Source of the DNA: Dehalococcoidia bacterium
GTDB taxonomy: Bacteria; Chloroflexota; Dehalococcoidia; Lucifugimonadales; UBA3495
DNA length: 64,000 nt
Direction of reading: 5' to 3'
NCBI GenBank assembly: GCA_965116785.1
Contig: OZ220731.1
Location: forward strand, 3,619,922 to 3,683,921
Under the pieces are notes generated by a model. That model had not been told where the DNA came from. It ran no database searches and saw nothing but the letters and a program-made list of their open reading frames with translations. Made by a program: the position numbers and the translations under genes. Shown one piece after another: positions 1 through 64,000 of this stretch (position 1 is its first letter; every line of letters begins with the position of its first letter).

Positions 1-191
1 GCCGAGTTGGGAATGATGCCCAGCGTGCCGCCGATCCACGTCACCCACGCCAGCGCCAGCAGCGCGAGCACCCGGGATACTGCCCACCCGCGATCGGCCA
101 GCCGTCCCAGCCCGCAAACCGTCGATGCGATTGGGAACCCGACCAGCGACAGGGCCCACAGGACGATGAGCCAGGCGAGAACGTCCTGCAC
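1..191 (-). CDS. N-terminal part of a polytopic membrane protein (DUF2298-like), open at the left window edge
   Basis: Minus frame from GTG at 189-191 reads VQDVLAWLIVLWALSLVGFPIASTVCGLGRLADRGWAVSRVLALLALAWVTWIGGTLGIIPNS with no stop to position 1. Two hydrophobic helices flank an LxDRG motif, as I recall for DUF2298 N-termini. It is absent from the ORF track because it is open-ended. Confidence 0.4.
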   Translation of the reverse strand, partial: MQDVLAWLIVLWALSLVGFPIASTVCGLGRLADRGWAVSRVLALLALAWVTWIGGTLGIIPNS

Positions 192-212
192 GGTTAGGGT
201 TTAGCCCAGCCG

Positions 213-1172
213 TCAGGCGGCCGACGACAGCATGGCTTCCACGAACTCGCGGGAATCAAAGGGCGCGATGTCATCCAGCCCCTCGCCGGTGCCGATGAAC
301 AGGATCGGCACTCCCAACGCCCGTCGTATCGACAATACGATCCCGCCCCGGGCGGTGCCGTCCAGCTTGGCCAGGAAGATCCCGGTGCAACCCACGGCCT
401 CGGTGAATGCCTGGGCCTGCGTCAGCCCGTTGTGGCCGGTGGTGGCGTCCAGCGTCAGCAGCACCTGGTGCGGCGCCGCCTCGTCCAGTCCGTTGATCAC
501 CCGCCGGACCTTGCGCAGTTCGTCCATCAGGTTCTGGCGGGTGTGCAGCCGTCCGGCCGTGTCCACGATCAGGATGTCCGCGCCCCGCGCCCGGGCGGCC
601 TGCCAGGCGTCGTACGCCACCGCGCCGGGATCCGCGCCGTGCTGGTGGCTGATCACGTCCACTCCCGCCCGTTCGCCCAGGATTTCCAGTTGCTCCTCGG
701 CGGCGGCGCGGAAGGTGTCGGCCGCCCCCAGGATGACCTTCTTGCCCGCTCCGGTGAAGTGGTGCGCCAGCTTGGCGATGCTGGTGGTCTTGCCCACCCC
801 GTTCACCCCGCAAACCAGTATCACGTAGGGCGACGCCACGCCGTCGTCGTCCAGCCACGCGTCCGGGTCGTCCGATGCCGCTAGTTCCGCCGCGATCAGC
901 TCCTTGAGCCGCGAAAACGCTCCTTCCCCGTCCTCAACCCGCCCCGACCGCACTTCGGCACGCAACTCGTCCAGCACCGTCATGGTGGTGTCGACCCCAA
1001 CGTCCGCCGAGATCAGGATCTCCTCGATCTCATCCCACACCGAATCGTCCAGCTCGCGTGACGCGAACAGGTTGCGGATGCGCCCGAACCAGCTGTCCCG
1101 GCTCCGCTTCACCCCGGCGTCGGTCTGCTCGCGGTTCACCTCACCTCGGTTCCGCTTGAAAATCGAAAACAT
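213..1172 (-). CDS. ftsY: Signal recognition particle receptor FtsY
   Basis: 319-aa ORF with the SRP GTPase motifs GVNGVGKTTSIAKLA (P-loop), DTAGR and LAKLDGTARGG. The N-terminal acidic helical domain is typical of FtsY. Confidence 0.95.
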   Translation of the reverse strand: MFSIFKRNRGEVNREQTDAGVKRSRDSWFGRIRNLFASRELDDSVWDEIEEILISADVGVDTTMTVLDELRAEVRSGRVEDGEGAFSRLKELIAAELAASDDPDAWLDDDGVASPYVILVCGVNGVGKTTSIAKLAHHFTGAGKKVILGAADTFRAAAEEQLEILGERAGVDVISHQHGADPGAVAYDAWQAARARGADILIVDTAGRLHTRQNLMDELRKVRRVINGLDEAAPHQVLLTLDATTGHNGLTQAQAFTEAVGCTGIFLAKLDGTARGGIVLSIRRALGVPILFIGTGEGLDDIAPFDSREFVEAMLSSAA

Positions 1173-1271
1173 AGCGGCGCAAGGTTAGCAGCGCCACCGC
1201 CCAGGCGCAACCGGGCCGGCGTCTCACCTCACGTTAATGCCTGTGGACAAATAATCCGACTGCCCATTAGC

Positions 1272-1679
1272 ATGAAGAAACGGAAACCGGGTAAGACCGT
1301 GCCAAATCACCGGAGAATAATCTTGGGAACCGTAACAGTAACCATCCAAGTCGGCGACCGCCATGGCCACCAATTCGAAGAGCTCGACATGATCGTCGAC
1401 ACCGGCTCCACTTACACGGCAGTACCTCGGGCCATGCTCGAACGACTGGGAGTGCCCATCCAACGGTCAATGCCATCGGAGACCGCAGACGGCAGGATCG
1501 TCCCAGTAGACATCGGACAAACCATCGTAAGGCTCGAGGGGTTCGAGTTTTACACACCAGTCATATTCGCCGCAGAGAATGAGCCAAACCTCCTCGGAGT
1601 CGTAACCCTCGAAGAGGCCGGTCTCGCCGTCGACCCAGTGAATGGCCGTCTCGTTCCCACACACCTCCTCCGCTACTGA
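1272..1679 (+). CDS. Retropepsin-like (clan AA) aspartic protease
   Basis: 135-aa ORF with the catalytic-type motif MIVDTGSTYTAVP and a size typical of single-lobe bacterial retropepsin-like proteins. The start codon is uncertain. Confidence 0.6.
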   Translation: MKKRKPGKTVPNHRRIILGTVTVTIQVGDRHGHQFEELDMIVDTGSTYTAVPRAMLERLGVPIQRSMPSETADGRIVPVDIGQTIVRLEGFEFYTPVIFAAENEPNLLGVVTLEEAGLAVDPVNGRLVPTHLLRY

Positions 1680-1707
1680 CCGCACCCGGCACTTCGAAAA
1701 CACCCGC

Positions 1708-1804
1708 CCGCTCGTGGTGAGCCTGTCGAACCACGTGGCGATTTCGTCACCCGAAGAATGGCCCATCCAGCAACGAGATTGCCACGCTCCGAGCGCAATG
1801 AAAG
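1708..1804. repeat. Composite of dispersed REP-like elements (family B arm plus family A palindrome)
   Basis: ccgctcgtggtgagcctgtcgaaccacgtggcgatttcg matches the reverse complement of 37841-37877. gagattgccacgctccgagcgcaatg matches the elements at 46181 and 57511. Intergenic. Confidence 0.7.
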
Positions 1805-1952
1805 TTCGGGCGAAACTGGGTACGCATGAGGTGCCTGCGTCGTTAACTACTCACATTTGAGGGCAAGGACCAGCCAGCTGCTACAGAAGGTATGATCGTT
1901 TGCAGCACGACACCGTCGACTGACCGCGCCAGCCTCCCCCAAGAGATTCAGC

Positions 1953-2654
1953 ATGACCACTACACGCCCCCCCGGCCTGCCGGATGCCCCCACGCCATCC
2001 TTCCGCCTCCCCGACATTCCGGAGCGCCATCCCGACGACGTGACCAGTGTCGACAGCCTGCACCGGCACGGTGCAATCGCCAATATAATCCAGCACCTGG
2101 GCCATCCCGAAACAACCATAGTCAGCGCCGAGCATTACGTCGTGCCGGGGCCGGCCCACGTTGCCGGGGAAAGTCGCTACCCGGACCTGCTGGTGGCCTT
2201 TGACGTGGACCCGTCAGCCTACGCGGCCAGCAACGGCTACGTGGTTTCGCAACAGGGCAAGCCCCCGGACTTCATCCTGGAGGTTGCATCCAGGCACACC
2301 GCCACTGACGACTTGGAGGCGAAGCGGGATTACTACGAGACCCTGGGTGTGGGCGAGTACTGGCTGTTCGATGGCGAGGGGGAGTTCTACGGCTTCACCT
2401 TGCGGGGTTACCGTCTGGAAGGAGGCCGCTACCGGCCTATGGAATTGGGTGAAATCGGCCCCGGCGTGTTGCAGGGACACAGCGCGGCGCTGAACTTGAA
2501 CCTGAGGGTCGAGGATGGCTACTTGGGGTGGCACGACCCCGCCACCGGGGAACACATCCCGACCCTGCAATCACAAACGGCCCGTGCCGAAACCGCCGAA
2601 GCCCGTGTGCAGGAATTGGAAACCGAGATCCGCCGACTACGCGAGGGCCAGTAG
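1953..2654 (+). CDS. Uma2-family (DUF820) putative endonuclease with C-terminal coiled-coil tail
   Basis: Core motifs PDLLVAFDVDP and PPDFILEVASRHTATDDLEAKRDYYETLGVGEYWLFD give the D...E.S/K pattern of Uma2 PD-(D/E)XK proteins. The tail reads ARAETAEARVQELETEIRRLREGQ. Confidence 0.8.
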   Translation: MTTTRPPGLPDAPTPSFRLPDIPERHPDDVTSVDSLHRHGAIANIIQHLGHPETTIVSAEHYVVPGPAHVAGESRYPDLLVAFDVDPSAYAASNGYVVSQQGKPPDFILEVASRHTATDDLEAKRDYYETLGVGEYWLFDGEGEFYGFTLRGYRLEGGRYRPMELGEIGPGVLQGHSAALNLNLRVEDGYLGWHDPATGEHIPTLQSQTARAETAEARVQELETEIRRLREGQ

Positions 2655-2809
2655 AGTAATGGCCAACAACCCCGTGGCGGACTTGGCCGGGAAAAGTTCG
2701 GTACCCGTGAGATGGCGGGCAAGGTTATCCTCGCCGGCGGTTCAGTCTATAGGCTGAAACTACGCCCGCCAAACCTCCGGCGCCTGGCGTCCCGGTCAAA
2801 TCTCCACGG

Positions 2810-4162
2810 TTACACCGGCGGCGCCTGGTTCAGCCCCGCAATCCGCTCGCACCACTGCGCCGCGCCCAGGACCCTGCCCTCCTGCGCCCACGGGCCCCCG
2901 AACTGCACGGCCATGGGCATCCCCAGCTCGCTCAGGCCCGTCGAGACCACCACCGTGGGCAATCCCGCGGCCGTCCACGGCACCTGGAAGGCGGCGTCGC
3001 CGGTGGTGTTCAGGTCCCGGGGAGCCGGCGCGGGTATTGCCGGCGTCATCACCACGTCGACCTTGGCGGCCATCGCGCTGAAGTCGGCGCGGAACTGTCG
3101 CCGCAGCCGCTGGGCTTTCAGGTATGCCGACGTGGGCATGATCATGCCCATCTCCATGCCGGCCCGAATCCGCGGCCCGTAGTCGCCAGCGCGGACCCGG
3201 TGGTTGACCTCGTGGAACCCGGCGCACTCCACGTTCATCACGATGCGCTGGAAGCTGTGGACCACGGCGAAGCTGTCGGGCAACGGTATTTCCTCGACCT
3301 CGGCTCCGGCCTCCGCCAGTTGATTGGCGATTGCCTCGGTGTGGGCCCACATCTCCGCCGTGGCGTAGTCCTGGTAGTATTGCCGCACCAGGCCGATGCG
3401 CGGGGGCCGGTCGTGCTCGGCCATCTGTGCGACGAAGTCGGGCACGGGTTCGCGCAGGCTGCCGGGATCGTTGTCGTCCGCGCCGCTCAGCACGGTCAGC
3501 ATCAGCGCGGCATCGGCCACCGTGCGGGTCAGGATGCCCACGTGGTCCAGCGACCAGCTTACCGGAGCCACGCCGTACCGGGAGATGCGCCCGTAGGTGG
3601 GCTTCACGCCGACGATGCCGTTGTAAGCCGCGGGCCGGCAGGTGGACCCGCCGGTCTGCGATCCCAGGGCAGCCGGAACCATGCGCGCCGCAACCGCCGC
3701 GGACGACCCGCTGCTGGACCCGCCGGGAGTGTGCTCCAGGTTCCACGGGTTGCGCGTCGGCGATGGGTCGGAGGTAGCGAACTCCGTGGTCACCGCCTTG
3801 CCCAGGATGATGCCGCCGGCCGCCTTGATATTGGCCACCGAGGTGCCGTCGAATTCCGGCACGAAATCGGAGTACACCTTCGAACCGCAGGCGGTGAGCA
3901 TGCCTTCGGTGTAGAAAATGTCCTTCAGTCCCACGGGCACGCCGTGGATCAGTCCCAAGGGATCACCTCGCTGCACCTCCTCCTCCCGCTGCCGGGCGGC
4001 CGAAAGCACCGCGTCCCGGTCGATGGTGACCCAGGCCTGCAGGTCACCGTCCAGCGCGTCGATGCGCGCCAGCAGCGACTCCGCCAGCGCCACCGGCGAC
4101 AGGGTTCCTTCGCGAATCTGCGCGGCGGCTTCTGCCACCGAAAGCTCGTGGAGTTCAGGCAT
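2810..4162 (-). CDS. Amidase-signature family amidase (GatA-like)
   Basis: 450-aa ORF with the amidase signature GGSSSGSSAAVAA, a conserved KD..YTEGMLTACGS region and Gly/Ser-rich core. The substrate cannot be assigned. Confidence 0.9.
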   Translation of the reverse strand: MPELHELSVAEAAAQIREGTLSPVALAESLLARIDALDGDLQAWVTIDRDAVLSAARQREEEVQRGDPLGLIHGVPVGLKDIFYTEGMLTACGSKVYSDFVPEFDGTSVANIKAAGGIILGKAVTTEFATSDPSPTRNPWNLEHTPGGSSSGSSAAVAARMVPAALGSQTGGSTCRPAAYNGIVGVKPTYGRISRYGVAPVSWSLDHVGILTRTVADAALMLTVLSGADDNDPGSLREPVPDFVAQMAEHDRPPRIGLVRQYYQDYATAEMWAHTEAIANQLAEAGAEVEEIPLPDSFAVVHSFQRIVMNVECAGFHEVNHRVRAGDYGPRIRAGMEMGMIMPTSAYLKAQRLRRQFRADFSAMAAKVDVVMTPAIPAPAPRDLNTTGDAAFQVPWTAAGLPTVVVSTGLSELGMPMAVQFGGPWAQEGRVLGAAQWCERIAGLNQAPPV

Positions 4163-4237
4163 GATTCAACCTCGTGGGCGGCGGCACGGGTGCCGCGGTT
4201 GGTTCACCATTCGCCGGTGCGGTCCCAAGATCAGGCC

Positions 4238-4266
4238 GTCATTGCGAGCGCAGCGCGGCAATCTCG
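4238..4266. repeat. REP-like palindromic element, family A
   Basis: gtcattgcgagcgcagcgcggcaatctcg is nearly identical to 37767-37794 and is the reverse complement of the 46181 and 57511 copies. It lies between the small ORF and the amidase start. Confidence 0.75.
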
Positions 4267-4296
4267 TTCGGTCGCCGGCATGGGCGCCGGTTACGG

Positions 4297-4476
4297 CTAT
4301 TCCTGGTTCAGCGGCTCCAGGTCCGGATGCACTTCCGCGCCCTCGACATCGTGGACCTGTTCCGCCGCGGTTCGCAGGTACGATTCCAGCTCCACGGCGC
4401 GGTCCTCGCCGAACTGGGCGACCGCCCGCCGGCGCAGTTCCTGGTAGATCCGTTCCAAGTCGTTGCTCTGGCTCAT
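4297..4476 (-). CDS. Small (59 aa) ORF upstream of the amidase, possibly a GatC/AtzG-like partner subunit
   Basis: ATG at 4474-4476 preceded by GAGG. Translation is MSQSNDLERIYQELRRRAVAQFGEDRAVELESYLRTAAEQVHDVEGAEVHPDLEPLNQE. It is below the 60-aa track cutoff, and the C-terminal V.DVEGAEV.P resembles the GatC 'vd..gveP' segment. Confidence 0.35.
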   Translation of the reverse strand: MSQSNDLERIYQELRRRAVAQFGEDRAVELESYLRTAAEQVHDVEGAEVHPDLEPLNQE

Positions 4477-4649
4477 GTTGCCGATACCTCAACACGGGTG
4501 GGGTAGTAGCCTGCAAGATACCCCGCTGGCGCGTGGCCGTCCAGAGTCGCTTGGGCCGCGACCGGATTGACGGAGGAAAAGACGAAGGGCTCGGCGTCTC
4601 GCTTGCCGAGCCCCGGTGTTCTGCGCCCGGTTGGTCCGGGCCCGACAGC

Positions 4650-5090
4650 CTACCCGCGGTTGTGCGTCTTCGTCTCCGCCCACGCGACGATGTGCGGGAT
4701 CGCCGCGTCAATGTCGCGCTGATCAACGCTGCGCGCCGTGGACTCGGCCTGGCACCGCATCAGCATGATCGGCAAGCGGTTGCGGATCTTGTCCAGCGTC
4801 CACGACAGCGGGTCGCCCTCGGCGGTGAAGTCCAACTCCAGCCGGTCGTTCTGGCCTATCGGCCCGTTGCGGTAGTGATAGTGCGGGCCGATGCGGAAGC
4901 AGTCAAATCGCAGCAGTTCCTTGTCATCCTCCTCGATGTCGTTGCCGTACACGTGGATGCAGATCCCCTCGTCGCTCATCGCTCCCACGTCGGTGCGATA
5001 CACCAGTCCGAAGGTCACCGCGCCGGCATCGATCAGCTCCTCGCCTCCACCGGTGCTTCCACCCATCTGCGCGTGCATCTGTTGCGTCAT
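4650..5090 (-). CDS. Hypothetical protein, single-domain member of the FDCFR..PHYHY family
   Basis: Start MTQQMHAQ at 5090 is preceded by GGGAGG. It is clearly homologous to both halves of the 28807-29658 protein (ELLRFDCFRIGPHYHY, DPLSWTLDKIRNRLPIMLMRC). I recognise no named family. Confidence 0.6.
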   Translation of the reverse strand: MTQQMHAQMGGSTGGGEELIDAGAVTFGLVYRTDVGAMSDEGICIHVYGNDIEEDDKELLRFDCFRIGPHYHYRNGPIGQNDRLELDFTAEGDPLSWTLDKIRNRLPIMLMRCQAESTARSVDQRDIDAAIPHIVAWAETKTHNRG

Positions 5091-5226
5091 CTCGTCATAC
5101 CTCCCTGCATGATGCGTGAACCGGTCGGATATTTCGGATCGGTTCGCTGGTTTGGCCCGATTATACATGCGTGACGCACGAAATCGTCATTGTCATAGCT
5201 CAGCCGGCTGCGCGGGCGTCCTGCCA

Positions 5227-5997
5227 TCAGCGTTGGCCATTCGCTTCGGCCCCCAGCGCGTCCCGTAGGCCCTTCCAGTCGCCGTTGCCATCGGAACCGC
5301 TCCAGTCGTCGAAGTGCACCAGCTCCTCCACGGGCAGCCGGTCGCGCCATCCGGCCCGCTGCAGACCCGGCTCGTCGGTGAACTCGACCGGGTAGCCCAG
5401 GCAGAGGTAGGCCACCGGGATGATGTGCGGCGGTATCCCCAGTATTCCTCGCAGTTGCGGCAGCTTGAGGATGCTGACCCAGCCCGCGCCCACGCCCTCG
5501 CTCCGCGCCGCCAGCCACAGGTTCTGCACCGCGCAGCACGTGGAATACACGTCCGTTTCCGGCATGGAGTTGCGGCCCAGCACCACCTCGGCGCGCGTCG
5601 GGTCGCAGGTGATGCACAGGTTCACCGGCGCCTCGAGGATCCCTTCCAGCTTCAGCGAGAGGTAGGCGGAACGGCGCGGCTCATCGAAGAAGCACGCCGC
5701 CGCGTCCCGCTCCCGGTCGAAAAGCCCCTTCACCTGCCGGCGCTTCTCGACATCCTTCACCAGGATGAAGTCCCAGGGCTGCATGAACCCCACCGACGGC
5801 CCGTGGTGCGCCGCCCGGATGATGCGGGCCAGCGTCTCGTCCGGTATCGGGTCGGGGCGGAAATTGCGTATGTCGCGCCGCTGGTAGATCGCCCGGTACA
5901 CCGCCTGCCGTTCCGCCTCCGGAAAGGCGAGGGCAGACCCGTTCGGTGGTGCCCCGTTTAACGCAGTGTCGTGTGGTTGGTTACGTGTGTCGTCCAT
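5227..5997 (-). CDS. bluB: 5,6-dimethylbenzimidazole synthase (BluB, nitroreductase fold)
   Basis: AVYRAIYQRRDIRNFRPDPIP, AAHHGPSVGFMQPWDFILV, YLSLKLEGI, DVYSTCCAVQNLWLAARSEGVGAGWVSI and GWRDRLPVEELV match the Sinorhizobium BluB sequence as I recall it, almost block for block. Start chosen at MDDTRNQ. Confidence 0.85.
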   Translation of the reverse strand: MDDTRNQPHDTALNGAPPNGSALAFPEAERQAVYRAIYQRRDIRNFRPDPIPDETLARIIRAAHHGPSVGFMQPWDFILVKDVEKRRQVKGLFDRERDAAACFFDEPRRSAYLSLKLEGILEAPVNLCITCDPTRAEVVLGRNSMPETDVYSTCCAVQNLWLAARSEGVGAGWVSILKLPQLRGILGIPPHIIPVAYLCLGYPVEFTDEPGLQRAGWRDRLPVEELVHFDDWSGSDGNGDWKGLRDALGAEANGQR

Positions 5998-6286
5998 CCG
6001 CCCCCGCCAAAACCGATTGCGACGCTGGCCGGGCGCTGTCGATCCCGGTGCCGCCATCATAACCACCCGGCCCGGGTTGCGCCAGAATTTTCCCGCCCGG
6101 TTGCGCATCCGGTTCGTCGCCGGCGAGGCGCGCAGCCGTGCGGTGATAAACTGGAGCCTGGTCCATCGTGACCGGACACGTACACAAACATCGCAAGCCA
6201 GATCGCGGAATCAACGAATCATTCCGATCCCGTCAATCCTGTACATCCATGCAAAACTGCCCCACCGCCACCACGGGAGGTGCGCC

Positions 6287-7045
6287 ATGCCGCCGGAAAT
6301 TCGCGCCGTAGGAATCGAGGGCCTGCCCGAGGTCCAGGCCGGTGACGACCTGGCCGCCCAGATCATGGATGCCGCCGCCGCCCAGGGTACGCCCATCGAG
6401 CCGGGCGACGTGCTGGTGGTCACCCAGAAGATCGTCAGCAAGGCCGAGGGCCGCGTCATGACCATCGACGAGGTGGAGGCATCGCCCCTGGCCATCGCCA
6501 TCACCGAGGGCCACCGCCGCGACCCCCGCCACACCGAGATGATCCTCCGCGAGAGCCGCCGCGTCGTCCGCATGGACCGGGGCGTCATCATCAGCGAGAC
6601 CTACCACGGTTATATCTGCGCCAACGCCGGCATCGACGCATCCAACATCCCCGGCTCCGACTCCATCTGCCTGCTGCCCGTGGACCCCGACGCCTCGGCC
6701 CGACGCATCCGCGACAGCGTCCGGCAGCGCCTCGGCGTGGACGTGGCGGTGCTCGTGTCCGACACCTTCGGTCGCCCCTGGCGCAACGGCGCGATCAACG
6801 TGTCCATCGGCGTGGCCGGCTTCAATCCGGTGATCAGCTACGTGGGCGAGTTCGACCCCCACGGCAACGAGCTGCACACCACCACCATCGCCGTCGCCGA
6901 CGAACTGGCCGCCACCGCCGAACTGGTCACCGGCAAGCTCCTGGGCGTCCCCGTGGCCCTCATCAAGGGCTACCCCTACGAACCCATGGAAGACGCCGAC
7001 TCCCGCGCCATAGTCCGCGAGCCGGACAAGGACCTGTTCCGGTAG
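6287..7045 (+). CDS. cofE: Coenzyme F420-0:L-glutamate ligase (CofE)
   Basis: ATG at 6287 lies 6 nt after GGGAGG. VVTQKIVSKAEGR, ANAGIDASN, VSDTFGRPWRNG and ADELAATAELV are the CofE/FbiB N-domain blocks. The upstream part of the 359-aa track ORF is non-coding-like. Confidence 0.9.
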   Translation: MPPEIRAVGIEGLPEVQAGDDLAAQIMDAAAAQGTPIEPGDVLVVTQKIVSKAEGRVMTIDEVEASPLAIAITEGHRRDPRHTEMILRESRRVVRMDRGVIISETYHGYICANAGIDASNIPGSDSICLLPVDPDASARRIRDSVRQRLGVDVAVLVSDTFGRPWRNGAINVSIGVAGFNPVISYVGEFDPHGNELHTTTIAVADELAATAELVTGKLLGVPVALIKGYPYEPMEDADSRAIVREPDKDLFR

Positions 7046-7117
7046 GGTTACGCCCAGTCCATGCTGAGGCAAACCACTCCTTTGCATTCAAGAGAAAGGT
7101 TGGATAGGCTGTCGCAG

Positions 7118-7135
7118 AGTGCGGCTAGCCGCACT
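7118..7135. terminator. GC-rich palindromic hairpin between convergent cofE and the helicase gene
   Basis: agtgcggctagccgcact is a perfect palindrome (7-8 bp stem) in the 126-nt convergent intergenic gap. There is no clear U-tract. Confidence 0.35.
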
Positions 7136-7171
7136 GCCCCTCGTATCATCCAGGTGTTCTGCTCGTCCACC

Positions 7172-9118
7172 TCATAGCGGATAACCTGAGTCCGCCCAGT
7201 CATGTCCAGAAATTCCGTTGGGGGCCTCGGGCCCCAGTTCTCCTATGAACTGGCTTGCACGCACGTTCACCAAGCCGATACCACTGCCCGTTGATAAAGC
7301 CCCGATCTGATGAGCCATGTCTGCTTGCATGCGGATAGCGGATGAAAGCACTAGGATCTCTGTGTTTCTGGTGATTGCTACGTAGAAAAGCCGACGCTGC
7401 TCCTCCAGCGAAGCTACTTGTTCTATCTCAGTAACGTCTCGGTCAAGAGTGGGAATGAGACCTTGGATGCAACCGGCGACAATGGCAACTTTGCTGGTCA
7501 GCCCTTTAGCCTTGTGCAAACTCATCACTCGCACGAAGGCGCTCTCCTCCGGGATTTCCGGTTGTGTGATCACTGTCTTAATTTTGGAGTGTACGTCGCC
7601 TATATTTTCAGATTCGAGCAGAACATGCATCGCCGCTTGACGGAGGACGTGCAGTTCATCCTGTCCATCTGGGATGACGTAGTCTACGACACCCGCGATA
7701 TCCATTCCGTCAGTTTGGCCCAAAACACGTAACAGTTCGCGGTATTTCTTGGTCAGTCGTGAAACGCCCTGCATGCGCAAAGTTCCAGCAATTATGGCGT
7801 CCAAAGCTTCCCTGGGTGATGACCCGGTTGCGACACAGTGATCACGCAGCTTTTTGTACTGGCCGGCCAGGCCATTTTGGCTTCCCTCGCCCAACCACCA
7901 ACGTAATGCTACTCTGTCATCGGGATTAGCTATCAGCGTGAGGATTGCGAATGCGCGCTGCGCCTCGATCGCCTCCAGCGGCTCTTCGGCGAAGAAACTG
8001 TGCACCGGGATATTGGCTTCACGGATGCGGTCCCTGATTCCATAGCCCAGGAGCCTTCGTGGAGTCATGATTAAAATGTCACCCGCCGCGTAGTCCCGCG
8101 CTAGCAAACATTGGACAAATCCGGCTAGCCCTGCAGCCTCGCTCTCTACATCGCGCCATTGGGTTATGCGAACCAGACCCTCGGCGTTTTGAGGCCTAGG
8201 TTGCAACCGGGATTCCCGCGTCGCAGGGTGGTTGCGACGAATCAATTCGTCAGCAATCCTGACCACTCGCTGCGGACACCGCCTGCACTCATCAAGGGTC
8301 TGATCGTACGTAGATGGGTGGATCTCTGCGAAATCTCTGATCCCAGAAGGGTTCGCGTATCTGAAGCTATAAATCGATTGGTCTTCGTCACCAACAATTG
8401 AAAGCATTCCGTTGCTGGCCAGTAAATCGATCAACGTTTGTTCTGCTTTGTTTAGATCCTGATATTCATCGACGATCACATGATCGAAAGACGTAAGGAC
8501 GTCTGAGGCCGGGTTATTGCGCAAGAAACGCAGCGTCTCTGGCACCAGTTCACCTATCAACATCGCCCGGTGGAACCGGAGCCAACCTACCAAGGACTGC
8601 TCAAATTCCCAGTCGATCTCTTCCTGTGCCCAACCCGGAACGTCGGCTTGCAATCGTGCCCAAGCCGCTTCGAATGCGCGTATCCTTTTGGTGCATTCCC
8701 TTCTGGTCCCGAATTGTTTGCCCAAGACCAGGTCATTCAGAAGTGGTGCTCCTTCAAATTGTAGGACACCGCTCTTGTTGAACGTCACCAGTGGTCGCGC
8801 GACTCGGTCAAGGTAGCTGAACACGTCCTCCCGGTTGAGAATGCTGAAACATAACGAATGTAGTGTACCAGCGCGGATTTTTTCACAATTTTCGATTTCG
8901 AGTGCATGGAGGTCTGCGACCAAACTTGCAGCCGCGTTTCGCGTAAACGTTACCGCGAGTATTCGACTTGGGTCTTGGCCTTCTTCCAACAGCCTGGCCA
9001 CCCGCCGCTTCATAGCGAAGGACTTGCCAGTCCCGGGACCAGCCATAACCCGAAGTGGCGTTTCTTCTGTTCTGGCGATCTCCAACGCGGTGCCCGTAAG
9101 ATTGTCATACCAACTCAT
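7172..9118 (-). CDS. UvrD/Rep-family (SF1) DNA helicase, stand-alone, in an AT-richer islet
   Basis: Walker A AGPGTGKS, motif Ia VTFTRNAA, DEYQD (motif II), VGDEDQSIYSFR (III), and SLHKAKGL / YVAITRNTEIL (V/VI). Start taken at MSWYDN (9118); the upstream ATG at 9175 is also possible. Confidence 0.85.
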   Translation of the reverse strand: MSWYDNLTGTALEIARTEETPLRVMAGPGTGKSFAMKRRVARLLEEGQDPSRILAVTFTRNAAASLVADLHALEIENCEKIRAGTLHSLCFSILNREDVFSYLDRVARPLVTFNKSGVLQFEGAPLLNDLVLGKQFGTRRECTKRIRAFEAAWARLQADVPGWAQEEIDWEFEQSLVGWLRFHRAMLIGELVPETLRFLRNNPASDVLTSFDHVIVDEYQDLNKAEQTLIDLLASNGMLSIVGDEDQSIYSFRYANPSGIRDFAEIHPSTYDQTLDECRRCPQRVVRIADELIRRNHPATRESRLQPRPQNAEGLVRITQWRDVESEAAGLAGFVQCLLARDYAAGDILIMTPRRLLGYGIRDRIREANIPVHSFFAEEPLEAIEAQRAFAILTLIANPDDRVALRWWLGEGSQNGLAGQYKKLRDHCVATGSSPREALDAIIAGTLRMQGVSRLTKKYRELLRVLGQTDGMDIAGVVDYVIPDGQDELHVLRQAAMHVLLESENIGDVHSKIKTVITQPEIPEESAFVRVMSLHKAKGLTSKVAIVAGCIQGLIPTLDRDVTEIEQVASLEEQRRLFYVAITRNTEILVLSSAIRMQADMAHQIGALSTGSGIGLVNVRASQFIGELGPEAPNGISGHDWADSGYPL

Positions 9119-9176
9119 TTGTGTGTCTCCATTAGTGCATTGAGTTATAGCGATTAAGCTGTTCGCCACTTTCATT

Positions 9177-9210
9177 GTGTCCGCTCGCCTTGTATGTGGC
9201 GAGCGGACAC
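9177..9210 (-). terminator. Strong hairpin downstream of clpB
   Basis: gtgtccgctcgcc-ttgtatgt-ggcgagcggacac forms a 13-bp perfect stem 48 nt after the clpB stop. It lacks a clean U-tract. Confidence 0.45.
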
Positions 9211-9257
9211 TCCCAATGGTTCAAGCGTCCGCGCGAGCACGGTTTGACCACGGCAAC

Positions 9258-11750
9258 CTACACCACCCCCGCCAACTCCGCCTCCCGCTCGCCTTCCGCC
9301 CCGGCGCTGCCCGGAACCCGCAGCGCCAGCCCGTCCCCAGCCTCGTTCACGTCGGCGATGATGTGGTCCCCCTCCTTGAACTCGCCCGACAGCACGCCCC
9401 GCGATAGCTGGTTCTCGAGGTGCCGCTGGATGGCGCGGCGCAGCGGACGCGCCCCGTAGGTCACGTTGAACCCCTCGTTCACCAGCCAGTCGCAGCCGGC
9501 CTCCTTCAGCTCGCAGGTGATGTCCCGCTCCGCCAGCCGCTTCTGAACCTCGCCCACCATCAGCCCGACGATCTCGCCGATCTGCGCCCGGCTGAGCGGG
9601 TGGAACACGATGGTCTCATCGATGCGGTTCAGCAGCTCCGGCCGGAACGCCCGCTGCAATGCGTCCCGCACCGAGCGCGCCAGCTCCGGCGTCACCTTCC
9701 CGGCCTCCTGCTCGCGGTCGGCGGTGGGGCCAAGCCCGAAGGGCCGCTGCGACAGGTCCCCCGTGCCCAGGTTGCTGGTCATGATGATCACCGTGTTCCG
9801 GAAGTCCACCGTGCGTCCCTGCCCGTCGGTCAGACGCCCGTCCTCCAGGATCTGCAGCAGCAGGTTGAACACGTCCGGGTGCGCCTTCTCGATCTCGTCG
9901 AACAGGATGACCCGGTGGGGTCGCCGCCGCACCGCCTCGGTGAGCTGGCCGGCGTCGTCGTACCCCACGTAGCCGGGAGGCGCGCCGATCAGGCGCGACA
10001 CCGTGTGCCGCTCGCCGTACTCCGACATGTCGAGGCGCACCATGCTGTCCTCGTCGTTGAACAGGAACTCCGCCAGCGCCCGGCTCAGCTCCGTCTTGCC
10101 CACGCCCGTGGGACCCAGGAAGATGAAACTGCCGAAGGGCCGCTTGGGGTCGTTGAGACCCGACCGCGCCCGGCGGATGGTGTCCGCCACCGCGCTGATG
10201 GCCTCGTCCTGCCCGATGACCCGCCGGTGCAGGTGCTCCTCCATGTGCAGCAGCCGCTCCGCCTCGCCCTCCATCAACTGGCCCACCGGGATGCCCGTCC
10301 AGTTGGATACCAGCTCGGCGATGTCCTTCTCATTGACCACCAGGTCAGGCCCCGTGGTGTGCTCGATGGCCTCGTGCTCGGCGCTCAGCTCGCTCTCCAG
10401 GCGCAGCCGCTCCGTGCGGTGCTGTGCCGCCCGCTCGTAGTCGGACATCTGGTTGGCCCGCTCCTCCAGGTCGGTCAGCTCCCGCCGCCGGTTCTCCATC
10501 TCCTGCAATTTGGGCGGCAGCATCCCGGCGTCGATGCGCACCTTGCTGCCCGCCTCGTCGATGAAGTCGATGGCCTTGTCCGGCAGCTTGCGGTCGGTGA
10601 TGTACCGGTCGCTCAGCCGAACCGCCGCCTCGATGGCCCCGTCGGTCAGCGTAACCTTGTGGTGGGCCTCGTAGCGGGGCTTGAGCGCGTGCAGGATTTC
10701 CAGCGCCTGCTCCGGCGTCGGCTCCTCCACGTACACCGGCTGGAACCGCCGCGCCAGCGCCGGGTCCCGCTCGATGTGCTTGCGGTACTCGTCCAGCGTC
10801 GTCGAGCCGATGGCCTGCAGCTCGCCTCGGGCCAGCGCCGGCTTGAGCATGTTGCTGGCATCCAGCCCGCCCTCGCCGGCGCCGGCGCCCACCAGTGTGT
10901 GCATCTCGTCCAGGAAGACGATCACTTCGCCGTTGGACGACGTCACCTCGTCGATCACCGACTTGAGCCGTTCCTCGAACTCGCCGCGGAACTTGGCGCC
11001 GGCTACCAGCCGGCCCATGTCCAGCGCCATCACCCGCTTGTTGTGCAGGGAGTCGGGCACGTCGTCGCAGATGATCTTGCTGGCCAGACCCTCGGCGATG
11101 GCCGTCTTGCCCACGCCGGCCTCGCCGATGAGTACCGGGTTGTTTTTGGTGCGGCGGGTCAGCGTCTGCATGACCTGGCGGATCTCCTGCTCGCGACCGA
11201 CCACCGGGTCCAGCTTGCCGATGCGGGCCAGCTCGGTCAGGTCCACGCTGTACTTTTCCAGTGAGCGGTACTTCTGCTCCGCGTCCTGGTCCTCCACCCG
11301 GTGCGAGCCGCGCAGCTTCTGCATGGCCTGGTACACCATCTCCTGGTTGACGCCCAGCTCCCGGAACAGCCGCGCCGAGTCGCCGGCGTCCTCCCGGGCG
11401 GCGGCCACCAGCAGGTGCTCCACGCTGATGAACTGGTCCTTCAGCCGCTGCGCCTCCTCGTCGGCCAGCTGCAGCATCCGCTGCAACCGGGGCGTGATGA
11501 AGATCTGCTGCGTGCCCGACACCACCTTCGGCGCCGAGTCCAGCGTCTGGTGCAGCCGGCTCTTCACCAGCTCGGCGTCAACGCCCAGCTCCCGGAAGAT
11601 GCGCTCCGGCAGCCCATCCTCCAGCGCCACCAGGGCCAGCAGCACGTGCTCCACGTCCCACTGGCTGTGCTGGTAGTTGCGCACCAGCTCCTGGGAGCGT
11701 TGCAACGCCTCCTGCGCCTGTCTCGTGAACTTGTCCGCGGTCATCACCAT
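9258..11750 (-). CDS. clpB: ATP-dependent chaperone ClpB
   Basis: 830-aa ORF with a Clp N-domain, two AAA+ modules ([15 protein letters not shown] and [15 protein letters not shown]), a long coiled-coil middle domain, and a C-terminal D2-small domain with [10 protein letters not shown]. Confidence 0.97.
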
Positions 11751-11819
11751 ATCGGTTACCTCCTGGTTGAGTTATTCCTGCGGGTTGAATTATTGCGTGA
11801 ACTGTCGCCGCCGGACGTA

Positions 11820-12137
11820 TTACTGGCGGCGCAGTCGGTCCACCTCGTTGGTCAGGGCTTCCACCTGGCTTTCCAGCTCATTGATTCGGTCCAGCAATCT
11901 GAGGGCCACCTCGGCGCCGGCAAGGTTCACGCCCATTTCGTCGACGAACCTCTTTATCCGCCGCAGCCGGTCCACGTCGGCCATGGAGTACAGCCGCTGC
12001 CGCCCGCCGGATCGCGAGGGCATCACCAGGCCCACGCGCTCGTAGTAGCGCAGGGTCTGCGCGTGCAGCCCCACCATGCGCGCGGCCACGCTGATGACGA
12101 AGCAGGGTTCGGTCGCGAAGTTGTGGTCCGGCGTCAT
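11820..12137 (-). CDS. hspR: MerR-family heat-shock repressor HspR
   Basis: The HTH ISVAARMVGLHAQTLRYYERVGLV followed by a coiled coil, in the dnaJ-hspR-clpB gene order, is classic HspR. Start moved to MTPDHNF (ATG 12135-12137), preceded by GGAGGAAG. Confidence 0.85.
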   Translation of the reverse strand: MTPDHNFATEPCFVISVAARMVGLHAQTLRYYERVGLVMPSRSGGRQRLYSMADVDRLRRIKRFVDEMGVNLAGAEVALRLLDRINELESQVEALTNEVDRLRRQ

Positions 12138-12171
12138 CTCGCTTCCTCCTTCATCATAACCATCATTGACC

Positions 12172-12198
12172 GTCATTCCGGCGAAAGCCGGAATCCAG
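12172..12198. repeat. REP-like hairpin element, family C
   Basis: gtcattccggcgaaagccggaatccag (stem ccggc/gccgg) sits in the dnaJ-hspR intergenic spacer. A reverse-complement copy lies at 42237-42262. Confidence 0.7.
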
Positions 12199-12201
12199 AA
12201 C

Positions 12202-13113
12202 TCAACCCCGCGTCTCGCCTTCCGCGTCGCGCAGTTGCTCGAAGATCTGGCGCTGCTCGTCGGTGAGATTGGTCGGCAGGGTCACGTTCACCACCGTGTA
12301 CAGGTTCCCCCGGCTCTCCGGATCGTTCAGCCGGGCCATGCCCTGGCCGGCCAGCCGGAACCGGCGCCCGTTCTGCGTCTCCGGCGGCAGCGTCAGCTCG
12401 ATCTGCCCCCGCAGCGTCTGCACCGTCGCCGTCCCGCCTAGCACCGCGTCCAACAAAGGCACATCGACAGTGGTGTTGAGGTCATCGCCATTCCGCTCGA
12501 ACCGCCCGTGGGGCTGCACGGTCACCAGCAGGTTGAACTCGCCGCCGGCGTTGCCGCCCGCCGCCCTGTTGCCCGCGGAAATATGCACCCGGCCCCCGTC
12601 GGCGATGCCGGCCGGAATCTTCACCTCGAGCCGGCGCCCGTTGGGCAGGCTCACCAACCGGTTTGTCCCGTGGTCGGCCTCCTCCAGCGTTATCTCCACC
12701 GGCACGTCGGCGGGCCGCGACCGGAACCGCTCGCCCATGCCGCCGCCCAATCCGCCCAGCAGGTCCGACAGAGTCGCCCCGCCGGTGGAAAACGAAAAGC
12801 CACCCGGGCCGCCCCCGAAGTTGCCCCCGCGGAAGAACTGTGAGAAATCCGCCCCGCCCCGTTGGTCGAACCCCTGCCGGTCAAAATGCTCCGCCTGTTC
12901 CCAGCGGTCGCCATATCGGTCGTACTTGGTGCGCTTGTCCGCGTCCGACAGCACCTCGTAGGCGGCGTTGATGGTCTTGAACCGCTCCGCCGCTTCCTCG
13001 TCGCCCGGGTTCACGTCCGGGTGATGCTGCCGCGCCAGACGGCGATACGCCTGCCGGATCTCCTTTTCCTCGGCGCTGCGTGGTACACCCAGTATGTCGT
13101 AGTAGTCAGCCAT
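12202..13113 (-). CDS. dnaJ: DnaJ-class co-chaperone lacking a zinc-finger domain (CbpA-like)
   Basis: J-domain [37 protein letters not shown], a G/F-rich linker and C-terminal substrate-binding domains. No CxxCxGxG repeats are visible. Start taken at MADYYD. Confidence 0.9.
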
Positions 13114-13149
13114 TGCGGCCCCTGCCTGCACTAAAATGGTCATATCCCC

Positions 13150-13178
13150 ATCATATCAAAGGATGCCTTAGTCTTCAA
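13150..13178 (-). promoter_or_regulatory. Candidate sigma-70-type promoter of the dnaJ-hspR-clpB operon
   Basis: The minus strand reads TTGAAG-17 nt-TATGAT (plus-strand cttcaa 13173-13178, atcata 13150-13155). The -35 overlaps the inverted repeat TCAAtaacTTGA. Confidence 0.4.
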
Positions 13179-13206
13179 TAACTTGATGCGGTTAACACAG
13201 AACAAC

Positions 13207-13235
13207 TTGACAATTGCCTATCAATTTTGTATAGT
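13207..13235 (+). promoter_or_regulatory. Candidate sigma-70-type promoter of hsp20 with overlapping inverted repeat
   Basis: TTGACA (13207-13212), exactly 17 nt, then TATAGT (13230-13235), 70 nt upstream of hsp20. The spacer holds TTGAcaattgcctaTCAA, which resembles the TTGA...TCAA core of HspR operators (HAIR). Confidence 0.55.
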
Positions 13236-13305
13236 GACATCACCGGCCCAGAGCGCGGCCAACTAGACCCTCGGCCACCGCGCCGATGACCCTGGAGGAA
13301 AGAAT

Positions 13306-13785
13306 ATGACGACCGTACAGCGATTTGACCCCTTCCGCGACATGCGCCACTTCAACCGCCTGTTCGCCAACCCGATGTGGGCTGCCCATCGTTGGGCCGA
13401 TCCCCGGAACGGTGGCGTTGAACCCGCGGGTGAAGCCTGGTCCATCCCCATGGACGTGAGCCGCAACGACCAGCAGCTCACCGTGACCGCGTCCCTCCCC
13501 GGTTTCGTGGCCGGTGACGTGGACGTGTCCATCAGCCCCGACCGCGTGCTTTCCGTCAAGGCCGCCCGCCAGGCGGTGGTCGACCACGAGGGCGAAGAGT
13601 ACCTGCTGCGCGAGCGCCGCTTCGGCAGCTTCTCCCGCGCCATCCGTCTCCCCAGCGACCTCAACCTGGACGACCCCTCCGTCGCCCTGGAGCACGGCGT
13701 CCTCACCGTGAAGGTCCCCGTCGCCGAGGCCGCCCAGACCCGCCGCCTGGAGATCTCCGGCCCGTCCGGAGCCGACGCCTGCTAA
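13306..13785 (+). CDS. Hsp20/alpha-crystallin small heat-shock protein
   Basis: 159-aa ORF. The alpha-crystallin domain reads LPGFVAGDVDVSI...RERRFGSFSRAIRLP...ALEHGVLTVKVP, and GGAGG lies upstream. Confidence 0.95.
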   Translation: MTTVQRFDPFRDMRHFNRLFANPMWAAHRWADPRNGGVEPAGEAWSIPMDVSRNDQQLTVTASLPGFVAGDVDVSISPDRVLSVKAARQAVVDHEGEEYLLRERRFGSFSRAIRLPSDLNLDDPSVALEHGVLTVKVPVAEAAQTRRLEISGPSGADAC

Positions 13786-13812
13786 ACGCTAGTGAGATCC
13801 CGCGGGTGATGG

Positions 13813-13850
13813 ATTGGAGGTGTGGGCGATGCCCCGCCTCCAATTTTCTT
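13813..13850 (+). terminator. Rho-independent terminator after hsp20
   Basis: attggagg ... cctccaat with inner gggc/gccc pairing is followed by tttctt, 28 nt after the stop. Confidence 0.6.
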
Positions 13851-14041
13851 GCGCCCGCGTTCGGCTGGTCCGCAAACATCCAGTCATATCCCGTCCATCC
13901 TGCGCATCCATGTGAAATTCCCGGTTGCCCGCCAACCGCGTACGCGTGAGCGAGGCACGATGTTGCGCCGTTTCTCGCCCTGCGTCATAATCCGCCGCAC
14001 TTGTCGTGCGCTTTATGTCGACAAGAATGGAGGGAAATCTT

Positions 14042-14995
14042 ATGCCGCAAGCCGGTATTCCGTCGGAGCAGGAAGTGTTGGGCTGGTTTGACAGCCTGTC
14101 CAACTGGGGTAGATGGGGCGATGACGACGAGTTGGGCACGCCCAACCTGATTACTTCCGAGAAGACCCGCGAGGCTCTGGCCACCGTTCAGGAGGGTCTT
14201 TGTGTCTCGCTGTCACGAGACGTTACCTGGGACCCGGCCCCGGATGTGCCGGCCCCGCCGGTGCACTACATGATCGAGAGCGGCGAGGGCTGGGCCACCG
14301 GCGACAAGGTGTCCAACCGTCCTTCCGCCGTGGCCATGGACTACATCGGCATGATCTTCCACGGCGTCTCCGTTACCCACGTGGACAGCCTGGCCCACTT
14401 CTTCTGGAACGGCCAGACCTACAACGGCAAGCCGGCCCACATGGTGTCCACCAGCCTCGGCGCCACCGTGTGCTCGGTCGAAGCGGCGAAAAACGGCTTC
14501 ATCACCCGCGGCGTGCTGGTGGATGTGCCGTTCGTCCGCGGCATCGACTGGGTGGAGCGCGGCGAGGGCGTAATGCCCGACGACATCCTGGCCGCCGAGG
14601 AGCGTTGCGGCTTCCGCATCGAGCCTGGCGACGTGCTCCTGGTGCGCACCGGACAGCTCCACCGCCGCACGGTCGAGGGCCCCGTTTCCCGCGAGGCCGG
14701 TTCCACCGCCTGCCAAGCCGCCTGTCTCCCCCTGTTCAAGGAACGCGACATCGCCGTCCTCGGCTCGGACACCGGCAACGACGTCAGCCCGCCTCAGTAT
14801 CCGGGACAGCTCACCAACCCGGTGCACCAGGTTTCCATCACCGCCATGGGCCTGTGGATCCTGGACAACGCCAACCTTGAGGACGTCGCTGCAGCGTGCC
14901 GCGAACGCAACCGCTGGACCTTCATGGTCAGCATCAACCCGCTGCGCCTCCAGAACACCACCGGCTCTCCCGTCAATCCCATTGCGGTGTTCTAG
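14042..14995 (+). CDS. Cyclase-family protein (kynurenine formamidase-like fold)
   Basis: WGRWGDDDELGTPNLI, HVDSLAHFF, and a C-terminal LNPLRL...GSPVNPIAVF are typical of the putative cyclase family. ATG at 14042 follows GGAGGG. Confidence 0.8.
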   Translation: MPQAGIPSEQEVLGWFDSLSNWGRWGDDDELGTPNLITSEKTREALATVQEGLCVSLSRDVTWDPAPDVPAPPVHYMIESGEGWATGDKVSNRPSAVAMDYIGMIFHGVSVTHVDSLAHFFWNGQTYNGKPAHMVSTSLGATVCSVEAAKNGFITRGVLVDVPFVRGIDWVERGEGVMPDDILAAEERCGFRIEPGDVLLVRTGQLHRRTVEGPVSREAGSTACQAACLPLFKERDIAVLGSDTGNDVSPPQYPGQLTNPVHQVSITAMGLWILDNANLEDVAAACRERNRWTFMVSINPLRLQNTTGSPVNPIAVF

Positions 14996-15029
14996 CATGG
15001 CCTGTGCAAAGTCGCCTCGTATCCCTTTA

Positions 15030-15101
15030 CCGCTCATCCTGAGCTTGTCGAAGGATGCTCATTGCAATCGACGGATGGTTCGACAGGCTCACCATGAGCG
15101 G
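15030..15101. repeat. MITE-like inverted repeat built from two family-B arms
   Basis: ccgctcatcctgagcttgtcgaa ... ttcgacaggctcaccatgagcgg: about 23-bp imperfect arms around a 24-nt centre containing cattgcaatcg. The arms match 1708-1731 and 37853-37877. Confidence 0.7.
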
Positions 15102-15290
15102 ATGAAAAGGACTTTGCACAAGCCCTGGGTGTTCTAGCCGGCGGCGAACGCGGATGCAGGTTAGACCAGGTCGCAGCGGCAAAAATCCGCCCAAACGCCA
15201 GTCCGTTCCATTGACACCATCGCGGCACTAAGGTATTACTCAACTTGGGCTCACAATAGGGGCCCAGCAATCACCGGAGGTTATTATCCC

Positions 15291-15446
15291 ATGACAACTC
15301 AGGTACAGATCTACTGCGTCAAGTGCAAGGCGAAGACCGACTCGCGGGATGTGCAGGGCGTCACCATGAAGAACGGCCGACCGGCGACACAGGCGATTTG
15401 CACTGTCTGCGGCACCAAGAAATTCAGGATCGGCGCCACCCCGTAG
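15291..15446 (+). CDS. Small zinc-ribbon protein (DUF5679-like)
   Basis: ATG follows GGAGG (15276-15280). The 51-aa product is MTTQVQIYCVKCKAKTDSRDVQGVTMKNGRPATQAICTVCGTKKFRIGATP, with CxxC...CxxC and the MKNGRPA core I recall for DUF5679. Below the track cutoff. Confidence 0.6.
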   Translation: MTTQVQIYCVKCKAKTDSRDVQGVTMKNGRPATQAICTVCGTKKFRIGATP

Positions 15447-15570
15447 CCTGTCGCGGACATCCGTTCAATGCCATCCGCATTCTCAGCGTTGCTGAGGTCC
15501 CGGCCGGGCGTGAATTGTTGAGCATATAACTCGGCAACCAGGAGGCCGCACGGCCCCGCAGTAGTCACCG

Positions 15571-15603
15571 GAAGGGGCGCCGGCCATTGGCCGGCGCCCC
15601 TTC
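15571..15603. terminator. Bidirectional hairpin terminator between convergent genes
   Basis: gaaggggcgccggcc-att-ggccggcgccccttc forms a 15-bp perfect stem between the DUF5679 ORF and the oxidoreductase stop. Confidence 0.6.
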
Positions 15604-15623
15604 TCACATCCTGCCGAGCGGCA

Positions 15624-17048
15624 TCATTTCTTGCCGCTGCCCGCGAACCACCGTACCAACTTTCCAGTCAGCCCCGTCGTCAGGGCATCCAGGTAAGTAT
15701 CCCAGGCTACCTGTTGGTTCCCGGTCGCCAGCGACGGATACGCCTGCATCGTCCGGGCTACGTCTGCCATCTTGAGCCCGTTGTCGCCGGCCAGCGTCCA
15801 TGCCTGTAGTGTTTCGGCCGCCCGTTGGCCCACGACCGTAGCGCCCAGTGTCTCCCCATTGTTCCGCCGCACGACCTTGATGAACCCTTCCGTGGCGTCC
15901 TCGGTCACCGCACGGTCGACACGCGCCATCGGCAATATGAACGCCCGCACCTTGTCGCCAAACCGCTGCCGGCCTTGTTCTTCCGTGTAGCCTGAATGGG
16001 CCACCTCCGGGTCGGTGAACGTCGCCCAGGGCGGATGCTGCGGCCGTCCCCGAGAACGCCCGGGCAGCAGCATGTTCCGCACCGCCATCGCCCCCTGGAA
16101 ACCGGCGTAGTGCGTGAACTGGTACCCGCCCGCGCAGTCGCCGGCCGCGTAGATATGCTTCACGCTGGTACGCAGAAAATCGTCGACCGTTATCCCTCGC
16201 GGGCTGTGCTCGATCCCAGCCTTCTCCAGTCCCAGGCCGTCCACTCTGGCCCGTCGTCCCGCCGCCACCAGCAGCGCATCGCCTTTTATCGTCCCTCCGC
16301 CGGCGCTGACCAGTACACACGGCCCGTCGCCCCCGCGACCCACCGATTCCACCGGCGCTGACAGCCGCAAACAGATCCCATCCTGCCGCAGAGCGCGGGC
16401 TACGACCTGGCTCGCCTCCGGCTCGTCGTTGGGCAGTACTCTGTCCGCCGCTTCCACCAGCGTCACGCGCGAGCCCAGCCGCTGGCATGCCTGCGACAAC
16501 TCGCATCCTATCGGGCCGCCGCCGATGATCACCAGTCGCTCCGGCAGCGCGTCCAGGTTCCAGAACGTTTCGTAGGTCAGGCGCGGCGTGTCCTCCAGTC
16601 CGGGGATTGGCGGGGTGAACGGCGCCGCTCCCGTGCAGATCAGAAAGCGCCGCGCGGATACCTCGCACTCACCGACGGTCAAAGTGTGAGCGTCCCTGAA
16701 CTCGGCGCGCCCCTTCAGTACCTCGATCCCCTCCGACCGGAGCGCATCCGGTGACTCCTGGGCGTAAACTTCCTTCACTGCGCGCTTCACCCAACCCATC
16801 ACGACGCTGAAATCGACCTGGTGATCTTTGGCGGTGATCCCGTACCGGTTCGCGTTCCGGACGATGTGCGCGGCCTTCGCGGCGTGCAGCAGCGCTTTAC
16901 TCGGGACACACCCGGTCCAGGTGCAGTCGCCGCCAACCCGGTTCGCCTCGATCAGCGCCACGCGCTTCCCCAATCGGGCCGCGAACCGCGCGGCTGTCAG
17001 CCCGGCGGAACCGGCTCCAATCACGGCGATGTCATATTTGACGGGCAT
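15624..17048 (-). CDS. FAD-dependent pyridine nucleotide-disulfide oxidoreductase (lipoamide/mercuric reductase-like)
   Basis: N-terminal dinucleotide fold DIAVIGAGSAGLTAA, redox-active GGDCTWTGCVPSK, a second NAD fold VIIGGGPIGCE, and a dimerisation domain with HAYPS-like AYPSLATG. Confidence 0.9.
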   Translation of the reverse strand: MPVKYDIAVIGAGSAGLTAARFAARLGKRVALIEANRVGGDCTWTGCVPSKALLHAAKAAHIVRNANRYGITAKDHQVDFSVVMGWVKRAVKEVYAQESPDALRSEGIEVLKGRAEFRDAHTLTVGECEVSARRFLICTGAAPFTPPIPGLEDTPRLTYETFWNLDALPERLVIIGGGPIGCELSQACQRLGSRVTLVEAADRVLPNDEPEASQVVARALRQDGICLRLSAPVESVGRGGDGPCVLVSAGGGTIKGDALLVAAGRRARVDGLGLEKAGIEHSPRGITVDDFLRTSVKHIYAAGDCAGGYQFTHYAGFQGAMAVRNMLLPGRSRGRPQHPPWATFTDPEVAHSGYTEEQGRQRFGDKVRAFILPMARVDRAVTEDATEGFIKVVRRNNGETLGATVVGQRAAETLQAWTLAGDNGLKMADVARTMQAYPSLATGNQQVAWDTYLDALTTGLTGKLVRWFAGSGKK

Positions 17049-17271
17049 GTCTACTCCAACCTCCGGGGTATACCTACTATACGTCCCCGAATAGCGGTCA
17101 GATCAACGCGGCTGGAATAGTACGTAGGTTGCCGGGGCTCACCCGGTCCTGTGGTCGGTGGCTGTGAGGCTGTTTGCGGCCGCCTCGGCCCGTTCAATCA
17201 CACGCACCGGCTCCGACCGCAGAAACGTGGCGCGGGCATCGTAATCCGCGTCGTGTCGCTGGTTTCAGCCG

Positions 17272-17789
17272 TCACCTCGGCAACGTCTTCGCATAGGAGA
17301 CGGGGGGCGCGGCGGGTCTTTCCGGCAGTGCGTCCGAACCCTCAACCAGGGTGATGCTCACGGCAACGGTGTCGCCAGGCGTCCATTCCAGGTCGTCGGC
17401 CTTCCACCAATAACGCCCGCAGCGACGGTAGCCGGCTTCAGGCTGTCGGATGCGACGAACTCCTGGTCGCCGATTGCCAGTGTGAAGTCTTTCGGGAGTT
17501 CGCGACTGATGTTGAGGTACAGCCCTTCGTCGAGGGTCAGCATGGTCAACACCCGATATGAACGTTCGTCCAGCGTAAATGACTGGTCGGAGAGCGCTCC
17601 CATATCGTCCCCTCAGGTCGAGTGCCCGGTGATAGCGGGAACCTATGAGGTTCTCGAGCCTACGGTCAGCGTGGCCGACCAGGCGGCTTGTGGGTCTTCG
17701 GCACTCTGGGCAGACGCCAGACTCCCGGTGAATAAGGCAACGCCCAAGCACGCAAGCAAAGCGAGGCATGCAAACACGAGCAGGATCAT
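17272..17789 (-). pseudogene. Possible frameshifted gene for a secreted protein
   Basis: A signal-peptide-like start (MILLVFACLALLACLGVALFTGSLASAQS) continues with protein-like segments spread over three minus frames (17643-17927, 17358-17603, 17272-17973). Examples are DQSFTLDERSYRVLTMLTLDEGLYLNISRELPKDFTLAIGDQEF and YWWKADDLEWTPGDTVAVSITL. Confidence 0.3.
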
Positions 17790-18636
17790 GCGCCAGGTGA
17801 AACGCCTGGCCAGGGTGTGATGTACTTTTTCTATTGCGATGGCAGTTATAAGCATCCGCCGTCTCCAGATTGTTTGTATTGCCGCAAGCCGGTATGCCGG
17901 GGCAGTCGTCGGCGCGCTCCAAATCAATACGGCGCTTCAAATGACGACCACACCCGACGCCGATGCGTCCCATGATTTCAGTTATGCCCTCTCAGTCCTT
18001 TCCGACCTATGCGTCAGGACGTGCTTGGTGAGGCCGGCCGCGTGCGGCTGGCCATGAGAGGGTTTGAGCTCCACGACCCGCTTTATCGACGGTTGTGGGA
18101 GCACGGTTCGACGTTGTCGTCGTTGATGTCCAGTTATCGGGTTGCGTCGGTCGAGTGACGCTGTGTTCGTTTCCGACCGGCGCTCAATTGAGCTGACAAT
18201 GGTTCGCCATGACACCGCTCGCTGCCAACTCGAGGGCGGCGGGATTGTTCGTCGGGGCGACTATGCGAAGGGTCCAAACCCGATTCGAGCGTCCGCGCCG
18301 TCCCGCAGCGAGGGATGCCGGCGCCATCTCCGACGCCTGAGCGATTGTTATACGCCGCGCGATGCAGACTTCCGCGTCCGCCGGCCGGACAGACCGAGCC
18401 GGGTGTGACCCGCCGCCATCCGAACCGACCATGGGCTATGCGAGCGGCTGTTGGTTTGGGTCGTGGACTAGGTCCAGGGCGTGGGGCGTAGGTGGTAGGC
18501 GAGCATATCGGTTGCACTTCATGTATCTGCTTCCAAGTTTTGGCGTTCGAACCTGTGTATCCCAGTTTGGTATCGGCGCTTGTGTCTGATATCGCCATCA
18601 ACGCTAATGGGCAGGACGTGACAGGTCAATCGCAAT

Positions 18637-19187
18637 TCATGAAGAAATCGTGAATGTGTTGTGAGATTGCCGGTCCACGGTGTGAAGATGCCTCCGTGCG
18701 CCCACGCTCGCCGCGGAGTTATTGACGGCGATGGCCCTGGTCTCGCCGGTTGGACCTTTCCCAAGGCGACGCGGCAGCCATCGAACGTTGCCGAAGGCCG
18801 GTACCTGGCCCAACTCCCTCAACTCCCGCAGCAACACCGCGCAGTTTTCCAGACTCTCCCCCATGGGCCGGTCAATATGCTCGGCGTAGGCATGCAGCTT
18901 CGACCCTCGCCGAGGTCGCGCTTTGGGTCGTATCGCTTCCGGCGTCTTCAAATACCGCAGCGCCGTATTGCGCGCCAAACCCAATTCCCGAGCAATCGCC
19001 CGGGCCGAATGGCCGGCGCCTTTCATCTCATAGCTCTGTTTCACGTCTCCACCTCTTAGCAAGCTCTTCTGGGACCTCCGCCGAATGTCCGGCGATGATG
19101 CCCACGCTATCGATGATGCCCACGCTATCGAGGTGGCTCAATTCCAATCCGTAATTTTTGGCTCAGTCTAAACTCGTGAATGACACA
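18637..19187 (-). mobile_element. Remnant of an IS21-family element (left end plus truncated istA)
   Basis: The ORF starts with the IstA-type HTH GHSARAIARELGLARNTALRYLK...PRRGSKL...VLLRELRELG, then loses similarity. Upstream leader carries a perfect 2 x 18 bp direct repeat gatgatgcccacgctatc (19094-19129). A terminus reading TGTGTCATTCACG on the minus strand ends near 19187. Confidence 0.55.
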
Positions 19188-19432
19188 GAACTACCCGGCG
19201 CCTTCTGGAGGGGTGTCCCGCTGCGAGACGGTGCAGCCAGGCATTGGCGCCCAGCTCACCCAATGACAGGCGACGCGCCCCTCCCTCTCCCCACAGATTG
19301 GCCGATCCGCAGGACCCTTTCAACATACAAATGACAGTTCCTGGCGAGCCGGGTGCGCGTGCGGCACGATCCGAGTTGCTGTTATCCTAGAAGCAGTTCT
19401 TCTACTTCACCCACAACCAGGAGGGGATCACC

Positions 19433-19963
19433 ATGTCCGCTGCCGCCGATGGCCTGATTTCGGCCCTGGAAAACAACTTCACCACCGTCGACCTGGCGCT
19501 CAAAGACCTGGATGACGACGAATTCGGGCGGATTCCGGCCGACGATTGCAACTCGGTGTCCTGGATCCTGTGGCACCTGTCCCGGGTCATCGATTCCTTC
19601 ATACACACCCGGCTGCGAGACCTGCCGCAGCTGTGGGACGCGAACAACTGGGAGCAGCACTTCGGGATGCCCGAGGGCGGCGAGAACCGCGGCCTGGGCT
19701 GGACGCACCAGATGGTGTGCGACTGGCAGCCGCCGTCCCGGAAGTTGCAGATGGAGTACTTCGAGCAGGTGCGCGCGGCGCTGCGCGAATACCTGCCCGG
19801 CCTGACGGAAGCCCAGATGCAGCAGGCGAAGATCATCCCGCCCGTGTCGGAGCCGCGAACCGTGGCGGCGGCGCTGGGGCAGATGACCTGGGACTGCGTG
19901 TCCCACGGCGGGCAGATCGCTTTCCTGCGCGGGATGTACAAGGGGATGGGCTGGCACCGGTAG
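19433..19963 (+). CDS. DinB-superfamily (DinB_2-like) protein
   Basis: 176-aa four-helix-bundle-type sequence with SWILWHLSRVID and the C-terminal CVSHGGQIAFLRG histidine motifs typical of DinB/YfiT-like proteins. Confidence 0.7.
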   Translation: MSAAADGLISALENNFTTVDLALKDLDDDEFGRIPADDCNSVSWILWHLSRVIDSFIHTRLRDLPQLWDANNWEQHFGMPEGGENRGLGWTHQMVCDWQPPSRKLQMEYFEQVRAALREYLPGLTEAQMQQAKIIPPVSEPRTVAAALGQMTWDCVSHGGQIAFLRGMYKGMGWHR

Positions 19964-19992
19964 AGCGGCAGCCAACCCGGTTCAGTTCGCAG

Positions 19993-20457
19993 CTAGCCCC
20001 GGCGCGGGCGGCCGCGATCGGCGCTGTCGACCATTATGGTGACCGGGCCATCGTTCTGCAGGCTGACCTGCATGTAGGCCTGGAACTGGCCGGTGGCCAC
20101 CGTGAGGCCGGTTTCGCGGAACATTTCCACGGACTGCTCGTAGAGCCGATTGGCCGTTTCGGGATCGGCTGCGGCGGTGAAGTCGGGACGCCGGCCGCGA
20201 CGGGTATCGGCGTGCAGGGTGAACTGGGACACCACCAGCAACTGGCCGCCCAGGTCCAGGGCCGACAGGTTGAAGCGCCCCTGTGCGTCGGCGAAGATGC
20301 GCATGTTGACGATCTTGTCGACCAGGTAGCGGGCGTCGGGCTCGTCGTCGCCTTCCGCAACACCTAGCAGTACCACGAGACCGGGGCCGATGTGTCCAAC
20401 CTCGGCGTCGTCGATGGTTACCGACGCGGACGTTACCCGCTGGATCAGGGCGCGCAT
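19993..20457 (-). CDS. dtd: D-aminoacyl-tRNA deacylase
   Basis: MRALIQRV...VLLGV..GD, KI.NMRIF, LVVSQFTL.ADTRRGRRP.F and NDGPVTI are the canonical Dtd blocks. Confidence 0.95.
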   Translation of the reverse strand: MRALIQRVTSASVTIDDAEVGHIGPGLVVLLGVAEGDDEPDARYLVDKIVNMRIFADAQGRFNLSALDLGGQLLVVSQFTLHADTRRGRRPDFTAAADPETANRLYEQSVEMFRETGLTVATGQFQAYMQVSLQNDGPVTIMVDSADRGRPRRG

Positions 20458-20539
20458 GGTCTGGGGTGGCGCTATACCGGAAATGGAAAGGCCGCACCCT
20501 GGAGCGCGGCCCGGTTGGTCCTATGGCCGAGGGGATTGA

Positions 20540-20887
20540 TCAGGCCGAATCGCCAGCGGCGGCCGCCGCCGGAGCAGGCGCGTCTGAGGAGGATGAGGAG
20601 CCGGAGTCGCCGGACGAACTGTCGCCACCGCTGCTGCCGTTGGATGAACCGGAGGACGTGGACTCGGAAGCGGACTCCTTGCTTTCTTCCTTCTCGACGG
20701 GGCGCTTGGGGCGACCGTAGTCGGTGGTGTAGAAGCCGCTGCCCTTGTAGATTACCGGCACCGCGTGGAATACGCGCTGTCCGGCGCCGCCGCACAATGG
20801 GCACTCTCCCTGTCCCGCTTCGCTGAATTTCTGTACCAGCTCGAACTCGTTGGAACACTCCGTACAGCGATAATCGTAGCGCGGCAA
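20540..20887 (-). CDS. FmdB-family zinc-ribbon protein with Ser/Gly-rich tail
   Basis: TTG start (20885-20887) follows AAGGAGG. It reads M-PRYDYRCTECSNEFELVQKFSEAGQGECPLCGG, then a low-complexity S/G/A tail. The rest of the 226-aa track ORF is a non-coding-like extension. Confidence 0.8.
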   Translation of the reverse strand: MPRYDYRCTECSNEFELVQKFSEAGQGECPLCGGAGQRVFHAVPVIYKGSGFYTTDYGRPKRPVEKEESKESASESTSSGSSNGSSGGDSSSGDSGSSSSSDAPAPAAAAAGDSA

Positions 20888-21030
20888 ACCTGCCCTCCTT
20901 GGTATTAAGGACGCCGCCGGGCTTGCTGATGCCCCGGGCGGCCGATTCCGTCTGTGACGCGGGCGGAGTCTAGCACTGCGCCCGCAACCGGTCAATTTGC
21001 GTAGGCCGGCCCAACCCGGCCCCGAATGGC

Positions 21031-21216
21031 TTACCGCCGCTGCCGTCGGCGTCGCCGTGCCGCCCTCTGGGCCGCCAAGCGCTCCTTCTGCGCCTTGGAG
21101 CGGAAGAACCGGCGGTCCTTGAGCTCGCGCAGGATACCGGCGTGCTGTACAGAGGCCCGGAACCGATTCACCAGGCTTTCTGGGGTTTCGCCATCTCGCG
21201 GCGTTACGTAAGCCAT
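21031..21216 (-). CDS. rpsU: 30S ribosomal protein S21
   Basis: 61 aa: ESLVNRFRASVQHAGILRELKDRRFF.SKAQKERL with a basic C-terminus, the typical S21 pattern. Confidence 0.9.
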   Translation of the reverse strand: MAYVTPRDGETPESLVNRFRASVQHAGILRELKDRRFFRSKAQKERLAAQRAARRRRRQRR

Positions 21217-21324
21217 GCAATGCTCCCGATCATGTGTTTTTACATGCTTCCAAGTGAGCCCGACTATAACACGCCCGTGCGGAAGGCCGCAAACGATGAG
21301 CCGGCGTACTACGTGAGATCGAGG

Positions 21325-22029
21325 TCAGGCGGGCGGCGCGCCGTCGACGGATTCGATGCGTCCGTCGGCCATCTGCAGGCGCCGGTCGGCCATGTCGGCC
21401 AGCATCAGGTCGTGGGTGGCTGTGACCACGGTGACGCCCCGACTGGCGCCGATGTCGCGCATGATGCCGCCGATGGTCTGGCCGGTGACGCTGTCGAGCT
21501 CGCCCGTGGGTTCGTCGGCGAAGAGCACGGAGGGATCGGCCACCAGGGCGCGGGCGATGGCGACGCGCTGCTGCTCGCCACCGGACAACTCGTAGGGGCG
21601 ATGTCCCGAGCGACCGGTGAGCCCCACCAGGTCCAGGGCTTCGTTGGCGCGGCGGCGGCGGTCACGCCATGACACGCCGGCGATGTGCAGGGGAAGCTCC
21701 ACGTTTTCGAAGGCCGACAGGAGGGGTATCAGACCGAAGGACTGAAACACGAAGCCGATGCGTTCGCGGCGCAGACCGACCAGCTCGCGCTCCGGCATGT
21801 GGGTCAACTCGCGTCCTTCGAACCACACCTTGCCGGAGCTGGGGCGGTCGAGTCCCGCCAGCAGGTTCAGCAGGGTGGTCTTGCCCGACCCGGACCGGCC
21901 CACGAGGGCAACGAACTCGCCGGGCGAGATGTTGACCGTGACCTCGTTGACCGCGCGGACGGCGCTGTCCCCCTCGCCGAACTCGCGAACGACCGATTCT
22001 GAGGCCAGGGCCGCCGTCACCTCCGCCAT
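21325..22029 (-). CDS. ABC transporter ATP-binding protein (MacB/LolD/FtsE-like class)
   Basis: Walker [13 protein letters not shown], signature [15 protein letters not shown], Walker [12 protein letters not shown], and an H-loop ATHD. Confidence 0.9.
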   Translation of the reverse strand: MAEVTAALASESVVREFGEGDSAVRAVNEVTVNISPGEFVALVGRSGSGKTTLLNLLAGLDRPSSGKVWFEGRELTHMPERELVGLRRERIGFVFQSFGLIPLLSAFENVELPLHIAGVSWRDRRRRANEALDLVGLTGRSGHRPYELSGGEQQRVAIARALVADPSVLFADEPTGELDSVTGQTIGGIMRDIGASRGVTVVTATHDLMLADMADRRLQMADGRIESVDGAPPA

Positions 22030-22065
22030 TGGGTTACCTCAGCTCGCGGTATCGCGGCGAAGCGC

Positions 22066-23298
22066 CTAGTCATCGGCAAGGGTTTCCCACCTCTCGCGGC
22101 TGCGATGGGGAGCGGTGGCCGGGCGCAGGGTGATGGAGCCGGTATCCTCGTCCATGCCGGCGGTGGCCAGTCCTTCCAGCGACAGTTGCTCCACGTATTC
22201 GCGCGGTAACTGGAGGCGTCCGGCGCGGTCGACGACCAGGTATTCCTCCTCCCGGCCCTCGTCGCCCCGATAGGACGACATCAGGTAGGACTCGGAGCCG
22301 ATGCGACCGTCGCGGATGCGTACGACCCGGTCCACCCAGTGCGCGATGCCGGCATAGTGCGTGACGATGATGATGGTCACGCCAAACCGCCGGTTGATGC
22401 GCTGCAGCATCCGGAAGACGTCCTCGGCCATGTTGGTGTCCAGCTCTCCCGTTGGCTCATCGGCCAGGAGCAACGGCGGGTTGTTGGCCAGGGCAACGGC
22501 GATGGCCACGCGCTGTTGTTCGCCGCCGGAAAGCTCCGACGGGTAACGGCGTCCCTTGTCGGACATCTGAAGGGCTTCGAGCAGTTCCTCGGCGCGTTCG
22601 CGGCGTTGCCGCTTGCCGGCGCCGGCGATGGCCTGGGGCAGCTCGATGTTGTCCCGCACGCTCAGGTAGGGCACCAGGTTGCGTCCGGTGGCCTGCCACA
22701 CGAACCCGACCTCGCGGCGGCGATAGGCCACCAGGTCCTGGTCGGTGATGTCCAGCAGATCCCGCTCACCCACGCGGATGCGTCCGGCGGAAGGGCGCTC
22801 CAGCCCGGCGAGGATATTCAGAAGGGTGGTCTTGCCGGAACCGCTGGCTCCGACGATGCCGATCAGTTCGCCGGACCGGACCTCAAGATCGACGCCGCGC
22901 AGGGCAACCACTTCGAGGTCGGCCGGTTTGTAGATCTTGAAGAGGTCGTTGGCCTCGACGTAGGCCGGCGCGGTCTCGTCTTCCTCGTCACCGCCTATCC
23001 ATGGCTCAGGCGCCGGAGCGACTGGCCGCGTGCCGTTGTCGGATACCGGACGCGGCGGCGCTACAGCAACATGGGGCTCTTCTGGCGCTTCCGCAGACGC
23101 GTTGTCGTCGGCCACCGCAGTTTCGGTGACTTCTTCCACCGCCTCCGGTGCGGCTGCCGGCGGCGAGGCTGCCACCGCAACGGTTTCCTCGGCGGTGTCA
23201 GCGGCGGGTTGTTCGGCAGCCAACCGGGCGCGCCGCTCTGGAGGCATGAACTGGCGAGCGTAGTCGTCTGGGGCGCCATTCTGCGGGGCTTCGGACAT
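22066..23298 (-). CDS. ABC transporter ATP-binding protein with long Ala/Pro/Glu-rich N-terminal extension and C-terminal extension
   Basis: [38 protein letters not shown] and VTHY. It is preceded by about 140 aa of low complexity and followed by about 70 extra residues ([20 protein letters not shown]). Confidence 0.85.
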
Positions 23299-23437
23299 TC
23301 TGGACCATCTCAACGCGCGTGTTGCGGCAAATCCACGGCATTATAACGCGCCGGGCGGGGGTGTGGCAGCGTCCAAACAAGAAAGGGCGAGCTCATGGGC
23401 CCGCCCCTTGCCGAAACCTGCAGGAGTACCGGCCAGG

Positions 23438-24316
23438 CTAGTCGGGCTTGCGGGCCGACACCTTGACGCTGGCGACGTTCAGGGGAATGTCGTCGTCGTC
23501 CAGGCGGATGGACTCGTCGATGGTCGCGATGTCCACGAAACCGGCGGTCTCCATACGGCCCAGGTATGTCCCTCGGAACTCGGCGCCTCCGATGCAGGAG
23601 GCCCAGGATTCAGCGTCAGTGAGACGAGGGCCATCCTCCGACAGGGCGAGCATGTCGGACACGTGCAGACGGCCGCCGGGGGTCAGCACGCGGAAGGCTT
23701 CCCGGAACACGGCGTCCTTGTCGGGAGACAGGCAGATGACGCAGTTGCTGATCACGACGTTGACGCTGGCGTCGGGCAGAGGGATGTCCTCGAGATGGCC
23801 CTGCACGAACTCGACGTTGTGCACGCCCATGCGGTCGCGGTTGGCGTTGGCGAGAGCAAGCATTTCGGGGGTCATGTCCAGCCCGAAGACCTTGCCGGAC
23901 TCGCCCACCTGCTCGGCGGCGATGAAGCAGTCAATGCCGCCGCCGGAGCCGAGGTCGAGCACGGTTTCGCCAGGGCGCAGGTCGGCCAGGGCGGTGGGGT
24001 TGCCGCAGCCGGCGGAGGCGGCCATTGCCTCGACGGGCAGGCCCTGCAACTGCGCTTCCTGGTAGAGGGTCATGGCGTGCTCGGTGTCAGCGGGACTGCA
24101 ACAGGCGGCGGCGGTGGTATCCCCGCAACCGCAGGCCGCGGCGTCGTGGCCGCAGTCGTCCCCGCCGCAGGTTCCGTGGCCGCAGTCCTCGGCGCCGCAT
24201 CCCACGCCTTGGGACGGCGTGACGTCGGTCAACTCGATGACTCGCAGGGCGCGCTGACCGTAGTGCTCCTGGACAGCCTGGCGGATTTCGTCGGTATTGT
24301 TCGGTACAGTCGTCAT
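23438..24316 (-). CDS. arsM: Arsenite S-adenosylmethionine methyltransferase (ArsM-like)
   Basis: [40 protein letters not shown] (SAM motif I), [13 protein letters not shown], and a Cys-rich N-terminal segment. This is the ArsM/UbiE-type architecture. Confidence 0.85.
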
Positions 24317-24422
24317 CAGCGCCTCCCGGGTATCGTAATCTGAGTGTCAGACAAGGTAATGCTACGCCGGCAGCGGGCGGGCGTCAAACGGGCCTGCTTT
24401 CTATGCGCGGCCACTGTGGTGA

Positions 24423-24590
24423 ATTGTCAGAATCAGGATGTACGGGATTTTTTGATTTGACAGGATCAGGATATCTCCAGCTCTAAACGGTTCCCATCCT
24501 GACAATCCCTCAATCCTGAAATCCGGATCCTGCCTGAAATCCGGATCCTGCCTGAAATCCGGATCCTGCCTGAAATCCGGATCCTGACGT
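24423..24590. repeat. Family-D dispersed repeat containing a perfect 4 x 18 bp tandem array
   Basis: It starts attgtcagaatcaggatgtacgggatttt (compare 26383 and the reverse complement of 47420-47443). Positions 24515-24586 are four exact copies of cctgaaatccggatcctg. Confidence 0.85.
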
Positions 24591-24688
24591 TTCACCGCCA
24601 TCAAACCGGGTACGCATTAGGTCTCACTTTGAACAGATACAATTGAAACGGATGCTGCGTAGCGTAACGGCCGGGCGGGAGTACCGAG

Positions 24689-25159
24689 ATGACCACCATA
24701 GATCACCGGGAACTGAGCAGCGAGGCTGTTCCATCATCGGCAATTAAATGGGTGACGCCTGATTTGCTACGTCATCTTCGGATTTATCGCTGCGACATCG
24801 TGGTTGGTCGGAGAGTACATCTCGGTCGCGAGTACGTCGAAGAGATCAGGCGAGCGGAAGATCTGGGCATTGTACGGCGCAATTCCGATATGGAAATAGC
24901 TTATTCCCTGGTTACGCTACGAGGCTACCGGGAAACGGATGGCGTGCGTGTATGGGTTGTCTTTGAAGCTGCGGTCAGCATCCGCGACATTCACGTTGAA
25001 CTGGTGCGCCAGCGCGCGGATATCCTGGCTACCGTATATAGTGAGCCGGCGCTGGCCGTGATAATCGGCGAAAGCGTCCAGCCGTCGGGTCTGCTGCGTG
25101 CGGCAGATCGTGGTGTATTGGTGGTTACCGCTCCTCCGCGGAGGGCGTCGTGGTCCTGA
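24689..25159 (+). CDS. Hypothetical protein (possible PD-(D/E)XK-like fold), AT-richer orphan
   Basis: 156-aa ORF after GGGAG. Its pattern E-I-A...VVFEAAVSIRDIHVELVRQRADIL...AVIIGE...AADRGVLVV recalls small restriction-endonuclease-like orphans of cyanobacteria and Chloroflexi. A hand count of 24721-24820 gives 50% G+C. Confidence 0.45.
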   Translation: MTTIDHRELSSEAVPSSAIKWVTPDLLRHLRIYRCDIVVGRRVHLGREYVEEIRRAEDLGIVRRNSDMEIAYSLVTLRGYRETDGVRVWVVFEAAVSIRDIHVELVRQRADILATVYSEPALAVIIGESVQPSGLLRAADRGVLVVTAPPRRASWS

Positions 25160-25295
25160 TCGATCTCATTGTGTTGTGGCTGGCGCCGGGCTCGCCAGTC
25201 TCGTCAGTGAGCAGCGGCCGTTATTCATCCGTGTTGCCGGTGTTGTAGGCGCGTGCTACATTGCCCTACGCCATACCAAGCACGGAGTTAGAGAT

Positions 25296-26381
25296 ATGAG
25301 AATCACCGGCGGCACCACGCGCGTTCTGCAGACACCGGCGGACAACCCGCTGGTGGTGGGCATCGACCAACCGGGCACCCGCGAGTTCGTCACGCTGGAA
25401 CTGAACACCGACGAGGGCATCACCGGCATCGGCCTGACCTTCTTCGGCGGGCCGCTGGTGCACGCGCTGCGCCGGGCGGTGGACGACCTGGTGCAGTTGG
25501 CGGTGGGTGAGGACCCCATGAACCCCGAAGCCGTGTGGGGCAAGCTGATGGACGCCTGCTCGTCGGCGGGGCCGGAAGGCATTCTGTCCCTGGGCCTGGC
25601 GCCCATCGACATGGCGGTGTGGGACATCAAGGCCAAGGCGCTGGACCAGACCGTGTGCAGCCTCATGGGCGGATACCGGGACCGGGCGCCCACCTACGCT
25701 AGCGGCGCGCTGATGCGGCCCATGGGTCTGGAGTACCTTTCTGAGGCCGGCCCCAGGCTGGTGGAGCAAGGGTTCCGGCAGATGAAAACGCAGATGGGCG
25801 CGGAGCCCACGGCCGCCCGCGAGGTGGCCCGCATCCGCACCTTGCGGGACGCCATCGGGCCCGACATCGACCTGATGTGCGACATCAACCAGCTTTGGAA
25901 CGTGAACCAGGCCATCCAGATTGGCAGCATGGTTGAGGAGTATCACCTGTTCTGGCTGGAGGACGTGGTGGCGCGGGACGATTACCAGGGCCTGGCGCGA
26001 GTCGCCGACGCGCTCACCACGCCCATCGCCGCCGGAGAGTACGTGTACGGCATCCGGCCCTTCCGCCACATGGTGGAGCAGCGCAGCATCGACATCGTCA
26101 TGGTGGACCTGCTGCGTGCCGGCGGCATCACGCCGTTCCGCAAAATCGCCGGCATGGCGGAGGCGTTCAACCTGCCGGTGGTGTCACACCTGATACCCGA
26201 GGTGCAGGTGCACACGATCGCGGCAATACCCAACGGACTGACGGTGGAGTACATGCCGTGGTCGCTGCGGCTCTTCGACGAGACTCCGGACATCGTGGAC
26301 GGCGACCTCGTCGTGCCGGACCGACCGGGCCTGGGTCTCTCCTTCAGCCAGGACGCCATCGCCCAGTACCAGGTCGCCTGA
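25296..26381 (+). CDS. Mandelate racemase/muconate lactonizing enzyme family (enolase superfamily) protein
   Basis: N-terminal capping domain, then barrel motifs DMAVWDIKAK, DINQLW, FWLEDV and AAGE. Start taken at MRITGG (25296). The substrate is unknown. Confidence 0.9.
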   Translation: MRITGGTTRVLQTPADNPLVVGIDQPGTREFVTLELNTDEGITGIGLTFFGGPLVHALRRAVDDLVQLAVGEDPMNPEAVWGKLMDACSSAGPEGILSLGLAPIDMAVWDIKAKALDQTVCSLMGGYRDRAPTYASGALMRPMGLEYLSEAGPRLVEQGFRQMKTQMGAEPTAAREVARIRTLRDAIGPDIDLMCDINQLWNVNQAIQIGSMVEEYHLFWLEDVVARDDYQGLARVADALTTPIAAGEYVYGIRPFRHMVEQRSIDIVMVDLLRAGGITPFRKIAGMAEAFNLPVVSHLIPEVQVHTIAAIPNGLTVEYMPWSLRLFDETPDIVDGDLVVPDRPGLGLSFSQDAIAQYQVA

Positions 26382-26382
26382 G

Positions 26383-26477
26383 ATTGTCAGAATCAGGATT
26401 TACAGGATTTCGAGATTCACAAGATTAGTGCGTCAATCCTGTAAATCATGAGATCCGGCAAATCCCGATTCAGACAA
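26383..26477. repeat. Family-D dispersed repeat (hairpin-forming copy)
   Basis: attgtcagaatcaggatttacaggatt ... aatcctgtaaatc...ccggcaaatcccgattcagacaa. The two arms are inverted relative to each other. Intergenic. Confidence 0.8.
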
Positions 26478-26494
26478 ACACGGAGGAACAAATC

Positions 26495-26806
26495 ATGGCT
26501 ACCTATCAGTTGCGCATCTACACCATCAATCGCGGCATGATGGATTCATGGCTCGGCGTGTTCAACGAGCACATCCGGCCGCTGCACGACCGCCTGGGGA
26601 TCCCGGTGGTGTCCAGCTACGTAAACGCCGACCGGACGGAGTTCATCTGGGTGCGCCGGTTCGACAGCGCGGACCAGATCGCGGAGAAGGAGGCGGCCTA
26701 CTTCGCCTCACCGGAGCGCTCGGCGCTGGGCGACCGGCCCACCAGCCACATCGCGAAGATGGAAGTGCGCGTGATGGACGGTGTGGAAGCCGCGGCGGCA
26801 GCCTAG
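26495..26806 (+). CDS. NIPSNAP-family protein
   Basis: 103 aa, YQLRIYTI..G....W...F......P...R.GI.VV; size and dimeric alpha-beta barrel pattern are typical of NIPSNAP. GGAGG lies upstream. Confidence 0.75.
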   Translation: MATYQLRIYTINRGMMDSWLGVFNEHIRPLHDRLGIPVVSSYVNADRTEFIWVRRFDSADQIAEKEAAYFASPERSALGDRPTSHIAKMEVRVMDGVEAAAAA

Positions 26807-26820
26807 CCCATGGCGTGATG

Positions 26821-26850
26821 CGTAGGGGCCAATCGCAATTGGCCCCTACG
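26821..26850. terminator. Bidirectional hairpin terminator
   Basis: cgtaggggccaat-cgca-attggcccctacg forms a 13-bp perfect stem between convergent genes and overlaps the stop codon of the minus-strand gene. Confidence 0.6.
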
Positions 26851-27358
26851 TGGTTTCGGACGGCACCTGCTCGCGTTGGCGTTCGTGCCAGCCGGCGTTG
26901 ACTCCGGCCCAATAGTCTTCCCAGTTCCGACGGGTATCGGCCTCAGTAGCTCCGCCCCAGTAGCCAGGGGACACCAGCGGCAGGGCTAGTTCGATGCGGA
27001 TGAGCACGACGGCGCGCACGCTGTCGGCCAGACCCGTCACATTGGACGCGCCGTTGCGCATCCGCTCTTTCACGGTGGCTTCCAGTTCGTCCCCGGAGTG
27101 GATGGCGACGGTGCCCTTGAAGCGGTAGCCCTTGCGGGCAAACTGGTCCACGACGTTGATCTCGATGGACGGGTTGTGCTCCAGGTTCCGCATGGTGCCC
27201 GGTGAAGCCAGGTCGGTGAACAGGATGTGATCGTCATCCCAGATCATGGTGGTGGCCTTGGGCGACAGGTTCGGGGTGCCGTCAGGGCAGACGGTGGCGG
27301 CAAAGATGAGACGCTGCTCGGTCAGGACCCGCTTCATGTCGTCGGTCAGAATTCCCAT
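26846..27358 (-). CDS. Pyridoxamine 5'-phosphate oxidase-family (FMN/F420-binding split-barrel) protein
   Basis: LTEQRLIFAATVCPDGTPNLSPK....D..H..F.D..S..T..NL..NP.I.INVVD....KGYRFKG is the typical PNPOx-like split-barrel pattern. Confidence 0.8.
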   Translation of the reverse strand: MGILTDDMKRVLTEQRLIFAATVCPDGTPNLSPKATTMIWDDDHILFTDLASPGTMRNLEHNPSIEINVVDQFARKGYRFKGTVAIHSGDELEATVKERMRNGASNVTGLADSVRAVVLIRIELALPLVSPGYWGGATEADTRRNWEDYWAGVNAGWHERQREQVPSETT

Positions 27359-27378
27359 GTTTGGCGTTTCTCCGGTCT

Positions 27379-27831
27379 CTACAGGTCCTTGACCATCTCG
27401 CGGTGGGGAATGCCGGCCTCCTCGAAGATATCGCCGACCTCCCGGTAGCCGTGTCCGGCGTAGAAGGACTTGACGTATTCCTGGGCGTGGAGGGTGATCT
27501 GCCGGAACCCGAGGGCGCGGCCCTGGTCTTCCAGGAAGTTCAGGACACGGCCGCCGACTCCATCGCGGCGCCGTTCCTGCTCCACGGCCATGCGTCCGAT
27601 GTGCGGCCCCTTGCCATCAACGTCGGGCAGCAGACGACCGGTGCCGATGATTACGCCGTCGCGCAGGGCCACGGCGTGGACAGTGCCGGGATCAGTGTCG
27701 AACTCGTCCAACTCGATCTCGGCGGGCACGCCCTGCTCGCCCACGAACACGCGAATGCGCAGGCTGAACGCGGCCTCCAATTCGGCGGGCGTTTCGATGA
27801 CCTTGACGGTAATGTCTGTAGTGGAGGGCAT
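27379..27831 (-). CDS. GNAT-family N-acetyltransferase
   Basis: Start MPSTTD (27831). RIRVFVGEQGVP, the motif A segment RMAVEQERRRDGVGGRVL, and C-terminal FY.GHGY. The upstream part of the 215-aa track ORF is Arg-rich non-coding-like. Confidence 0.85.
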   Translation of the reverse strand: MPSTTDITVKVIETPAELEAAFSLRIRVFVGEQGVPAEIELDEFDTDPGTVHAVALRDGVIIGTGRLLPDVDGKGPHIGRMAVEQERRRDGVGGRVLNFLEDQGRALGFRQITLHAQEYVKSFYAGHGYREVGDIFEEAGIPHREMVKDL

Positions 27832-27854
27832 CTTCAGCGGTGGCCGCTCAGGGA

Positions 27855-28412
27855 TCAGGTATCGAAAATATCTCGGACCGCGCAACTGAAGCCAGGCAGG
27901 ATTTCGCCGCAGTCCAAGGCATCGTCCTCGTTGAGCGTTCTCGCGGATCCTTCGGCAGGCAGGACGAGTATGGTCCGGGTGTTTGGATAGACGACCAGAA
28001 CCAGGCGAACGCCGTGCCGCAGCCACATTTGCGCCTTGTCGTATATCGCTGCCGTTTGATCCCCTGGTGAGGCGATTTCAACCACCAGATCGGGCACCAC
28101 TTCGGCATATCCGCTAACCCGCTGGTCCAGCGGGATGCGTTCCGCCGAAATAAACGCGATATCGGGCTCACGCACTGTATCGGGATTTCGTTCCAGACGT
28201 ATTCCGGCATCGGAACCCACTACGCGACCCAAACGGCGCGGCCGGACGAACGCCCGAAGCTCGGCGGCAAAGTTGATTACGATTTCGCCGTGTTCAATTC
28301 CGGCAGCCACTGTTTTGTACAGGACCCCCCTGATCAATTCGCCGCGCACTCCGTGGGCATACAACTCCAGGAGGTCATTGGCAGTAAGCAGTTTTTCTGA
28401 TGTGGTGGTCAT
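27855..28412 (-). CDS. Uma2-family (DUF820) putative endonuclease
   Basis: GELIRGVLY....AGIEHGEI, REPDIAFIS, VPDLVVEIASPGD......KAQMWL.HGVRLVLVV: the Uma2 D...E.S pattern. Confidence 0.8.
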   Translation of the reverse strand: MTTTSEKLLTANDLLELYAHGVRGELIRGVLYKTVAAGIEHGEIVINFAAELRAFVRPRRLGRVVGSDAGIRLERNPDTVREPDIAFISAERIPLDQRVSGYAEVVPDLVVEIASPGDQTAAIYDKAQMWLRHGVRLVLVVYPNTRTILVLPAEGSARTLNEDDALDCGEILPGFSCAVRDIFDT

Positions 28413-28453
28413 GGCGCGTTCTGTGGGAGCATGGAAAGCGCAGGCGATTTTAG

Positions 28454-28639
28454 TCAGCGGGAGCGCTGCCCAGCCGCAGCTTCCCGCTGCGCCTTTTCGA
28501 GTCTGGCCACGGCCCAATCAGACAGTTCCAACCCTCGGTCAGGGTCGTCCAGCATTTCGGTGACGACCTCGGTGACGGTTTCGCGGATCAGCGCGCGGAG
28601 CTCGTCGACGGTGAGTTCGGCAACTGTCTGGGCGGCCAT
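28454..28639 (-). CDS. Small hypothetical protein upstream of Uma2 gene
   Basis: 61 aa from MAAQTVAELTVDELRALIRETVTEVVTEMLDDPDRGLELSDWAVARLEKAQ; helical and acidic. It is co-oriented with the Uma2 gene, 41 nt upstream. Confidence 0.4.
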   Translation of the reverse strand: MAAQTVAELTVDELRALIRETVTEVVTEMLDDPDRGLELSDWAVARLEKAQREAAAGQRSR

Positions 28640-28731
28640 GGTTCCTCCGGTCGAGGGCAATTGCGACGGCGCGGCGTTTGGGTCAGCGGAACGTGAGTGA
28701 GTCTATCACTCGGTATTTGCGCACGGCAAAC

Positions 28732-28768
28732 CGGAAAAACACCGCCGCCGGTTGTTCCCCGGCGGCGG
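28732..28768 (-). terminator. Rho-independent terminator after the 283-aa duplicated-domain gene
   Basis: The minus strand reads CCGCCGCCGG-ggaacaa-CCGGCGGCGG followed by TGTTTTTCC, 39 nt after the stop at 28807. Confidence 0.65.
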
Positions 28769-28806
28769 CAATGTTCGGCCTCACGGCCTCGGCTGGCGCG
28801 GTTGGA

Positions 28807-29658
28807 TTACCGAACCAGGTTGGGCGTGACCTCGGCGGGGATGCCGCCGGCTTCCATCTCGCGGCCGCGGGATTCCACCTGGGGGATCACAGAGGCCAGG
28901 AGATCTTCGTCCAGGTCGGCGGCGACGCCGGGGTAGCCGGCGCGTTCGAGCATGGCCTTGAGCTTGCCGGTCTTGAACTGGTCGAGGCACCAGCCCAGCG
29001 GGTCGGGAACGAGGGTCTTGTCCCAGAAGATGCGGTGGTTCTTGTTGCGGGGGCCGTAGTGGTAGTGCGGCTCGTCCCGGAAGCAGTCGAAGGCCAGCAG
29101 CTCCGTCTCCTCGGTGAACACGCGACCGGTGTTGCCGGCGAGGTCGCTGAGGACGTGGATGGCCAGGCCGCCGTCGCCCGAGGCCTGACGGCGCATCTCC
29201 AGGCCGAAGCGGATGTTGCCGGCTTCGATGATGTCGGTGCCCCGGTTGTGCTTGACGGTGTTGCGCTCGCCGGCGAACTTGACCCGCGCGGTGGCGTCGA
29301 CCTCGTCCAGCGCCGCGTTGACGGCGTTCATATCCAGCGATCCGGCGGCGTCGCCGTAGCCGGCACGGGTCAACATGGCGGCCAGGTTGCTGCGCATGGT
29401 TTTCACCGACCAGCCGATGGGGTTGCCGTCGACGGTGTGGTCCATCCGATACGGGATGCTGTCGCCGTCCGGCGCGTAAACATAGCTCTTTTCAAGGTCG
29501 AAGCAGTTGAAGCGCAGGGCGGTCTCTCCGCCGACGTCGACCAGGATGACCACGCCCTGATCGGAATGGTCCTGGATGTTGCCGTCCCACAGCTCGTGCT
29601 GAACGATGAAAGTCACGTTGCCAGCTTCGAATCGGACGCGGCCAGTTTGAGTCGTCAT
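28807..29658 (-). CDS. Hypothetical protein with two tandem copies of the FDCFR..PHYHY domain
   Basis: ATG at 29658 follows AGGAGG. Domain 1 ends ...ALRFNCFDLEKSYVYA...NPIGWSVKTMRSNLAAMLTRAGY. Domain 2 ends ...ELLAFDCFRDEPHYHY...DPLGWCLDQFKTGKLKAMLERAGY. It is a paralogue of 4650-5090. Confidence 0.65.
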   Translation of the reverse strand: MTTQTGRVRFEAGNVTFIVQHELWDGNIQDHSDQGVVILVDVGGETALRFNCFDLEKSYVYAPDGDSIPYRMDHTVDGNPIGWSVKTMRSNLAAMLTRAGYGDAAGSLDMNAVNAALDEVDATARVKFAGERNTVKHNRGTDIIEAGNIRFGLEMRRQASGDGGLAIHVLSDLAGNTGRVFTEETELLAFDCFRDEPHYHYGPRNKNHRIFWDKTLVPDPLGWCLDQFKTGKLKAMLERAGYPGVAADLDEDLLASVIPQVESRGREMEAGGIPAEVTPNLVR

Positions 29659-29743
29659 GGTTGTTTTCCTCCTTTTTTGAGAACGAAAGTAAGCGAAATA
29701 TAACCGGGCCGTTTCGCGAGTGTCAAACCGGGGCCATGCACGG

Positions 29744-30226
29744 TCACATTCCCAGGGCTTCGCGGATGCCACGAAGCTGGTTGAGGTGCTCGCCCCAGTG
29801 TCGTTCGAGACCGTCGATGAACGATTGTGCGGTGCGTTGTTCGTGGATTTCCCGGTGTGGAAGGTGGGCCATGGCGGTGCGTTCCTCAAAATCACCGTCG
29901 CCGGCGTTGGCAATGGCGTGCTCGGCAGTCTGCAGGATGGCCAGGGGGCCCGCCAGGGCATCGTCGATTTCAGCGGCCATGCGCTCGGGCGTGACGTTGC
30001 TGATATCGGGAAGGATGGTAACTTCAGGCAGGCTTCCCGCCAGCACGCCGGCGATGACGCTGCCGATGCCGCCCTCGGGCGTGTCGACCAGGTGATAGAG
30101 AACCTCGCGTGCACACCAGCCGTCGCCATCCTTCCAGTCCAGGCAGTAATCCATTCCGTCCAGCAGGCCGGTCAGCTCTTCGCGGATGCGCTGGACTGTG
30201 GCGAGGTTAGTGTCGCGGCTGGCCAT
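29744..30226 (-). CDS. DinB-superfamily protein
   Basis: Start MASRDTN (30226). WCAREVLYHLVD, a HLPHRE-like His motif, and a C-terminal ERHWGEHLNQL give the DinB_2-like helical bundle with His triad. Confidence 0.7.
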   Translation of the reverse strand: MASRDTNLATVQRIREELTGLLDGMDYCLDWKDGDGWCAREVLYHLVDTPEGGIGSVIAGVLAGSLPEVTILPDISNVTPERMAAEIDDALAGPLAILQTAEHAIANAGDGDFEERTAMAHLPHREIHEQRTAQSFIDGLERHWGEHLNQLRGIREALGM

Positions 30227-30935
30227 ATTCGTACTCTCCGGTTTCGTGTTGCGAGGCATCGTCGGCAAGGGTCTGCGGCGGCTTGAGCAATCCGGCGACC
30301 AGCCACATGCCGCTGACGACGAGCCACGCGAGGAAGGCAATGCCGGATATGCGGTGCATAACGGTGGCGGCGTCAACCCAGATGAACAGCATCGCGACGC
30401 CGATGATCACGTCGGCCACGGCGGACGCTTTGAGCAGCCCGCCGGCGCGCCACTGCACCGGTCCCAGGGAGATGATACCCAATCCTGCCAGGGTAAATCC
30501 CACCTTGCCAGTAATCTCTCTGGCCATATCAAGCTTGGCGGCCCATTCGATCAGGTGGGCGCCATCGAAAGCGATTGCGCTGGGGCCGAGGACGGTCAGG
30601 ACGATAGCGCATACTCCCGACGCAATCGTAACCCAACCTGAAACGGATAGCGCCGTCATTGCGAGGCGGGCGGCCACGGGTTGGTAGGGAAGTATGGCGC
30701 CACGCAGCATGGCTGCCGCGACCAGCAGGAACATGCCGGAAAAGATGCGTGCCGCAGCGCTGTAGGTGTAGGCCAGAGTGTTGTCGTCGATGGCTTGAAG
30801 AGACGCCAGCAGGGTGGGTTGGTCGGCATCGGCCATGAGACGAGTGGGCACCATGATGGCGGTGGCCACTGCGGTGAGGAGGAGGAACAGGCCGGCGAGT
30901 CGGGGGCTGCCGCCGAAGTAGGAGGCTACGCGCAT
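30207..30935 (-). CDS. Integral membrane protein (DUF4386-like)
   Basis: 242 aa with about 6 hydrophobic helices (LAGLFLLLTAVATAIMV, IFSGMFLLVAAAML, and others). It has high-GC backbone composition. Confidence 0.6.
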   Translation of the reverse strand: MRVASYFGGSPRLAGLFLLLTAVATAIMVPTRLMADADQPTLLASLQAIDDNTLAYTYSAAARIFSGMFLLVAAAMLRGAILPYQPVAARLAMTALSVSGWVTIASGVCAIVLTVLGPSAIAFDGAHLIEWAAKLDMAREITGKVGFTLAGLGIISLGPVQWRAGGLLKASAVADVIIGVAMLFIWVDAATVMHRISGIAFLAWLVVSGMWLVAGLLKPPQTLADDASQHETGEYEYGQPRH

Positions 30936-31003
30936 ATCGATCAGTCGATCCCCATGTGTAAATTCAAAATAATATGAGCTTTAGCGACAGTCATGTTGGC
31001 GTT

Positions 31004-31471
31004 TCAGAAGCCGAGCAGGGCCCTGATGCAACCAAACTTCCAGACCAGCGCAATCGCGATGACCAGCATCAAGTAAAACGGCCAAACCGCCGTTGAGCGC
31101 AGACTCGCCAGCAGTTGCTTGTTGACCGCTCCGACCGGACGCATCACGTACAGATCCGGCAAGGCTATCCCGCCGTCGCTATGGAGTTTGCGGACAAAGG
31201 CGTTGTACGAATTGCGAAAGACTTGCTCCAACGCCAGGTAGTAGGCGTCCAGAAACAGGAACAGTAGCGTCGGCAGAAGGGCCAGCAGAGCGTAATCGAT
31301 CGTGTCGGTTCGGGCCACGAGAACCAGGATGGCGGCCACCAGCACGATGCACCAGTTCTTGCACGACGCGCTGTTGCCGGCCATGCGCCGGATGACGTCC
31401 TGCAGGATGGTCAGGTGCGTGCGAACCGCCTCGGAATTGGCGTCGTATGGCTTTGCGTCGGCATCGGCCAT
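31004..31471 (-). CDS. Small three-helix membrane protein, candidate effector partner of the TIR-like protein
   Basis: Start MADADAK (31471) lies 5 nt after the TIR gene stop. A cytosolic helix (SEAVRTHLTILQDVIRRMAGNSASCKNW) is followed by hydrophobic helices CIVLVAAILVLVA, ALLALLPTLLFLFLDAYYLAL and VWPFYLMLVIAIALVWKF. About 50% G+C. Confidence 0.6.
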   Translation of the reverse strand: MADADAKPYDANSEAVRTHLTILQDVIRRMAGNSASCKNWCIVLVAAILVLVARTDTIDYALLALLPTLLFLFLDAYYLALEQVFRNSYNAFVRKLHSDGGIALPDLYVMRPVGAVNKQLLASLRSTAVWPFYLMLVIAIALVWKFGCIRALLGF

Positions 31472-31476
31472 GGGAA

Positions 31477-31986
31477 TCACTGGAATTGGCGGCGTATCTG
31501 TATCGCTTCCTCTACCCAAGCCTGCAAATTGTTTGTGATGGTTGCGTATGCGCGTTGGCTATCGCTGGATGCCGGGTTATAGTCTTTCAAGACACTCGAT
31601 AATGGCTTTTTTGTGTCGGTAAAGACCACTGCGTCGAACGGGTTTTTGCCGGGCAACTCCTGCCGCCCGAAGCGGTCTTTAAGATTGTGGATATAAATCC
31701 CCACGACACCCTTTCCGTCATTCCACGATTTTGTTATTTCGTACTGAACCCATTTGCGCCCGGCCGTTTCGCTGCCAATCAAAACGACCGTGCAAGATCT
31801 GGTGTTGATCTGTTGGTCGATCCACCGTTGGATAGCGGCCTCTCCTCCTCTTTTGATGGTTTCCCAATTGTTGTCGGTGACGGGTTCGTTGCCTTCCAAT
31901 ATGCCAGCGTTTCTAATCTGTGCCGCACGCCATGCGTCTTTTTCGTAATGAAAACTGAAAAACACTCTGCGCTTTGGTGAAGCCAA
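31477..31986 (-). CDS. TIR-like domain protein (DUF1863 / Thoeris ThsB type)
   Basis: TTG start follows AAGGA. RRVFFSFHYEKD, IKRGGEAAIQRWIDQQINTRSCTVVLIGSETAGRKWVQYEI (candidate catalytic Glu in WVQYEI) and GKGVVGIYIHNL match the MTH538/ThsB TIR-like family pattern. Confidence 0.8.
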   Translation of the reverse strand: MASPKRRVFFSFHYEKDAWRAAQIRNAGILEGNEPVTDNNWETIKRGGEAAIQRWIDQQINTRSCTVVLIGSETAGRKWVQYEITKSWNDGKGVVGIYIHNLKDRFGRQELPGKNPFDAVVFTDTKKPLSSVLKDYNPASSDSQRAYATITNNLQAWVEEAIQIRRQFQ

Positions 31987-32043
31987 TTATCGATCCTTTG
32001 TGCCTTGTACGAATATTGATCCGACCAATATTTTAGCATCAGA

Positions 32044-33357
32044 CTACGCCGTCGGCTCCCGCTCCCGGCCGGGGATGGCCAGCGAGGCCAGGAAGCCCAC
32101 GCCGTAGATGCCGCCGGCGATGAAGAAGCCGTACTGCCAGCCCAGCCACTCGATGGGGCCGAAGATGAACACGGCGGCGACGGCCCCGAACAGGACGTTG
32201 TTGCCCCACATCAGGCCGAGGAAGCTGGACTCCAGACGGTAGCGCGCGGCGACGTCCGCAGCGGCCGCCGAGGTGAGGTTGATCACCGTGAAATGCTGCA
32301 ATCCGTAGAGCGCCACACAAACCGTTATCCAAACGGAGTATTGCGGGCCGCCCAGGGGGATGGCCAGGGTCAACACCGTGGCAAAGGCCATCAGGAACAC
32401 GATGAGCGGCTTGCGTCCCACTCGGTCGGACATCGCGCCGAGCAGGGGAGCGGTGACCATCGCCGGCCCCACCATCAGCGCCAGGTGGGCCGAGGCCTGA
32501 AACGTGTTGATGCCCAGGGCGTGGGTCAGGTACAGCGGCACGAGGAACAGCATGGACCCATCGGCCATGCCGCGCACCGCCGCCACAACAAAGATGGCCC
32601 ACAGCCGAGTCCCGCGGAAGGCCACATAGGTGCCTCGCCACATGGTGGTGAGCCGCTGTCCCAGGTCAACGTTCACCGGGGGCGCGCCGCCGGCGTGGCG
32701 GAGCAGACCGTAGATGACGAAGGTGGCGACGAACATGATCGGCGCGCCGAAAGCCAGGATCCACCGCCAGCTGACCGGCTCAAGGCCCAGCTCCCAACCG
32801 ACGGCCAGACCGTCGGCGGCCTCCCAGCGCAGGGCTCCGAGCAGCAGGATGCCGGCGATCATCGGGCCGACCACGTCGCCGACGCTGCCGGTGGAGCGGT
32901 GCATCGACAGGAACAGGCCCCGGCGGTTGGGGAAACGCTGGGCCAGCAGACCCAGGGCCGGCGGATGCCACAACGCCGCGCCGGAGGACGCCAGCGCCAA
33001 CGCCAGCAGGATCACCCCGTAGGACGGCGAAATTGCGATGAGCAGCAGGCCCACCGCGGTGAGCAGGGCGCTGATGGACAGTACCCAGGCGATCCGATGG
33101 TGGAGCAGGTCGGACAGGAACCCGCCGGTGACGCTGGTGATGCCGGCCGAGGCCGAGCGCACGGCCACGATGGCCCCCACCTGGAGCGCGCCGAGGCCGA
33201 GGTCGACCGCCATGACCGTGGTCAGCAGCGGGATGCTGTTGGAGATGAGATGTTCGAAGCCGTGGGCTCCGATGAGGGTCGACGCCAGAACCCGATTGCC
33301 GGTGCGGCGTTCACCCGTCACCGGCGCATCGGGAAGCGTCCCCTGCGCTGCGGCCAA
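32044..33357 (-). CDS. MFS transporter
   Basis: 437 aa, about 12 TM helices, D-R-x-G-R-K/R loop (MSDRVGRKPL). It is a close paralogue of the adjacent upstream gene. Confidence 0.85.
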   Translation of the reverse strand: MAAAQGTLPDAPVTGERRTGNRVLASTLIGAHGFEHLISNSIPLLTTVMAVDLGLGALQVGAIVAVRSASAGITSVTGGFLSDLLHHRIAWVLSISALLTAVGLLLIAISPSYGVILLALALASSGAALWHPPALGLLAQRFPNRRGLFLSMHRSTGSVGDVVGPMIAGILLLGALRWEAADGLAVGWELGLEPVSWRWILAFGAPIMFVATFVIYGLLRHAGGAPPVNVDLGQRLTTMWRGTYVAFRGTRLWAIFVVAAVRGMADGSMLFLVPLYLTHALGINTFQASAHLALMVGPAMVTAPLLGAMSDRVGRKPLIVFLMAFATVLTLAIPLGGPQYSVWITVCVALYGLQHFTVINLTSAAAADVAARYRLESSFLGLMWGNNVLFGAVAAVFIFGPIEWLGWQYGFFIAGGIYGVGFLASLAIPGREREPTA

Positions 33358-33375
33358 CCTGGATTTGCCTCGTGG

Positions 33376-34773
33376 CTAGGCCGAAACCCGCGCCGCCTCG
33401 CTTTGGGGGACTGCAGCCGCATCGGCGGGAGCGTCCTGTGCCGGCACGGTCTCGGGTGCCGTGGGCTTGCCCGGGATCAACAGCGAGATGAGGAAGCCCG
33501 CGAAGTAGATGCCGGCGGCGATGAAGAAGCCGTACTGCCAGTCCAACCATTCCACCGGCCCGAAGATCATGAATGCGGCGATGGCGCCGAACAGGGTGTT
33601 GTTGCCCCACATCAGTCCGAGGAAACTGGACTCCAGCCGACGGCCGGCGGCGATGTCGGCGGCGGCGGCCTGGGTCAGGTTGTTCACTGAGAAGTTCATC
33701 ATGCCGTAGATGGCGACGAAGACGGTGATCCACGCCGTGTAGCCTCCGCCGCTCACCAGGATGATCGCGATGGTGAGCATCGTGGTGACGCCCATGATGA
33801 AGATGATCAGCGGGCGTCGCCCGATGCGGTCGGACAGAGAGCCGATGATCGGGCCGAAGAGGATGCCCGGGAGCACCATGAGCATGACGTGGACGGCGGC
33901 CTGGAACTCACCGACGCCCAGATGGATCAGGTACAACGGGACCAGGAACACCAGGGAGCGGTCGGCCATGCCGCGGACGGCGGAAACGGTGAAGATGGCC
34001 CACATGCCGGTGCCGCGGAAGGCGTCCTTCATGCCCGCCCAATTGGTGCGGATGCGGGCGCCGACGTCCACGTTAACGGGTCGCTCGCTGCCCGCGTTGC
34101 GCAGCAGGATGAAGATCACCACGGTGGCGACGAACATGATCGGGGTGCTGAACCCCAGGATGTACCGCCAGTCGACGGTGCCCCAGGGGAGCGCCCATGA
34201 GACGCCCACCTCGGCGCCATCGGCCCCGCCGCTCCAGGTGAGGGCGCCGGCGATGAGGGCGCCGGCGGCCAGCGGGCCGATGACGTCGCCGATGCTGCCG
34301 GTGGAGCGGTGCATGGAGATGAAGAGGCCGCGTCGCTCGGGGAAGCGCCGGGCGAGCAGGCCCAGGGCCGGCGGGTGCCACAACGCAGAGCCCATGGACC
34401 CCAGGGCGATGGCACACAGGATCAGGGCGTAGGATGGCGCGATGGACATGAGCAGGTAGCCCAAACCGATCATGAACGTGCTGATGGACAGCACCAGGGC
34501 CACTCGATGGTGGAACAGGTCAACCAGGAATCCGCCGGCGGTGCTGGTGATGCCGCCGAAGATGGAGCGGATGGCAACCACCGCGCCGACGCTGAGCGCG
34601 CCCAGCTCAAACTCGGTGATGATGGCCAGGATGATGATGGGGATGCTGTGGGCGTACAGGTGCTCGAAGGCATGGGCGCCCACCAGGGTGGTCGCCATCA
34701 CGGAGCCCTTGGTGCGGGGCTGCGTGTCCTGCGTCGCGGGTTGGGAAGGACTGACGCCGGCTGCCTGTGCCAT
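33376..34773 (-). CDS. MFS transporter (tandem paralogue)
   Basis: 465 aa. It shares long blocks with 32044-33357 (LESSFLGLMWGNN.LFGA.AA..IFGP.EWL.WQYGFFIA.GIY, LSDRIGRRPL). Confidence 0.85.
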   Translation of the reverse strand: MAQAAGVSPSQPATQDTQPRTKGSVMATTLVGAHAFEHLYAHSIPIIILAIITEFELGALSVGAVVAIRSIFGGITSTAGGFLVDLFHHRVALVLSISTFMIGLGYLLMSIAPSYALILCAIALGSMGSALWHPPALGLLARRFPERRGLFISMHRSTGSIGDVIGPLAAGALIAGALTWSGGADGAEVGVSWALPWGTVDWRYILGFSTPIMFVATVVIFILLRNAGSERPVNVDVGARIRTNWAGMKDAFRGTGMWAIFTVSAVRGMADRSLVFLVPLYLIHLGVGEFQAAVHVMLMVLPGILFGPIIGSLSDRIGRRPLIIFIMGVTTMLTIAIILVSGGGYTAWITVFVAIYGMMNFSVNNLTQAAAADIAAGRRLESSFLGLMWGNNTLFGAIAAFMIFGPVEWLDWQYGFFIAAGIYFAGFLISLLIPGKPTAPETVPAQDAPADAAAVPQSEAARVSA

Positions 34774-34883
34774 GTAATGCGCTCCTCAGAAGGTGGCCAG
34801 GGGCGGGATGGGCCGCATTATACACGACGGCAACCCGTCCGCCGGCCGCGGATTTCCAACGCCGGCGACTGTGCAGAACGAAG

Positions 34884-34917
34884 AACTCCCCGCGACCTGA
34901 ACTGGTCGCGGGGAGTT
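34884..34917 (-). terminator. Rho-independent-type terminator after the binding-protein gene
   Basis: aactccccgcgacc-tgaact-ggtcgcggggagtt forms a 14-bp perfect stem. On the minus strand it is followed by cttcgttctg. Confidence 0.6.
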
Positions 34918-34971
34918 GGTTCGGCCAGAGATATTCCTGGCTCAGCTGTTCATTGGGGCAAGCTCGCGAGG

Positions 34972-37323
34972 TTACTCAACCACACTGTACTGCCCATTGT
35001 CGTCGATTTGAGTCAGGATCACCTTGTCAGATCCCTGGTTGTCGGTGGGGCCGAACATCAGCTCGAAGCCATCCAGATCGAATGTGCCGGCGGTCTGGAC
35101 CGCCCCGAGGAAGCACTCCCGAGTGACTTGCTGCCCGCAGGCATCCACGGCGTAGATCGCCAGGCGTCCGGCCAGGTAGCCTTCCAGAGAGACGAACCCG
35201 GGTTGAGCCTGGGGATTGACCGCAGCCAAAGCGGCCTGATATTTGGCGATGAGGGTATCACTGGCATCGCCCGGCAGCGGGACCACCTGGGTGAAGAATA
35301 CGTTATCGCGGGATTGACCATCCGCTGCGAGTTTTGACGCCAGGGCATCACTGCCCACGAAAGACACGTTCATGAAGATAGTACCCGGGCCCAACCTCTC
35401 GCGCAGCATACCTATGGCCTGCGCCGCCGGGTCGGAGGCGCCGATGATAATCACCGCCTGCGGCGCCGGGTCCGCGTCCGCGATCCGGAACACCGCCGAC
35501 TTCACGGCCTCAGTATTCCGCCGGTAATACCAGTGGGCGACCAAATCAATGTTTCCGCCTTCCAACTCCTGCTGAACGCCCCTGAGTCCGTCAATGCCGT
35601 ATGAATCGTTCTGATATAGCACGGCAACGCGGGTGACGCCCTGGTCCGCAAGGTATTCCAACATTCGGTCGGTTTCTTGGTGGTACGAGGCGCGGAGGTT
35701 GAGCACGTTGGTAAGCCCGGATTCGCGCAACAACTGAGCGCCGGTGAACGGGGCGATGAAGGGGACATCTTCCGCGTGGGCCAGAGGAGACACCGCTCTA
35801 GATGTGGGAGTGCCGACGGCGCCGATCAAGGCGAACACCTGGTCTTCGTTGATTAGTTTCTGGGTATTTGCAAAAGCGCGATCAGGTTCGTAGCCATCGT
35901 CGCGGTACACAAGGTTAAGCGTGCGGTTGTTGACGGTTCCCGCCTCCTGGAACGCGGCCATGATGCCCAGGCGCATTCCGGTACCCAATTCCTGCGAACC
36001 ACCGGAGAAATCGGCGGACTGACCAAAGGTGATCGTGTCGGCGGTCACGCCTGGAGTCCCGTCGGCGGGTTCCGGCATTGGGCAGGATTCGGCCGACATG
36101 CCCTGCACCGCGTCGGTCAGGCGATCGATTTCGCAGACCAGCCGGTCAAGGGTCGCCGCGTTCGCCGCGATGCGATCGTCTTCGACGGCCGTCAGTTCAA
36201 GCCGCTCCTCCAGCCGGTTGAAGTAATCCTCCCCGGCGGCAAGCAAATTCTTGGCGAAGGGAAGTACCATTGGGTTCAAGTTCAGACTGGGGTTACCTTC
36301 CAGATGCTCGATGTCGCGCCGGATTATCTCGGCAACGCTTTCGTAGGCTTCCTGGTTTCGCGCCACAACCACCGGGTCTTGCAAACGGCCGGCCACCAAC
36401 AGAAGGGTATGGGCCGATGGAACGTTCGCCGCCAAACTCTGCAGGTGCGAATAGCGCAATCGGTCGGCTTCCGACAGGCTGCCGGCGTCCATCAGCGCGC
36501 CAAACTCGCCGTCCGAGCTTTCCACGGAGCGAGGGAACAGCGTGGCCTGGTTGGCGGTCACCAATTTCAGGGTCTCGGTGACTTGGTCGCCCAGCAGTTC
36601 CAGCAATTTCCCCCTGGCCTGCTGTATCCGGCCGGAATTGGCGACCAGAGCGTTCACCTGGGCGCGGATACGGCCAACCTGCTCGTCATTGCCGCTGGCG
36701 TCGAGTATCCCCACTTGAGCGTACAGCGCTCGCCCGTGCGCGGCGATCTGCTGCGCCGTTGCGCGGAGCGACGCTTCCGTCATCCGGACGTGGGTTCGCT
36801 CAGATGCGATGGCGACCAGGGCGTCGGCTTCGCGGGTCAGCGCCAGAGCGGCGGCGAGGATCTCGACGGCTGCTTCGAAATCCACTTCAGCCGTCAATCG
36901 GACGATCTCCCAGTCTGACCACGCGGATTCATCACCATCGCGCAAGGTCCTGACGGCGAATGCGTGACCGCGGGTCGTATTCGTTTTCAGGTTGGGGATG
37001 TTCAGGCTGTGCCTGTCGTCTCCGGACGCATCGACTGACATGGACCGGATCAGGCCGGTCCAATTTTGGCCGGCGTCATAGGCCGCCCATGCCGCGTCCA
37101 GGTCCACCCATTGGACGACATAACCCGTTGCGCCGTCCACCGCATCCCAGGACACCACTGCCTGTCCGACAGCGGTCCCCTGAACTGCTCGCACATTGGC
37201 GGGGGCGGGCAAATCCGTCTGCGCGTCCGCAACGTTGCCCAGTGCAAACCACCCGCCAGCGACGGCCAGGACGGCTGCGGCAACAAACCCGAAGACCGGG
37301 ATCAGAATACGTCGTGTTTTCAT
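34972..37323 (-). CDS. Secreted multidomain protein: FN3-like + long helical module + type-1 periplasmic binding protein (LivJ/Peripla_BP_6-like)
   Basis: Signal or TM anchor MKTRRILIPVFGFVAAAVLAVAGG, then an FN3-like segment APANVRAVQGT...VSWDAVDGATGYVVQW. About 300 aa of helical region follows. The C-terminal roughly 370 aa carry ITFGQSADFSG...LVYRDDGYEP...ALIGAVGTP..., typical of branched-chain amino-acid-type binding proteins. Confidence 0.85.
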   Translation of the reverse strand: MKTRRILIPVFGFVAAAVLAVAGGWFALGNVADAQTDLPAPANVRAVQGTAVGQAVVSWDAVDGATGYVVQWVDLDAAWAAYDAGQNWTGLIRSMSVDASGDDRHSLNIPNLKTNTTRGHAFAVRTLRDGDESAWSDWEIVRLTAEVDFEAAVEILAAALALTREADALVAIASERTHVRMTEASLRATAQQIAAHGRALYAQVGILDASGNDEQVGRIRAQVNALVANSGRIQQARGKLLELLGDQVTETLKLVTANQATLFPRSVESSDGEFGALMDAGSLSEADRLRYSHLQSLAANVPSAHTLLLVAGRLQDPVVVARNQEAYESVAEIIRRDIEHLEGNPSLNLNPMVLPFAKNLLAAGEDYFNRLEERLELTAVEDDRIAANAATLDRLVCEIDRLTDAVQGMSAESCPMPEPADGTPGVTADTITFGQSADFSGGSQELGTGMRLGIMAAFQEAGTVNNRTLNLVYRDDGYEPDRAFANTQKLINEDQVFALIGAVGTPTSRAVSPLAHAEDVPFIAPFTGAQLLRESGLTNVLNLRASYHQETDRMLEYLADQGVTRVAVLYQNDSYGIDGLRGVQQELEGGNIDLVAHWYYRRNTEAVKSAVFRIADADPAPQAVIIIGASDPAAQAIGMLRERLGPGTIFMNVSFVGSDALASKLAADGQSRDNVFFTQVVPLPGDASDTLIAKYQAALAAVNPQAQPGFVSLEGYLAGRLAIYAVDACGQQVTRECFLGAVQTAGTFDLDGFELMFGPTDNQGSDKVILTQIDDNGQYSVVE

Positions 37324-37766
37324 GTCAGTTTCTCTCCGTTAGCAATTATGTGTCGGGCGTGTATCGCCATTCTTGATCGATCGCTCGGCTCGAATTTTTC
37401 GATGGCGCACGGCGGGCGGATGACCAGCGCCGTGCCGGTTGGGTGGCGATGGTTATAAATATCCACCCGCGCAAAAACCCTCAATGTGTATCCAGTCGTT
37501 CCGGTTCCACCTGCGTCTCACTCGTCACGCCGGGCTGGCAATGTCTGTGCGCGTCGGCGGTCACTTTGTCCCTGACACGACCGCTCAAAACTGCCACCTC
37601 CCCAACCCAAAGCACCATCATCACAGAAAATGTGCGCGTCGTATTTCGCCGTGCCCACACTGGCGGACAGGCGGTCATCCTCGAAATCAGCGTGCGCAGT
37701 ATATTGACTGGCACCGGTTAAAGCAAACGAGCGCAACTCAGGTAACTGTTCAGGGTTGTGGGGCAG

Positions 37767-37899
37767 TCGTTGCGAGCGCAGCGCGGCAATCTCGTTGGCG
37801 CAAGGGAGTCCTTCGGGGCAGCCGATGCTGATCCGCTATCGAGATTGCCACGTGGTTCGACAAGCTCACCATGAGCGGGCTGTGCTCCTCGCAATGACA
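37767..37899. repeat. Composite cluster of family A and B REP-like elements
   Basis: It contains gtcgttgcgagcgcagcgcggcaatctcg (family A), gagattgccacgtggttcgacaagctcaccatgagcgg (A-half plus B arm), and ctcctcgcaatgac (A-half). Confidence 0.75.
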
Positions 37900-37926
37900 A
37901 CACCCTGAACCTGAACGGTTACCAAC

Positions 37927-38928
37927 TCAGAAGTGGTAAAACATCTCCTGTAGCTCGTCGCGATTTACCGTTGTGGTTAATCCCAGCATCAGCAAGATAC
38001 GCGCCTTCTGCGGCATCAGGTTGTCGGAGACGATGAAGCCCTGCTCGTCCTTGCGCGGAGTCATCACCACGCGGCCGGCGATGGACCGGCTGGCGAGAAC
38101 GACGGGCATGCCACCGGCCACCGCTTGCTCGGCGGCGGCGATCACTGCCGGCGGGAAGGTTCCCGCGCCGAATCCAGCCAGGACCAGGCCCGCCGAGCCG
38201 TGGGCGCGGATCGCGTCGATGAGCATGCCGTCGGCGCCGGCGTAGGCGTGCACGATGTCCACGCGGGGCAGGTCGCTCATGCCGTCCACGCGGAAGGGGG
38301 TCTCGGTGGTGTGCTTGCGCATGGGGCGGCGGTAGAAAACCACCCGATGGTCGGAGTCGGCGTACCCCAGGAAGCCGAGCTCGTTGGCCTTGAAGGTCTC
38401 GACGCGCAGGGTGTTGGCCTTGTAGACCTCGCGGGCGCAGTGGATCTCGTTGTTCAGCACGGTGAGCACGCCCATGCCGGCAGCCTCCGGCGTTGCGGCA
38501 ATGCGCACGGCGTCCAGAAGGTTCAGGTCGGCGTCGGTGCTGATGGCCGTGGGCGGACGCATGGCGCCGGTGATGACCACGGGCCGCTGGGTCTTGACGG
38601 TCAGGTGGAGGAAGTAGGCGGTCTCCTCCAGGGTGGCGGTGCCGTGGGTGATGACGACGCCGGCGGTGTCCGGCTCGTCGCGGTCGATGGCGTGGATGCG
38701 CTTGGCCAGGGCGATCCAGTTGGCCGGGCCGATGGCGGTGCTGCCGACGCTGACCATGTCCTCGGCGATGATGTTGAAGTTGTCGCCGATCTCGGGCACG
38801 CGGGCCAGGTTCTGCTCGATGGTCAGGTGGTCTCCGATCTCGGGATACAGGGTGTAGTCCATGCGGTCGGGGCCGACTCCGGCGATGCTGCCGCCGGTGG
38901 CGATGATGTGGACGGTGGGATTGGGCAT
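37927..38928 (-). CDS. L-asparaginase (type II-like)
   Basis: ATG at 38928 follows GAAGGAG. IIATGGSIAG (TGGTIAG motif), VITHGTATLEETAYFL (HGTDT motif) and VVITGAMRP. Confidence 0.9.
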   Translation of the reverse strand: MPNPTVHIIATGGSIAGVGPDRMDYTLYPEIGDHLTIEQNLARVPEIGDNFNIIAEDMVSVGSTAIGPANWIALAKRIHAIDRDEPDTAGVVITHGTATLEETAYFLHLTVKTQRPVVITGAMRPPTAISTDADLNLLDAVRIAATPEAAGMGVLTVLNNEIHCAREVYKANTLRVETFKANELGFLGYADSDHRVVFYRRPMRKHTTETPFRVDGMSDLPRVDIVHAYAGADGMLIDAIRAHGSAGLVLAGFGAGTFPPAVIAAAEQAVAGGMPVVLASRSIAGRVVMTPRKDEQGFIVSDNLMPQKARILLMLGLTTTVNRDELQEMFYHF

Positions 38929-39077
38929 GGAAGCGCTCCTTCTCACATGACGGTGATGAGTCGTGCATCACTCGGGATGGCGTGGTTCGGGCGGATTATA
39001 GCAACGCGAAGGGTCGCGTCCGACGGTGGGGTATAATCGGCGGGACTTATCCGCTCCACCACAACAGGAGACAATTC

Positions 39078-39614
39078 ATGCCCCCCAAGCAATACGAGAA
39101 CCCGCCCGGCCTGGTCATCGAAGGGACCAAGCGGTATCACGCCGTGATCAAGACCGACAAGGGCAATATGACCATCGAGTTGTTGTCTGAGGTCGCGCCG
39201 CGGGCCGTCAACAACTTCGTCTTCCTGGCGCGCGAGGGGTTCTACGAAGACAACCAGTTCCACCGGGTCATCAATGGGTTCATGATCCAGGGCGGATGCC
39301 CCCGGGGCGACGGCACCGGCGGCCCGGGCTACCGCTTCCCAGACGAGGAAGTGAACCGCTCCTATACCCGGGGCACCCTGGCCATGGCCAACGCCGGGCC
39401 GAACACCAACGGCAGCCAGTGGTTCATCGTGCACGGCGCGAACGCGGGGCTGCCTCCCAACTACACGATCTTCGGCATGCTGTCCGACGGCGACGACGTG
39501 CTCGAAGCGTTGGCCACCTCGCCGGTGCGGCAGAGCCGGGGCGGCGAAAACTCCCAGCCCACGGAGCGCCTGGCGATTCAGAACATCGAGATTACAGAGA
39601 CCGACCTGGGCTAG
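39078..39614 (+). CDS. ppiB: Peptidyl-prolyl cis-trans isomerase, cyclophilin type
   Basis: FHRVINGFMIQGGCP.GDGTGGPGY.F.DE and LAMANAGPNTNGSQWFI are the canonical cyclophilin motifs. ATG at 39078 follows AGGAG. Confidence 0.95.
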   Translation: MPPKQYENPPGLVIEGTKRYHAVIKTDKGNMTIELLSEVAPRAVNNFVFLAREGFYEDNQFHRVINGFMIQGGCPRGDGTGGPGYRFPDEEVNRSYTRGTLAMANAGPNTNGSQWFIVHGANAGLPPNYTIFGMLSDGDDVLEALATSPVRQSRGGENSQPTERLAIQNIEITETDLG

Positions 39615-39642
39615 ACCACCCGCGGCACCGATGCTGAACGAC

Positions 39643-39667
39643 GAGGGCGGGTTACAAACCCGCCCTC
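39643..39667. terminator. Bidirectional hairpin between convergent ppiB and MFS genes
   Basis: gagggcgggt-tacaa-acccgccctc forms a 10-bp perfect stem. Confidence 0.55.
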
Positions 39668-39711
39668 AATCTTGTGCGCGGTACCATTGCGAACCGCGTC
39701 GGAGTCACATG

Positions 39712-41070
39712 TTACGAGTCGCCGGCGGCGGTAGCCGGGGCGGTGGTGGGTACGGGAACGGGAGCCGCGGGCGCGGTGGGGATCTGGGGACGCTTGGCGA
39801 ACAGGAAGCAGATGCCGCCCAGGAAGTTGAACCCCGACAGCACCAGGAAAGCCACAGTGTAGGACCCTTGCCAGTCATACATGTATCCGGCGAAGGGGCT
39901 TGCAGCCAGCAGCAGGATATTCATCGGGATGGTGCTGATGCCCAGGATTTTCCCGAAGTTCCCCCTGCCGAAGTACTCGCCCCGGATGGAAGTGGTCAGC
40001 GGGTTGCGGCCGCCGAACCCGAAGCCGAAAGTCACGGCGAAGGCATAGAACATCCAGAGGTGAGTGCTGAAAGTCAACAGGACCACCGCGCCGGCCTGGA
40101 TGGTGGTGAAAATGAAGATGCCGACGCGCTTGGGGAACCGGTCGCCCATGTAGCCGCCAATCAGCTGGGCCCACATGGCGACAAAGGTGTAGGTGGTCAC
40201 CACCCACGCGGTGTGCCCGCCGAATCCGGCGTCGTACAAAAACAAGCCGAGGTGGGTCATGATGGCCAGGATTATCATGCTGGTCAGGCCGTGTCCGACG
40301 GCGATGAGCCAGAATGCCGAGGTGCGCACGGCCTGCTGGGCGGTCAAGCCCTGGGGCGCGGCGGATGCGCGCTGACCACCCTGGGTTCGCGAGGCGGGTG
40401 CCTCGCCCTCCACCTGCAGGCCCATGTCCTCGGGCTGGTTGCGGATGAAATAGGTCAGCGTGAAGGCGGAGACGAAGACCACGATGGCGATAATCAGCGC
40501 CGTACCCTGCCACCCGATGGCGCTGCCGATGCCAAATCCGATGAGTGGCACGACGATCAAAGCGCCGCCCCGACTGATCCAGTTGGCCCAGCCCATCGCC
40601 GAGGCCATGCGCCGTGAGAACCAGTTGTTGATGGTGGTCATCATGGGCACCCAACTGCCCATGCCCTGCCCCAGAGCCATTATCATGAAGGCGAAGTAGA
40701 AGGTGTACAGGGGCGAAACGGGCCAGTATCCGGCGCCGATTTGTGAGAAGGCCAGGAAACCGAAGCCGAGGATGATGAACCCGATGAACACCATCTTCCG
40801 GCCGCCCAGCTTGTCGGTGAGGTAGCCTTCGATGGGGCCCATCAGGCCCCCCTCAATCCGCGTCAGGGTCAAGGCCATGGAGAGCGCGCCGCGTTTCCAG
40901 CCGAACTGGGTTTCCAGGGCCACCGCCCACAGCGTCATGGCATGGAACATGGGCACCGTGGCGATGGTCATCACGAAGCCGGTGATGCCGACGATGTACC
41001 AGCCGTAGTAAAGGTTGGACGGCAGTAAACCGAACCGGCGCCCGGCGGACGGTGCAGAGTTGCTGGACAT
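39712..41070 (-). CDS. MFS transporter (oxalate/formate antiporter-like)
   Basis: Only the C-terminal 452 aa of the 771-aa track ORF look real. Start MSSNSAPSAGRR (41070), then 12 TM-type helices (YYGWYIVGITGFVMTIA...). The upstream 319 aa are Arg/His-rich and antisense to the hydrolase gene. Confidence 0.85.
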   Translation of the reverse strand: MSSNSAPSAGRRFGLLPSNLYYGWYIVGITGFVMTIATVPMFHAMTLWAVALETQFGWKRGALSMALTLTRIEGGLMGPIEGYLTDKLGGRKMVFIGFIILGFGFLAFSQIGAGYWPVSPLYTFYFAFMIMALGQGMGSWVPMMTTINNWFSRRMASAMGWANWISRGGALIVVPLIGFGIGSAIGWQGTALIIAIVVFVSAFTLTYFIRNQPEDMGLQVEGEAPASRTQGGQRASAAPQGLTAQQAVRTSAFWLIAVGHGLTSMIILAIMTHLGLFLYDAGFGGHTAWVVTTYTFVAMWAQLIGGYMGDRFPKRVGIFIFTTIQAGAVVLLTFSTHLWMFYAFAVTFGFGFGGRNPLTTSIRGEYFGRGNFGKILGISTIPMNILLLAASPFAGYMYDWQGSYTVAFLVLSGFNFLGGICFLFAKRPQIPTAPAAPVPVPTTAPATAAGDS

Positions 41071-41316
41071 GGCGATTAAAGAAAACGGCGCAACGCGACG
41101 ATTGCCGTTGCGCGGCCGAATGCATTTTACGCCTTTGGCCAATATGCGCACAAGGTATAAAGGATGATGACGAATATCACGAACTGGCATCCGGGTTTTC
41201 CGGCCATGCCGGTTGTGCCGGTTCCATCGGGATTGCCACCGTGGGCCGGCGGTGCCAAACTTGGGGGCGAGTGAATCCGCCCCAATCCCAATATCCACAC
41301 TCCGCAGAGGTGCAAC

Positions 41317-42138
41317 GTGAGCAGCGCGAGAATCAACGGAATTGACCTGCACTACCAGAGCTACGGCGAGGGCGAGGCCATCGTGTTCGCCCACGGCGCC
41401 GGCGGCAACCTGCTGAGTTGGTGGCAGCAGATACCCTTCTTCTCCCAGCGGTACCGCTGTGTGACCTTCGACCACCGAGGTTTTGGACACTCCTACGACG
41501 AGCCGAACGGGCCGGGGATGAACTCCTTCGTCGAGGACCTGCGTGGGCTGCTGGACCACCTGGGCATCGGGTCGGCGCACCTGGTGGCGCAGTCCATGGG
41601 CGGCCGGACGATGCTGGGGTTCGCGGTGGCATATCCGCACCGGGTCAAGAGCCTGGTGATGGCCGACACGGTGGGCGGCATGAACGTGCCGGAGGTGGTG
41701 GAGCAGCAGCGCATCTGGGCGGAAAAGCAGGCAAACAACCCTGCGGCCAGCGGCGACATCGGCTATCGCGCCGTATCCCCGCTGTTCGTGCAGCGTCAGC
41801 CCAACCTGGCCAACCTGTACCTGCAGGTGTCGCGCACCAACCCGCCGCGCCACGCGCCGCCGGGCGGCACGGCAGCCGGGCCCAGCGCGGAGCAACTGGC
41901 CAACCTGAAGGTTCCCACCCTGTTCTTCGTGGGCGAGGATGACCAGATTTCGCCTCCGCAGGTCATCGAGGCCGGCGTGCGCGCCATCCCCGGCGCGCGG
42001 CTGCTGCGGGTTCCGGAGGCCGGCCACTCGGTGTACTTCGAGAAGCCCGACATCTTCAACTTCGAGGTACTGCGATTCATCGAGGCGGCGGTGGCTGCGC
42101 CGGAGCCGGTCGCGGCGGCCGCTGGGGCGAGCGACTAG
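41317..42138 (+). CDS. Alpha/beta-fold hydrolase
   Basis: GEAIVFAHGAGGN (oxyanion region), nucleophile elbow VAQSMGG, C-terminal GH in PEAGHSVYFEKP. GTG start. Confidence 0.85.
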   Translation: MSSARINGIDLHYQSYGEGEAIVFAHGAGGNLLSWWQQIPFFSQRYRCVTFDHRGFGHSYDEPNGPGMNSFVEDLRGLLDHLGIGSAHLVAQSMGGRTMLGFAVAYPHRVKSLVMADTVGGMNVPEVVEQQRIWAEKQANNPAASGDIGYRAVSPLFVQRQPNLANLYLQVSRTNPPRHAPPGGTAAGPSAEQLANLKVPTLFFVGEDDQISPPQVIEAGVRAIPGARLLRVPEAGHSVYFEKPDIFNFEVLRFIEAAVAAPEPVAAAAGASD

Positions 42139-42166
42139 GGCGTGTTGATATTTTGAAAATCACACT

Positions 42167-42262
42167 GTCGTTCCTGCGAAAGCAGGAACCTAGGAAAACC
42201 GTTGCAACAGGGACGTCGGCCTTGTTGTGTACTCTCTGGATTCCGGCTTTCGCCGGAATGAC
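42167..42262. repeat. Two family-C REP-like hairpins
   Basis: gtcgttcctgcgaaagcaggaacctagg (42167-42194) and ctggattccggctttcgccggaatgac (42237-42262). The latter is the reverse complement of the 12172 copy. Confidence 0.7.
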
Positions 42263-42309
42263 CGGAAATGTCGACAGGCTCTAACGTCCGGCAAAGGTTC
42301 CAATGTGTC

Positions 42310-42570
42310 ATGACTAAATCAAACGTGCATTATCAGCCAAACGAGCCCGTCGTGAAGTATTACGCAGACACCGAGACGCTTTGCATCACCAACGGTAAGC
42401 CGCTGGGCGAGGGCGATGACATCTGCAAGGATGTTGTGGCGTTCTTCGATAAAGACAACCCATCCGAGGTGGTTGGGCTGACTATTGAGTGCGCCGAGGA
42501 GGTGCTCAAACCCTTCGTCGAAGCCATTATGGCCAAGTACGGAGTGCACAGGGTCGAAGAGATAAGATGA
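42310..42570 (+). CDS. DUF2283-like small protein
   Basis: YYADTETLCI......GEGDDICKDVVAFFDKDNPSEVVGLTIECAEEV fits the DUF2283 pattern (y.D.e.D.l.i...e.....v.vd.d..g.vvGiei). AT-richer than its surroundings; start uncertain (42268 or 42310). Confidence 0.55.
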   Translation: MTKSNVHYQPNEPVVKYYADTETLCITNGKPLGEGDDICKDVVAFFDKDNPSEVVGLTIECAEEVLKPFVEAIMAKYGVHRVEEIR

Positions 42571-43367
42571 GCTGCAAGGAAACCAACGCCACCATCGGCG
42601 TATCCGTACAACTATGTGACGGTATCGCCACGCTATCGATGGATGGACGCACTCACCTGAACCTGCTGGGGCCCGACGTGTTCCAAGAGTTGCGGGAGCG
42701 GGTCGAGGAGTGCGGCAACGACACGAACGTGCGGGCCATCGTGCTGCGCGGGGCCGGCGAGCGGGCGTTCTCCGCCGGCGTGGACCTGCGTGAGATGAAG
42801 GACCTGACGCCGTTGACGGCGGAACGGTTCATCCGCAGCCTGCACCGGGCGGCGCGCATCCTGGTGGACGTGCCGGTTCCCGTGGTAGCGGCGGTACAGG
42901 GGCCGTGCCTGGGCGGCGCGCTGGAGTTGGCCCTGGCCGCCGACATCCGCATCGCATCCGCCGACGCGATATTCGGGTTGCCCGAGGTTCGGGTGGGCCT
43001 GCCCTCGGTCATCGAGGCGTCGCTGCTGCCGCCTACGGTGGGCCTGGGCCGGGCGCGGAAAATGCTGCTCACCGGCGAGATCATCGACGCCGCCGAAGCG
43101 CACCGCATCGGCCTGGTCGATGCGGTTGTTGAGCACGAGCGGGTACACGAAAGGGCACTGTCGACGGCGGCGGAGTTCCTGGGCATGGCCCGGCCGGTGC
43201 TGGCATCGCAGAAGGACATCGTGGCGAAGTGGCTGGAGCTGGGCGAGGCGGAGTCGGCGGAGTACACCATCAAGGCCTTCGCGCTGGGTTTCGCCACGCC
43301 ATACCCCCACGAGGCAATGACCGCGTTCCTGGAAAAGCGCGCGCCGCGATTTGACCATGAGGAGTAA
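42567..43367 (+). CDS. Enoyl-CoA hydratase/isomerase (crotonase) family protein
   Basis: ATGA overlap with the preceding stop. VLRGAGERAFSAGVDLREM, AAVQGPCLGGALELALAADIR and FGLPEVRVGL are the crotonase oxyanion-hole motifs. Confidence 0.9.
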   Translation: MSCKETNATIGVSVQLCDGIATLSMDGRTHLNLLGPDVFQELRERVEECGNDTNVRAIVLRGAGERAFSAGVDLREMKDLTPLTAERFIRSLHRAARILVDVPVPVVAAVQGPCLGGALELALAADIRIASADAIFGLPEVRVGLPSVIEASLLPPTVGLGRARKMLLTGEIIDAAEAHRIGLVDAVVEHERVHERALSTAAEFLGMARPVLASQKDIVAKWLELGEAESAEYTIKAFALGFATPYPHEAMTAFLEKRAPRFDHEE

Positions 43368-43371
43368 TGCA

Positions 43372-44013
43372 ATGACGGAATCCACCGAACTGTTTCACAT
43401 CATGCGCACCACACGGGCGATGCGGCGGCTCAAGCCGGACCCGGTGCCCGACGAGCTCATACATCGCATCCTGCAGGCCGGTCAGTGGGCGGCCAACGGC
43501 GGGGCCAACCAGCGCTGGCGGTTCCTGGTGGTGAAGGACCGCAACATCAAGGAGCAGGTGCAGAAGTGGTACCAGAAGGCCTTTGACGAGGTGGTCGGGC
43601 CGCGCTACCGGGGCAGCGAGCCGCCTCCTGGGTCCAGCCCTGGGCGGTACCGCCGTCAGCACGATGCGGTGGAATACCTGACCGAGCACTACCACGAAGC
43701 GCCGGTGTGGATCATTGCCTGCCAGGACGACGGAGCGGAGCCGCCCAGCCGCTCGGCCGGCGCGTCCATCTACCCGGCGGTGCAGAACATGCTGCTGGCC
43801 GCCCGCGCATTGGGTCTGGGTTCGACGCTCACCAGCCGTCACCTGCGCCACGAGAAAGAGGTGGAGGAGATCCTGGGGCTGCCGGCCGGCGTGCACTCCT
43901 ACGCCATCCTGCCCATCGGCTACCCCATGGGCAACTTCGGGCCAGTGCGCCGTGGGCCGCTAGCCGACGTAGTGTACCTGGACAAGTGGGGGGAGAAGTA
44001 CCTCGAAGCGTGA
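43372..44013 (+). CDS. Nitroreductase-family protein
   Basis: MRTTRAMRRLKPDPVPDELI.RILQAG.WA.NGGN.Q.WRFLVV and later IYPAVQNMLLAARALGLGS are typical nitroreductase blocks. Confidence 0.85.
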   Translation: MTESTELFHIMRTTRAMRRLKPDPVPDELIHRILQAGQWAANGGANQRWRFLVVKDRNIKEQVQKWYQKAFDEVVGPRYRGSEPPPGSSPGRYRRQHDAVEYLTEHYHEAPVWIIACQDDGAEPPSRSAGASIYPAVQNMLLAARALGLGSTLTSRHLRHEKEVEEILGLPAGVHSYAILPIGYPMGNFGPVRRGPLADVVYLDKWGEKYLEA

Positions 44014-44070
44014 ATTGCTGACATCCGCCTTTTATGCCGGTGACCGACGATAGGTATAATTGGGCGGCAA

Positions 44071-44406
44071 TTGACCACCGAGGAACTCAGCATGACCACG
44101 CAGTGGATAGAATTTGACGAAACTGCCACTCCGATTCGCATCAGCCTGGAGCCGGGCGACGCGCGCCTCAGTCCCTGGGGCGACCACGACACCGTCATCA
44201 TCCGGAAAATCGGCGACAAGCAGTTTGACGCTCTGGTGCCGACATGGTCGGTGGCCGAAGACCGGAGTTACGTCATGGCGGCCCGCGTGGGCCGCGCACA
44301 GGGAAAGATTGTGGTCTATCTGGCCACCAGCAATGAAGGGCGTCCTGCCTGGCGGCTTACGGATGCCGAATACGCCCAGATTGCGACGAAGGCGGAGACC
44401 GCCTGA
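44071..44406 (+). CDS. Hypothetical protein
   Basis: 111-aa ORF with ordinary composition and no recognisable motif. Its stop overlaps the start of the broken dcd gene (TGATG). Confidence 0.45.
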   Translation: MTTEELSMTTQWIEFDETATPIRISLEPGDARLSPWGDHDTVIIRKIGDKQFDALVPTWSVAEDRSYVMAARVGRAQGKIVVYLATSNEGRPAWRLTDAEYAQIATKAETA

Positions 44407-44940
44407 TGATGCTGTCGGACGGCGAATTATTTGAAACCATCGCCAGTGGCCATCTGGTGATCACTCCATTCGATGATAACAACGTGCAGCCGTAATCTGT
44501 CGACTTGAGATTGGATCCGTTGCTCTCTGTCCAGCGCCGCCAACCCGTGCCCGGCATGACCCTCCACCCGGATGAGTTGAACGTAGCTGAACACATCAGC
44601 CTCTATGCGGAGGAAAAGGTTGACCTGCCGGGCGGACAAACCTGGAATTTCGAACCTGGCGGTTTCGTCATCGGGCAAACCCTCGAGACTGTTGGAATGC
44701 CGCTGGACCTGGCGGGCCGCGTGGAGGGAAGAAGCCGATTGGCTCGCCTCGGTCTTGGCGTACACGTCACCGCCCCGAAAATCGACCCCGGCTTCCGTAA
44801 ACCGTATCACCCTGGAAATGTTCAACCTGGGGCCGTGGACCATAGGCCTGACCGCCGACATGAGGATTTGCTCTCTCGTGATAGAGCGACTGGGCCGAGC
44901 CGCCGTGGGCGGCTACCAGGGGGTGTTCCAAGGCGGTTGA
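44406..44940 (+). pseudogene. dcd: dCTP deaminase gene disrupted by one nonsense codon and one frameshift
   Basis: MMLSDGELFETIASGHLVITPFDDNNVQP-TAA(44493-44495)-SVDLRLD...PGGFVIGQTLETVGMPLDLAGRVEGRSRLARLGLGVHVTAPKIDPGF. The frame then shifts by +1 near 44797-44801 to NRITLEMFNLGPWTIGLTADMRICSLVIERL...YQGVFQGG. This is colinear with mycobacterial Dcd as I recall it. Confidence 0.7.
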
Positions 44941-44969
44941 ACTTGCATTGGCGCTGTTGAAAGAAACGA

Positions 44970-45004
44970 GTAGGAGCGACCGGTTGGTCGCCCCTACTTT
45001 TGTG
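44970..45004 (+). terminator. Rho-independent terminator (also closes the convergent DUF1501 gene)
   Basis: gtaggagcgacc-ggtt-ggtcgcccctac (12-bp stem, one mismatch) followed by ttttgtg. Confidence 0.6.
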
Positions 45005-45020
45005 CCTATGTTAGCCCCGC

Positions 45021-46148
45021 CTACAGGAAGGCGAACTGCTCGTAGTCGCCGTGGACTATCGGGATGGGGTCCAGCTCCAGCCAGCGGTTGAGGATGGTGG
45101 CATAGGTGGAGCGGAAGTCGGTGGTGAAGTGCATGTCGCCTTCGGAATGATCCTCGGGGCGCAGGGACGGGTACTCAGCGTACAGGCCGCCGTTGACCGA
45201 GCCGCCGATGACGAACGCCACGCCGCCGGAACCGTGGTCGGTGCCGGTGCCGTTGTCCTTGATGCGCCGGCCGAACTCGGAGAAGACCAGGATCAGCGTG
45301 TCGTCCAGCATGCCGTGCTCGTCCAGGTCACTGGTGAAGTCGGCGATGGCGGTGGACACGTCGGTCCACAGCTTGTGGTGAGCGGGAAGCTCGTTGCTGT
45401 GGGTGTCGAAGCTGCCGTGCATGGTGTAGTAGATGCGGGTGCCCAGGTCGGCGGACATCACCTGCGCCATGTTCCGCAGCGACTGGCTGATGGGCGTGTC
45501 GGCGTATTCGACCGTGGACGAGTACAGGTCGGGCGCGCTGCGGAGCCGGTCGGCGCCCTTGAGGGCGTTGGAGCCGGTCTCGGACAGCACCTGGGCGACG
45601 ATGTCCTTGCTCTCGGTGGGCCCGTAGATGCGGCTGAAGGCCTCCAGGGCGTACTGGCGGGACTTCTCATCCTGGATGTCGGGCATCAGGCCGTAGGTTT
45701 CCAGGTTGGCAACCGACGCCACCGGAACGCCCTTGCAGACCATGGCCCGGGGAAGGCCGCGGCCGAAGTTCACGCCGGTGAGAACGTTTTCGCCACGGGC
45801 GTCGAGGTCGCGGATGGCCGCGCCCAGCCAGCCCTCGGCGCCGATCTTTTCCGACTCGGCGGTGTACCAGACGTCGCGGGAGCGGAAGTGGGAGCGGTTG
45901 GGGTTGGGGTAGCCGATGCCGTTGATGATGCCGAGATTCCCCTGGTCCCAGAGGTGCTTCATGGGCGCCAGGCTGGGGTTCAAACCGACCTCGCCGTCGA
46001 GGTGCAGCACGTCGCTCTCGGGGATGCCGACGTTGTTGCGGAAGTCGTAATAGAGGGGGTTGTTGTAGGGGATGACCGTGTTCAGGGCGTCGTTGCCGCC
46101 CTGGAGCTCAATCACCACTACCGACCTTTCCTTCTTGGTGGAAGTCAT
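45021..46148 (-). CDS. DUF1501 domain protein (sulfatase/phosphatase-like fold)
   Basis: ELQGGNDALNTVIPY, HGSFDTHSNE, VFSEFGRR..DNGTGTDHG and GG.V.GG match the DUF1501 pattern. Confidence 0.9.
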   Translation of the reverse strand: MTSTKKERSVVVIELQGGNDALNTVIPYNNPLYYDFRNNVGIPESDVLHLDGEVGLNPSLAPMKHLWDQGNLGIINGIGYPNPNRSHFRSRDVWYTAESEKIGAEGWLGAAIRDLDARGENVLTGVNFGRGLPRAMVCKGVPVASVANLETYGLMPDIQDEKSRQYALEAFSRIYGPTESKDIVAQVLSETGSNALKGADRLRSAPDLYSSTVEYADTPISQSLRNMAQVMSADLGTRIYYTMHGSFDTHSNELPAHHKLWTDVSTAIADFTSDLDEHGMLDDTLILVFSEFGRRIKDNGTGTDHGSGGVAFVIGGSVNGGLYAEYPSLRPEDHSEGDMHFTTDFRSTYATILNRWLELDPIPIVHGDYEQFAFL

Positions 46149-46180
46149 CGGGTTATCCTCCTGTTGGGGTCTGGTGCATT

Positions 46181-46213
46181 GTTACGGGATTGCCACGCTG
46201 CGCTCGCAATGAC
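46181..46213. repeat. REP-like palindromic element, family A
   Basis: gttacgggattgccacgctgcgctcgcaatg is an exact 31-mer shared with 57512-57542. Confidence 0.8.
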
Positions 46214-46269
46214 TACACGGGGGCGTGCGCTGGCTCAATTCCGATTGATTGCCATGCTGCGCGCTGCGA

Positions 46270-47307
46270 CTAGGCGGAAGCGTGGGCGGGCTGGTACACC
46301 TGGATGCGGTGCCGGTTGCTTTCGGTGACGTAAAGGTTCCCGTTGCGGTCGAGTTTAACCGACACGGGGGACCAGAAATACTTTTCGATGTGGGAGGATT
46401 CCTCGTGGGGTTCGTCCACGAAGTAATCGATCTCGGGTTCGAGGTTGGCGCGGGAACGGGCCTCGCCCTCCTCCACGTTGACGGACAGGAAGTTGGCGGC
46501 CCAGGCGGACAACGTGGCCTCGCCGCGGAGCTTCTGGACGAAACTCCCGTCTGGGTCGAGGATCTGAATCCGCTCGTTGCCCCAGTCGGCGACGTAGATG
46601 TTTCCGGCCGGGTCGACGGCCACGCCGGAGGGTCGATGGAGCTCGCCGTCGCCTCGGCCGCTGGTGCCGAAGGATGCCAGATGCGCGCCGTCGCCAGAGA
46701 ATTTCTGGATGCGGTCGTTGCCCCAGTCGGCGACGTAGACGTTGCCATCGGCGCCGACGGTGATCCCCCAGGGGAGTTGCAACTGGCCGGGTCCGTCGCC
46801 CTCTTGGCCGAAGGCCAGCAGGAACCGGCCATCGGCGGTGAACTTCTGGACGCGGTGGTTGTAAGTGTCGGCGACGTAGAGGTTGTCGTCGGCGTCGAAG
46901 GCGAGGCCGGACGGGGTGTCCAGCTGGCCTTCGGCCGAGCCATGTTCGCCCCAGACGGACAGCACAGCGCCTTCGCGGTCGAACACCGAGATGCGGTGCG
47001 TGGCCTCGTCGCTGACGTAAACGCGCCCCCGGCTGTCCAGGGTGCACGCGGAGGGCCAGATGAACTGGCCGGGTGACTGACCGTAGGCGGCAAAGGTGCC
47101 GTAGTACTCGCTGTCGATGTCGCACACGGTGACGCGGACGCCGCGGGTGACGTTCTCCAGTGAGCGGTTGGCGACGTACATCCGCCCGTCGTCGGCAATG
47201 GCGACGTCCGTGGGGCTGTAGAAGCCCCGCCCCTCCATGGTCGTCATGCCCAGGGTCATGCGGTATTCGAGGAGCTTGATCTCCGGTATGTCTTGGACTG
47301 TGGTCAT
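46270..47307 (-). CDS. NHL-repeat beta-propeller protein
   Basis: Six repeats of the type G.G.G.F..P.G.A.D..GN.YVAD..N.RIQ.F (for example GDGELHRPSGVAVDPAGNIYVADWGNERIQIL). Confidence 0.85.
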   Translation of the reverse strand: MTTVQDIPEIKLLEYRMTLGMTTMEGRGFYSPTDVAIADDGRMYVANRSLENVTRGVRVTVCDIDSEYYGTFAAYGQSPGQFIWPSACTLDSRGRVYVSDEATHRISVFDREGAVLSVWGEHGSAEGQLDTPSGLAFDADDNLYVADTYNHRVQKFTADGRFLLAFGQEGDGPGQLQLPWGITVGADGNVYVADWGNDRIQKFSGDGAHLASFGTSGRGDGELHRPSGVAVDPAGNIYVADWGNERIQILDPDGSFVQKLRGEATLSAWAANFLSVNVEEGEARSRANLEPEIDYFVDEPHEESSHIEKYFWSPVSVKLDRNGNLYVTESNRHRIQVYQPAHASA

Positions 47308-47328
47308 GGTTTGTACATCCTTGGAGAT

Positions 47329-47443
47329 CGTCTGAAACAGGATTTTCGGGATTAGAGGATTTTCAGGATTGGGTGTTCTTCACCGCAGGATCACTTCAAT
47401 CCAGTAAATCCAGTAATCCGGCAAATCCTGATTCTGACAATCC
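47329..47443. repeat. Family-D dispersed repeat
   Basis: ...caggattttcgggattagaggattttcaggatt...aatccagtaaatccagtaatccggcaaatcctgattctgacaatcc. The right end is the reverse complement of the 24423 and 26383 left ends. Confidence 0.8.
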
Positions 47444-48859
47444 TTACGCGCGCTGGAACTCGTGGGTTGACGCCACCATCTGGAGAACCTCGGCGATCCG
47501 CCCGGGGTCGGGGTAGTTGGGCGAACCCGCCACGGAGGCGAAGTCGACCAGTTCGCGGCGGGTATCCTCGGACACCTGGATGGCGCCCACCTGGTCGAGG
47601 CAGGCGTCGACGAGCATTTCGGGGGAGACGGCCGACGGGGTTTCCGCGATGCGGTCGACCATGGCGCTGACGCCGGGCTTGGCGGTGTCGCCCAGTTGCT
47701 GGGAGGCGAAGTTGATGCGCTCCACCAGCGAGCCGGTATCGATCCAGTCGATGCCCTGGTGCCAGCCCTCGACGCTGGGCGGGTTGTTGAGGAACTGCCC
47801 CATGAACACCGCTTGCTGGTAGCGCTCGAGGATCTCCTTGCGAGGGCGGTCGAACTCGCCGGTCAGGCGCAGCACGCCGGCCACCAGCTCAACGGGGCTC
47901 TTCACCTTGCGGTACCAGATGGTTTCGTCCTTGAAGAAGTCGGCGTTGAATAGCGCGCGGAGCATGGCGGCGATGTTGTAGCCGCTGTCGAAGTAGGCCT
48001 GGACCAGCAGGTCGATCGCTTCAGGGTCCTGGGGCTCGGTGTAGGGCCACTCGGGCACGGGCGGCTCGTCGGCCACGAAGAAGCTGTACATGTGCCGGGA
48101 GATGAACCGGGCGGTGGCTTCCTGCTGGCAGATGATGTCGACGATGTCGTCACCGTTCAGCTGACCACGCTGGCCCAAGAACTCCTTGTCGCCGAAGTCG
48201 TGGTCCTCCTCCTGGAACTCGAAGTGCCAGGAGATGCGGCCGTAGGGCCAGTCGGAGTCGCGCATGGAGCGCAGTTCCATGTACTCGCGGTTGCCCAGGG
48301 TCCAGCCGGTGAAGGCGCGGGCGCACTCCTGGACATCCTGCTCGGTGTAATTGCCGACGCCCATGGAGAAGAGCTCGAGCAGTTCGCGGCCGAAGTTCTC
48401 GTTGATGGCGTCCTTGTGGTTGTCCTGGTTGTCCAGCCAGATGATCATGGCCGGGTCCCGGGAGAGCTCGACCAGCAGGTCGCGGAAGCTGCCCATGCCC
48501 CGGTAGCGGAACATGCGGACCTGGTCGGACAGGGCCTTGCCGTGGATGACCTTCGGGTAGCCGGTGGCGAAGATGCCGTGCCAGAACAGGGCGACCTTTT
48601 CCCGCAGCGGCGTGGTGGTGCTGGCCATGCGGTACAACCAGTTCTCGCCGGAGCCCAGGGTGCCCATCATGCCCGACAGCTCGGGATGGAACCGGCGGAT
48701 CAGGTCGTCGCCCATCCGGTGTTCGGCGCTGTGGTCCAGAAGCTGATCCACGGTGGCCTCGTAGCCCTGGGCGGCGTGGGCCTCCAGCTGTGCGCGGGTG
48801 GCGCCGAAGCCGGCGCGTCGCATCAGGTGGCCGATAAGTTCTACATCGCGGTTTGCCAT
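47444..48859 (-). CDS. DUF1800 domain protein
   Basis: HLMRRAGFGATRAQLE, FWHGIFAT, NENFGRELLELFSMGVG.YTE.DV.E.ARAFTGW: the DUF1800 pattern, the usual partner of DUF1501. Confidence 0.9.
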   Translation of the reverse strand: MANRDVELIGHLMRRAGFGATRAQLEAHAAQGYEATVDQLLDHSAEHRMGDDLIRRFHPELSGMMGTLGSGENWLYRMASTTTPLREKVALFWHGIFATGYPKVIHGKALSDQVRMFRYRGMGSFRDLLVELSRDPAMIIWLDNQDNHKDAINENFGRELLELFSMGVGNYTEQDVQECARAFTGWTLGNREYMELRSMRDSDWPYGRISWHFEFQEEDHDFGDKEFLGQRGQLNGDDIVDIICQQEATARFISRHMYSFFVADEPPVPEWPYTEPQDPEAIDLLVQAYFDSGYNIAAMLRALFNADFFKDETIWYRKVKSPVELVAGVLRLTGEFDRPRKEILERYQQAVFMGQFLNNPPSVEGWHQGIDWIDTGSLVERINFASQQLGDTAKPGVSAMVDRIAETPSAVSPEMLVDACLDQVGAIQVSEDTRRELVDFASVAGSPNYPDPGRIAEVLQMVASTHEFQRA

Positions 48860-48872
48860 GGATTACCTCCCT

Positions 48873-50420
48873 CTAATTGCCCTGCAGCATGAGTTCGGAC
48901 ACTCGCTCGCCGATCATCATGGTGGTGACGTTGGTGTTGGCGCGGATGCAGTCGGGCATGATGGACGCGTCCACCACGCGGAGGTTCTGCACTCCCTTGA
49001 CCCGGCCCTGCTGGTCGACCACCGCCATGGGGTCGGAGTCGGGGCCCATCTTGCAGGTGCAGGAGATGTGCTGGGCGGTGGAGACGTTGCTGCGGAGCCA
49101 CCGGTCCAGGGCTTCGTCGGTTTCGAGGTCGGAGTCCAGCGGTTCCGTGCGTTCCTGGATGATGTCGGCGAAGTCGCTGTGATTCCCCAGTTCCACGGCG
49201 ATACGCACGCCGTCCCGCAGCCGCTGGCGGTCGAACTCCTCGGTCAGGTAGTTGTAGTTGAGGTAAGGCTGGTCGTGCGGGTTGGTGGACTGGAGCCTCA
49301 GCTCGCCGGCGCCCACGGCCAGGTAGATGGAAACCGAGGCGCGGATGCCCAGCGGCTCCATGCGGTCGCCGCCGCGGATGACCTGCTCGGTGGCGAAGGA
49401 CGAGAAGATCATGATCATGTCGTTGCGCAGGTTGGATCCATCGGCCGTATATTTCAGGCAGGTCTGCATGCGGGGGGCGTATCCGTCGAGTTCAAATCCC
49501 GGCCTGGTCCTCCAGGTGACGGGCACGATGGGATGGTCGCGCAGGTTCTGTCCCACGCCGGGGCTGTCGTGCACCACGGGGATGCCGAGGCTGCGCAGAT
49601 GCTCCGCGGGGCCGACGCCGGAGAGCATGAGCAACTGCGGGGAGGCGATGGCGCCGCCGCTGAGGATGATCTCGTTCGCCTCCACGGTGAACACCTCGCC
49701 GCCGCTTTCCACAACCACGCCGGTGGCCCGGTTCCCGTCGAACAGGACGCGGTGCACCGTGCAGTCGGGCCGCAGGGTGAAGTTCAGCCGGTGGCGCGCC
49801 AGGTCCAGGTAGCCCAGGGCCGTGCTCCAACGGATGCCGTTGGGGTTGTTGAAAGGCGTGGGGCCGATTCCGGTGGAGTCGGGGCTGTTGTGGTCGTCGG
49901 TGTGGGGGAAGCCGTAGGCGCGGGCGGCGTTGTAGAAGGCATGCTGCGCCGGCAGCCAATCCTCGCGCTTGAAACGCCGGGCGACGATGGGACCGTCGTT
50001 GCCATGGAAGTCGTCGGAGAAGTCGGTATCGGTCTCCAGGCGGCGGAAGCAGCCCAGCAGGTTCTGGAAGCTCCACTGGTCGTTGCCCATGGCGGCCCAG
50101 CCGTCGTAGTCCTCGGGGACGCCGCGCAGGAACATCTGGCCGTTGATGGCGCTGGAACCGCCGGTGACCTTGCCGCGGGGCACCATGATCTCGGGGTTCT
50201 CGGCGGTGCCGTATCCGGTGAACTGCCAATTGTGGTCGCTGGTCATGACGTCGGTGGCGGTGGCGTAGCCAAACTTCACCTCCTCGGGCAGGTGCTCGAA
50301 GTTGGGGTAGTCCGGCCCGGCCTCCAGCAGCAGCACGGAGGTGTTGGGGTTCTCGCTCAATCGGGTGGCCATGATGGAACCGGCAGAGCCGGCGCCGATG
50401 ACGATGTAGTCGTATTTCAA
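48873..50420 (-). CDS. GMC-family FAD oxidoreductase (choline dehydrogenase-like)
   Basis: YDYIVIGAGSAGSIMATRLSE, GKVTGGSSAINGQMF, the C-terminal active-site region HISCTCKMG, and RVVDASIMP. Confidence 0.92.
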   Translation of the reverse strand: MKYDYIVIGAGSAGSIMATRLSENPNTSVLLLEAGPDYPNFEHLPEEVKFGYATATDVMTSDHNWQFTGYGTAENPEIMVPRGKVTGGSSAINGQMFLRGVPEDYDGWAAMGNDQWSFQNLLGCFRRLETDTDFSDDFHGNDGPIVARRFKREDWLPAQHAFYNAARAYGFPHTDDHNSPDSTGIGPTPFNNPNGIRWSTALGYLDLARHRLNFTLRPDCTVHRVLFDGNRATGVVVESGGEVFTVEANEIILSGGAIASPQLLMLSGVGPAEHLRSLGIPVVHDSPGVGQNLRDHPIVPVTWRTRPGFELDGYAPRMQTCLKYTADGSNLRNDMIMIFSSFATEQVIRGGDRMEPLGIRASVSIYLAVGAGELRLQSTNPHDQPYLNYNYLTEEFDRQRLRDGVRIAVELGNHSDFADIIQERTEPLDSDLETDEALDRWLRSNVSTAQHISCTCKMGPDSDPMAVVDQQGRVKGVQNLRVVDASIMPDCIRANTNVTTMMIGERVSELMLQGN

Positions 50421-50596
50421 GGCTATCCTCCTTGCGTCAGGAGTGTTGGGTTTCAGGAGAATGCGGGTGCAGTTTGCTAAGTTTCCGCAATGATACTGGA
50501 AAAGGCGGGGCAGTTCCAGATTGTCGGGGCGTCTGAGCCGGGAGCGATGCGCTCTGTATAATGGTGCAAACGGAGACGCGGCACACGGGGGATAGC

Positions 50597-50866
50597 ATGG
50601 AGAAGGTAAACCTGTACGCAGATCGTCGCCTGGTGGACGCCGTGCGCTGCCGGGCGCTGGAAGAAAAGACGGACCTGAACGAGCTTTTTCACCAATGGAT
50701 GGTGGATTACCTGGGCGGCGCAGAGGCGGCAGAGCAGGCCATCGCCGAGACTCCGGCGCTGCACAAGGCGCAGGTAGAGCGGGCGATGGCCGCGGTCGAG
50801 GAATTGCAAAAATTCATCGATACCAGTGGCCCCAAACCCACCCGAGACGAGATGAATGCCCGCTGA
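50597..50866 (+). CDS. Putative ribbon-helix-helix antitoxin (VapB-like)
   Basis: MEKVNLYADRRLVDAVRCRALEEKTDLNELFHQWMVDYL is a beta-strand plus two-helix RHH pattern. It overlaps the PIN gene start by 11 nt. Confidence 0.6.
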   Translation: MEKVNLYADRRLVDAVRCRALEEKTDLNELFHQWMVDYLGGAEAAEQAIAETPALHKAQVERAMAAVEELQKFIDTSGPKPTRDEMNAR

Positions 50867-51296
50867 AAATTTTGTAGACAGCAACATATTTGTTTACATG
50901 TTGGATAGATCTGCTCCGGCCAAGCGTCAACGCGCGAGGGAGTTGGTGTATGGTCTGCTGGATGACAGGACTGGCTGCATCAGCTATCAGGTGGTTCAAG
51001 AATCGTTGAACGCATTGATACGAAGGTTAGGCGAGCCGCCGGATGCGGTGGCCGCATTTCTGGAGGAGATATTGCTTCCCCTGTGGCAGATCAACCAGAT
51101 GAATGCCACGCCGGAACTCTACCGAAGCGGTCTGCGAATACAGGCCCGCTACGGGTTCAGCTTCTACGATTCGCTGATTGTGGCGGCGGCGCTGGGAGCG
51201 GGCTGCATCACCCTGTACAGTGAGGACATGCAGGACGGACAACGGATAGAGGGGCTGACCATCAGGAACCCCTTCGCGGAAACCCGCGCTACGTGA
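50856..51296 (+). CDS. vapC: PIN-domain toxin (VapC family)
   Basis: FVDSNIFVY (Asp), VVQESLN (Glu), FYDSLIVAAA (Asp), YSEDMQ (Asp): the four acidic PIN residues in canonical spacing. Confidence 0.85.
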   Translation: MPAENFVDSNIFVYMLDRSAPAKRQRARELVYGLLDDRTGCISYQVVQESLNALIRRLGEPPDAVAAFLEEILLPLWQINQMNATPELYRSGLRIQARYGFSFYDSLIVAAALGAGCITLYSEDMQDGQRIEGLTIRNPFAETRAT

Positions 51297-51310
51297 ACGG
51301 AGGGAGAGCA

Positions 51311-51517
51311 ATGCGGCAAGTGCTCCTGTACCCGGGCGAAGACGGCTACTGGGTTGTGGAATGCCCCAGCCTGCCCGGGTGTATCAGCCAGGGCGAAACC
51401 CGGGAAACGGCCATCGCCAACATCAAAGAGGCGATTGCAGAATACGTGACTGCGCTGGAAGACGACGGGTTGCCGGTGCCCGAGGAGCGTTTTGAGGCAC
51501 TGGTAGTCGCCGTATGA
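51311..51517 (+). CDS. hicB: HicB-family antitoxin (UPF0150)
   Basis: ATG follows GGAGGGAG. EDGYWVVECPSLPGCISQGETRETAIANIKEAI is the characteristic HicB N-domain. Confidence 0.8.
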   Translation: MRQVLLYPGEDGYWVVECPSLPGCISQGETRETAIANIKEAIAEYVTALEDDGLPVPEERFEALVVAV

Positions 51518-51735
51518 CCAGACTCCCTCGGATTTCAGGGCAAGAGTGCGTCAGTGCGCTGGTTAGAGCGGGATTTCGCACCAGGCGACAACGAGGGAGC
51601 CACATTATCATGCGACGCGACGAACCTTTTGCGCAGCTTGTAGTACCCGACCATCGAGAGCTAGACCTCGGGACGTTGCGAGCTATCATCAGGCAATCCG
51701 GCCTGAGTGTAGAGGAGTTTCGCGCGATGCTGTGA
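51514..51735 (+). CDS. hicA: HicA-family mRNA interferase toxin
   Basis: 4-nt overlap with hicB. ISGQECVSALVRAGF...RQRGSHIIM...VPDHRELDLGTLRAIIRQSGLS is the HicA (YcfA) pattern. Confidence 0.8.
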   Translation: MTRLPRISGQECVSALVRAGFRTRRQRGSHIIMRRDEPFAQLVVPDHRELDLGTLRAIIRQSGLSVEEFRAML

Positions 51736-51777
51736 CCCACTTTGCCGGATACGATGCTCACCCGACGGAGGTCCAAC

Positions 51778-52791
51778 ATGCTCCAAACCATCCGACCCGA
51801 CGACCCCCGGCTGACCTGGCAGGGGGCGATTTCGTTCCACGACACCGCCGAGTGGCGGATGCCGTGGCGCATTCCCTACGAGGATCGCTTGCTCTTCCCG
51901 CCCGACGCATTGCGGGAGCGGGCGGCGATGCCCGCCGGCGTACGCATTGCCTTCCGCAGCGACACCGAAACACTGGCCGGCTCGGTTGTGCCGGTGGTTG
52001 AGTCCAGTCCCATCGATCTTTACTGCGACGGGCAGTTTCACGGGTCGGCGGCGCTGGAGGGGCGGGACGGTTTCCGGTTTGACGGGCTGCCGTCTGGCGA
52101 AAAACTGGTCGAGCTTTGGCTGCCGCAGCATGGGGAGTTCCGGCTGAGTCACCTGGAAGTCTCGGACGGGGCCAGCTTGGAACCCTTCGACGACCGCCGG
52201 CCGCGCTGGGTGGCCTACGGCAGTTCGATCACCCACTGCCGCACCGCGGCCAGCCCCAGCCTGACCTGGCCGGCCGTGGCCGCGCGGGCCGGCGACCTGA
52301 ACCTGACCTGCCTGGGCTACGGCGGCGGCTGCCACCTGGAGCCCATGGTGGCACGGATGATGCGGGACCTGCCGGCCGACTATCTGTCGATGAAGGTCGG
52401 GATCAACATGTACACCGCCGCGAGCATCGGGCTGCGGACGTTCATGCCGGCCGTCATCGGGTTTGTGCACATCCTGCGGGAGGAGCATCCCGATACGCCG
52501 CTGGCGGTCATATCGCCGATCTTCTCGGCGTGGCGGGAGAACACGGAGAACCCCGTGGGGTTCACCCTGGCGGCGATGCGCGCGGAGGTCGCCGAGGCGA
52601 CCGCGCTGATGCAGGCGCGGGGCGACCGCAACCTGCACTACGTGGACGGCCTGGAACTGTTCGGGCCGGAGATGGCCCACATGCTGCCCGACGACCTGCA
52701 TCCCGACGCCGAGGGATACCAGGCGATGGGGCGGAACTTCGTGGAGAAAGTGGCGGCTACGGTGTTTGGTCGGGCTCCGGTTCCGGCGTGA
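51778..52791 (+). CDS. SGNH/GDSL-type hydrolase
   Basis: ATG follows GGAGG. It has an N-terminal beta-sandwich-like region. Block I is WVAYGSSITHC, and block V is DDLHPDAEGY (D..H). Confidence 0.75.
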   Translation: MLQTIRPDDPRLTWQGAISFHDTAEWRMPWRIPYEDRLLFPPDALRERAAMPAGVRIAFRSDTETLAGSVVPVVESSPIDLYCDGQFHGSAALEGRDGFRFDGLPSGEKLVELWLPQHGEFRLSHLEVSDGASLEPFDDRRPRWVAYGSSITHCRTAASPSLTWPAVAARAGDLNLTCLGYGGGCHLEPMVARMMRDLPADYLSMKVGINMYTAASIGLRTFMPAVIGFVHILREEHPDTPLAVISPIFSAWRENTENPVGFTLAAMRAEVAEATALMQARGDRNLHYVDGLELFGPEMAHMLPDDLHPDAEGYQAMGRNFVEKVAATVFGRAPVPA

Positions 52792-53119
52792 TCCACTCGG
52801 AGATGGCGCAGCCGGGCTCGCGTTTGCGCGGGAACTCCCGGCAGACGCGCGGGCGCCGGTCGTAGATGCGGCAGGCGGAGGTGGCCGAATCGAGCATGGG
52901 GCAATGCTCGCCCGGCTGGTCCAGGAAAAGCACGTTGCCGCCGCCGTCGGGGGCGCGGCTGATCCGGGCTTCCGTGCCCAGGCTGGCAGCCGCCCGGTAG
53001 AAGCCGGTGACCTCGTCCGGGTCCAGCCGCAGTATGATGGGGCCACGGCAGCACATGGCGTGGCACTCCCTCATGCAGATGCGGCTGGCCTCCTCCGGCG
53101 GAAGAGAAATGTCAGGCAC
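52757..53119 (-). CDS. YkgJ-family cysteine-cluster protein
   Basis: CHAMCCRGP and later CPMLD...CRIYDRRPRVCREFP fit the CxxCxxCC / C-rich UPF0153 pattern. Confidence 0.7.
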   Translation of the reverse strand: MPDISLPPEEASRICMRECHAMCCRGPIILRLDPDEVTGFYRAAASLGTEARISRAPDGGGNVLFLDQPGEHCPMLDSATSACRIYDRRPRVCREFPRKREPGCAISEWITPEPEPDQTP

Positions 53120-53139
53120 GAGTGGCGACGGTTCGCGGG

Positions 53140-53484
53140 CTACTTGCCGTCTTCGATGCTGACCGTGATGATGGCGTTGGCGATCAGGGTGCCGTCGCTG
53201 CCGTCATCATTGAGCAGTTCGAGGCCTCCCACCACAACGTTGACGTTGGCGCGGCCGTGGGGCAGCGAGTCGGCAACCTCGTCGGCGTTGACCTTCTCGG
53301 GGTGGGGGGCGCCGATGGTCACGTCGACCGTCATGTCGTCGGCGGTGGCGCCGACCAGGCGGGAGAAACCCAGGCTGCTGTGGTGGATGGCGTCGAACAC
53401 GGCCCGCTTGGCCGCCAGGGTGTAATCCAGGCCGTGAACATCCACGCCCATGCCCATTTCGGTTACGCAACGCACGAGAGCCAT
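53140..53484 (-). CDS. Lin0512-family conserved hypothetical protein
   Basis: Start MALVRC (53484). TEMGMGVDVHGLDYTLAAKRAVFDAI and the C-terminal LIANAIITVSIE resemble the Lin0512 family as I recall it (EMGMGIDQHGQD...). Confidence 0.65.
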   Translation of the reverse strand: MALVRCVTEMGMGVDVHGLDYTLAAKRAVFDAIHHSSLGFSRLVGATADDMTVDVTIGAPHPEKVNADEVADSLPHGRANVNVVVGGLELLNDDGSDGTLIANAIITVSIEDGK

Positions 53485-53601
53485 ATCGTGACCTCCTGAA
53501 GGGTCGACTGTTCTGTCAATGGAAATACGGCAGTGCACGGGGGCGCGCCGCCGTTGAGCCATTTAACGGCAGCGCCTGTGGCAAGTCAAGGCGGGCACGT
53601 T

Positions 53602-53609
53602 GCTATAAT
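53602..53609 (+). promoter_or_regulatory. Candidate extended -10 promoter of modABC
   Basis: TGcTATAAT lies 38 nt upstream of the modA ATG. AAGGAG RBS at 53631-53636. No convincing -35. Confidence 0.35.
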
Positions 53610-53646
53610 TCACCGCTATGAGTAGCCGTCAAGGAGCGACAGCCCG

Positions 53647-54522
53647 ATGAAGCCCCGCTGGCAGGTTCTAGCAGCGGCGGTGTTCGCTCTGGCGCTGGCG
53701 TCCGGCGGGTGCGCCGCTGCCGCATCGCAGGATAGGGCCCCGGCCGACGCGCTGACCGTGTTCGCTGCGGCTTCGCTGGCCGAGCCGTTCCGCGCCGTGG
53801 CGGACGCTTTTGAGGCCGACAATCCTGCGATCGAGGTGATGTTCAATTTCGCGGGAAGCCAGGCGCTGCGCACCCAACTGGAACACGGTGCACGGGCGGA
53901 CGTTTTCGCATCGGCCGACTGGGAGCAGATGGCGGCGATCAGGCAGGCCAACCTGCTGGGTAACGCGCCGGAGTACTTCGCCACCAACCGGTTGGCGGTG
54001 GTCGCGCCGGCGGACTCGGAGGCTGTCCAGAGCCTGGACGACCTGGCGCGCCCGGGAGTGAGCATAGCCATCGCAGCGGCGGAGGCGCCGGCCGGCGCGT
54101 ACGCTCGCGCGACGCTCAACCGGATGGCGGAGTCCGCAGATTTTCCCGACACTTACGCCGACAGCGTGCTGGCCAACGTCGTGACGCATGAGACCAACGT
54201 GCGCGCCGTGGCGCAGAAGGTCGCGCTGGGCGAGGTGGACGCCGGCATGGTGTACGAGACGGACGCCAAGTCCGCGCAACGGGACAATTCATTGCGGGTA
54301 ATTGAAATCCCACTGCAATTCAATCCCGCTGCAGAGTATCCCATCGCGTCGCTGGGAGAGGCCGCCAATCCGCAGGCTGCCCTGGACTTCATCGCCTTCG
54401 TGCAGAGCGATGACGGGCAGTCGATTCTGCGGGAATACGGCTTTGCGCCGCCGGCCAACGTGGCCTGCCCCTGCCACGACGGAACGCCCGCCGGGAGCGT
54501 TGCGCCGTCGACGCCGCAGTGA
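53647..54522 (+). CDS. modA: Molybdate ABC transporter substrate-binding protein
   Basis: Lipoprotein-type signal ...ALASGGC. LTVFAAASL..PF, FNFAGSQAL..QLE.GA.ADVFASAD, and ...GEVDAGMVY.TDA. Confidence 0.9.
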   Translation: MKPRWQVLAAAVFALALASGGCAAAASQDRAPADALTVFAAASLAEPFRAVADAFEADNPAIEVMFNFAGSQALRTQLEHGARADVFASADWEQMAAIRQANLLGNAPEYFATNRLAVVAPADSEAVQSLDDLARPGVSIAIAAAEAPAGAYARATLNRMAESADFPDTYADSVLANVVTHETNVRAVAQKVALGEVDAGMVYETDAKSAQRDNSLRVIEIPLQFNPAAEYPIASLGEAANPQAALDFIAFVQSDDGQSILREYGFAPPANVACPCHDGTPAGSVAPSTPQ

Positions 54523-54525
54523 TCG

Positions 54526-55374
54526 ATGATCCCGAGGTTTCTGCTGGGCAACGGCCGGACTGACGGCAGCCGACACCAGGCGTCGCTGGGAGCGCTGGCA
54601 CCGGCGGGGGTGGCGGCGACCGTCGTCTACGTGGTGTTCATCGGGCTGCCCATCATTGCGCTGCTGGCGCGGGCGGGACAGCAGGAAGGGTTCCTGGCCG
54701 GACTGACCGGCGAACTGGTGCTCCAGGCACTGCGGCTGACGGTGATCACCAGCGTGGTGAGCATGGTCGTGGTGGTGGCAGTGGGGACGCCCTTTGCCCT
54801 GCTGCTGGCCCGGCGGCGATCGACGCTGCTGCGAGTGATCGACACCTTCGTGGAACTGCCAATCGTGCTGCCGCCGGTGGTGGCCGGCGTGGCGATGCTG
54901 ATGGCCTTCGGGAGGAATGGCCTGCTGGGACCGGCCCTGGGAGCCGTGGGCGTGACCCTGCCGTTCACCACGGCCGCGGTGATCTTCGCGCAGGTGTTCG
55001 TGGCGGCGCCGTTCTACATACGGGCGGCGCGGATCGGGTTCGCCGGCGTGGACCCGACCTATGAGGAGGTGTCACAGACGCTGGGGGTCTCGCCGTGGGC
55101 GACGTTCTGGCGCTTGACGCTTCCGGTGGCGTGGCCGTCGCTGCTGACCGGACTGACGCTGGCCTGGGCGCGGGCGGTTTCGGAGTTCGGGGCGACGATC
55201 ATGTTCGCCGGCAACCTGACCGGGCGCACGCAGACCATGCCGTTGGCGATCATGACCGCCATGGAGTCGAGCCTGGGATCGGCGCTGGCGTTGGGAGTGC
55301 TGCTGCTGGCGATGTCCGCGCTGGCGCTGGCGGCGTTGAGCGCGCTGTTGCGGCGGACCGGGTCGACGGCATGA
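54526..55374 (+). CDS. modB: Molybdate ABC transporter permease
   Basis: A 5-6 TM BPD-type permease with the EAA loop EEVSQTLGVSPWATFWRLTLP, placed between modA and modC. Confidence 0.9.
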   Translation: MIPRFLLGNGRTDGSRHQASLGALAPAGVAATVVYVVFIGLPIIALLARAGQQEGFLAGLTGELVLQALRLTVITSVVSMVVVVAVGTPFALLLARRRSTLLRVIDTFVELPIVLPPVVAGVAMLMAFGRNGLLGPALGAVGVTLPFTTAAVIFAQVFVAAPFYIRAARIGFAGVDPTYEEVSQTLGVSPWATFWRLTLPVAWPSLLTGLTLAWARAVSEFGATIMFAGNLTGRTQTMPLAIMTAMESSLGSALALGVLLLAMSALALAALSALLRRTGSTA

Positions 55375-56492
55375 GCGAACGACATGCGAGCAACGGCGCA
55401 TCCGGCCACTTTGCGGTGAGCCTGGACGAGTTCCGCATGGAGCTTGCCTTCGAGGTTGAGGCCGGGCGCATCCTGGTGCTCTTCGGGGCGTCGGGAGCGG
55501 GCAAGACCACCGCGCTACGAACCATCGCGGGGTTGGTCCGGCCCGCCGCAGGGCACATCGAGATAGCGGGGCGCACGGTGTACGAAGACGGGAACGGCAC
55601 GGGAGCGCGGTCGGCCTGGGTGCAGCCGCATCGGCGGGGAGTGGGGTACGTCACGCAGCAGAACCACCTGTTTCCCCACCTGACGGTGCGCCAGAACATC
55701 GCCTATGGCCTGCGGGACCGGGGCGGGGATTCGTCGCGAAAGCGGGTGGCCGAACTGGTGGAGCGGCTGCGGCTGGACGGGCTGGAGGACCGTCGGGTCT
55801 GGCAACTGTCGGGTGGCCAGCAGCAGCGGGCCGCGCTCGCCCGGGCGCTGGCGCCGTCTCCGGACCTGCTGCTGCTGGACGAGCCCTTCGCCGCGCTGGA
55901 CATGGAGTTGCGGCGGGAGCTGGGTTCGGAATTGCGGGCGACGGTTCGCCAGTTCGAGGTGCCGGTGATCCTGGTGACGCACAGCCGGGAAGAGGCGCTG
56001 GCGCTGGGCGACGAGGTGCAGATCATCGATTCTGGCGTGACCGTGGCCTCGGGGCCACCCCTGACAGCGCTGGAGCAGCCGGGTCGGGGCCGTGTGGCGC
56101 GGCTGGTGGGCGTCGAGAACCTGCTGGAGATGCGGGTGACGGCGCGGCTGCCGCAGGACGGCACGATGGTCTGCGCGGCGGCGGACCACCTGCTGGAGAC
56201 CCCGCTTGCTGACGGATGTGCGGTGGGCGATTCGGTGACCGTGGGGATTCGGGCATCGGACATCATCCTGGCGTCGGGGCCGTTGCCGCAATCGTCGGCG
56301 CGAAACACCTGGGTCGGCGTGGTGTCGGCGGTGACGCTGCGCCCGCCGGGCTACGAAGTGACGCTGGACTGCGACGGTGTGCCGCTGCGATGCCACATCA
56401 CCGGGACGTCGATGGACGCGATGGGCATCGCGACGGGGCTGCCGGTATGGGCGATATTCAAGGCGTCGTCGTGCTTCCTGTTGAGCGATTAG
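55371..56492 (+). CDS. modC: Molybdate ABC transporter ATP-binding protein with C-terminal TOBE domain
   Basis: ATGA overlap with modB. GASGAGKTT, LSGGQQQRAALARAL, LLLDEPFAALD, VTHS, and a C-terminal roughly 130-aa beta-rich TOBE-like region. Confidence 0.9.
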   Translation: MSERHASNGASGHFAVSLDEFRMELAFEVEAGRILVLFGASGAGKTTALRTIAGLVRPAAGHIEIAGRTVYEDGNGTGARSAWVQPHRRGVGYVTQQNHLFPHLTVRQNIAYGLRDRGGDSSRKRVAELVERLRLDGLEDRRVWQLSGGQQQRAALARALAPSPDLLLLDEPFAALDMELRRELGSELRATVRQFEVPVILVTHSREEALALGDEVQIIDSGVTVASGPPLTALEQPGRGRVARLVGVENLLEMRVTARLPQDGTMVCAAADHLLETPLADGCAVGDSVTVGIRASDIILASGPLPQSSARNTWVGVVSAVTLRPPGYEVTLDCDGVPLRCHITGTSMDAMGIATGLPVWAIFKASSCFLLSD

Positions 56493-56829
56493 TCACAAGT
56501 CCACTGTTGGGGCTCCTTGATATAATGCCGGCTGGCAGGAGCCAGGGCCGTGTTTTACGGGATAGCAACAATCATAAAACTCCTGGACGAGAGGAAGGCA
56601 GACAAAAGAGCTGAGGCCGTTCGTCTCGTGAGCAACGACAATTCGCTTTTCGAGCAAGTTCTGGAGCACCGCCGCGCAAAAGAGCACGACCCTGATACCC
56701 AAAATAACGGGCGCTAGCGTCCGCAGAGCGTTGACGCCAGTGCGGTCTGCGGTGTTTTGTGCCTCATGCCAAGCATGAGGTTGCAACGTCCCGCGAGAGA
56801 CAAGACATAGCAAGGAGGGCCAACCGGAG

Positions 56830-57492
56830 ATGCCTGGTTACAAGGGGATTTTGTTCGATATGGACGGCGTGCTGGTGGATAGCGAGCCGCTGTTCCACAA
56901 GGCGGTGAACGTGATGGTGGAACGCTGCGGCGCGGCCCCGATCACGGAAGAGGAGAACAACCGCTACCTGCTGGGCACGACGGTGGAGGAGACCTGGGTG
57001 CGGGTCAAGGAGCTGCGCGGGATACCACAGACGCCGGCGGAATTGCTGGCCGGCTACAACGATGTTGTTAAGGACGTGCTGCGCTCGGACCTGGTGGCGC
57101 GACCGGGGGTGCGGGCGCTGATCGCCGAAGCGCAGCGGCGGGGCCTGCCTATCGCGGTGGCGTCGTCATCGCTGCGGGAATGGGTGAACCTGAAGCTGTC
57201 GGTAATCGGATTGAGCGATGCTTTCCCGGTGGCGCTGGGCGGAGACGATATCGAGAACGGTAAGCCAGCCCCCGACATCTACATCAAGGCTGCGGGACTG
57301 CTGGGGCTGGAGGCGACGGAGTGCGTGGCCATTGAAGACTCGCCGATCGGACTGGCGGCGGCCAGCGGGTCGGGAGCGTATACCGTCTGCACGCTGACCG
57401 ATTCCACGCGGCACCTGGACCTGTCGGCGGCGGACGTGATAATTGAGAACCTGGAGCACTTCGACTACGGGTTGCTGGCGGAGGGCAACTAA
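56830..57492 (+). CDS. HAD-superfamily hydrolase (beta-phosphoglucomutase-like subfamily IA)
   Basis: ILFDMDGVLVDSE (DxDG motif I), VASSS (motif II), GKPAPDIY, and EDSPIGLAAA (motif IV). Confidence 0.85.
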   Translation: MPGYKGILFDMDGVLVDSEPLFHKAVNVMVERCGAAPITEEENNRYLLGTTVEETWVRVKELRGIPQTPAELLAGYNDVVKDVLRSDLVARPGVRALIAEAQRRGLPIAVASSSLREWVNLKLSVIGLSDAFPVALGGDDIENGKPAPDIYIKAAGLLGLEATECVAIEDSPIGLAAASGSGAYTVCTLTDSTRHLDLSAADVIIENLEHFDYGLLAEGN

Positions 57493-57510
57493 ACCCGGCA
57501 CATATCCCGC

Positions 57511-57544
57511 GGTTACGGGATTGCCACGCTGCGCTCGCAATGGC
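57511..57544. repeat. REP-like palindromic element, family A
   Basis: ggttacgggattgccacgctgcgctcgcaatggc shares an exact 31-mer with 46181-46211. It sits between convergent genes. Confidence 0.8.
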
Positions 57545-57569
57545 GAACCGCAAGCAGGCGCGGAAGGAT

Positions 57570-58301
57570 CTAGCCCCGTCGCCGACGTCTACGATACCCG
57601 GGTAGACCGGGGTAAGTCCCATCCTGCAGCACCCATTGCAGCCGCTGCGTGAGGGCCCGCGCCTCGCCGGCGTCCATCATCGACAGCAGTTCGGCCACGT
57701 CGCCAGTGGGCGCAAGCAACTGCCCGCAGAGGTGACGCAGGGGTTCCAGCAGACGATCGGGAATGGGTTCGTCGGCGAAATCCCAGATTGCGGTGCGGAT
57801 CTTGGTGTCCGAATGGAAGGTCAGGCCGTGGTCGATGCCCCATAGCTTTCCGTCGGGAGCGCGGATGACGTGTTCCGGTTTTCGGTCGGTGTTGTTGGCA
57901 ACCAGGTCGAAGCAGCAGATGGTGCGCAGCTGGTCGGCGTCGCAGTCGGTTAGTTCCTCGCGCGTTATGGTGTAGTAGTTTTCCCGGGGGTTGTGGTCAA
58001 CGTACAACTGGACGGAGCCGATCCCGCCCGGCCCTTCTCGGATGATGGTCAGCGGGATGAAGTCCCAGCCAAGAATATGGCTGAGCAGGTAGGCGGCGTA
58101 TTCGCGCTTGTAGAGGGTGCCGGACGGGAAGTCCCACAGGGGCCATTCGCCCTGCCTGGGTTTGTAAATCGCCAGAGCGTAACGGTCACCCAGGCTGATC
58201 TCGGCGAGGTAGGTGTAGTTGGAACCCTGACGCGTCAGGTCGCAGCTCAGGATCTCCCCATGCCGCAGCAAATCAAGGTCGGATGGCCCGTCGGTGACCA
58301 C
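57570..58301 (-). CDS. SCO1664-family protein (PI3/4-kinase-like fold)
   Basis: GSNYTYLAEI......ALAIYKP..GE.PLWDFP.GTL..RE.AAYLLS..LGWD.IP and NNTDRKPEHV fit the SCO1664 family pattern, with its usual DUF3090 neighbour. Confidence 0.8.
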   Translation of the reverse strand: MVTDGPSDLDLLRHGEILSCDLTRQGSNYTYLAEISLGDRYALAIYKPRQGEWPLWDFPSGTLYKREYAAYLLSHILGWDFIPLTIIREGPGGIGSVQLYVDHNPRENYYTITREELTDCDADQLRTICCFDLVANNTDRKPEHVIRAPDGKLWGIDHGLTFHSDTKIRTAIWDFADEPIPDRLLEPLRHLCGQLLAPTGDVAELLSMMDAGEARALTQRLQWVLQDGTYPGLPGYRRRRRRG

Positions 58302-58325
58302 GGGAAAAGGCGGCCGGCAGGCCGG

Positions 58326-58859
58326 CTAACCGGTTTCGAATACGGCGTGGCCGTTGGCGCGGGCGCAGCGGTGCCCGTCGGGATCGATGGGCGCGCCGCA
58401 GAGGAAGCATGGGGGTCGACCCGCGGCGCAGATCCGCAATGCCTGGTCGGCCAGCGCGGACGACTGGTCCATTGTCAGCCAGAAACTGACGGAGGTCTGG
58501 GCGCCGGCGTCGGGGTCGTCCTCATCGCCCTCGTAGGCGTGGATCACGAAGCAATTGGCTTCCTTGTCGTATTCCAACTGCATCTGACGGGCGCGAAAGT
58601 CCTGCTCCAGCGGATCGCCCATCCAGGGCGTTTCACTTGGCGAACTCTCCTTGTCGCCGGCCAATTCTCCCAGCTGCTTCACAGCCTGCTGGAGATACAG
58701 GCCCAGCTGCAAAAGCTGCTCCTTCTCGAGCCAGATGAAGGACTGGGCTCTTCCGGCTTCCGCGACCAGCCGGAAGGTACGTTGCCCGGGACGCCCGAAG
58801 GTTTCGGCGGACACCGATTGGGCGGCGCCAATCTTATAGCGGACTTCGCGTTCTGCCAT
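58326..58859 (-). CDS. DUF3090-family protein
   Basis: Start MAEREV (58859). FGRPGQRTFRL.AEAG......WLEKEQL..L and the C-terminal GRPPCFLCGAPIDPDGHRCARANGH zinc-ribbon-like end. Confidence 0.8.
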   Translation of the reverse strand: MAEREVRYKIGAAQSVSAETFGRPGQRTFRLVAEAGRAQSFIWLEKEQLLQLGLYLQQAVKQLGELAGDKESSPSETPWMGDPLEQDFRARQMQLEYDKEANCFVIHAYEGDEDDPDAGAQTSVSFWLTMDQSSALADQALRICAAGRPPCFLCGAPIDPDGHRCARANGHAVFETG

Positions 58860-60172
58860 GCGGCTATGATAGTCGCCGACTCTTAGGCTGGCAAGTGGTG
58901 ATCGATCACCCTTCAACCCTGCCTGCCTTCCTGGTCAATCGAATGGCGCTGCCACCAAACGGCCGCTGCCGTGAGTGACCTCGCGCGCCGACTTTGCGCC
59001 ACCGGCCCATTGAGCACACGAGAAAGCGGCCGCTCTCCAGATCCTTAGGGCGCCTCCCGGATGAGCCAACCTCAACCGGTCTTCCCAAGGGCTGCATTCG
59101 CTCCCTGTTACCAACCGTACCAGGAACCGGCTCCCCGCGATTACCATTCGGCAGGTTGCGCCTGGGCATTTCCACCGCGATATTTACATCACCCGATGGA
59201 AGAAACGGCCGCCTTTGCACATGAACATTGCTCGGGAAACATCGCATATTTTCCTACGGTAACCGTCATCTGCCACCGAATACCAATGCCTGACTTACGC
59301 ACATTGGCTACATTGCGCGTGCAAAACCACGAATGCACAGACTTTGCTGAGGGCGGGCCATATCATCCGGGCAAATATACGCGCCGTCGAGGGCGCGCCA
59401 GTCCCGACGTTACCGATTGGCACATAGCGCGGGTCACGCGTGCGGAAACTCGCAACGAATCGTTGGCATCGACAGTGGCCACCGTCGATGCCAAATCCGC
59501 GCCCGGTCACCATTGAACGGGCACCACGCACACCGATGTCACCATAGATTGGATTTGAAACGGGAACGCGACCGGCTGTCGCGTGGCCACCCCTGGTCAA
59601 TCAATTGCATGGCGGCTCAGCGCGGGAGCAAACCGCCGGGAAGCTCGACGCAACAGAAGGGGCGAATGAGTGTGCGTTAACCGCGATGCAGGAGGAACCC
59701 GGATAAATGCATTTTGGTCACACAACCACGACCACTGTAATTCGAAGATCCACGTCACTGCTCAGGAACTCCTGGCGTTTGGCACTGTTTGGGACGCTGT
59801 TTGCGATGACGTGCTGGGAGGTCAATCCGGGTCAAATGCCGGCGCCGGAAAACGATCCGGCGCGGCTCGAAGCGTCGGTCATCGTCGCTGAGGGGTAGGC
59901 ACCCCAGAGTGAATAGGCAGGTGTGAGAGATCGCAGGAGCAGATCAAACTGGAGGCTGACCGGCGATTGTTGCGAGATTGAAATCGCAGGAATAGGCAAT
60001 GGCGTCGCAGTATGTAACCACGGGACCGTGCTGAAACCCGGGATGAGCGTCATTGAGCCAGTGGCGCGCGGCTCCCGCTCATCAAATTACTGATTGGCCC
60101 CGCGTGGCCGATTAACGATCAGCGTTGGGGCAGTTAGCGTCACGTTCGCGTGGGTTACGAGGGGCAACAGAA

Positions 60173-60196
60173 AGCCGGTCCCAGAAAAGACCGGCT
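60173..60196 (-). terminator. Rho-independent terminator after gcvH
   Basis: The minus strand reads AGCCGGTC-ttttctgg-GACCGGCT followed by TTCTGTTG, about 90 nt after the gcvH stop. Confidence 0.55.
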
Positions 60197-60285
60197 TCTG
60201 AACAGTGCGGTAGGGGTGTTTGCCGTCCGGCTTTGTTCAGCGGGCGAACCCAGGCATGGCTCGCGGTGCGGTCGGACTGTAGGAA

Positions 60286-60675
60286 CTACAGGCCGCCCAG
60301 GTACTCGTTGTAACTACCCGCGTCGAGCAGCGCGTCCAGCTCGGCGGGATCGCTCATGCGGACCCGCATCATCCAGCCGTCGCCGAAGGGATCGTTGTTC
60401 ACCAGTTCGGGCTCCTGGGCCAAGCGCCCGTTGATTTCGGTGACCTCGCCGCTGACGGGCGAATACAGGTCGGATACGGCCTTGACGGATTCAATCTCTC
60501 CCATCTTGTCCATGTGCCCGACGGGGGCGCCGGTATCCGGGAGTTCCACGTATACGACGTCGCCCAACTGGTCCTGCGCGTAGTGGGTGATGCCCACCAG
60601 GACGGTTCCGGCGGCGACATCTTCGACCAGGGCCCACTCGTGCTCCCTGGAGTATTTACGGTCTTCGGGATTCAC
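60286..60675 (-). CDS. gcvH: Glycine cleavage system protein H
   Basis: GITHYAQDQLGDVVYVELP, lipoyl-lysine motif ESVKAVSDLYSP.SGEV, and NDPFGDGWM. Confidence 0.95.
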   Translation of the reverse strand: MNPEDRKYSREHEWALVEDVAAGTVLVGITHYAQDQLGDVVYVELPDTGAPVGHMDKMGEIESVKAVSDLYSPVSGEVTEINGRLAQEPELVNNDPFGDGWMMRVRMSDPAELDALLDAGSYNEYLGGL

Positions 60676-60765
60676 TTTGTCTGATACCTCCCAAGGGTAG
60701 GGTAGTCAACGATTGGAGCGACCGAAAGCGCCATGCAAGACGCGATGATCGCGGGCAGGTCGGCG

Positions 60766-61923
60766 CTAGCCCGGTCGCTGGTAGAAGGGGATCTCCGCCG
60801 TTGTGGCATCAGCCCGGCGTCCGCGAATGTCGACGGTGAGGACCATGCCGAGGTCGGAGTGCGCAGCGTCGACAAAGGCCATGGCGATGCACTGCTCCAG
60901 GGTGGGGGAGTAGCTGCCGCTGGCGACCGTGCCGACCACCTCGCCATCGGCCAGAACCTCGTACCCCGCGCGGGGAGCGCTGCGCCCCGGCAGGGTCAGT
61001 CCGACCAGGCGGCGCTCGGTTCCGTACACTCGCTGGTGGTCCAGGACGTCGGCGCCGTTGTAGCCGCCATCGCGGCGCACGAACCGGCCGAAGCCGGCCT
61101 CGATCGGCGTGATGGTGTCGGACAGTTCATGGCCGTGCAGCGGGAGACCGGCTTCGAGCCGGAGCACGTCCCGCGCTCCCAGGCCGCAGGGAACCGCGCC
61201 GGCTTCTGTGAGTTTGTTCCAGATGGCGACGACGTCGGCCGACCCGACGGCGAGTTCGAACCCGTCCTCCCCGGTGTAGCCGGTGCGCCCGATGAAAACG
61301 CGACGACCGTCGATGTGACCGCGTCCCCATGTGAAGGGGCGCAGCAGGGACGGGGCGGGGCTCCGGCCCGGGTTGCGGGCCAGGCGAGCGCCGGGGATGA
61401 AGTCCTCGCAAAGTTGGTCCACGATCTCCACTGCTTTGGGTCCCTGCACGGCAAGCAGTCCGGTGAGCATGGTGCGATCAGTGATATGCACGCCGCGTCC
61501 GTCAAAGTGCAGAGCGAGTTGGCGATCAAACCACAGGGCCACGGCGGGCCGGTTGCCGGCGTTGGGGATGAGCAGGAATTCGTCGTCAGAGAGGCGGTAG
61601 AAGATGGTGTCATCGATGACGCCGCCCTGATCGTTGCAGATGAAGCAGTAGCGGGCACGACCCATGCGCAGCCCGGACGCGGACCCGGTGAGCAGGATGT
61701 CCAGCAGACTGGCCGCGTTGGGTCCACCGATATGCAGTCGGCCCATGTGCGAGACGTCGAAGACGCCGGCGGCGTTGCGTACGGCCGCCACCTCGGCGAT
61801 GACTCCCTGGTACTGCACCGGCATGTCCCAACCGCCGAAGGGCACTATGCGGGCGCCAAGAGCTACGTGGGTGTCGTAAAGGGCGGTGCGGAGATTCTCC
61901 GCAACAGTGGAATCAGAAGGCAT
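60766..61923 (-). CDS. gcvT: Glycine cleavage system aminomethyltransferase T
   Basis: [47 protein letters not shown], and [18 protein letters not shown]. Confidence 0.95.
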
Positions 61924-61968
61924 AGGTTATTTCGAGCGGCAGCGTGACGTTGGAATTCTCTGAGAATC

Positions 61969-61997
61969 ATCATACCGCCAAGACCGTTGAGGCGCAA
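61969..61997 (-). promoter_or_regulatory. Candidate sigma-70-type promoter of gcvT-gcvH
   Basis: The minus strand reads TTGCGC-17 nt-TATGAT (plus-strand gcgcaa 61992-61997, atcata 61969-61974), about 45 nt upstream of the gcvT ATG. Confidence 0.35.
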
Positions 61998-62033
61998 CGA
62001 CGAAAAGGCTCGGCACGCCTATCGTGGTAAATC

Positions 62034-62130
62034 GTCAGAAGCAGGACTATCACGATTTTGGGATGGTCAGGATTCGACTCGTACTGTGATTGAGTCTCGT
62101 CCTGCTCAATCATTGAATCCTGTAAATCGT
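62034..62130. repeat. Family-D dispersed repeat (degenerate copy)
   Basis: gtcagaagcaggactatcacgattttgggatggtcaggatt ... aatcattgaatcctgtaaatcgt, with an internal inverted repeat gcaggac...gtcctgc. Confidence 0.6.
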
Positions 62131-62257
62131 GCTTCGGACGTTCACCCGCGGCAAACCCGGCCACGCGTGAGAGCCGAGTTCAGGTTGACGCGGCTGCCGG
62201 GCTGCGCGGACAATTGCGGACGCGTCAAAAACCAAGTGGCCAAACAGGAGCAGAGCA

Positions 62258-62950
62258 ATGAATCGAAAGCCGGAACCGGCGGAGCACGAGGATGAGCAGC
62301 GCGTGATCGCCACGGCGGAGCAGTTGGCTGCCTACCTGAGCGAAAACCGGCAACTGGCCGCGGCGTTGGTGAGCGAGTTGGCGGATGAGGTCGAGGCGGA
62401 AGGTCAGGACCCGATCAATGACATCCTGGAAAATGGCTATGAAGACTCGTTCTACATGGACGATCTGACGGGGTTCAACGAGGAATTCGACACGATCGTG
62501 GTTACGCCGACGATCGAGATCGGGACCGACTGGGACCAGCCCTTCGATGACCACGATTTTGGCGCCAGCGTAGATAATATGCTGGATCGGGTGGGCGTCG
62601 ATGAAGCGCTGGCCACCGAATTCAGGCGGTACCTGATGCAAGAGTGCCTCATCCTGGTGGAAACCAGAGGACGGAGTGGGCCCGATTCCGGTTTCGTAGA
62701 TATTTTTGGCCTGAAGGTATTCGAGGCCTACAAACCGCTTCAATCGGCGATGCAAGAGGAATTGGAGTTGCTGCGACAGGAGGGGGACGACGAGGATTGG
62801 AACTCCGGCACCGCCGGGGAATTGTTGCGCGATGCCCTGGAGAGCGCAATCGAAAGGGCGGCGCCCCTCATCGCTGAGTGGATGGCAGAAACCATCGAGG
62901 AGCAGGGCGAAGCGCTGGCGTTCAACGCCCTCAGGAGAATGACGTCGTAG
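62258..62950 (+). CDS. Highly acidic hypothetical protein
   Basis: 230-aa ORF after AGGAG, very rich in Asp/Glu throughout (EHEDEQ, ADEVEAEGQD, GYEDSFYMDDLTGFNEEFD, QEGDDEDW). I recognise no family. Confidence 0.6.
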   Translation: MNRKPEPAEHEDEQRVIATAEQLAAYLSENRQLAAALVSELADEVEAEGQDPINDILENGYEDSFYMDDLTGFNEEFDTIVVTPTIEIGTDWDQPFDDHDFGASVDNMLDRVGVDEALATEFRRYLMQECLILVETRGRSGPDSGFVDIFGLKVFEAYKPLQSAMQEELELLRQEGDDEDWNSGTAGELLRDALESAIERAAPLIAEWMAETIEEQGEALAFNALRRMTS

Positions 62951-63129
62951 CCGGGCTCCGGTCACCGGTATAACATTCGGCGGGCACGCAGTCTGCGGCA
63001 CTGAGGAACGGAACCGCACATCGATTTGCGGGAGCCTTCAATTTGCGGGAGTCCACGATTTCGGGGATGATTGGCGCGCAGACGACACACAGTTCGGACC
63101 GAAGACGCGAAACGCACGGGAGGCAGAAA

Positions 63130-64000
63130 ATGAGCGACCTGGTACTGCGCACCGCCGTAGGAAATTACGGGCACACTACCCCCTTGAAGGATGGGACCAT
63201 CACGTCACCGGCGTTCAACATGGAGCACATCGAGGTGTCGCCGGTGACCAGCATCTTCCGGCGGATGGTGCGGGAGCTGGAGTTCGACGTGGCGGAAATG
63301 GCGCTGTCCACCTATCTCTGCGCCCGAGCGCACGGCAAACAGTTTACCGGCGTGCCCATCTTCCTGACGCGGGCCTTCTACCATGGCGGCATCGTGGTCA
63401 ACCGGAAGAGCGGAATCGAGACGCCGAAAGACCTGGAGGGCAAGCGGTTCGGCGTGCGCAGCTACACACTGACGCCAGGGGTGTGGACGCGGGGGTTGCT
63501 ACAGACCGAGTATGGCGTGGATCTGGACGCGGTGACGTGGGTGCTGTCGGGCGACGAGCACGTAGCAGAGTATGTGGCGCCGGCCAACGTGGTGTCGTCG
63601 CCCAACAACAACCTGGGCGAGATGCTGCTGTCGGGCGAGATTGACGCCGCCATCGGCGTGGGTCCCATAGACTCGCCGGACGTGCGGCCGCTGTTTGATG
63701 CGCCGGACACCGCCGACGCCGAGTGGCACCGCAAGACGGGCGTATATCCCATCAGCCACATGCTGGTGGTGAAGAACGCCGCGCTGGACGCCAACCCCGA
63801 GCTGGCGGCCGAGCTTTTCGAAACCTTCAACACGGCGCGCGCCCTCTACCTTGGCAAGATGCGCTCGGGGGATGCGGCCGCGCCGGAAGACCGGTTCCTG
63901 CACCAGATGGTGGACGTGGTGGGCGACGACCCGCTCCCCTACGGCGTGGAGAGCTCGCGGAAGACGCTGGAAACCTTCGTTGGCTTCAACGTGGACCAGA
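63130..64000 (+). CDS. Periplasmic-binding-fold protein of the '4,5-dihydroxyphthalate decarboxylase'-annotated family, 3'-truncated by the window edge
   Basis: ATG at 63130 follows GGGAGG. MSDLVLRTAVGNYGHTTPLKDG...IFRRMVRELEFDVAEMALSTYL...GVPIFLTRAFYHGGIVV...DLEGKRFGVRSYTLTPGVWTRGLLQTEYGVD is open to position 64000. It is absent from the track because no stop is reached. Confidence 0.7.
   Translation, partial: MSDLVLRTAVGNYGHTTPLKDGTITSPAFNMEHIEVSPVTSIFRRMVRELEFDVAEMALSTYLCARAHGKQFTGVPIFLTRAFYHGGIVVNRKSGIETPKDLEGKRFGVRSYTLTPGVWTRGLLQTEYGVDLDAVTWVLSGDEHVAEYVAPANVVSSPNNNLGEMLLSGEIDAAIGVGPIDSPDVRPLFDAPDTADAEWHRKTGVYPISHMLVVKNAALDANPELAAELFETFNTARALYLGKMRSGDAAAPEDRFLHQMVDVVGDDPLPYGVESSRKTLETFVGFNVDQ

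Follow-up and report, generated by a model that had tools for sequence, protein, structure and literature searches.

Two adjacent minus-strand genes of an uncultured Dehalococcoidia bacterium, thsB and thsF, likely encode a type V Thoeris anti-phage system, in which a TIR protein (ThsB) is paired with a small membrane effector (ThsF). The pair is assigned to type V because its effector is homologous to an experimentally validated ThsF. Type V Thoeris combines a TIR protein with a three-transmembrane effector, ThsF, and is backed by experimental evidence of both defence and 3'cADPR signalling (Yirmiya et al., bioRxiv 10.64898/2025.12.03.692087). Phage defence has been observed for two Bacillus systems, those of B. 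thuringiensis DAR 81934 and Bacillus sp. 1NLA3E, and the synthesis of 3'cADPR by type V TIRs is phage-dependent; cells that carry the B. thuringiensis system are poisoned by exogenous 3'cADPR, and their defence is abolished by Tad1, a 3'cADPR sponge (bioRxiv 10.64898/2025.12.03.692087). One of the three type V systems tested gave no defence, and another was not triggered by added 3'cADPR (bioRxiv 10.64898/2025.12.03.692087). ThsF is predicted to form a homo-oligomeric ring (in the model, a heptamer) whose inter-protomer pockets carry a positive charge (bioRxiv 10.64898/2025.12.03.692087).

The original prediction had not recognised the pair as a characterised system; its two proteins correspond to PDC-M50 of PADLOC-DB v2.0.0 and, through the homology to ThsF, the pair points to type V Thoeris. 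This is no new defence system: the combination of a TIR with a three-transmembrane protein was present in PADLOC in 2023, and its validation as type V Thoeris followed in late 2025. Homology to the validated effector extends type V Thoeris to uncultured Dehalococcoidia and to other poorly sampled phyla, including archaea.

Homology to a Validated Type V Effector

The system of B. thuringiensis DAR 81934 served as the reference; it was located by a TIR 100% identical to the sequence given in Table S1 of the type V study, and the reference ThsF is the 141-aa effector encoded downstream of that TIR (locus L084, positions 3773-4198). Aligned with hhalign against the profile of the family to which the membrane protein belongs, this validated ThsF matches over its full length with a probability of 99.6% (E 1.4e-24, 123 columns), and a direct BLASTP comparison of the two proteins gives 36% identity over 83 aa (E 2e-8). 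The HMM of the family scores the validated ThsF at 95.1 bits, whereas none of 2000 shuffles exceeds 11.1 bits. Two motifs, Q-x-V-I-x-R-M-A-x-N-S...K-x-W and P-x3-F-x2-L-D-x-[YF]-[YF]-L-x2-E-x2-F-R-x2-Y, are common to both effectors. Relatives of the B. thuringiensis TIR on plasmid records, tried as a route to ThsF, lie in type I-like or type II-like contexts and have no adjoining small membrane gene.

The adjoining genes thsF and thsB match the PADLOC models PDC-M50A (8e-29; residues 16-144, model positions 5-129 of 134) and PDC-M50B (6.2e-66; residues 5-165, model positions 2-159 of 162), respectively, both proteins being covered over their full length; PDC-M50 itself is a computational candidate only. 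The validated ThsF matches PDC-M50A at 1.8e-48, hitting the same models as its Dehalococcoidia homologue. From these cross-matches, PDC-M50 would appear to be type V Thoeris under another name. A full-text literature search for "PDC-M50" returned no paper using that name, nor does the name occur in the main text of the PADLOC "embedded defences" preprint.

Organization of the Locus

The two genes are tightly coupled ORFs of 169 and 155 aa (Table 1) and, in HMM scans, represent the only TIR and the only ThsF of the window, i.e., the whole 64-kb stretch of DNA that was analysed. On one side they are flanked by the gene of a 242-aa membrane protein and on the other by two paralogous genes of MFS transporters, as had been described in the original prediction, which also gave the five-nucleotide spacing correctly: the TGA stop of thsB is followed by ttccc and then by the ATG of thsF. 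This ATG is preferred as the start of thsF over an upstream TTG at 31519 because homologues begin at the same position. The shortness of the spacer and its lack of a Shine-Dalgarno sequence suggest that translation of thsF is probably coupled to that of thsB. The AAGGA upstream of thsB is also kept in three other loci (L007, L008 and L010).

Table 1. Features of the thsB-thsF locus; positions are those of the window.
Feature	Position	Strand	Description
TGCTAAAAT, extended -10-like box	32030..32038	(-)	Candidate operon promoter, within the 57-nt gap downstream of the MFS stop
AAGGA, Shine-Dalgarno-like	31994..31998	(-)	7 nt upstream of the thsB TTG; read from the sequence
thsB	31477..31986	(-)	169-aa ThsB-type TIR protein (DUF1863/ThsB_TIR), TTG start; presumed phage sensor and signal synthase
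E83 codon of ThsB	31738..31740	(-)	Candidate catalytic glutamate, motif W-V-Q-Y-E-I
Spacer, thsB stop to thsF start	31472..31476	(-)	5 nt, without Shine-Dalgarno; read from the sequence
thsF	31004..31471	(-)	155-aa membrane effector: N-terminal amphipathic helix, TM1-TM2 hairpin, cytosolic segment of about 45 aa, TM3
Spacer, thsF to 242-aa membrane-protein gene	30936..31003	(-)	AT-rich, 40% G+C

Transcription of the operon probably starts from the conserved TGCTAAAAT box just past the upstream MFS gene. The sequence TGCTAnAAT is found at the same place in all orthologous loci examined, whether thsB is present or deleted. A consensus promoter scan did not call the box, which has no -35 match, and gave neither promoter nor terminator on the coding strand, so that it is the conservation of TGCTAnAAT that designates the candidate promoter; the same type of scan placed no terminator-like hairpin in the spacer downstream of thsF.

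The locus had been depicted as an AT-rich islet, on the basis of hand-counted G+C contents that proved exact upon recounting (50% for 31561-31660 and 67% for 32101-32200). The dip is genuine but uneven: thsB has a G+C content of 50% (GC3 0.58) and both short intergenic stretches fall to 37-40%, whereas thsF is host-like (60%, GC3 0.80), the whole window averaging 64%.

ThsB, a Stand-Alone TIR Protein

The product of thsB, which contains RRVFFSFHYEKD and SCTVVLIGSETAGRKWVQYEI, was correctly recognised from the outset as a ThsB-type TIR-like protein: it matches Pfam family PF08937 at 3.3e-28 and the PADLOC ThsB model PDLC00433 at 5.4e-71. Its relatives of solved structure are PDB 8WCF (1.2e-45) and the ThsB of B. 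cereus (9B7D and 6LHY, 3e-22); on 8WCF, the closest of these structures, a literature search turned up no relevant publication. The candidate catalytic glutamate, also foreseen, is E83. It aligns with the glutamate that B. cereus ThsB (9B7D/6LHY) carries in its RYEIMKS motif, the established catalytic residue of TIR proteins, and it is invariant in all 44 of the TIR genes adjoining thsF homologues. As expected of a type V partner, ThsB is thus a TIR of the signalling type equipped with this residue. Among orthologues, thsB is under purifying selection (dN/dS 0.13).

Sequence comparison with Table S1 of the type V study places ThsB with TIR cluster 2661146773, of which three members are 53-56% identical to it and two more 44-46%; in the table, the effectors listed for these TIRs are designated "DUF2270 - Type V" (Yirmiya et al., bioRxiv 10.64898/2025.12.03.692087). 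These TIRs are up to 69% identical to thsF-adjoining TIRs of the loci that were fetched, and a TIR of a second type shows 86% identity to the TIR of locus L023. Both validated type V ThsBs belong to TIR clusters other than this one, whose members also pair with HIT hydrolases in type XI systems; the type XI TIRs made no known signal (bioRxiv 10.64898/2025.12.03.692087).

ThsF, a Three-Helix Membrane Protein

ThsF was anticipated to be a minimal membrane protein of three helices preceded by an amphipathic one, and hydropathy, hydrophobic moment and structural modelling all bear this out. Three hydrophobic helices span approximately residues 39-54, 58-80 and 128-150, with mean hydrophobicities of 0.62-0.64, so that ThsF has the three membrane helices of a type V effector; an amphipathic N-terminal helix covers residues 13-30 (hydrophobic moment muH 0.61). 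The AlphaFold2 model of the monomer (pLDDT 83.6), with helices at 14-55, 58-98, 104-108, 116-125 and 130-153, agrees with this layout. A Foldseek search of the model against the PDB returned nothing at E<=0.001, the best matches being generic helical bundles. Across 130 diverse relatives of ThsF, neither R29 nor K38 varies; located at the cytosolic end of TM1, these residues are candidates for the predicted positively charged pocket between protomers, to which the signal would bind.

In terms of annotation, neither Pfam (E<=1) nor NCBIfam matches ThsF. PF10028 (DUF2270) appears weakly in 15 of 37 close relatives (best E 0.009) and in 5 of 130 diverse relatives (best E 0.0009), all below threshold. 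Since the validated B. thuringiensis ThsF likewise lacks PF10028 at E<=0.01, this family, when searched by hmmscan, does not discriminate; that it misses both the validated effector and the present one matters for annotation pipelines.

Comparison with Other TIR-Based Systems

Like type V Thoeris, the locus is a two-gene operon encoding a TIR and an effector of about 140-155 aa with three transmembrane helices, the two effectors being homologous over their full length. It differs from the validated B. thuringiensis system in its ThsB, a canonical ThsB_TIR protein of 169 aa as opposed to a protein of 252 aa from an unrelated TIR cluster, and in its setting, a high-GC Dehalococcoidia genome where the pair stands outside any defence island.

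Type I Thoeris of B. cereus MSX-D12 uses a ThsB of the same TIR subfamily (PF08937), with the same glutamate context (RW-V-x-Y-E-I) and 41% identity to the present ThsB. In type I, however, ThsB is partnered by ThsA, a SIR2-SLOG protein, whereas ThsF is a 155-aa membrane protein without an NADase domain. The ThsA that defines types I and II, whether SIR2-SLOG or Macro with transmembrane helices, has no counterpart in this 155-aa partner, which is devoid of any Pfam domain, and no SIR2-SLOG ThsA occurs among the genes adjoining thsB (thsF and an MFS transporter) or the ten nearby genes scanned.

The concept of a nucleotide messenger that activates a small oligomerising membrane protein is shared with the two-transmembrane SLATT effectors of type VII Thoeris (ThsH) and CBASS, yet ThsF has three transmembrane helices instead of two and belongs to a different sequence family. 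The suggestion of a SLATT-type effector is therefore rejected: ThsF has no SLATT match at E<=1 and lacks the two-transmembrane core, and only one of its 130 relatives gives such a match (SLATT_6, 0.0077). Type XI Thoeris, finally, draws its TIRs from the same cluster (2661146773, 43% identity to the present ThsB), but its effector ThsL is a soluble HIT hydrolase and not a ThsF.

Proposed Mechanism and Nature of the Signal

By homology, ThsB would act as a stand-alone TIR enzyme that senses phage infection and, by means of E83, converts NAD+ into an ADP-ribose-derived second messenger. The messenger would bind ThsF, and ThsF, once activated, would disrupt the membrane, the infected cell dying or ceasing to grow before the release of progeny (abortive infection). 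ThsF is thus the component most likely to bring about the death or arrest of the infected cell. The logic initially put forward, that of a TIR signal acting on a small membrane effector, was essentially right, as the homologous validated system works in this manner.

Whether 3'cADPR is the signal of this particular ThsB clade stands at roughly even chances. A signal other than 3'cADPR is considered because the clade is shared with type XI, whose TIRs have no known product. Another reading, which we regard as possible though rather unlikely, joins such a different signal to a looser tie between ThsF and its neighbour: ThsF would be a shared effector that responds in trans to other TIRs or to another nucleotide, possibly phage-derived or metabolic, or it would have a TIR-independent role. 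ThsF is perhaps not strictly tied to the neighbouring thsB, because orphan copies of thsF, from which thsB has been deleted, are under purifying selection; these copies are intact, with a dN/dS of about 0.21 and bootstrap upper limits of 0.18-0.38 in the five pairs tested.

History of the Site and Alternative Readings

The pair is an old resident of its chromosomal site. It occupies the same position in at least 20 species-level Dehalococcoidia genomes, with dS >1, and thsB has a low GC3 (0.50-0.59) in all genomes sharing the site. The notion of a recently acquired AT-rich island is rejected on these grounds. Nor does the pair lie in a defence island: the ten nearby genes scanned encode GNAT, Uma2, DUF7700, a binding protein, PNPOx, an enolase-like protein, one of the two MFS transporters (paralogues of about 70% identity) and three proteins without a Pfam match, and the neighbours are housekeeping genes. 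In this Dehalococcoidia clade, the system is a solitary one amid a conserved housekeeping neighbourhood.

Co-occurrence of the two genes holds across many phyla. In 53 of the 76 non-edge loci, thsF has a TIR gene as its neighbour (upstream in 34, downstream in 9 and on both sides in 10), and these loci are distributed among Chloroflexota, Latescibacterota, Desulfobacterota, Nitrospirota, Omnitrophota, Verrucomicrobiota and archaea. The adjacency in one operon and the conservation of the pairing across genomes are those of type V Thoeris.

Within the Dehalococcoidia, thsF is found without thsB in at least 10 orthologous loci. Complete chromosomes with an orphan thsF include OZ242308.1, OZ242004.1 and OX638345.1. 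In one clade of sister genomes, an ancestral deletion of about 480 nt took thsB and spared both the promoter-like box and thsF, and altogether thsB has been lost by relatives on three or more occasions (the shared class with a 93-nt gap, the deletions of L011 and L012, and L031). That thsF was kept where thsB was lost implies that, even without its own sensor, the gene can be of use or at any rate be tolerated. It could be asked whether, in this Dehalococcoidia lineage, ThsF has its main role as a housekeeping or TIR-independent membrane protein, its adjacency to thsB being incidental or secondary; the intact orphan genes with their retained box, together with a GC3 that is host-like for thsF and not for thsB, speak for this reading, which we nevertheless hold to be improbable. 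The orphan state is derived, since a remnant of the 3' end of thsB (AWVEDAIRQR) persists in the gap of orphan loci; outside this clade the family stands overwhelmingly beside TIR genes, which may precede it, follow it or flank it; the family matches the validated ThsF; and TIRs encoded elsewhere in the genome could act in trans on orphan effectors.

The retention of thsF alone also bears on a slightly less probable scheme, in which the TIR itself would be toxic through NAD+ depletion, as in CBASS, Pycsar and pAgo systems, the membrane protein serving as sensor, anchor or regulator. Such a possibility was raised by the type V authors for unverified TIR configurations (bioRxiv 10.64898/2025.12.03.692087). 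The survival of thsF after the loss of thsB would be unexpected of a mere TIR accessory, however, and the present TIR is a bare 169-aa ThsB-type domain closest to the signal-synthase ThsBs; in addition, the 3'cADPR toxicity and the sponge sensitivity of the B. thuringiensis system place the effector downstream of the signal. Least probable of all is a decaying, non-functional relic, as might be read from the repeated deletion of thsB, from a thsF that is frameshifted in L044 and has no recognisable intact ORF in L049, and from the weak TTG start of the present thsB where L008 and L010 have an ATG, for neither ORF is truncated, every conserved motif is present, E83 included, and purifying selection acts on both genes across orthologues (dN/dS about 0.22 for thsF).

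Taken as a type V system, the locus has a further use: one orthologous site that, depending on the genome, carries thsB together with thsF, thsF without thsB, or a thsF that is frameshifted or no longer recognisable constitutes a ready-made natural comparison series, which could address both the in-trans service of Thoeris effectors and the decay of such systems. In sister genomes, the spacer between thsF and the 242-aa membrane-protein gene is also the site of extra cassettes, with pairs of PaREP1 (HEPN-like) genes in L001 and L002.

Organisation of the gene pair and identity of its products

The TTG start of thsB, the TIR gene, lies 7 nt 3' of an AAGGA, and five bases separate its TGA from the ATG of thsF, the membrane-protein gene; a mechanical ORF list starts thsF at TTG 31519, but the ATG is preferred because 36 homologues share this start position. 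The dip in G+C across the islet is uneven: in a window with 64% G+C overall, the flanking spacers have 37-40%, thsB has 50% (GC3 0.58) and thsF 60%, its GC3 of 0.80 resembling that of the host. ORFs, spacing, composition and helices bear out the original prediction of a coupled TIR and membrane gene in a G+C dip, down to the motifs quoted for the TIR ORF, which are present, and the hand-counted values, which are exact (50% for 31561-31660, 67% for 32101-32200). Low thsB GC3 (0.50-0.59) is seen in all orthologues (L007, L008, L010, L017, L044, L049, L050), while thsF has drifted to host-like values in most (0.8-0.88); that long vertical inheritance has not evened out this contrast between neighbouring genes of one operon is puzzling.

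The first product is a ThsB-type TIR protein with a candidate catalytic Glu, as predicted: it matches Pfam PF08937 (ThsB_TIR, 3.3e-28), the PADLOC ThsB model (5.4e-71) and PDC-M50B (6e-66), the TIR component of the PADLOC-DB candidate system PDC-M50. Its nearest solved relative is PDB 8WCF (1.2e-45), and the B. cereus ThsB structures 9B7D and 6LHY match at 3e-22. Its W-V-Q-Y-E-I aligns with R-W-V-R-Y-E-I of solved relatives, and the Glu of this motif, residue 83, is kept in 44/44 TIR genes adjoining thsF homologues.

The second product likewise has the minimal architecture attributed to it, with an amphipathic helix (residues 13-30, muH 0.61), three hydrophobic helices (about 39-54, 58-80 and 128-150) and, between TM2 and TM3, some 45 cytosolic residues whose net charge is positive; its AlphaFold2 model has pLDDT 83.6 and pTM 0.72. 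Pfam and NCBIfam searches with this protein gave no match; PDC-M50A, the membrane component of PDC-M50, matches it over its full length (PADLOC, 8e-29). Its family comprises 458 close homologues, 4413 members (E<=0.001) in a set of 1.84 billion 50%-identity cluster representatives, and 251 loci in the 185,579 species-representative genomes scanned.

Coordinates of the features discussed (window positions unless a fetched locus, L, is named)
Feature	Position	Strand	Details
thsB	31477-31986	-	169 aa, TTG start, TGA stop
thsF	31004-31471	-	155 aa, ATG at 31471
Tandem paralogous MFS genes	32044-33357, 33376-34773	-	about 70% DNA identity; pair conserved in all orthologous loci
Uma2-family putative endonuclease	27855-28517	-	PF05685 4e-30; weak PDC-S03 match 8e-15
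68-aa ORF	28454-28660	-	overlaps 5' end of Uma2 gene
Region orthologous to thsB-less gap	31472-32043
92-93-nt gap	about 7900-8000 in each of L001, L002, L003, L005, L009, L016, L020
Site of L001/L002 insertion	about 30936-31003
Inserted small-gene pairs	L001 8546-10066; L002 8400-10119
thsB intact, thsF frameshifted before TM3	L044 8001-8516
thsB persists, thsF not recognisable as intact ORF	L049 about 8000
TIR-thsF-TIR variant	about 7500-9050 in L028, L032, L043, L061, L063, L065, L068, L069, L078, L080
DUF1883-TIR fusion	L039 9523-10320		PF08980 + TIR_2
Validated B. thuringiensis ThsF	L084 3773-4198		141 aa
Gabija-like pair	L084/L085 4454-6759		OLD-family TOPRIM ATPase + UvrD helicase

Assignment to type V Thoeris

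Among the eleven Thoeris types defined by Yirmiya et al. (bioRxiv 10.64898/2025.12.03.692087), type V consists of a TIR protein and ThsF, a three-TM protein annotated by the authors as DUF2270, and its defence was shown experimentally for two Bacillus systems. Production of 3'cADPR by the type V TIR depends on phage infection, exogenous 3'cADPR is toxic to cells with the B. thuringiensis system, whose defence is inhibited by the Tad1 sponge, and in an AlphaFold3 model ThsF forms a homo-heptamer shaped like a channel-like ring, its pockets positively charged; 3'cADPR does not trigger one of the validated type V systems (bioRxiv 10.64898/2025.12.03.692087). Table S1 of the same work gives 'DUF2270 - Type V' effectors as partners of cluster-2661146773 TIRs (bioRxiv 10.64898/2025.12.03.692087); three of these TIRs are 53-56% identical to the window's ThsB and two others 44-46%.

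A TIR with 100% identity to its Table S1 entry led to the validated system of B. thuringiensis DAR 81934, and the gene directly downstream of this TIR was taken as the validated ThsF. This protein aligns with the window-family profile over its full length (hhalign probability 99.6%, E 1.4e-24) and with 83 residues of the window's ThsF (36% identical, E 2e-8), the motifs common to both lying in non-membrane parts. It scores 95.1 bits against the window-family HMM, against at most 11.1 bits for 2000 shuffles and no score for the 242-aa membrane protein encoded next to the window's thsF, and it matches the same PDC-M50A models as the window's ThsF (1.8e-48). PF10028 matches relatives of the latter weakly (15/37 and 5/130); since hmmscan finds PF10028 in neither the validated nor the window's ThsF, this weak signal is no ground for exclusion. 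Judged by homology, the window pair thus belongs to type V Thoeris, and the cross-hits indicate that PDC-M50 is the same system. Because PDC-M50A matches the window's ThsF and PDC-M50B its ThsB, the pair was already catalogued as a computational candidate; with an effector homologous to a validated ThsF, the proposed novelty is not supported.

The mechanism originally proposed is right in outline by this homology: ThsB would sense infection and make an ADPR-derived signal, which ThsF would bind, damaging the membrane. Window ThsB is 41% identical to the type I B. cereus ThsB, a 3'cADPR maker; type XI Thoeris draws on the same TIR cluster as window ThsB, and the type XI TIRs made no known product. 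Because of this shared cluster and the validated type V system not triggered by 3'cADPR, 3'cADPR as the signal of window ThsB is uncertain.

Synteny across phyla

Co-occurrence of the two genes extends across many phyla. In 53 of the 76 loci uncut at the relevant edge (80 fetched), a ThsB-type TIR gene directly adjoins thsF on the same strand, lying upstream as in the window (34), downstream (9) or on both sides (10). Hosts include Chloroflexota, Latescibacterota, Desulfobacterota, Nitrospirota, Omnitrophota, Verrucomicrobiota, Planctomycetota and two archaea; homologues of thsF are also found on Vibrio and cyanobacterial plasmids, the Vibrio one adjoining a TIR gene.

The three-gene variant runs from a small TIR (about 130-145 aa, FVSFEFDKD) through thsF to a second TIR (about 190 aa, HKVFISFHEQD); in L065 both flanking genes match Pfam ThsB_TIR, and Table S1 implies the same arrangement through IMG gene IDs that run consecutively (Yirmiya et al., bioRxiv 10.64898/2025.12.03.692087). 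In L039, a thsF that seems to be an orphan is followed by two toxin-antitoxin-like pairs and then, about 1.1 kb downstream of thsF, by a DUF1883-TIR fusion that could be an alternative TIR partner.

History and neighbourhood of the locus

The window has about 21 orthologous loci, whose flanks are 75-90% identical in DNA and whose gene order is MFS, MFS, (thsB), thsF, 242-aa membrane protein and DinB-like gene. As they share the site and dS is above 1, the pair is a long-standing resident, and a recent island is excluded.

Seven orthologues share an identical 92-93-nt gap that retains the TGCTAnAAT box, a candidate operon promoter, and the last approximately 35 nt of thsB, encoding AWVEDAIRQR; the sequences therefore point to a single ancestral deletion of about 480 nt, common to sister Dehalococcoidia genomes, as what removed thsB. 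Longer gaps of 259-762 nt in L004, L013 and L014 were provisionally counted with this deletion, later insertions being presumed, because L014 retains a thsB remnant of the same kind. L011 and L012 carry independent thsB deletions, as does L031, which lies in an unrelated context and keeps another thsB remnant. The orphan thsF is intact in 10/10 genomes of the deletion clade, with a dN/dS of 0.21 (range 0.10-0.35; bootstrap upper limits 0.18-0.38 for the five pairs of greatest divergence), a value no different from that of loci keeping thsB; its persistence after the loss of thsB is the one puzzling, mildly interesting point. Decay in the opposite direction is seen in L044 and L049.

The B. thuringiensis system sits in a defence-island context, adjoined by a Gabija-like pair, whereas the window pair does not: PADLOC models gave no match to the scanned neighbours (GNAT, Uma2, DUF7700, DinB-like gene, MFS transporter, solute-binding protein) except weak Uma2 matches to PDC-S03, and no second TIR or ThsF occurs anywhere in the window. 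The Uma2 gene and the overlapping 68-aa ORF, about 3 kb from the Thoeris pair, may form a small module of two genes. In the sister genomes L001 and L002, two tandem pairs of small genes separate thsF from the 242-aa membrane gene; each pair comprises an unknown gene of about 122 aa and, after it, a PaREP1/HEPN-like one of about 117 aa. The spacer 3' of thsF thus has the look of a small hotspot where toxin-antitoxin-like cassettes vary.
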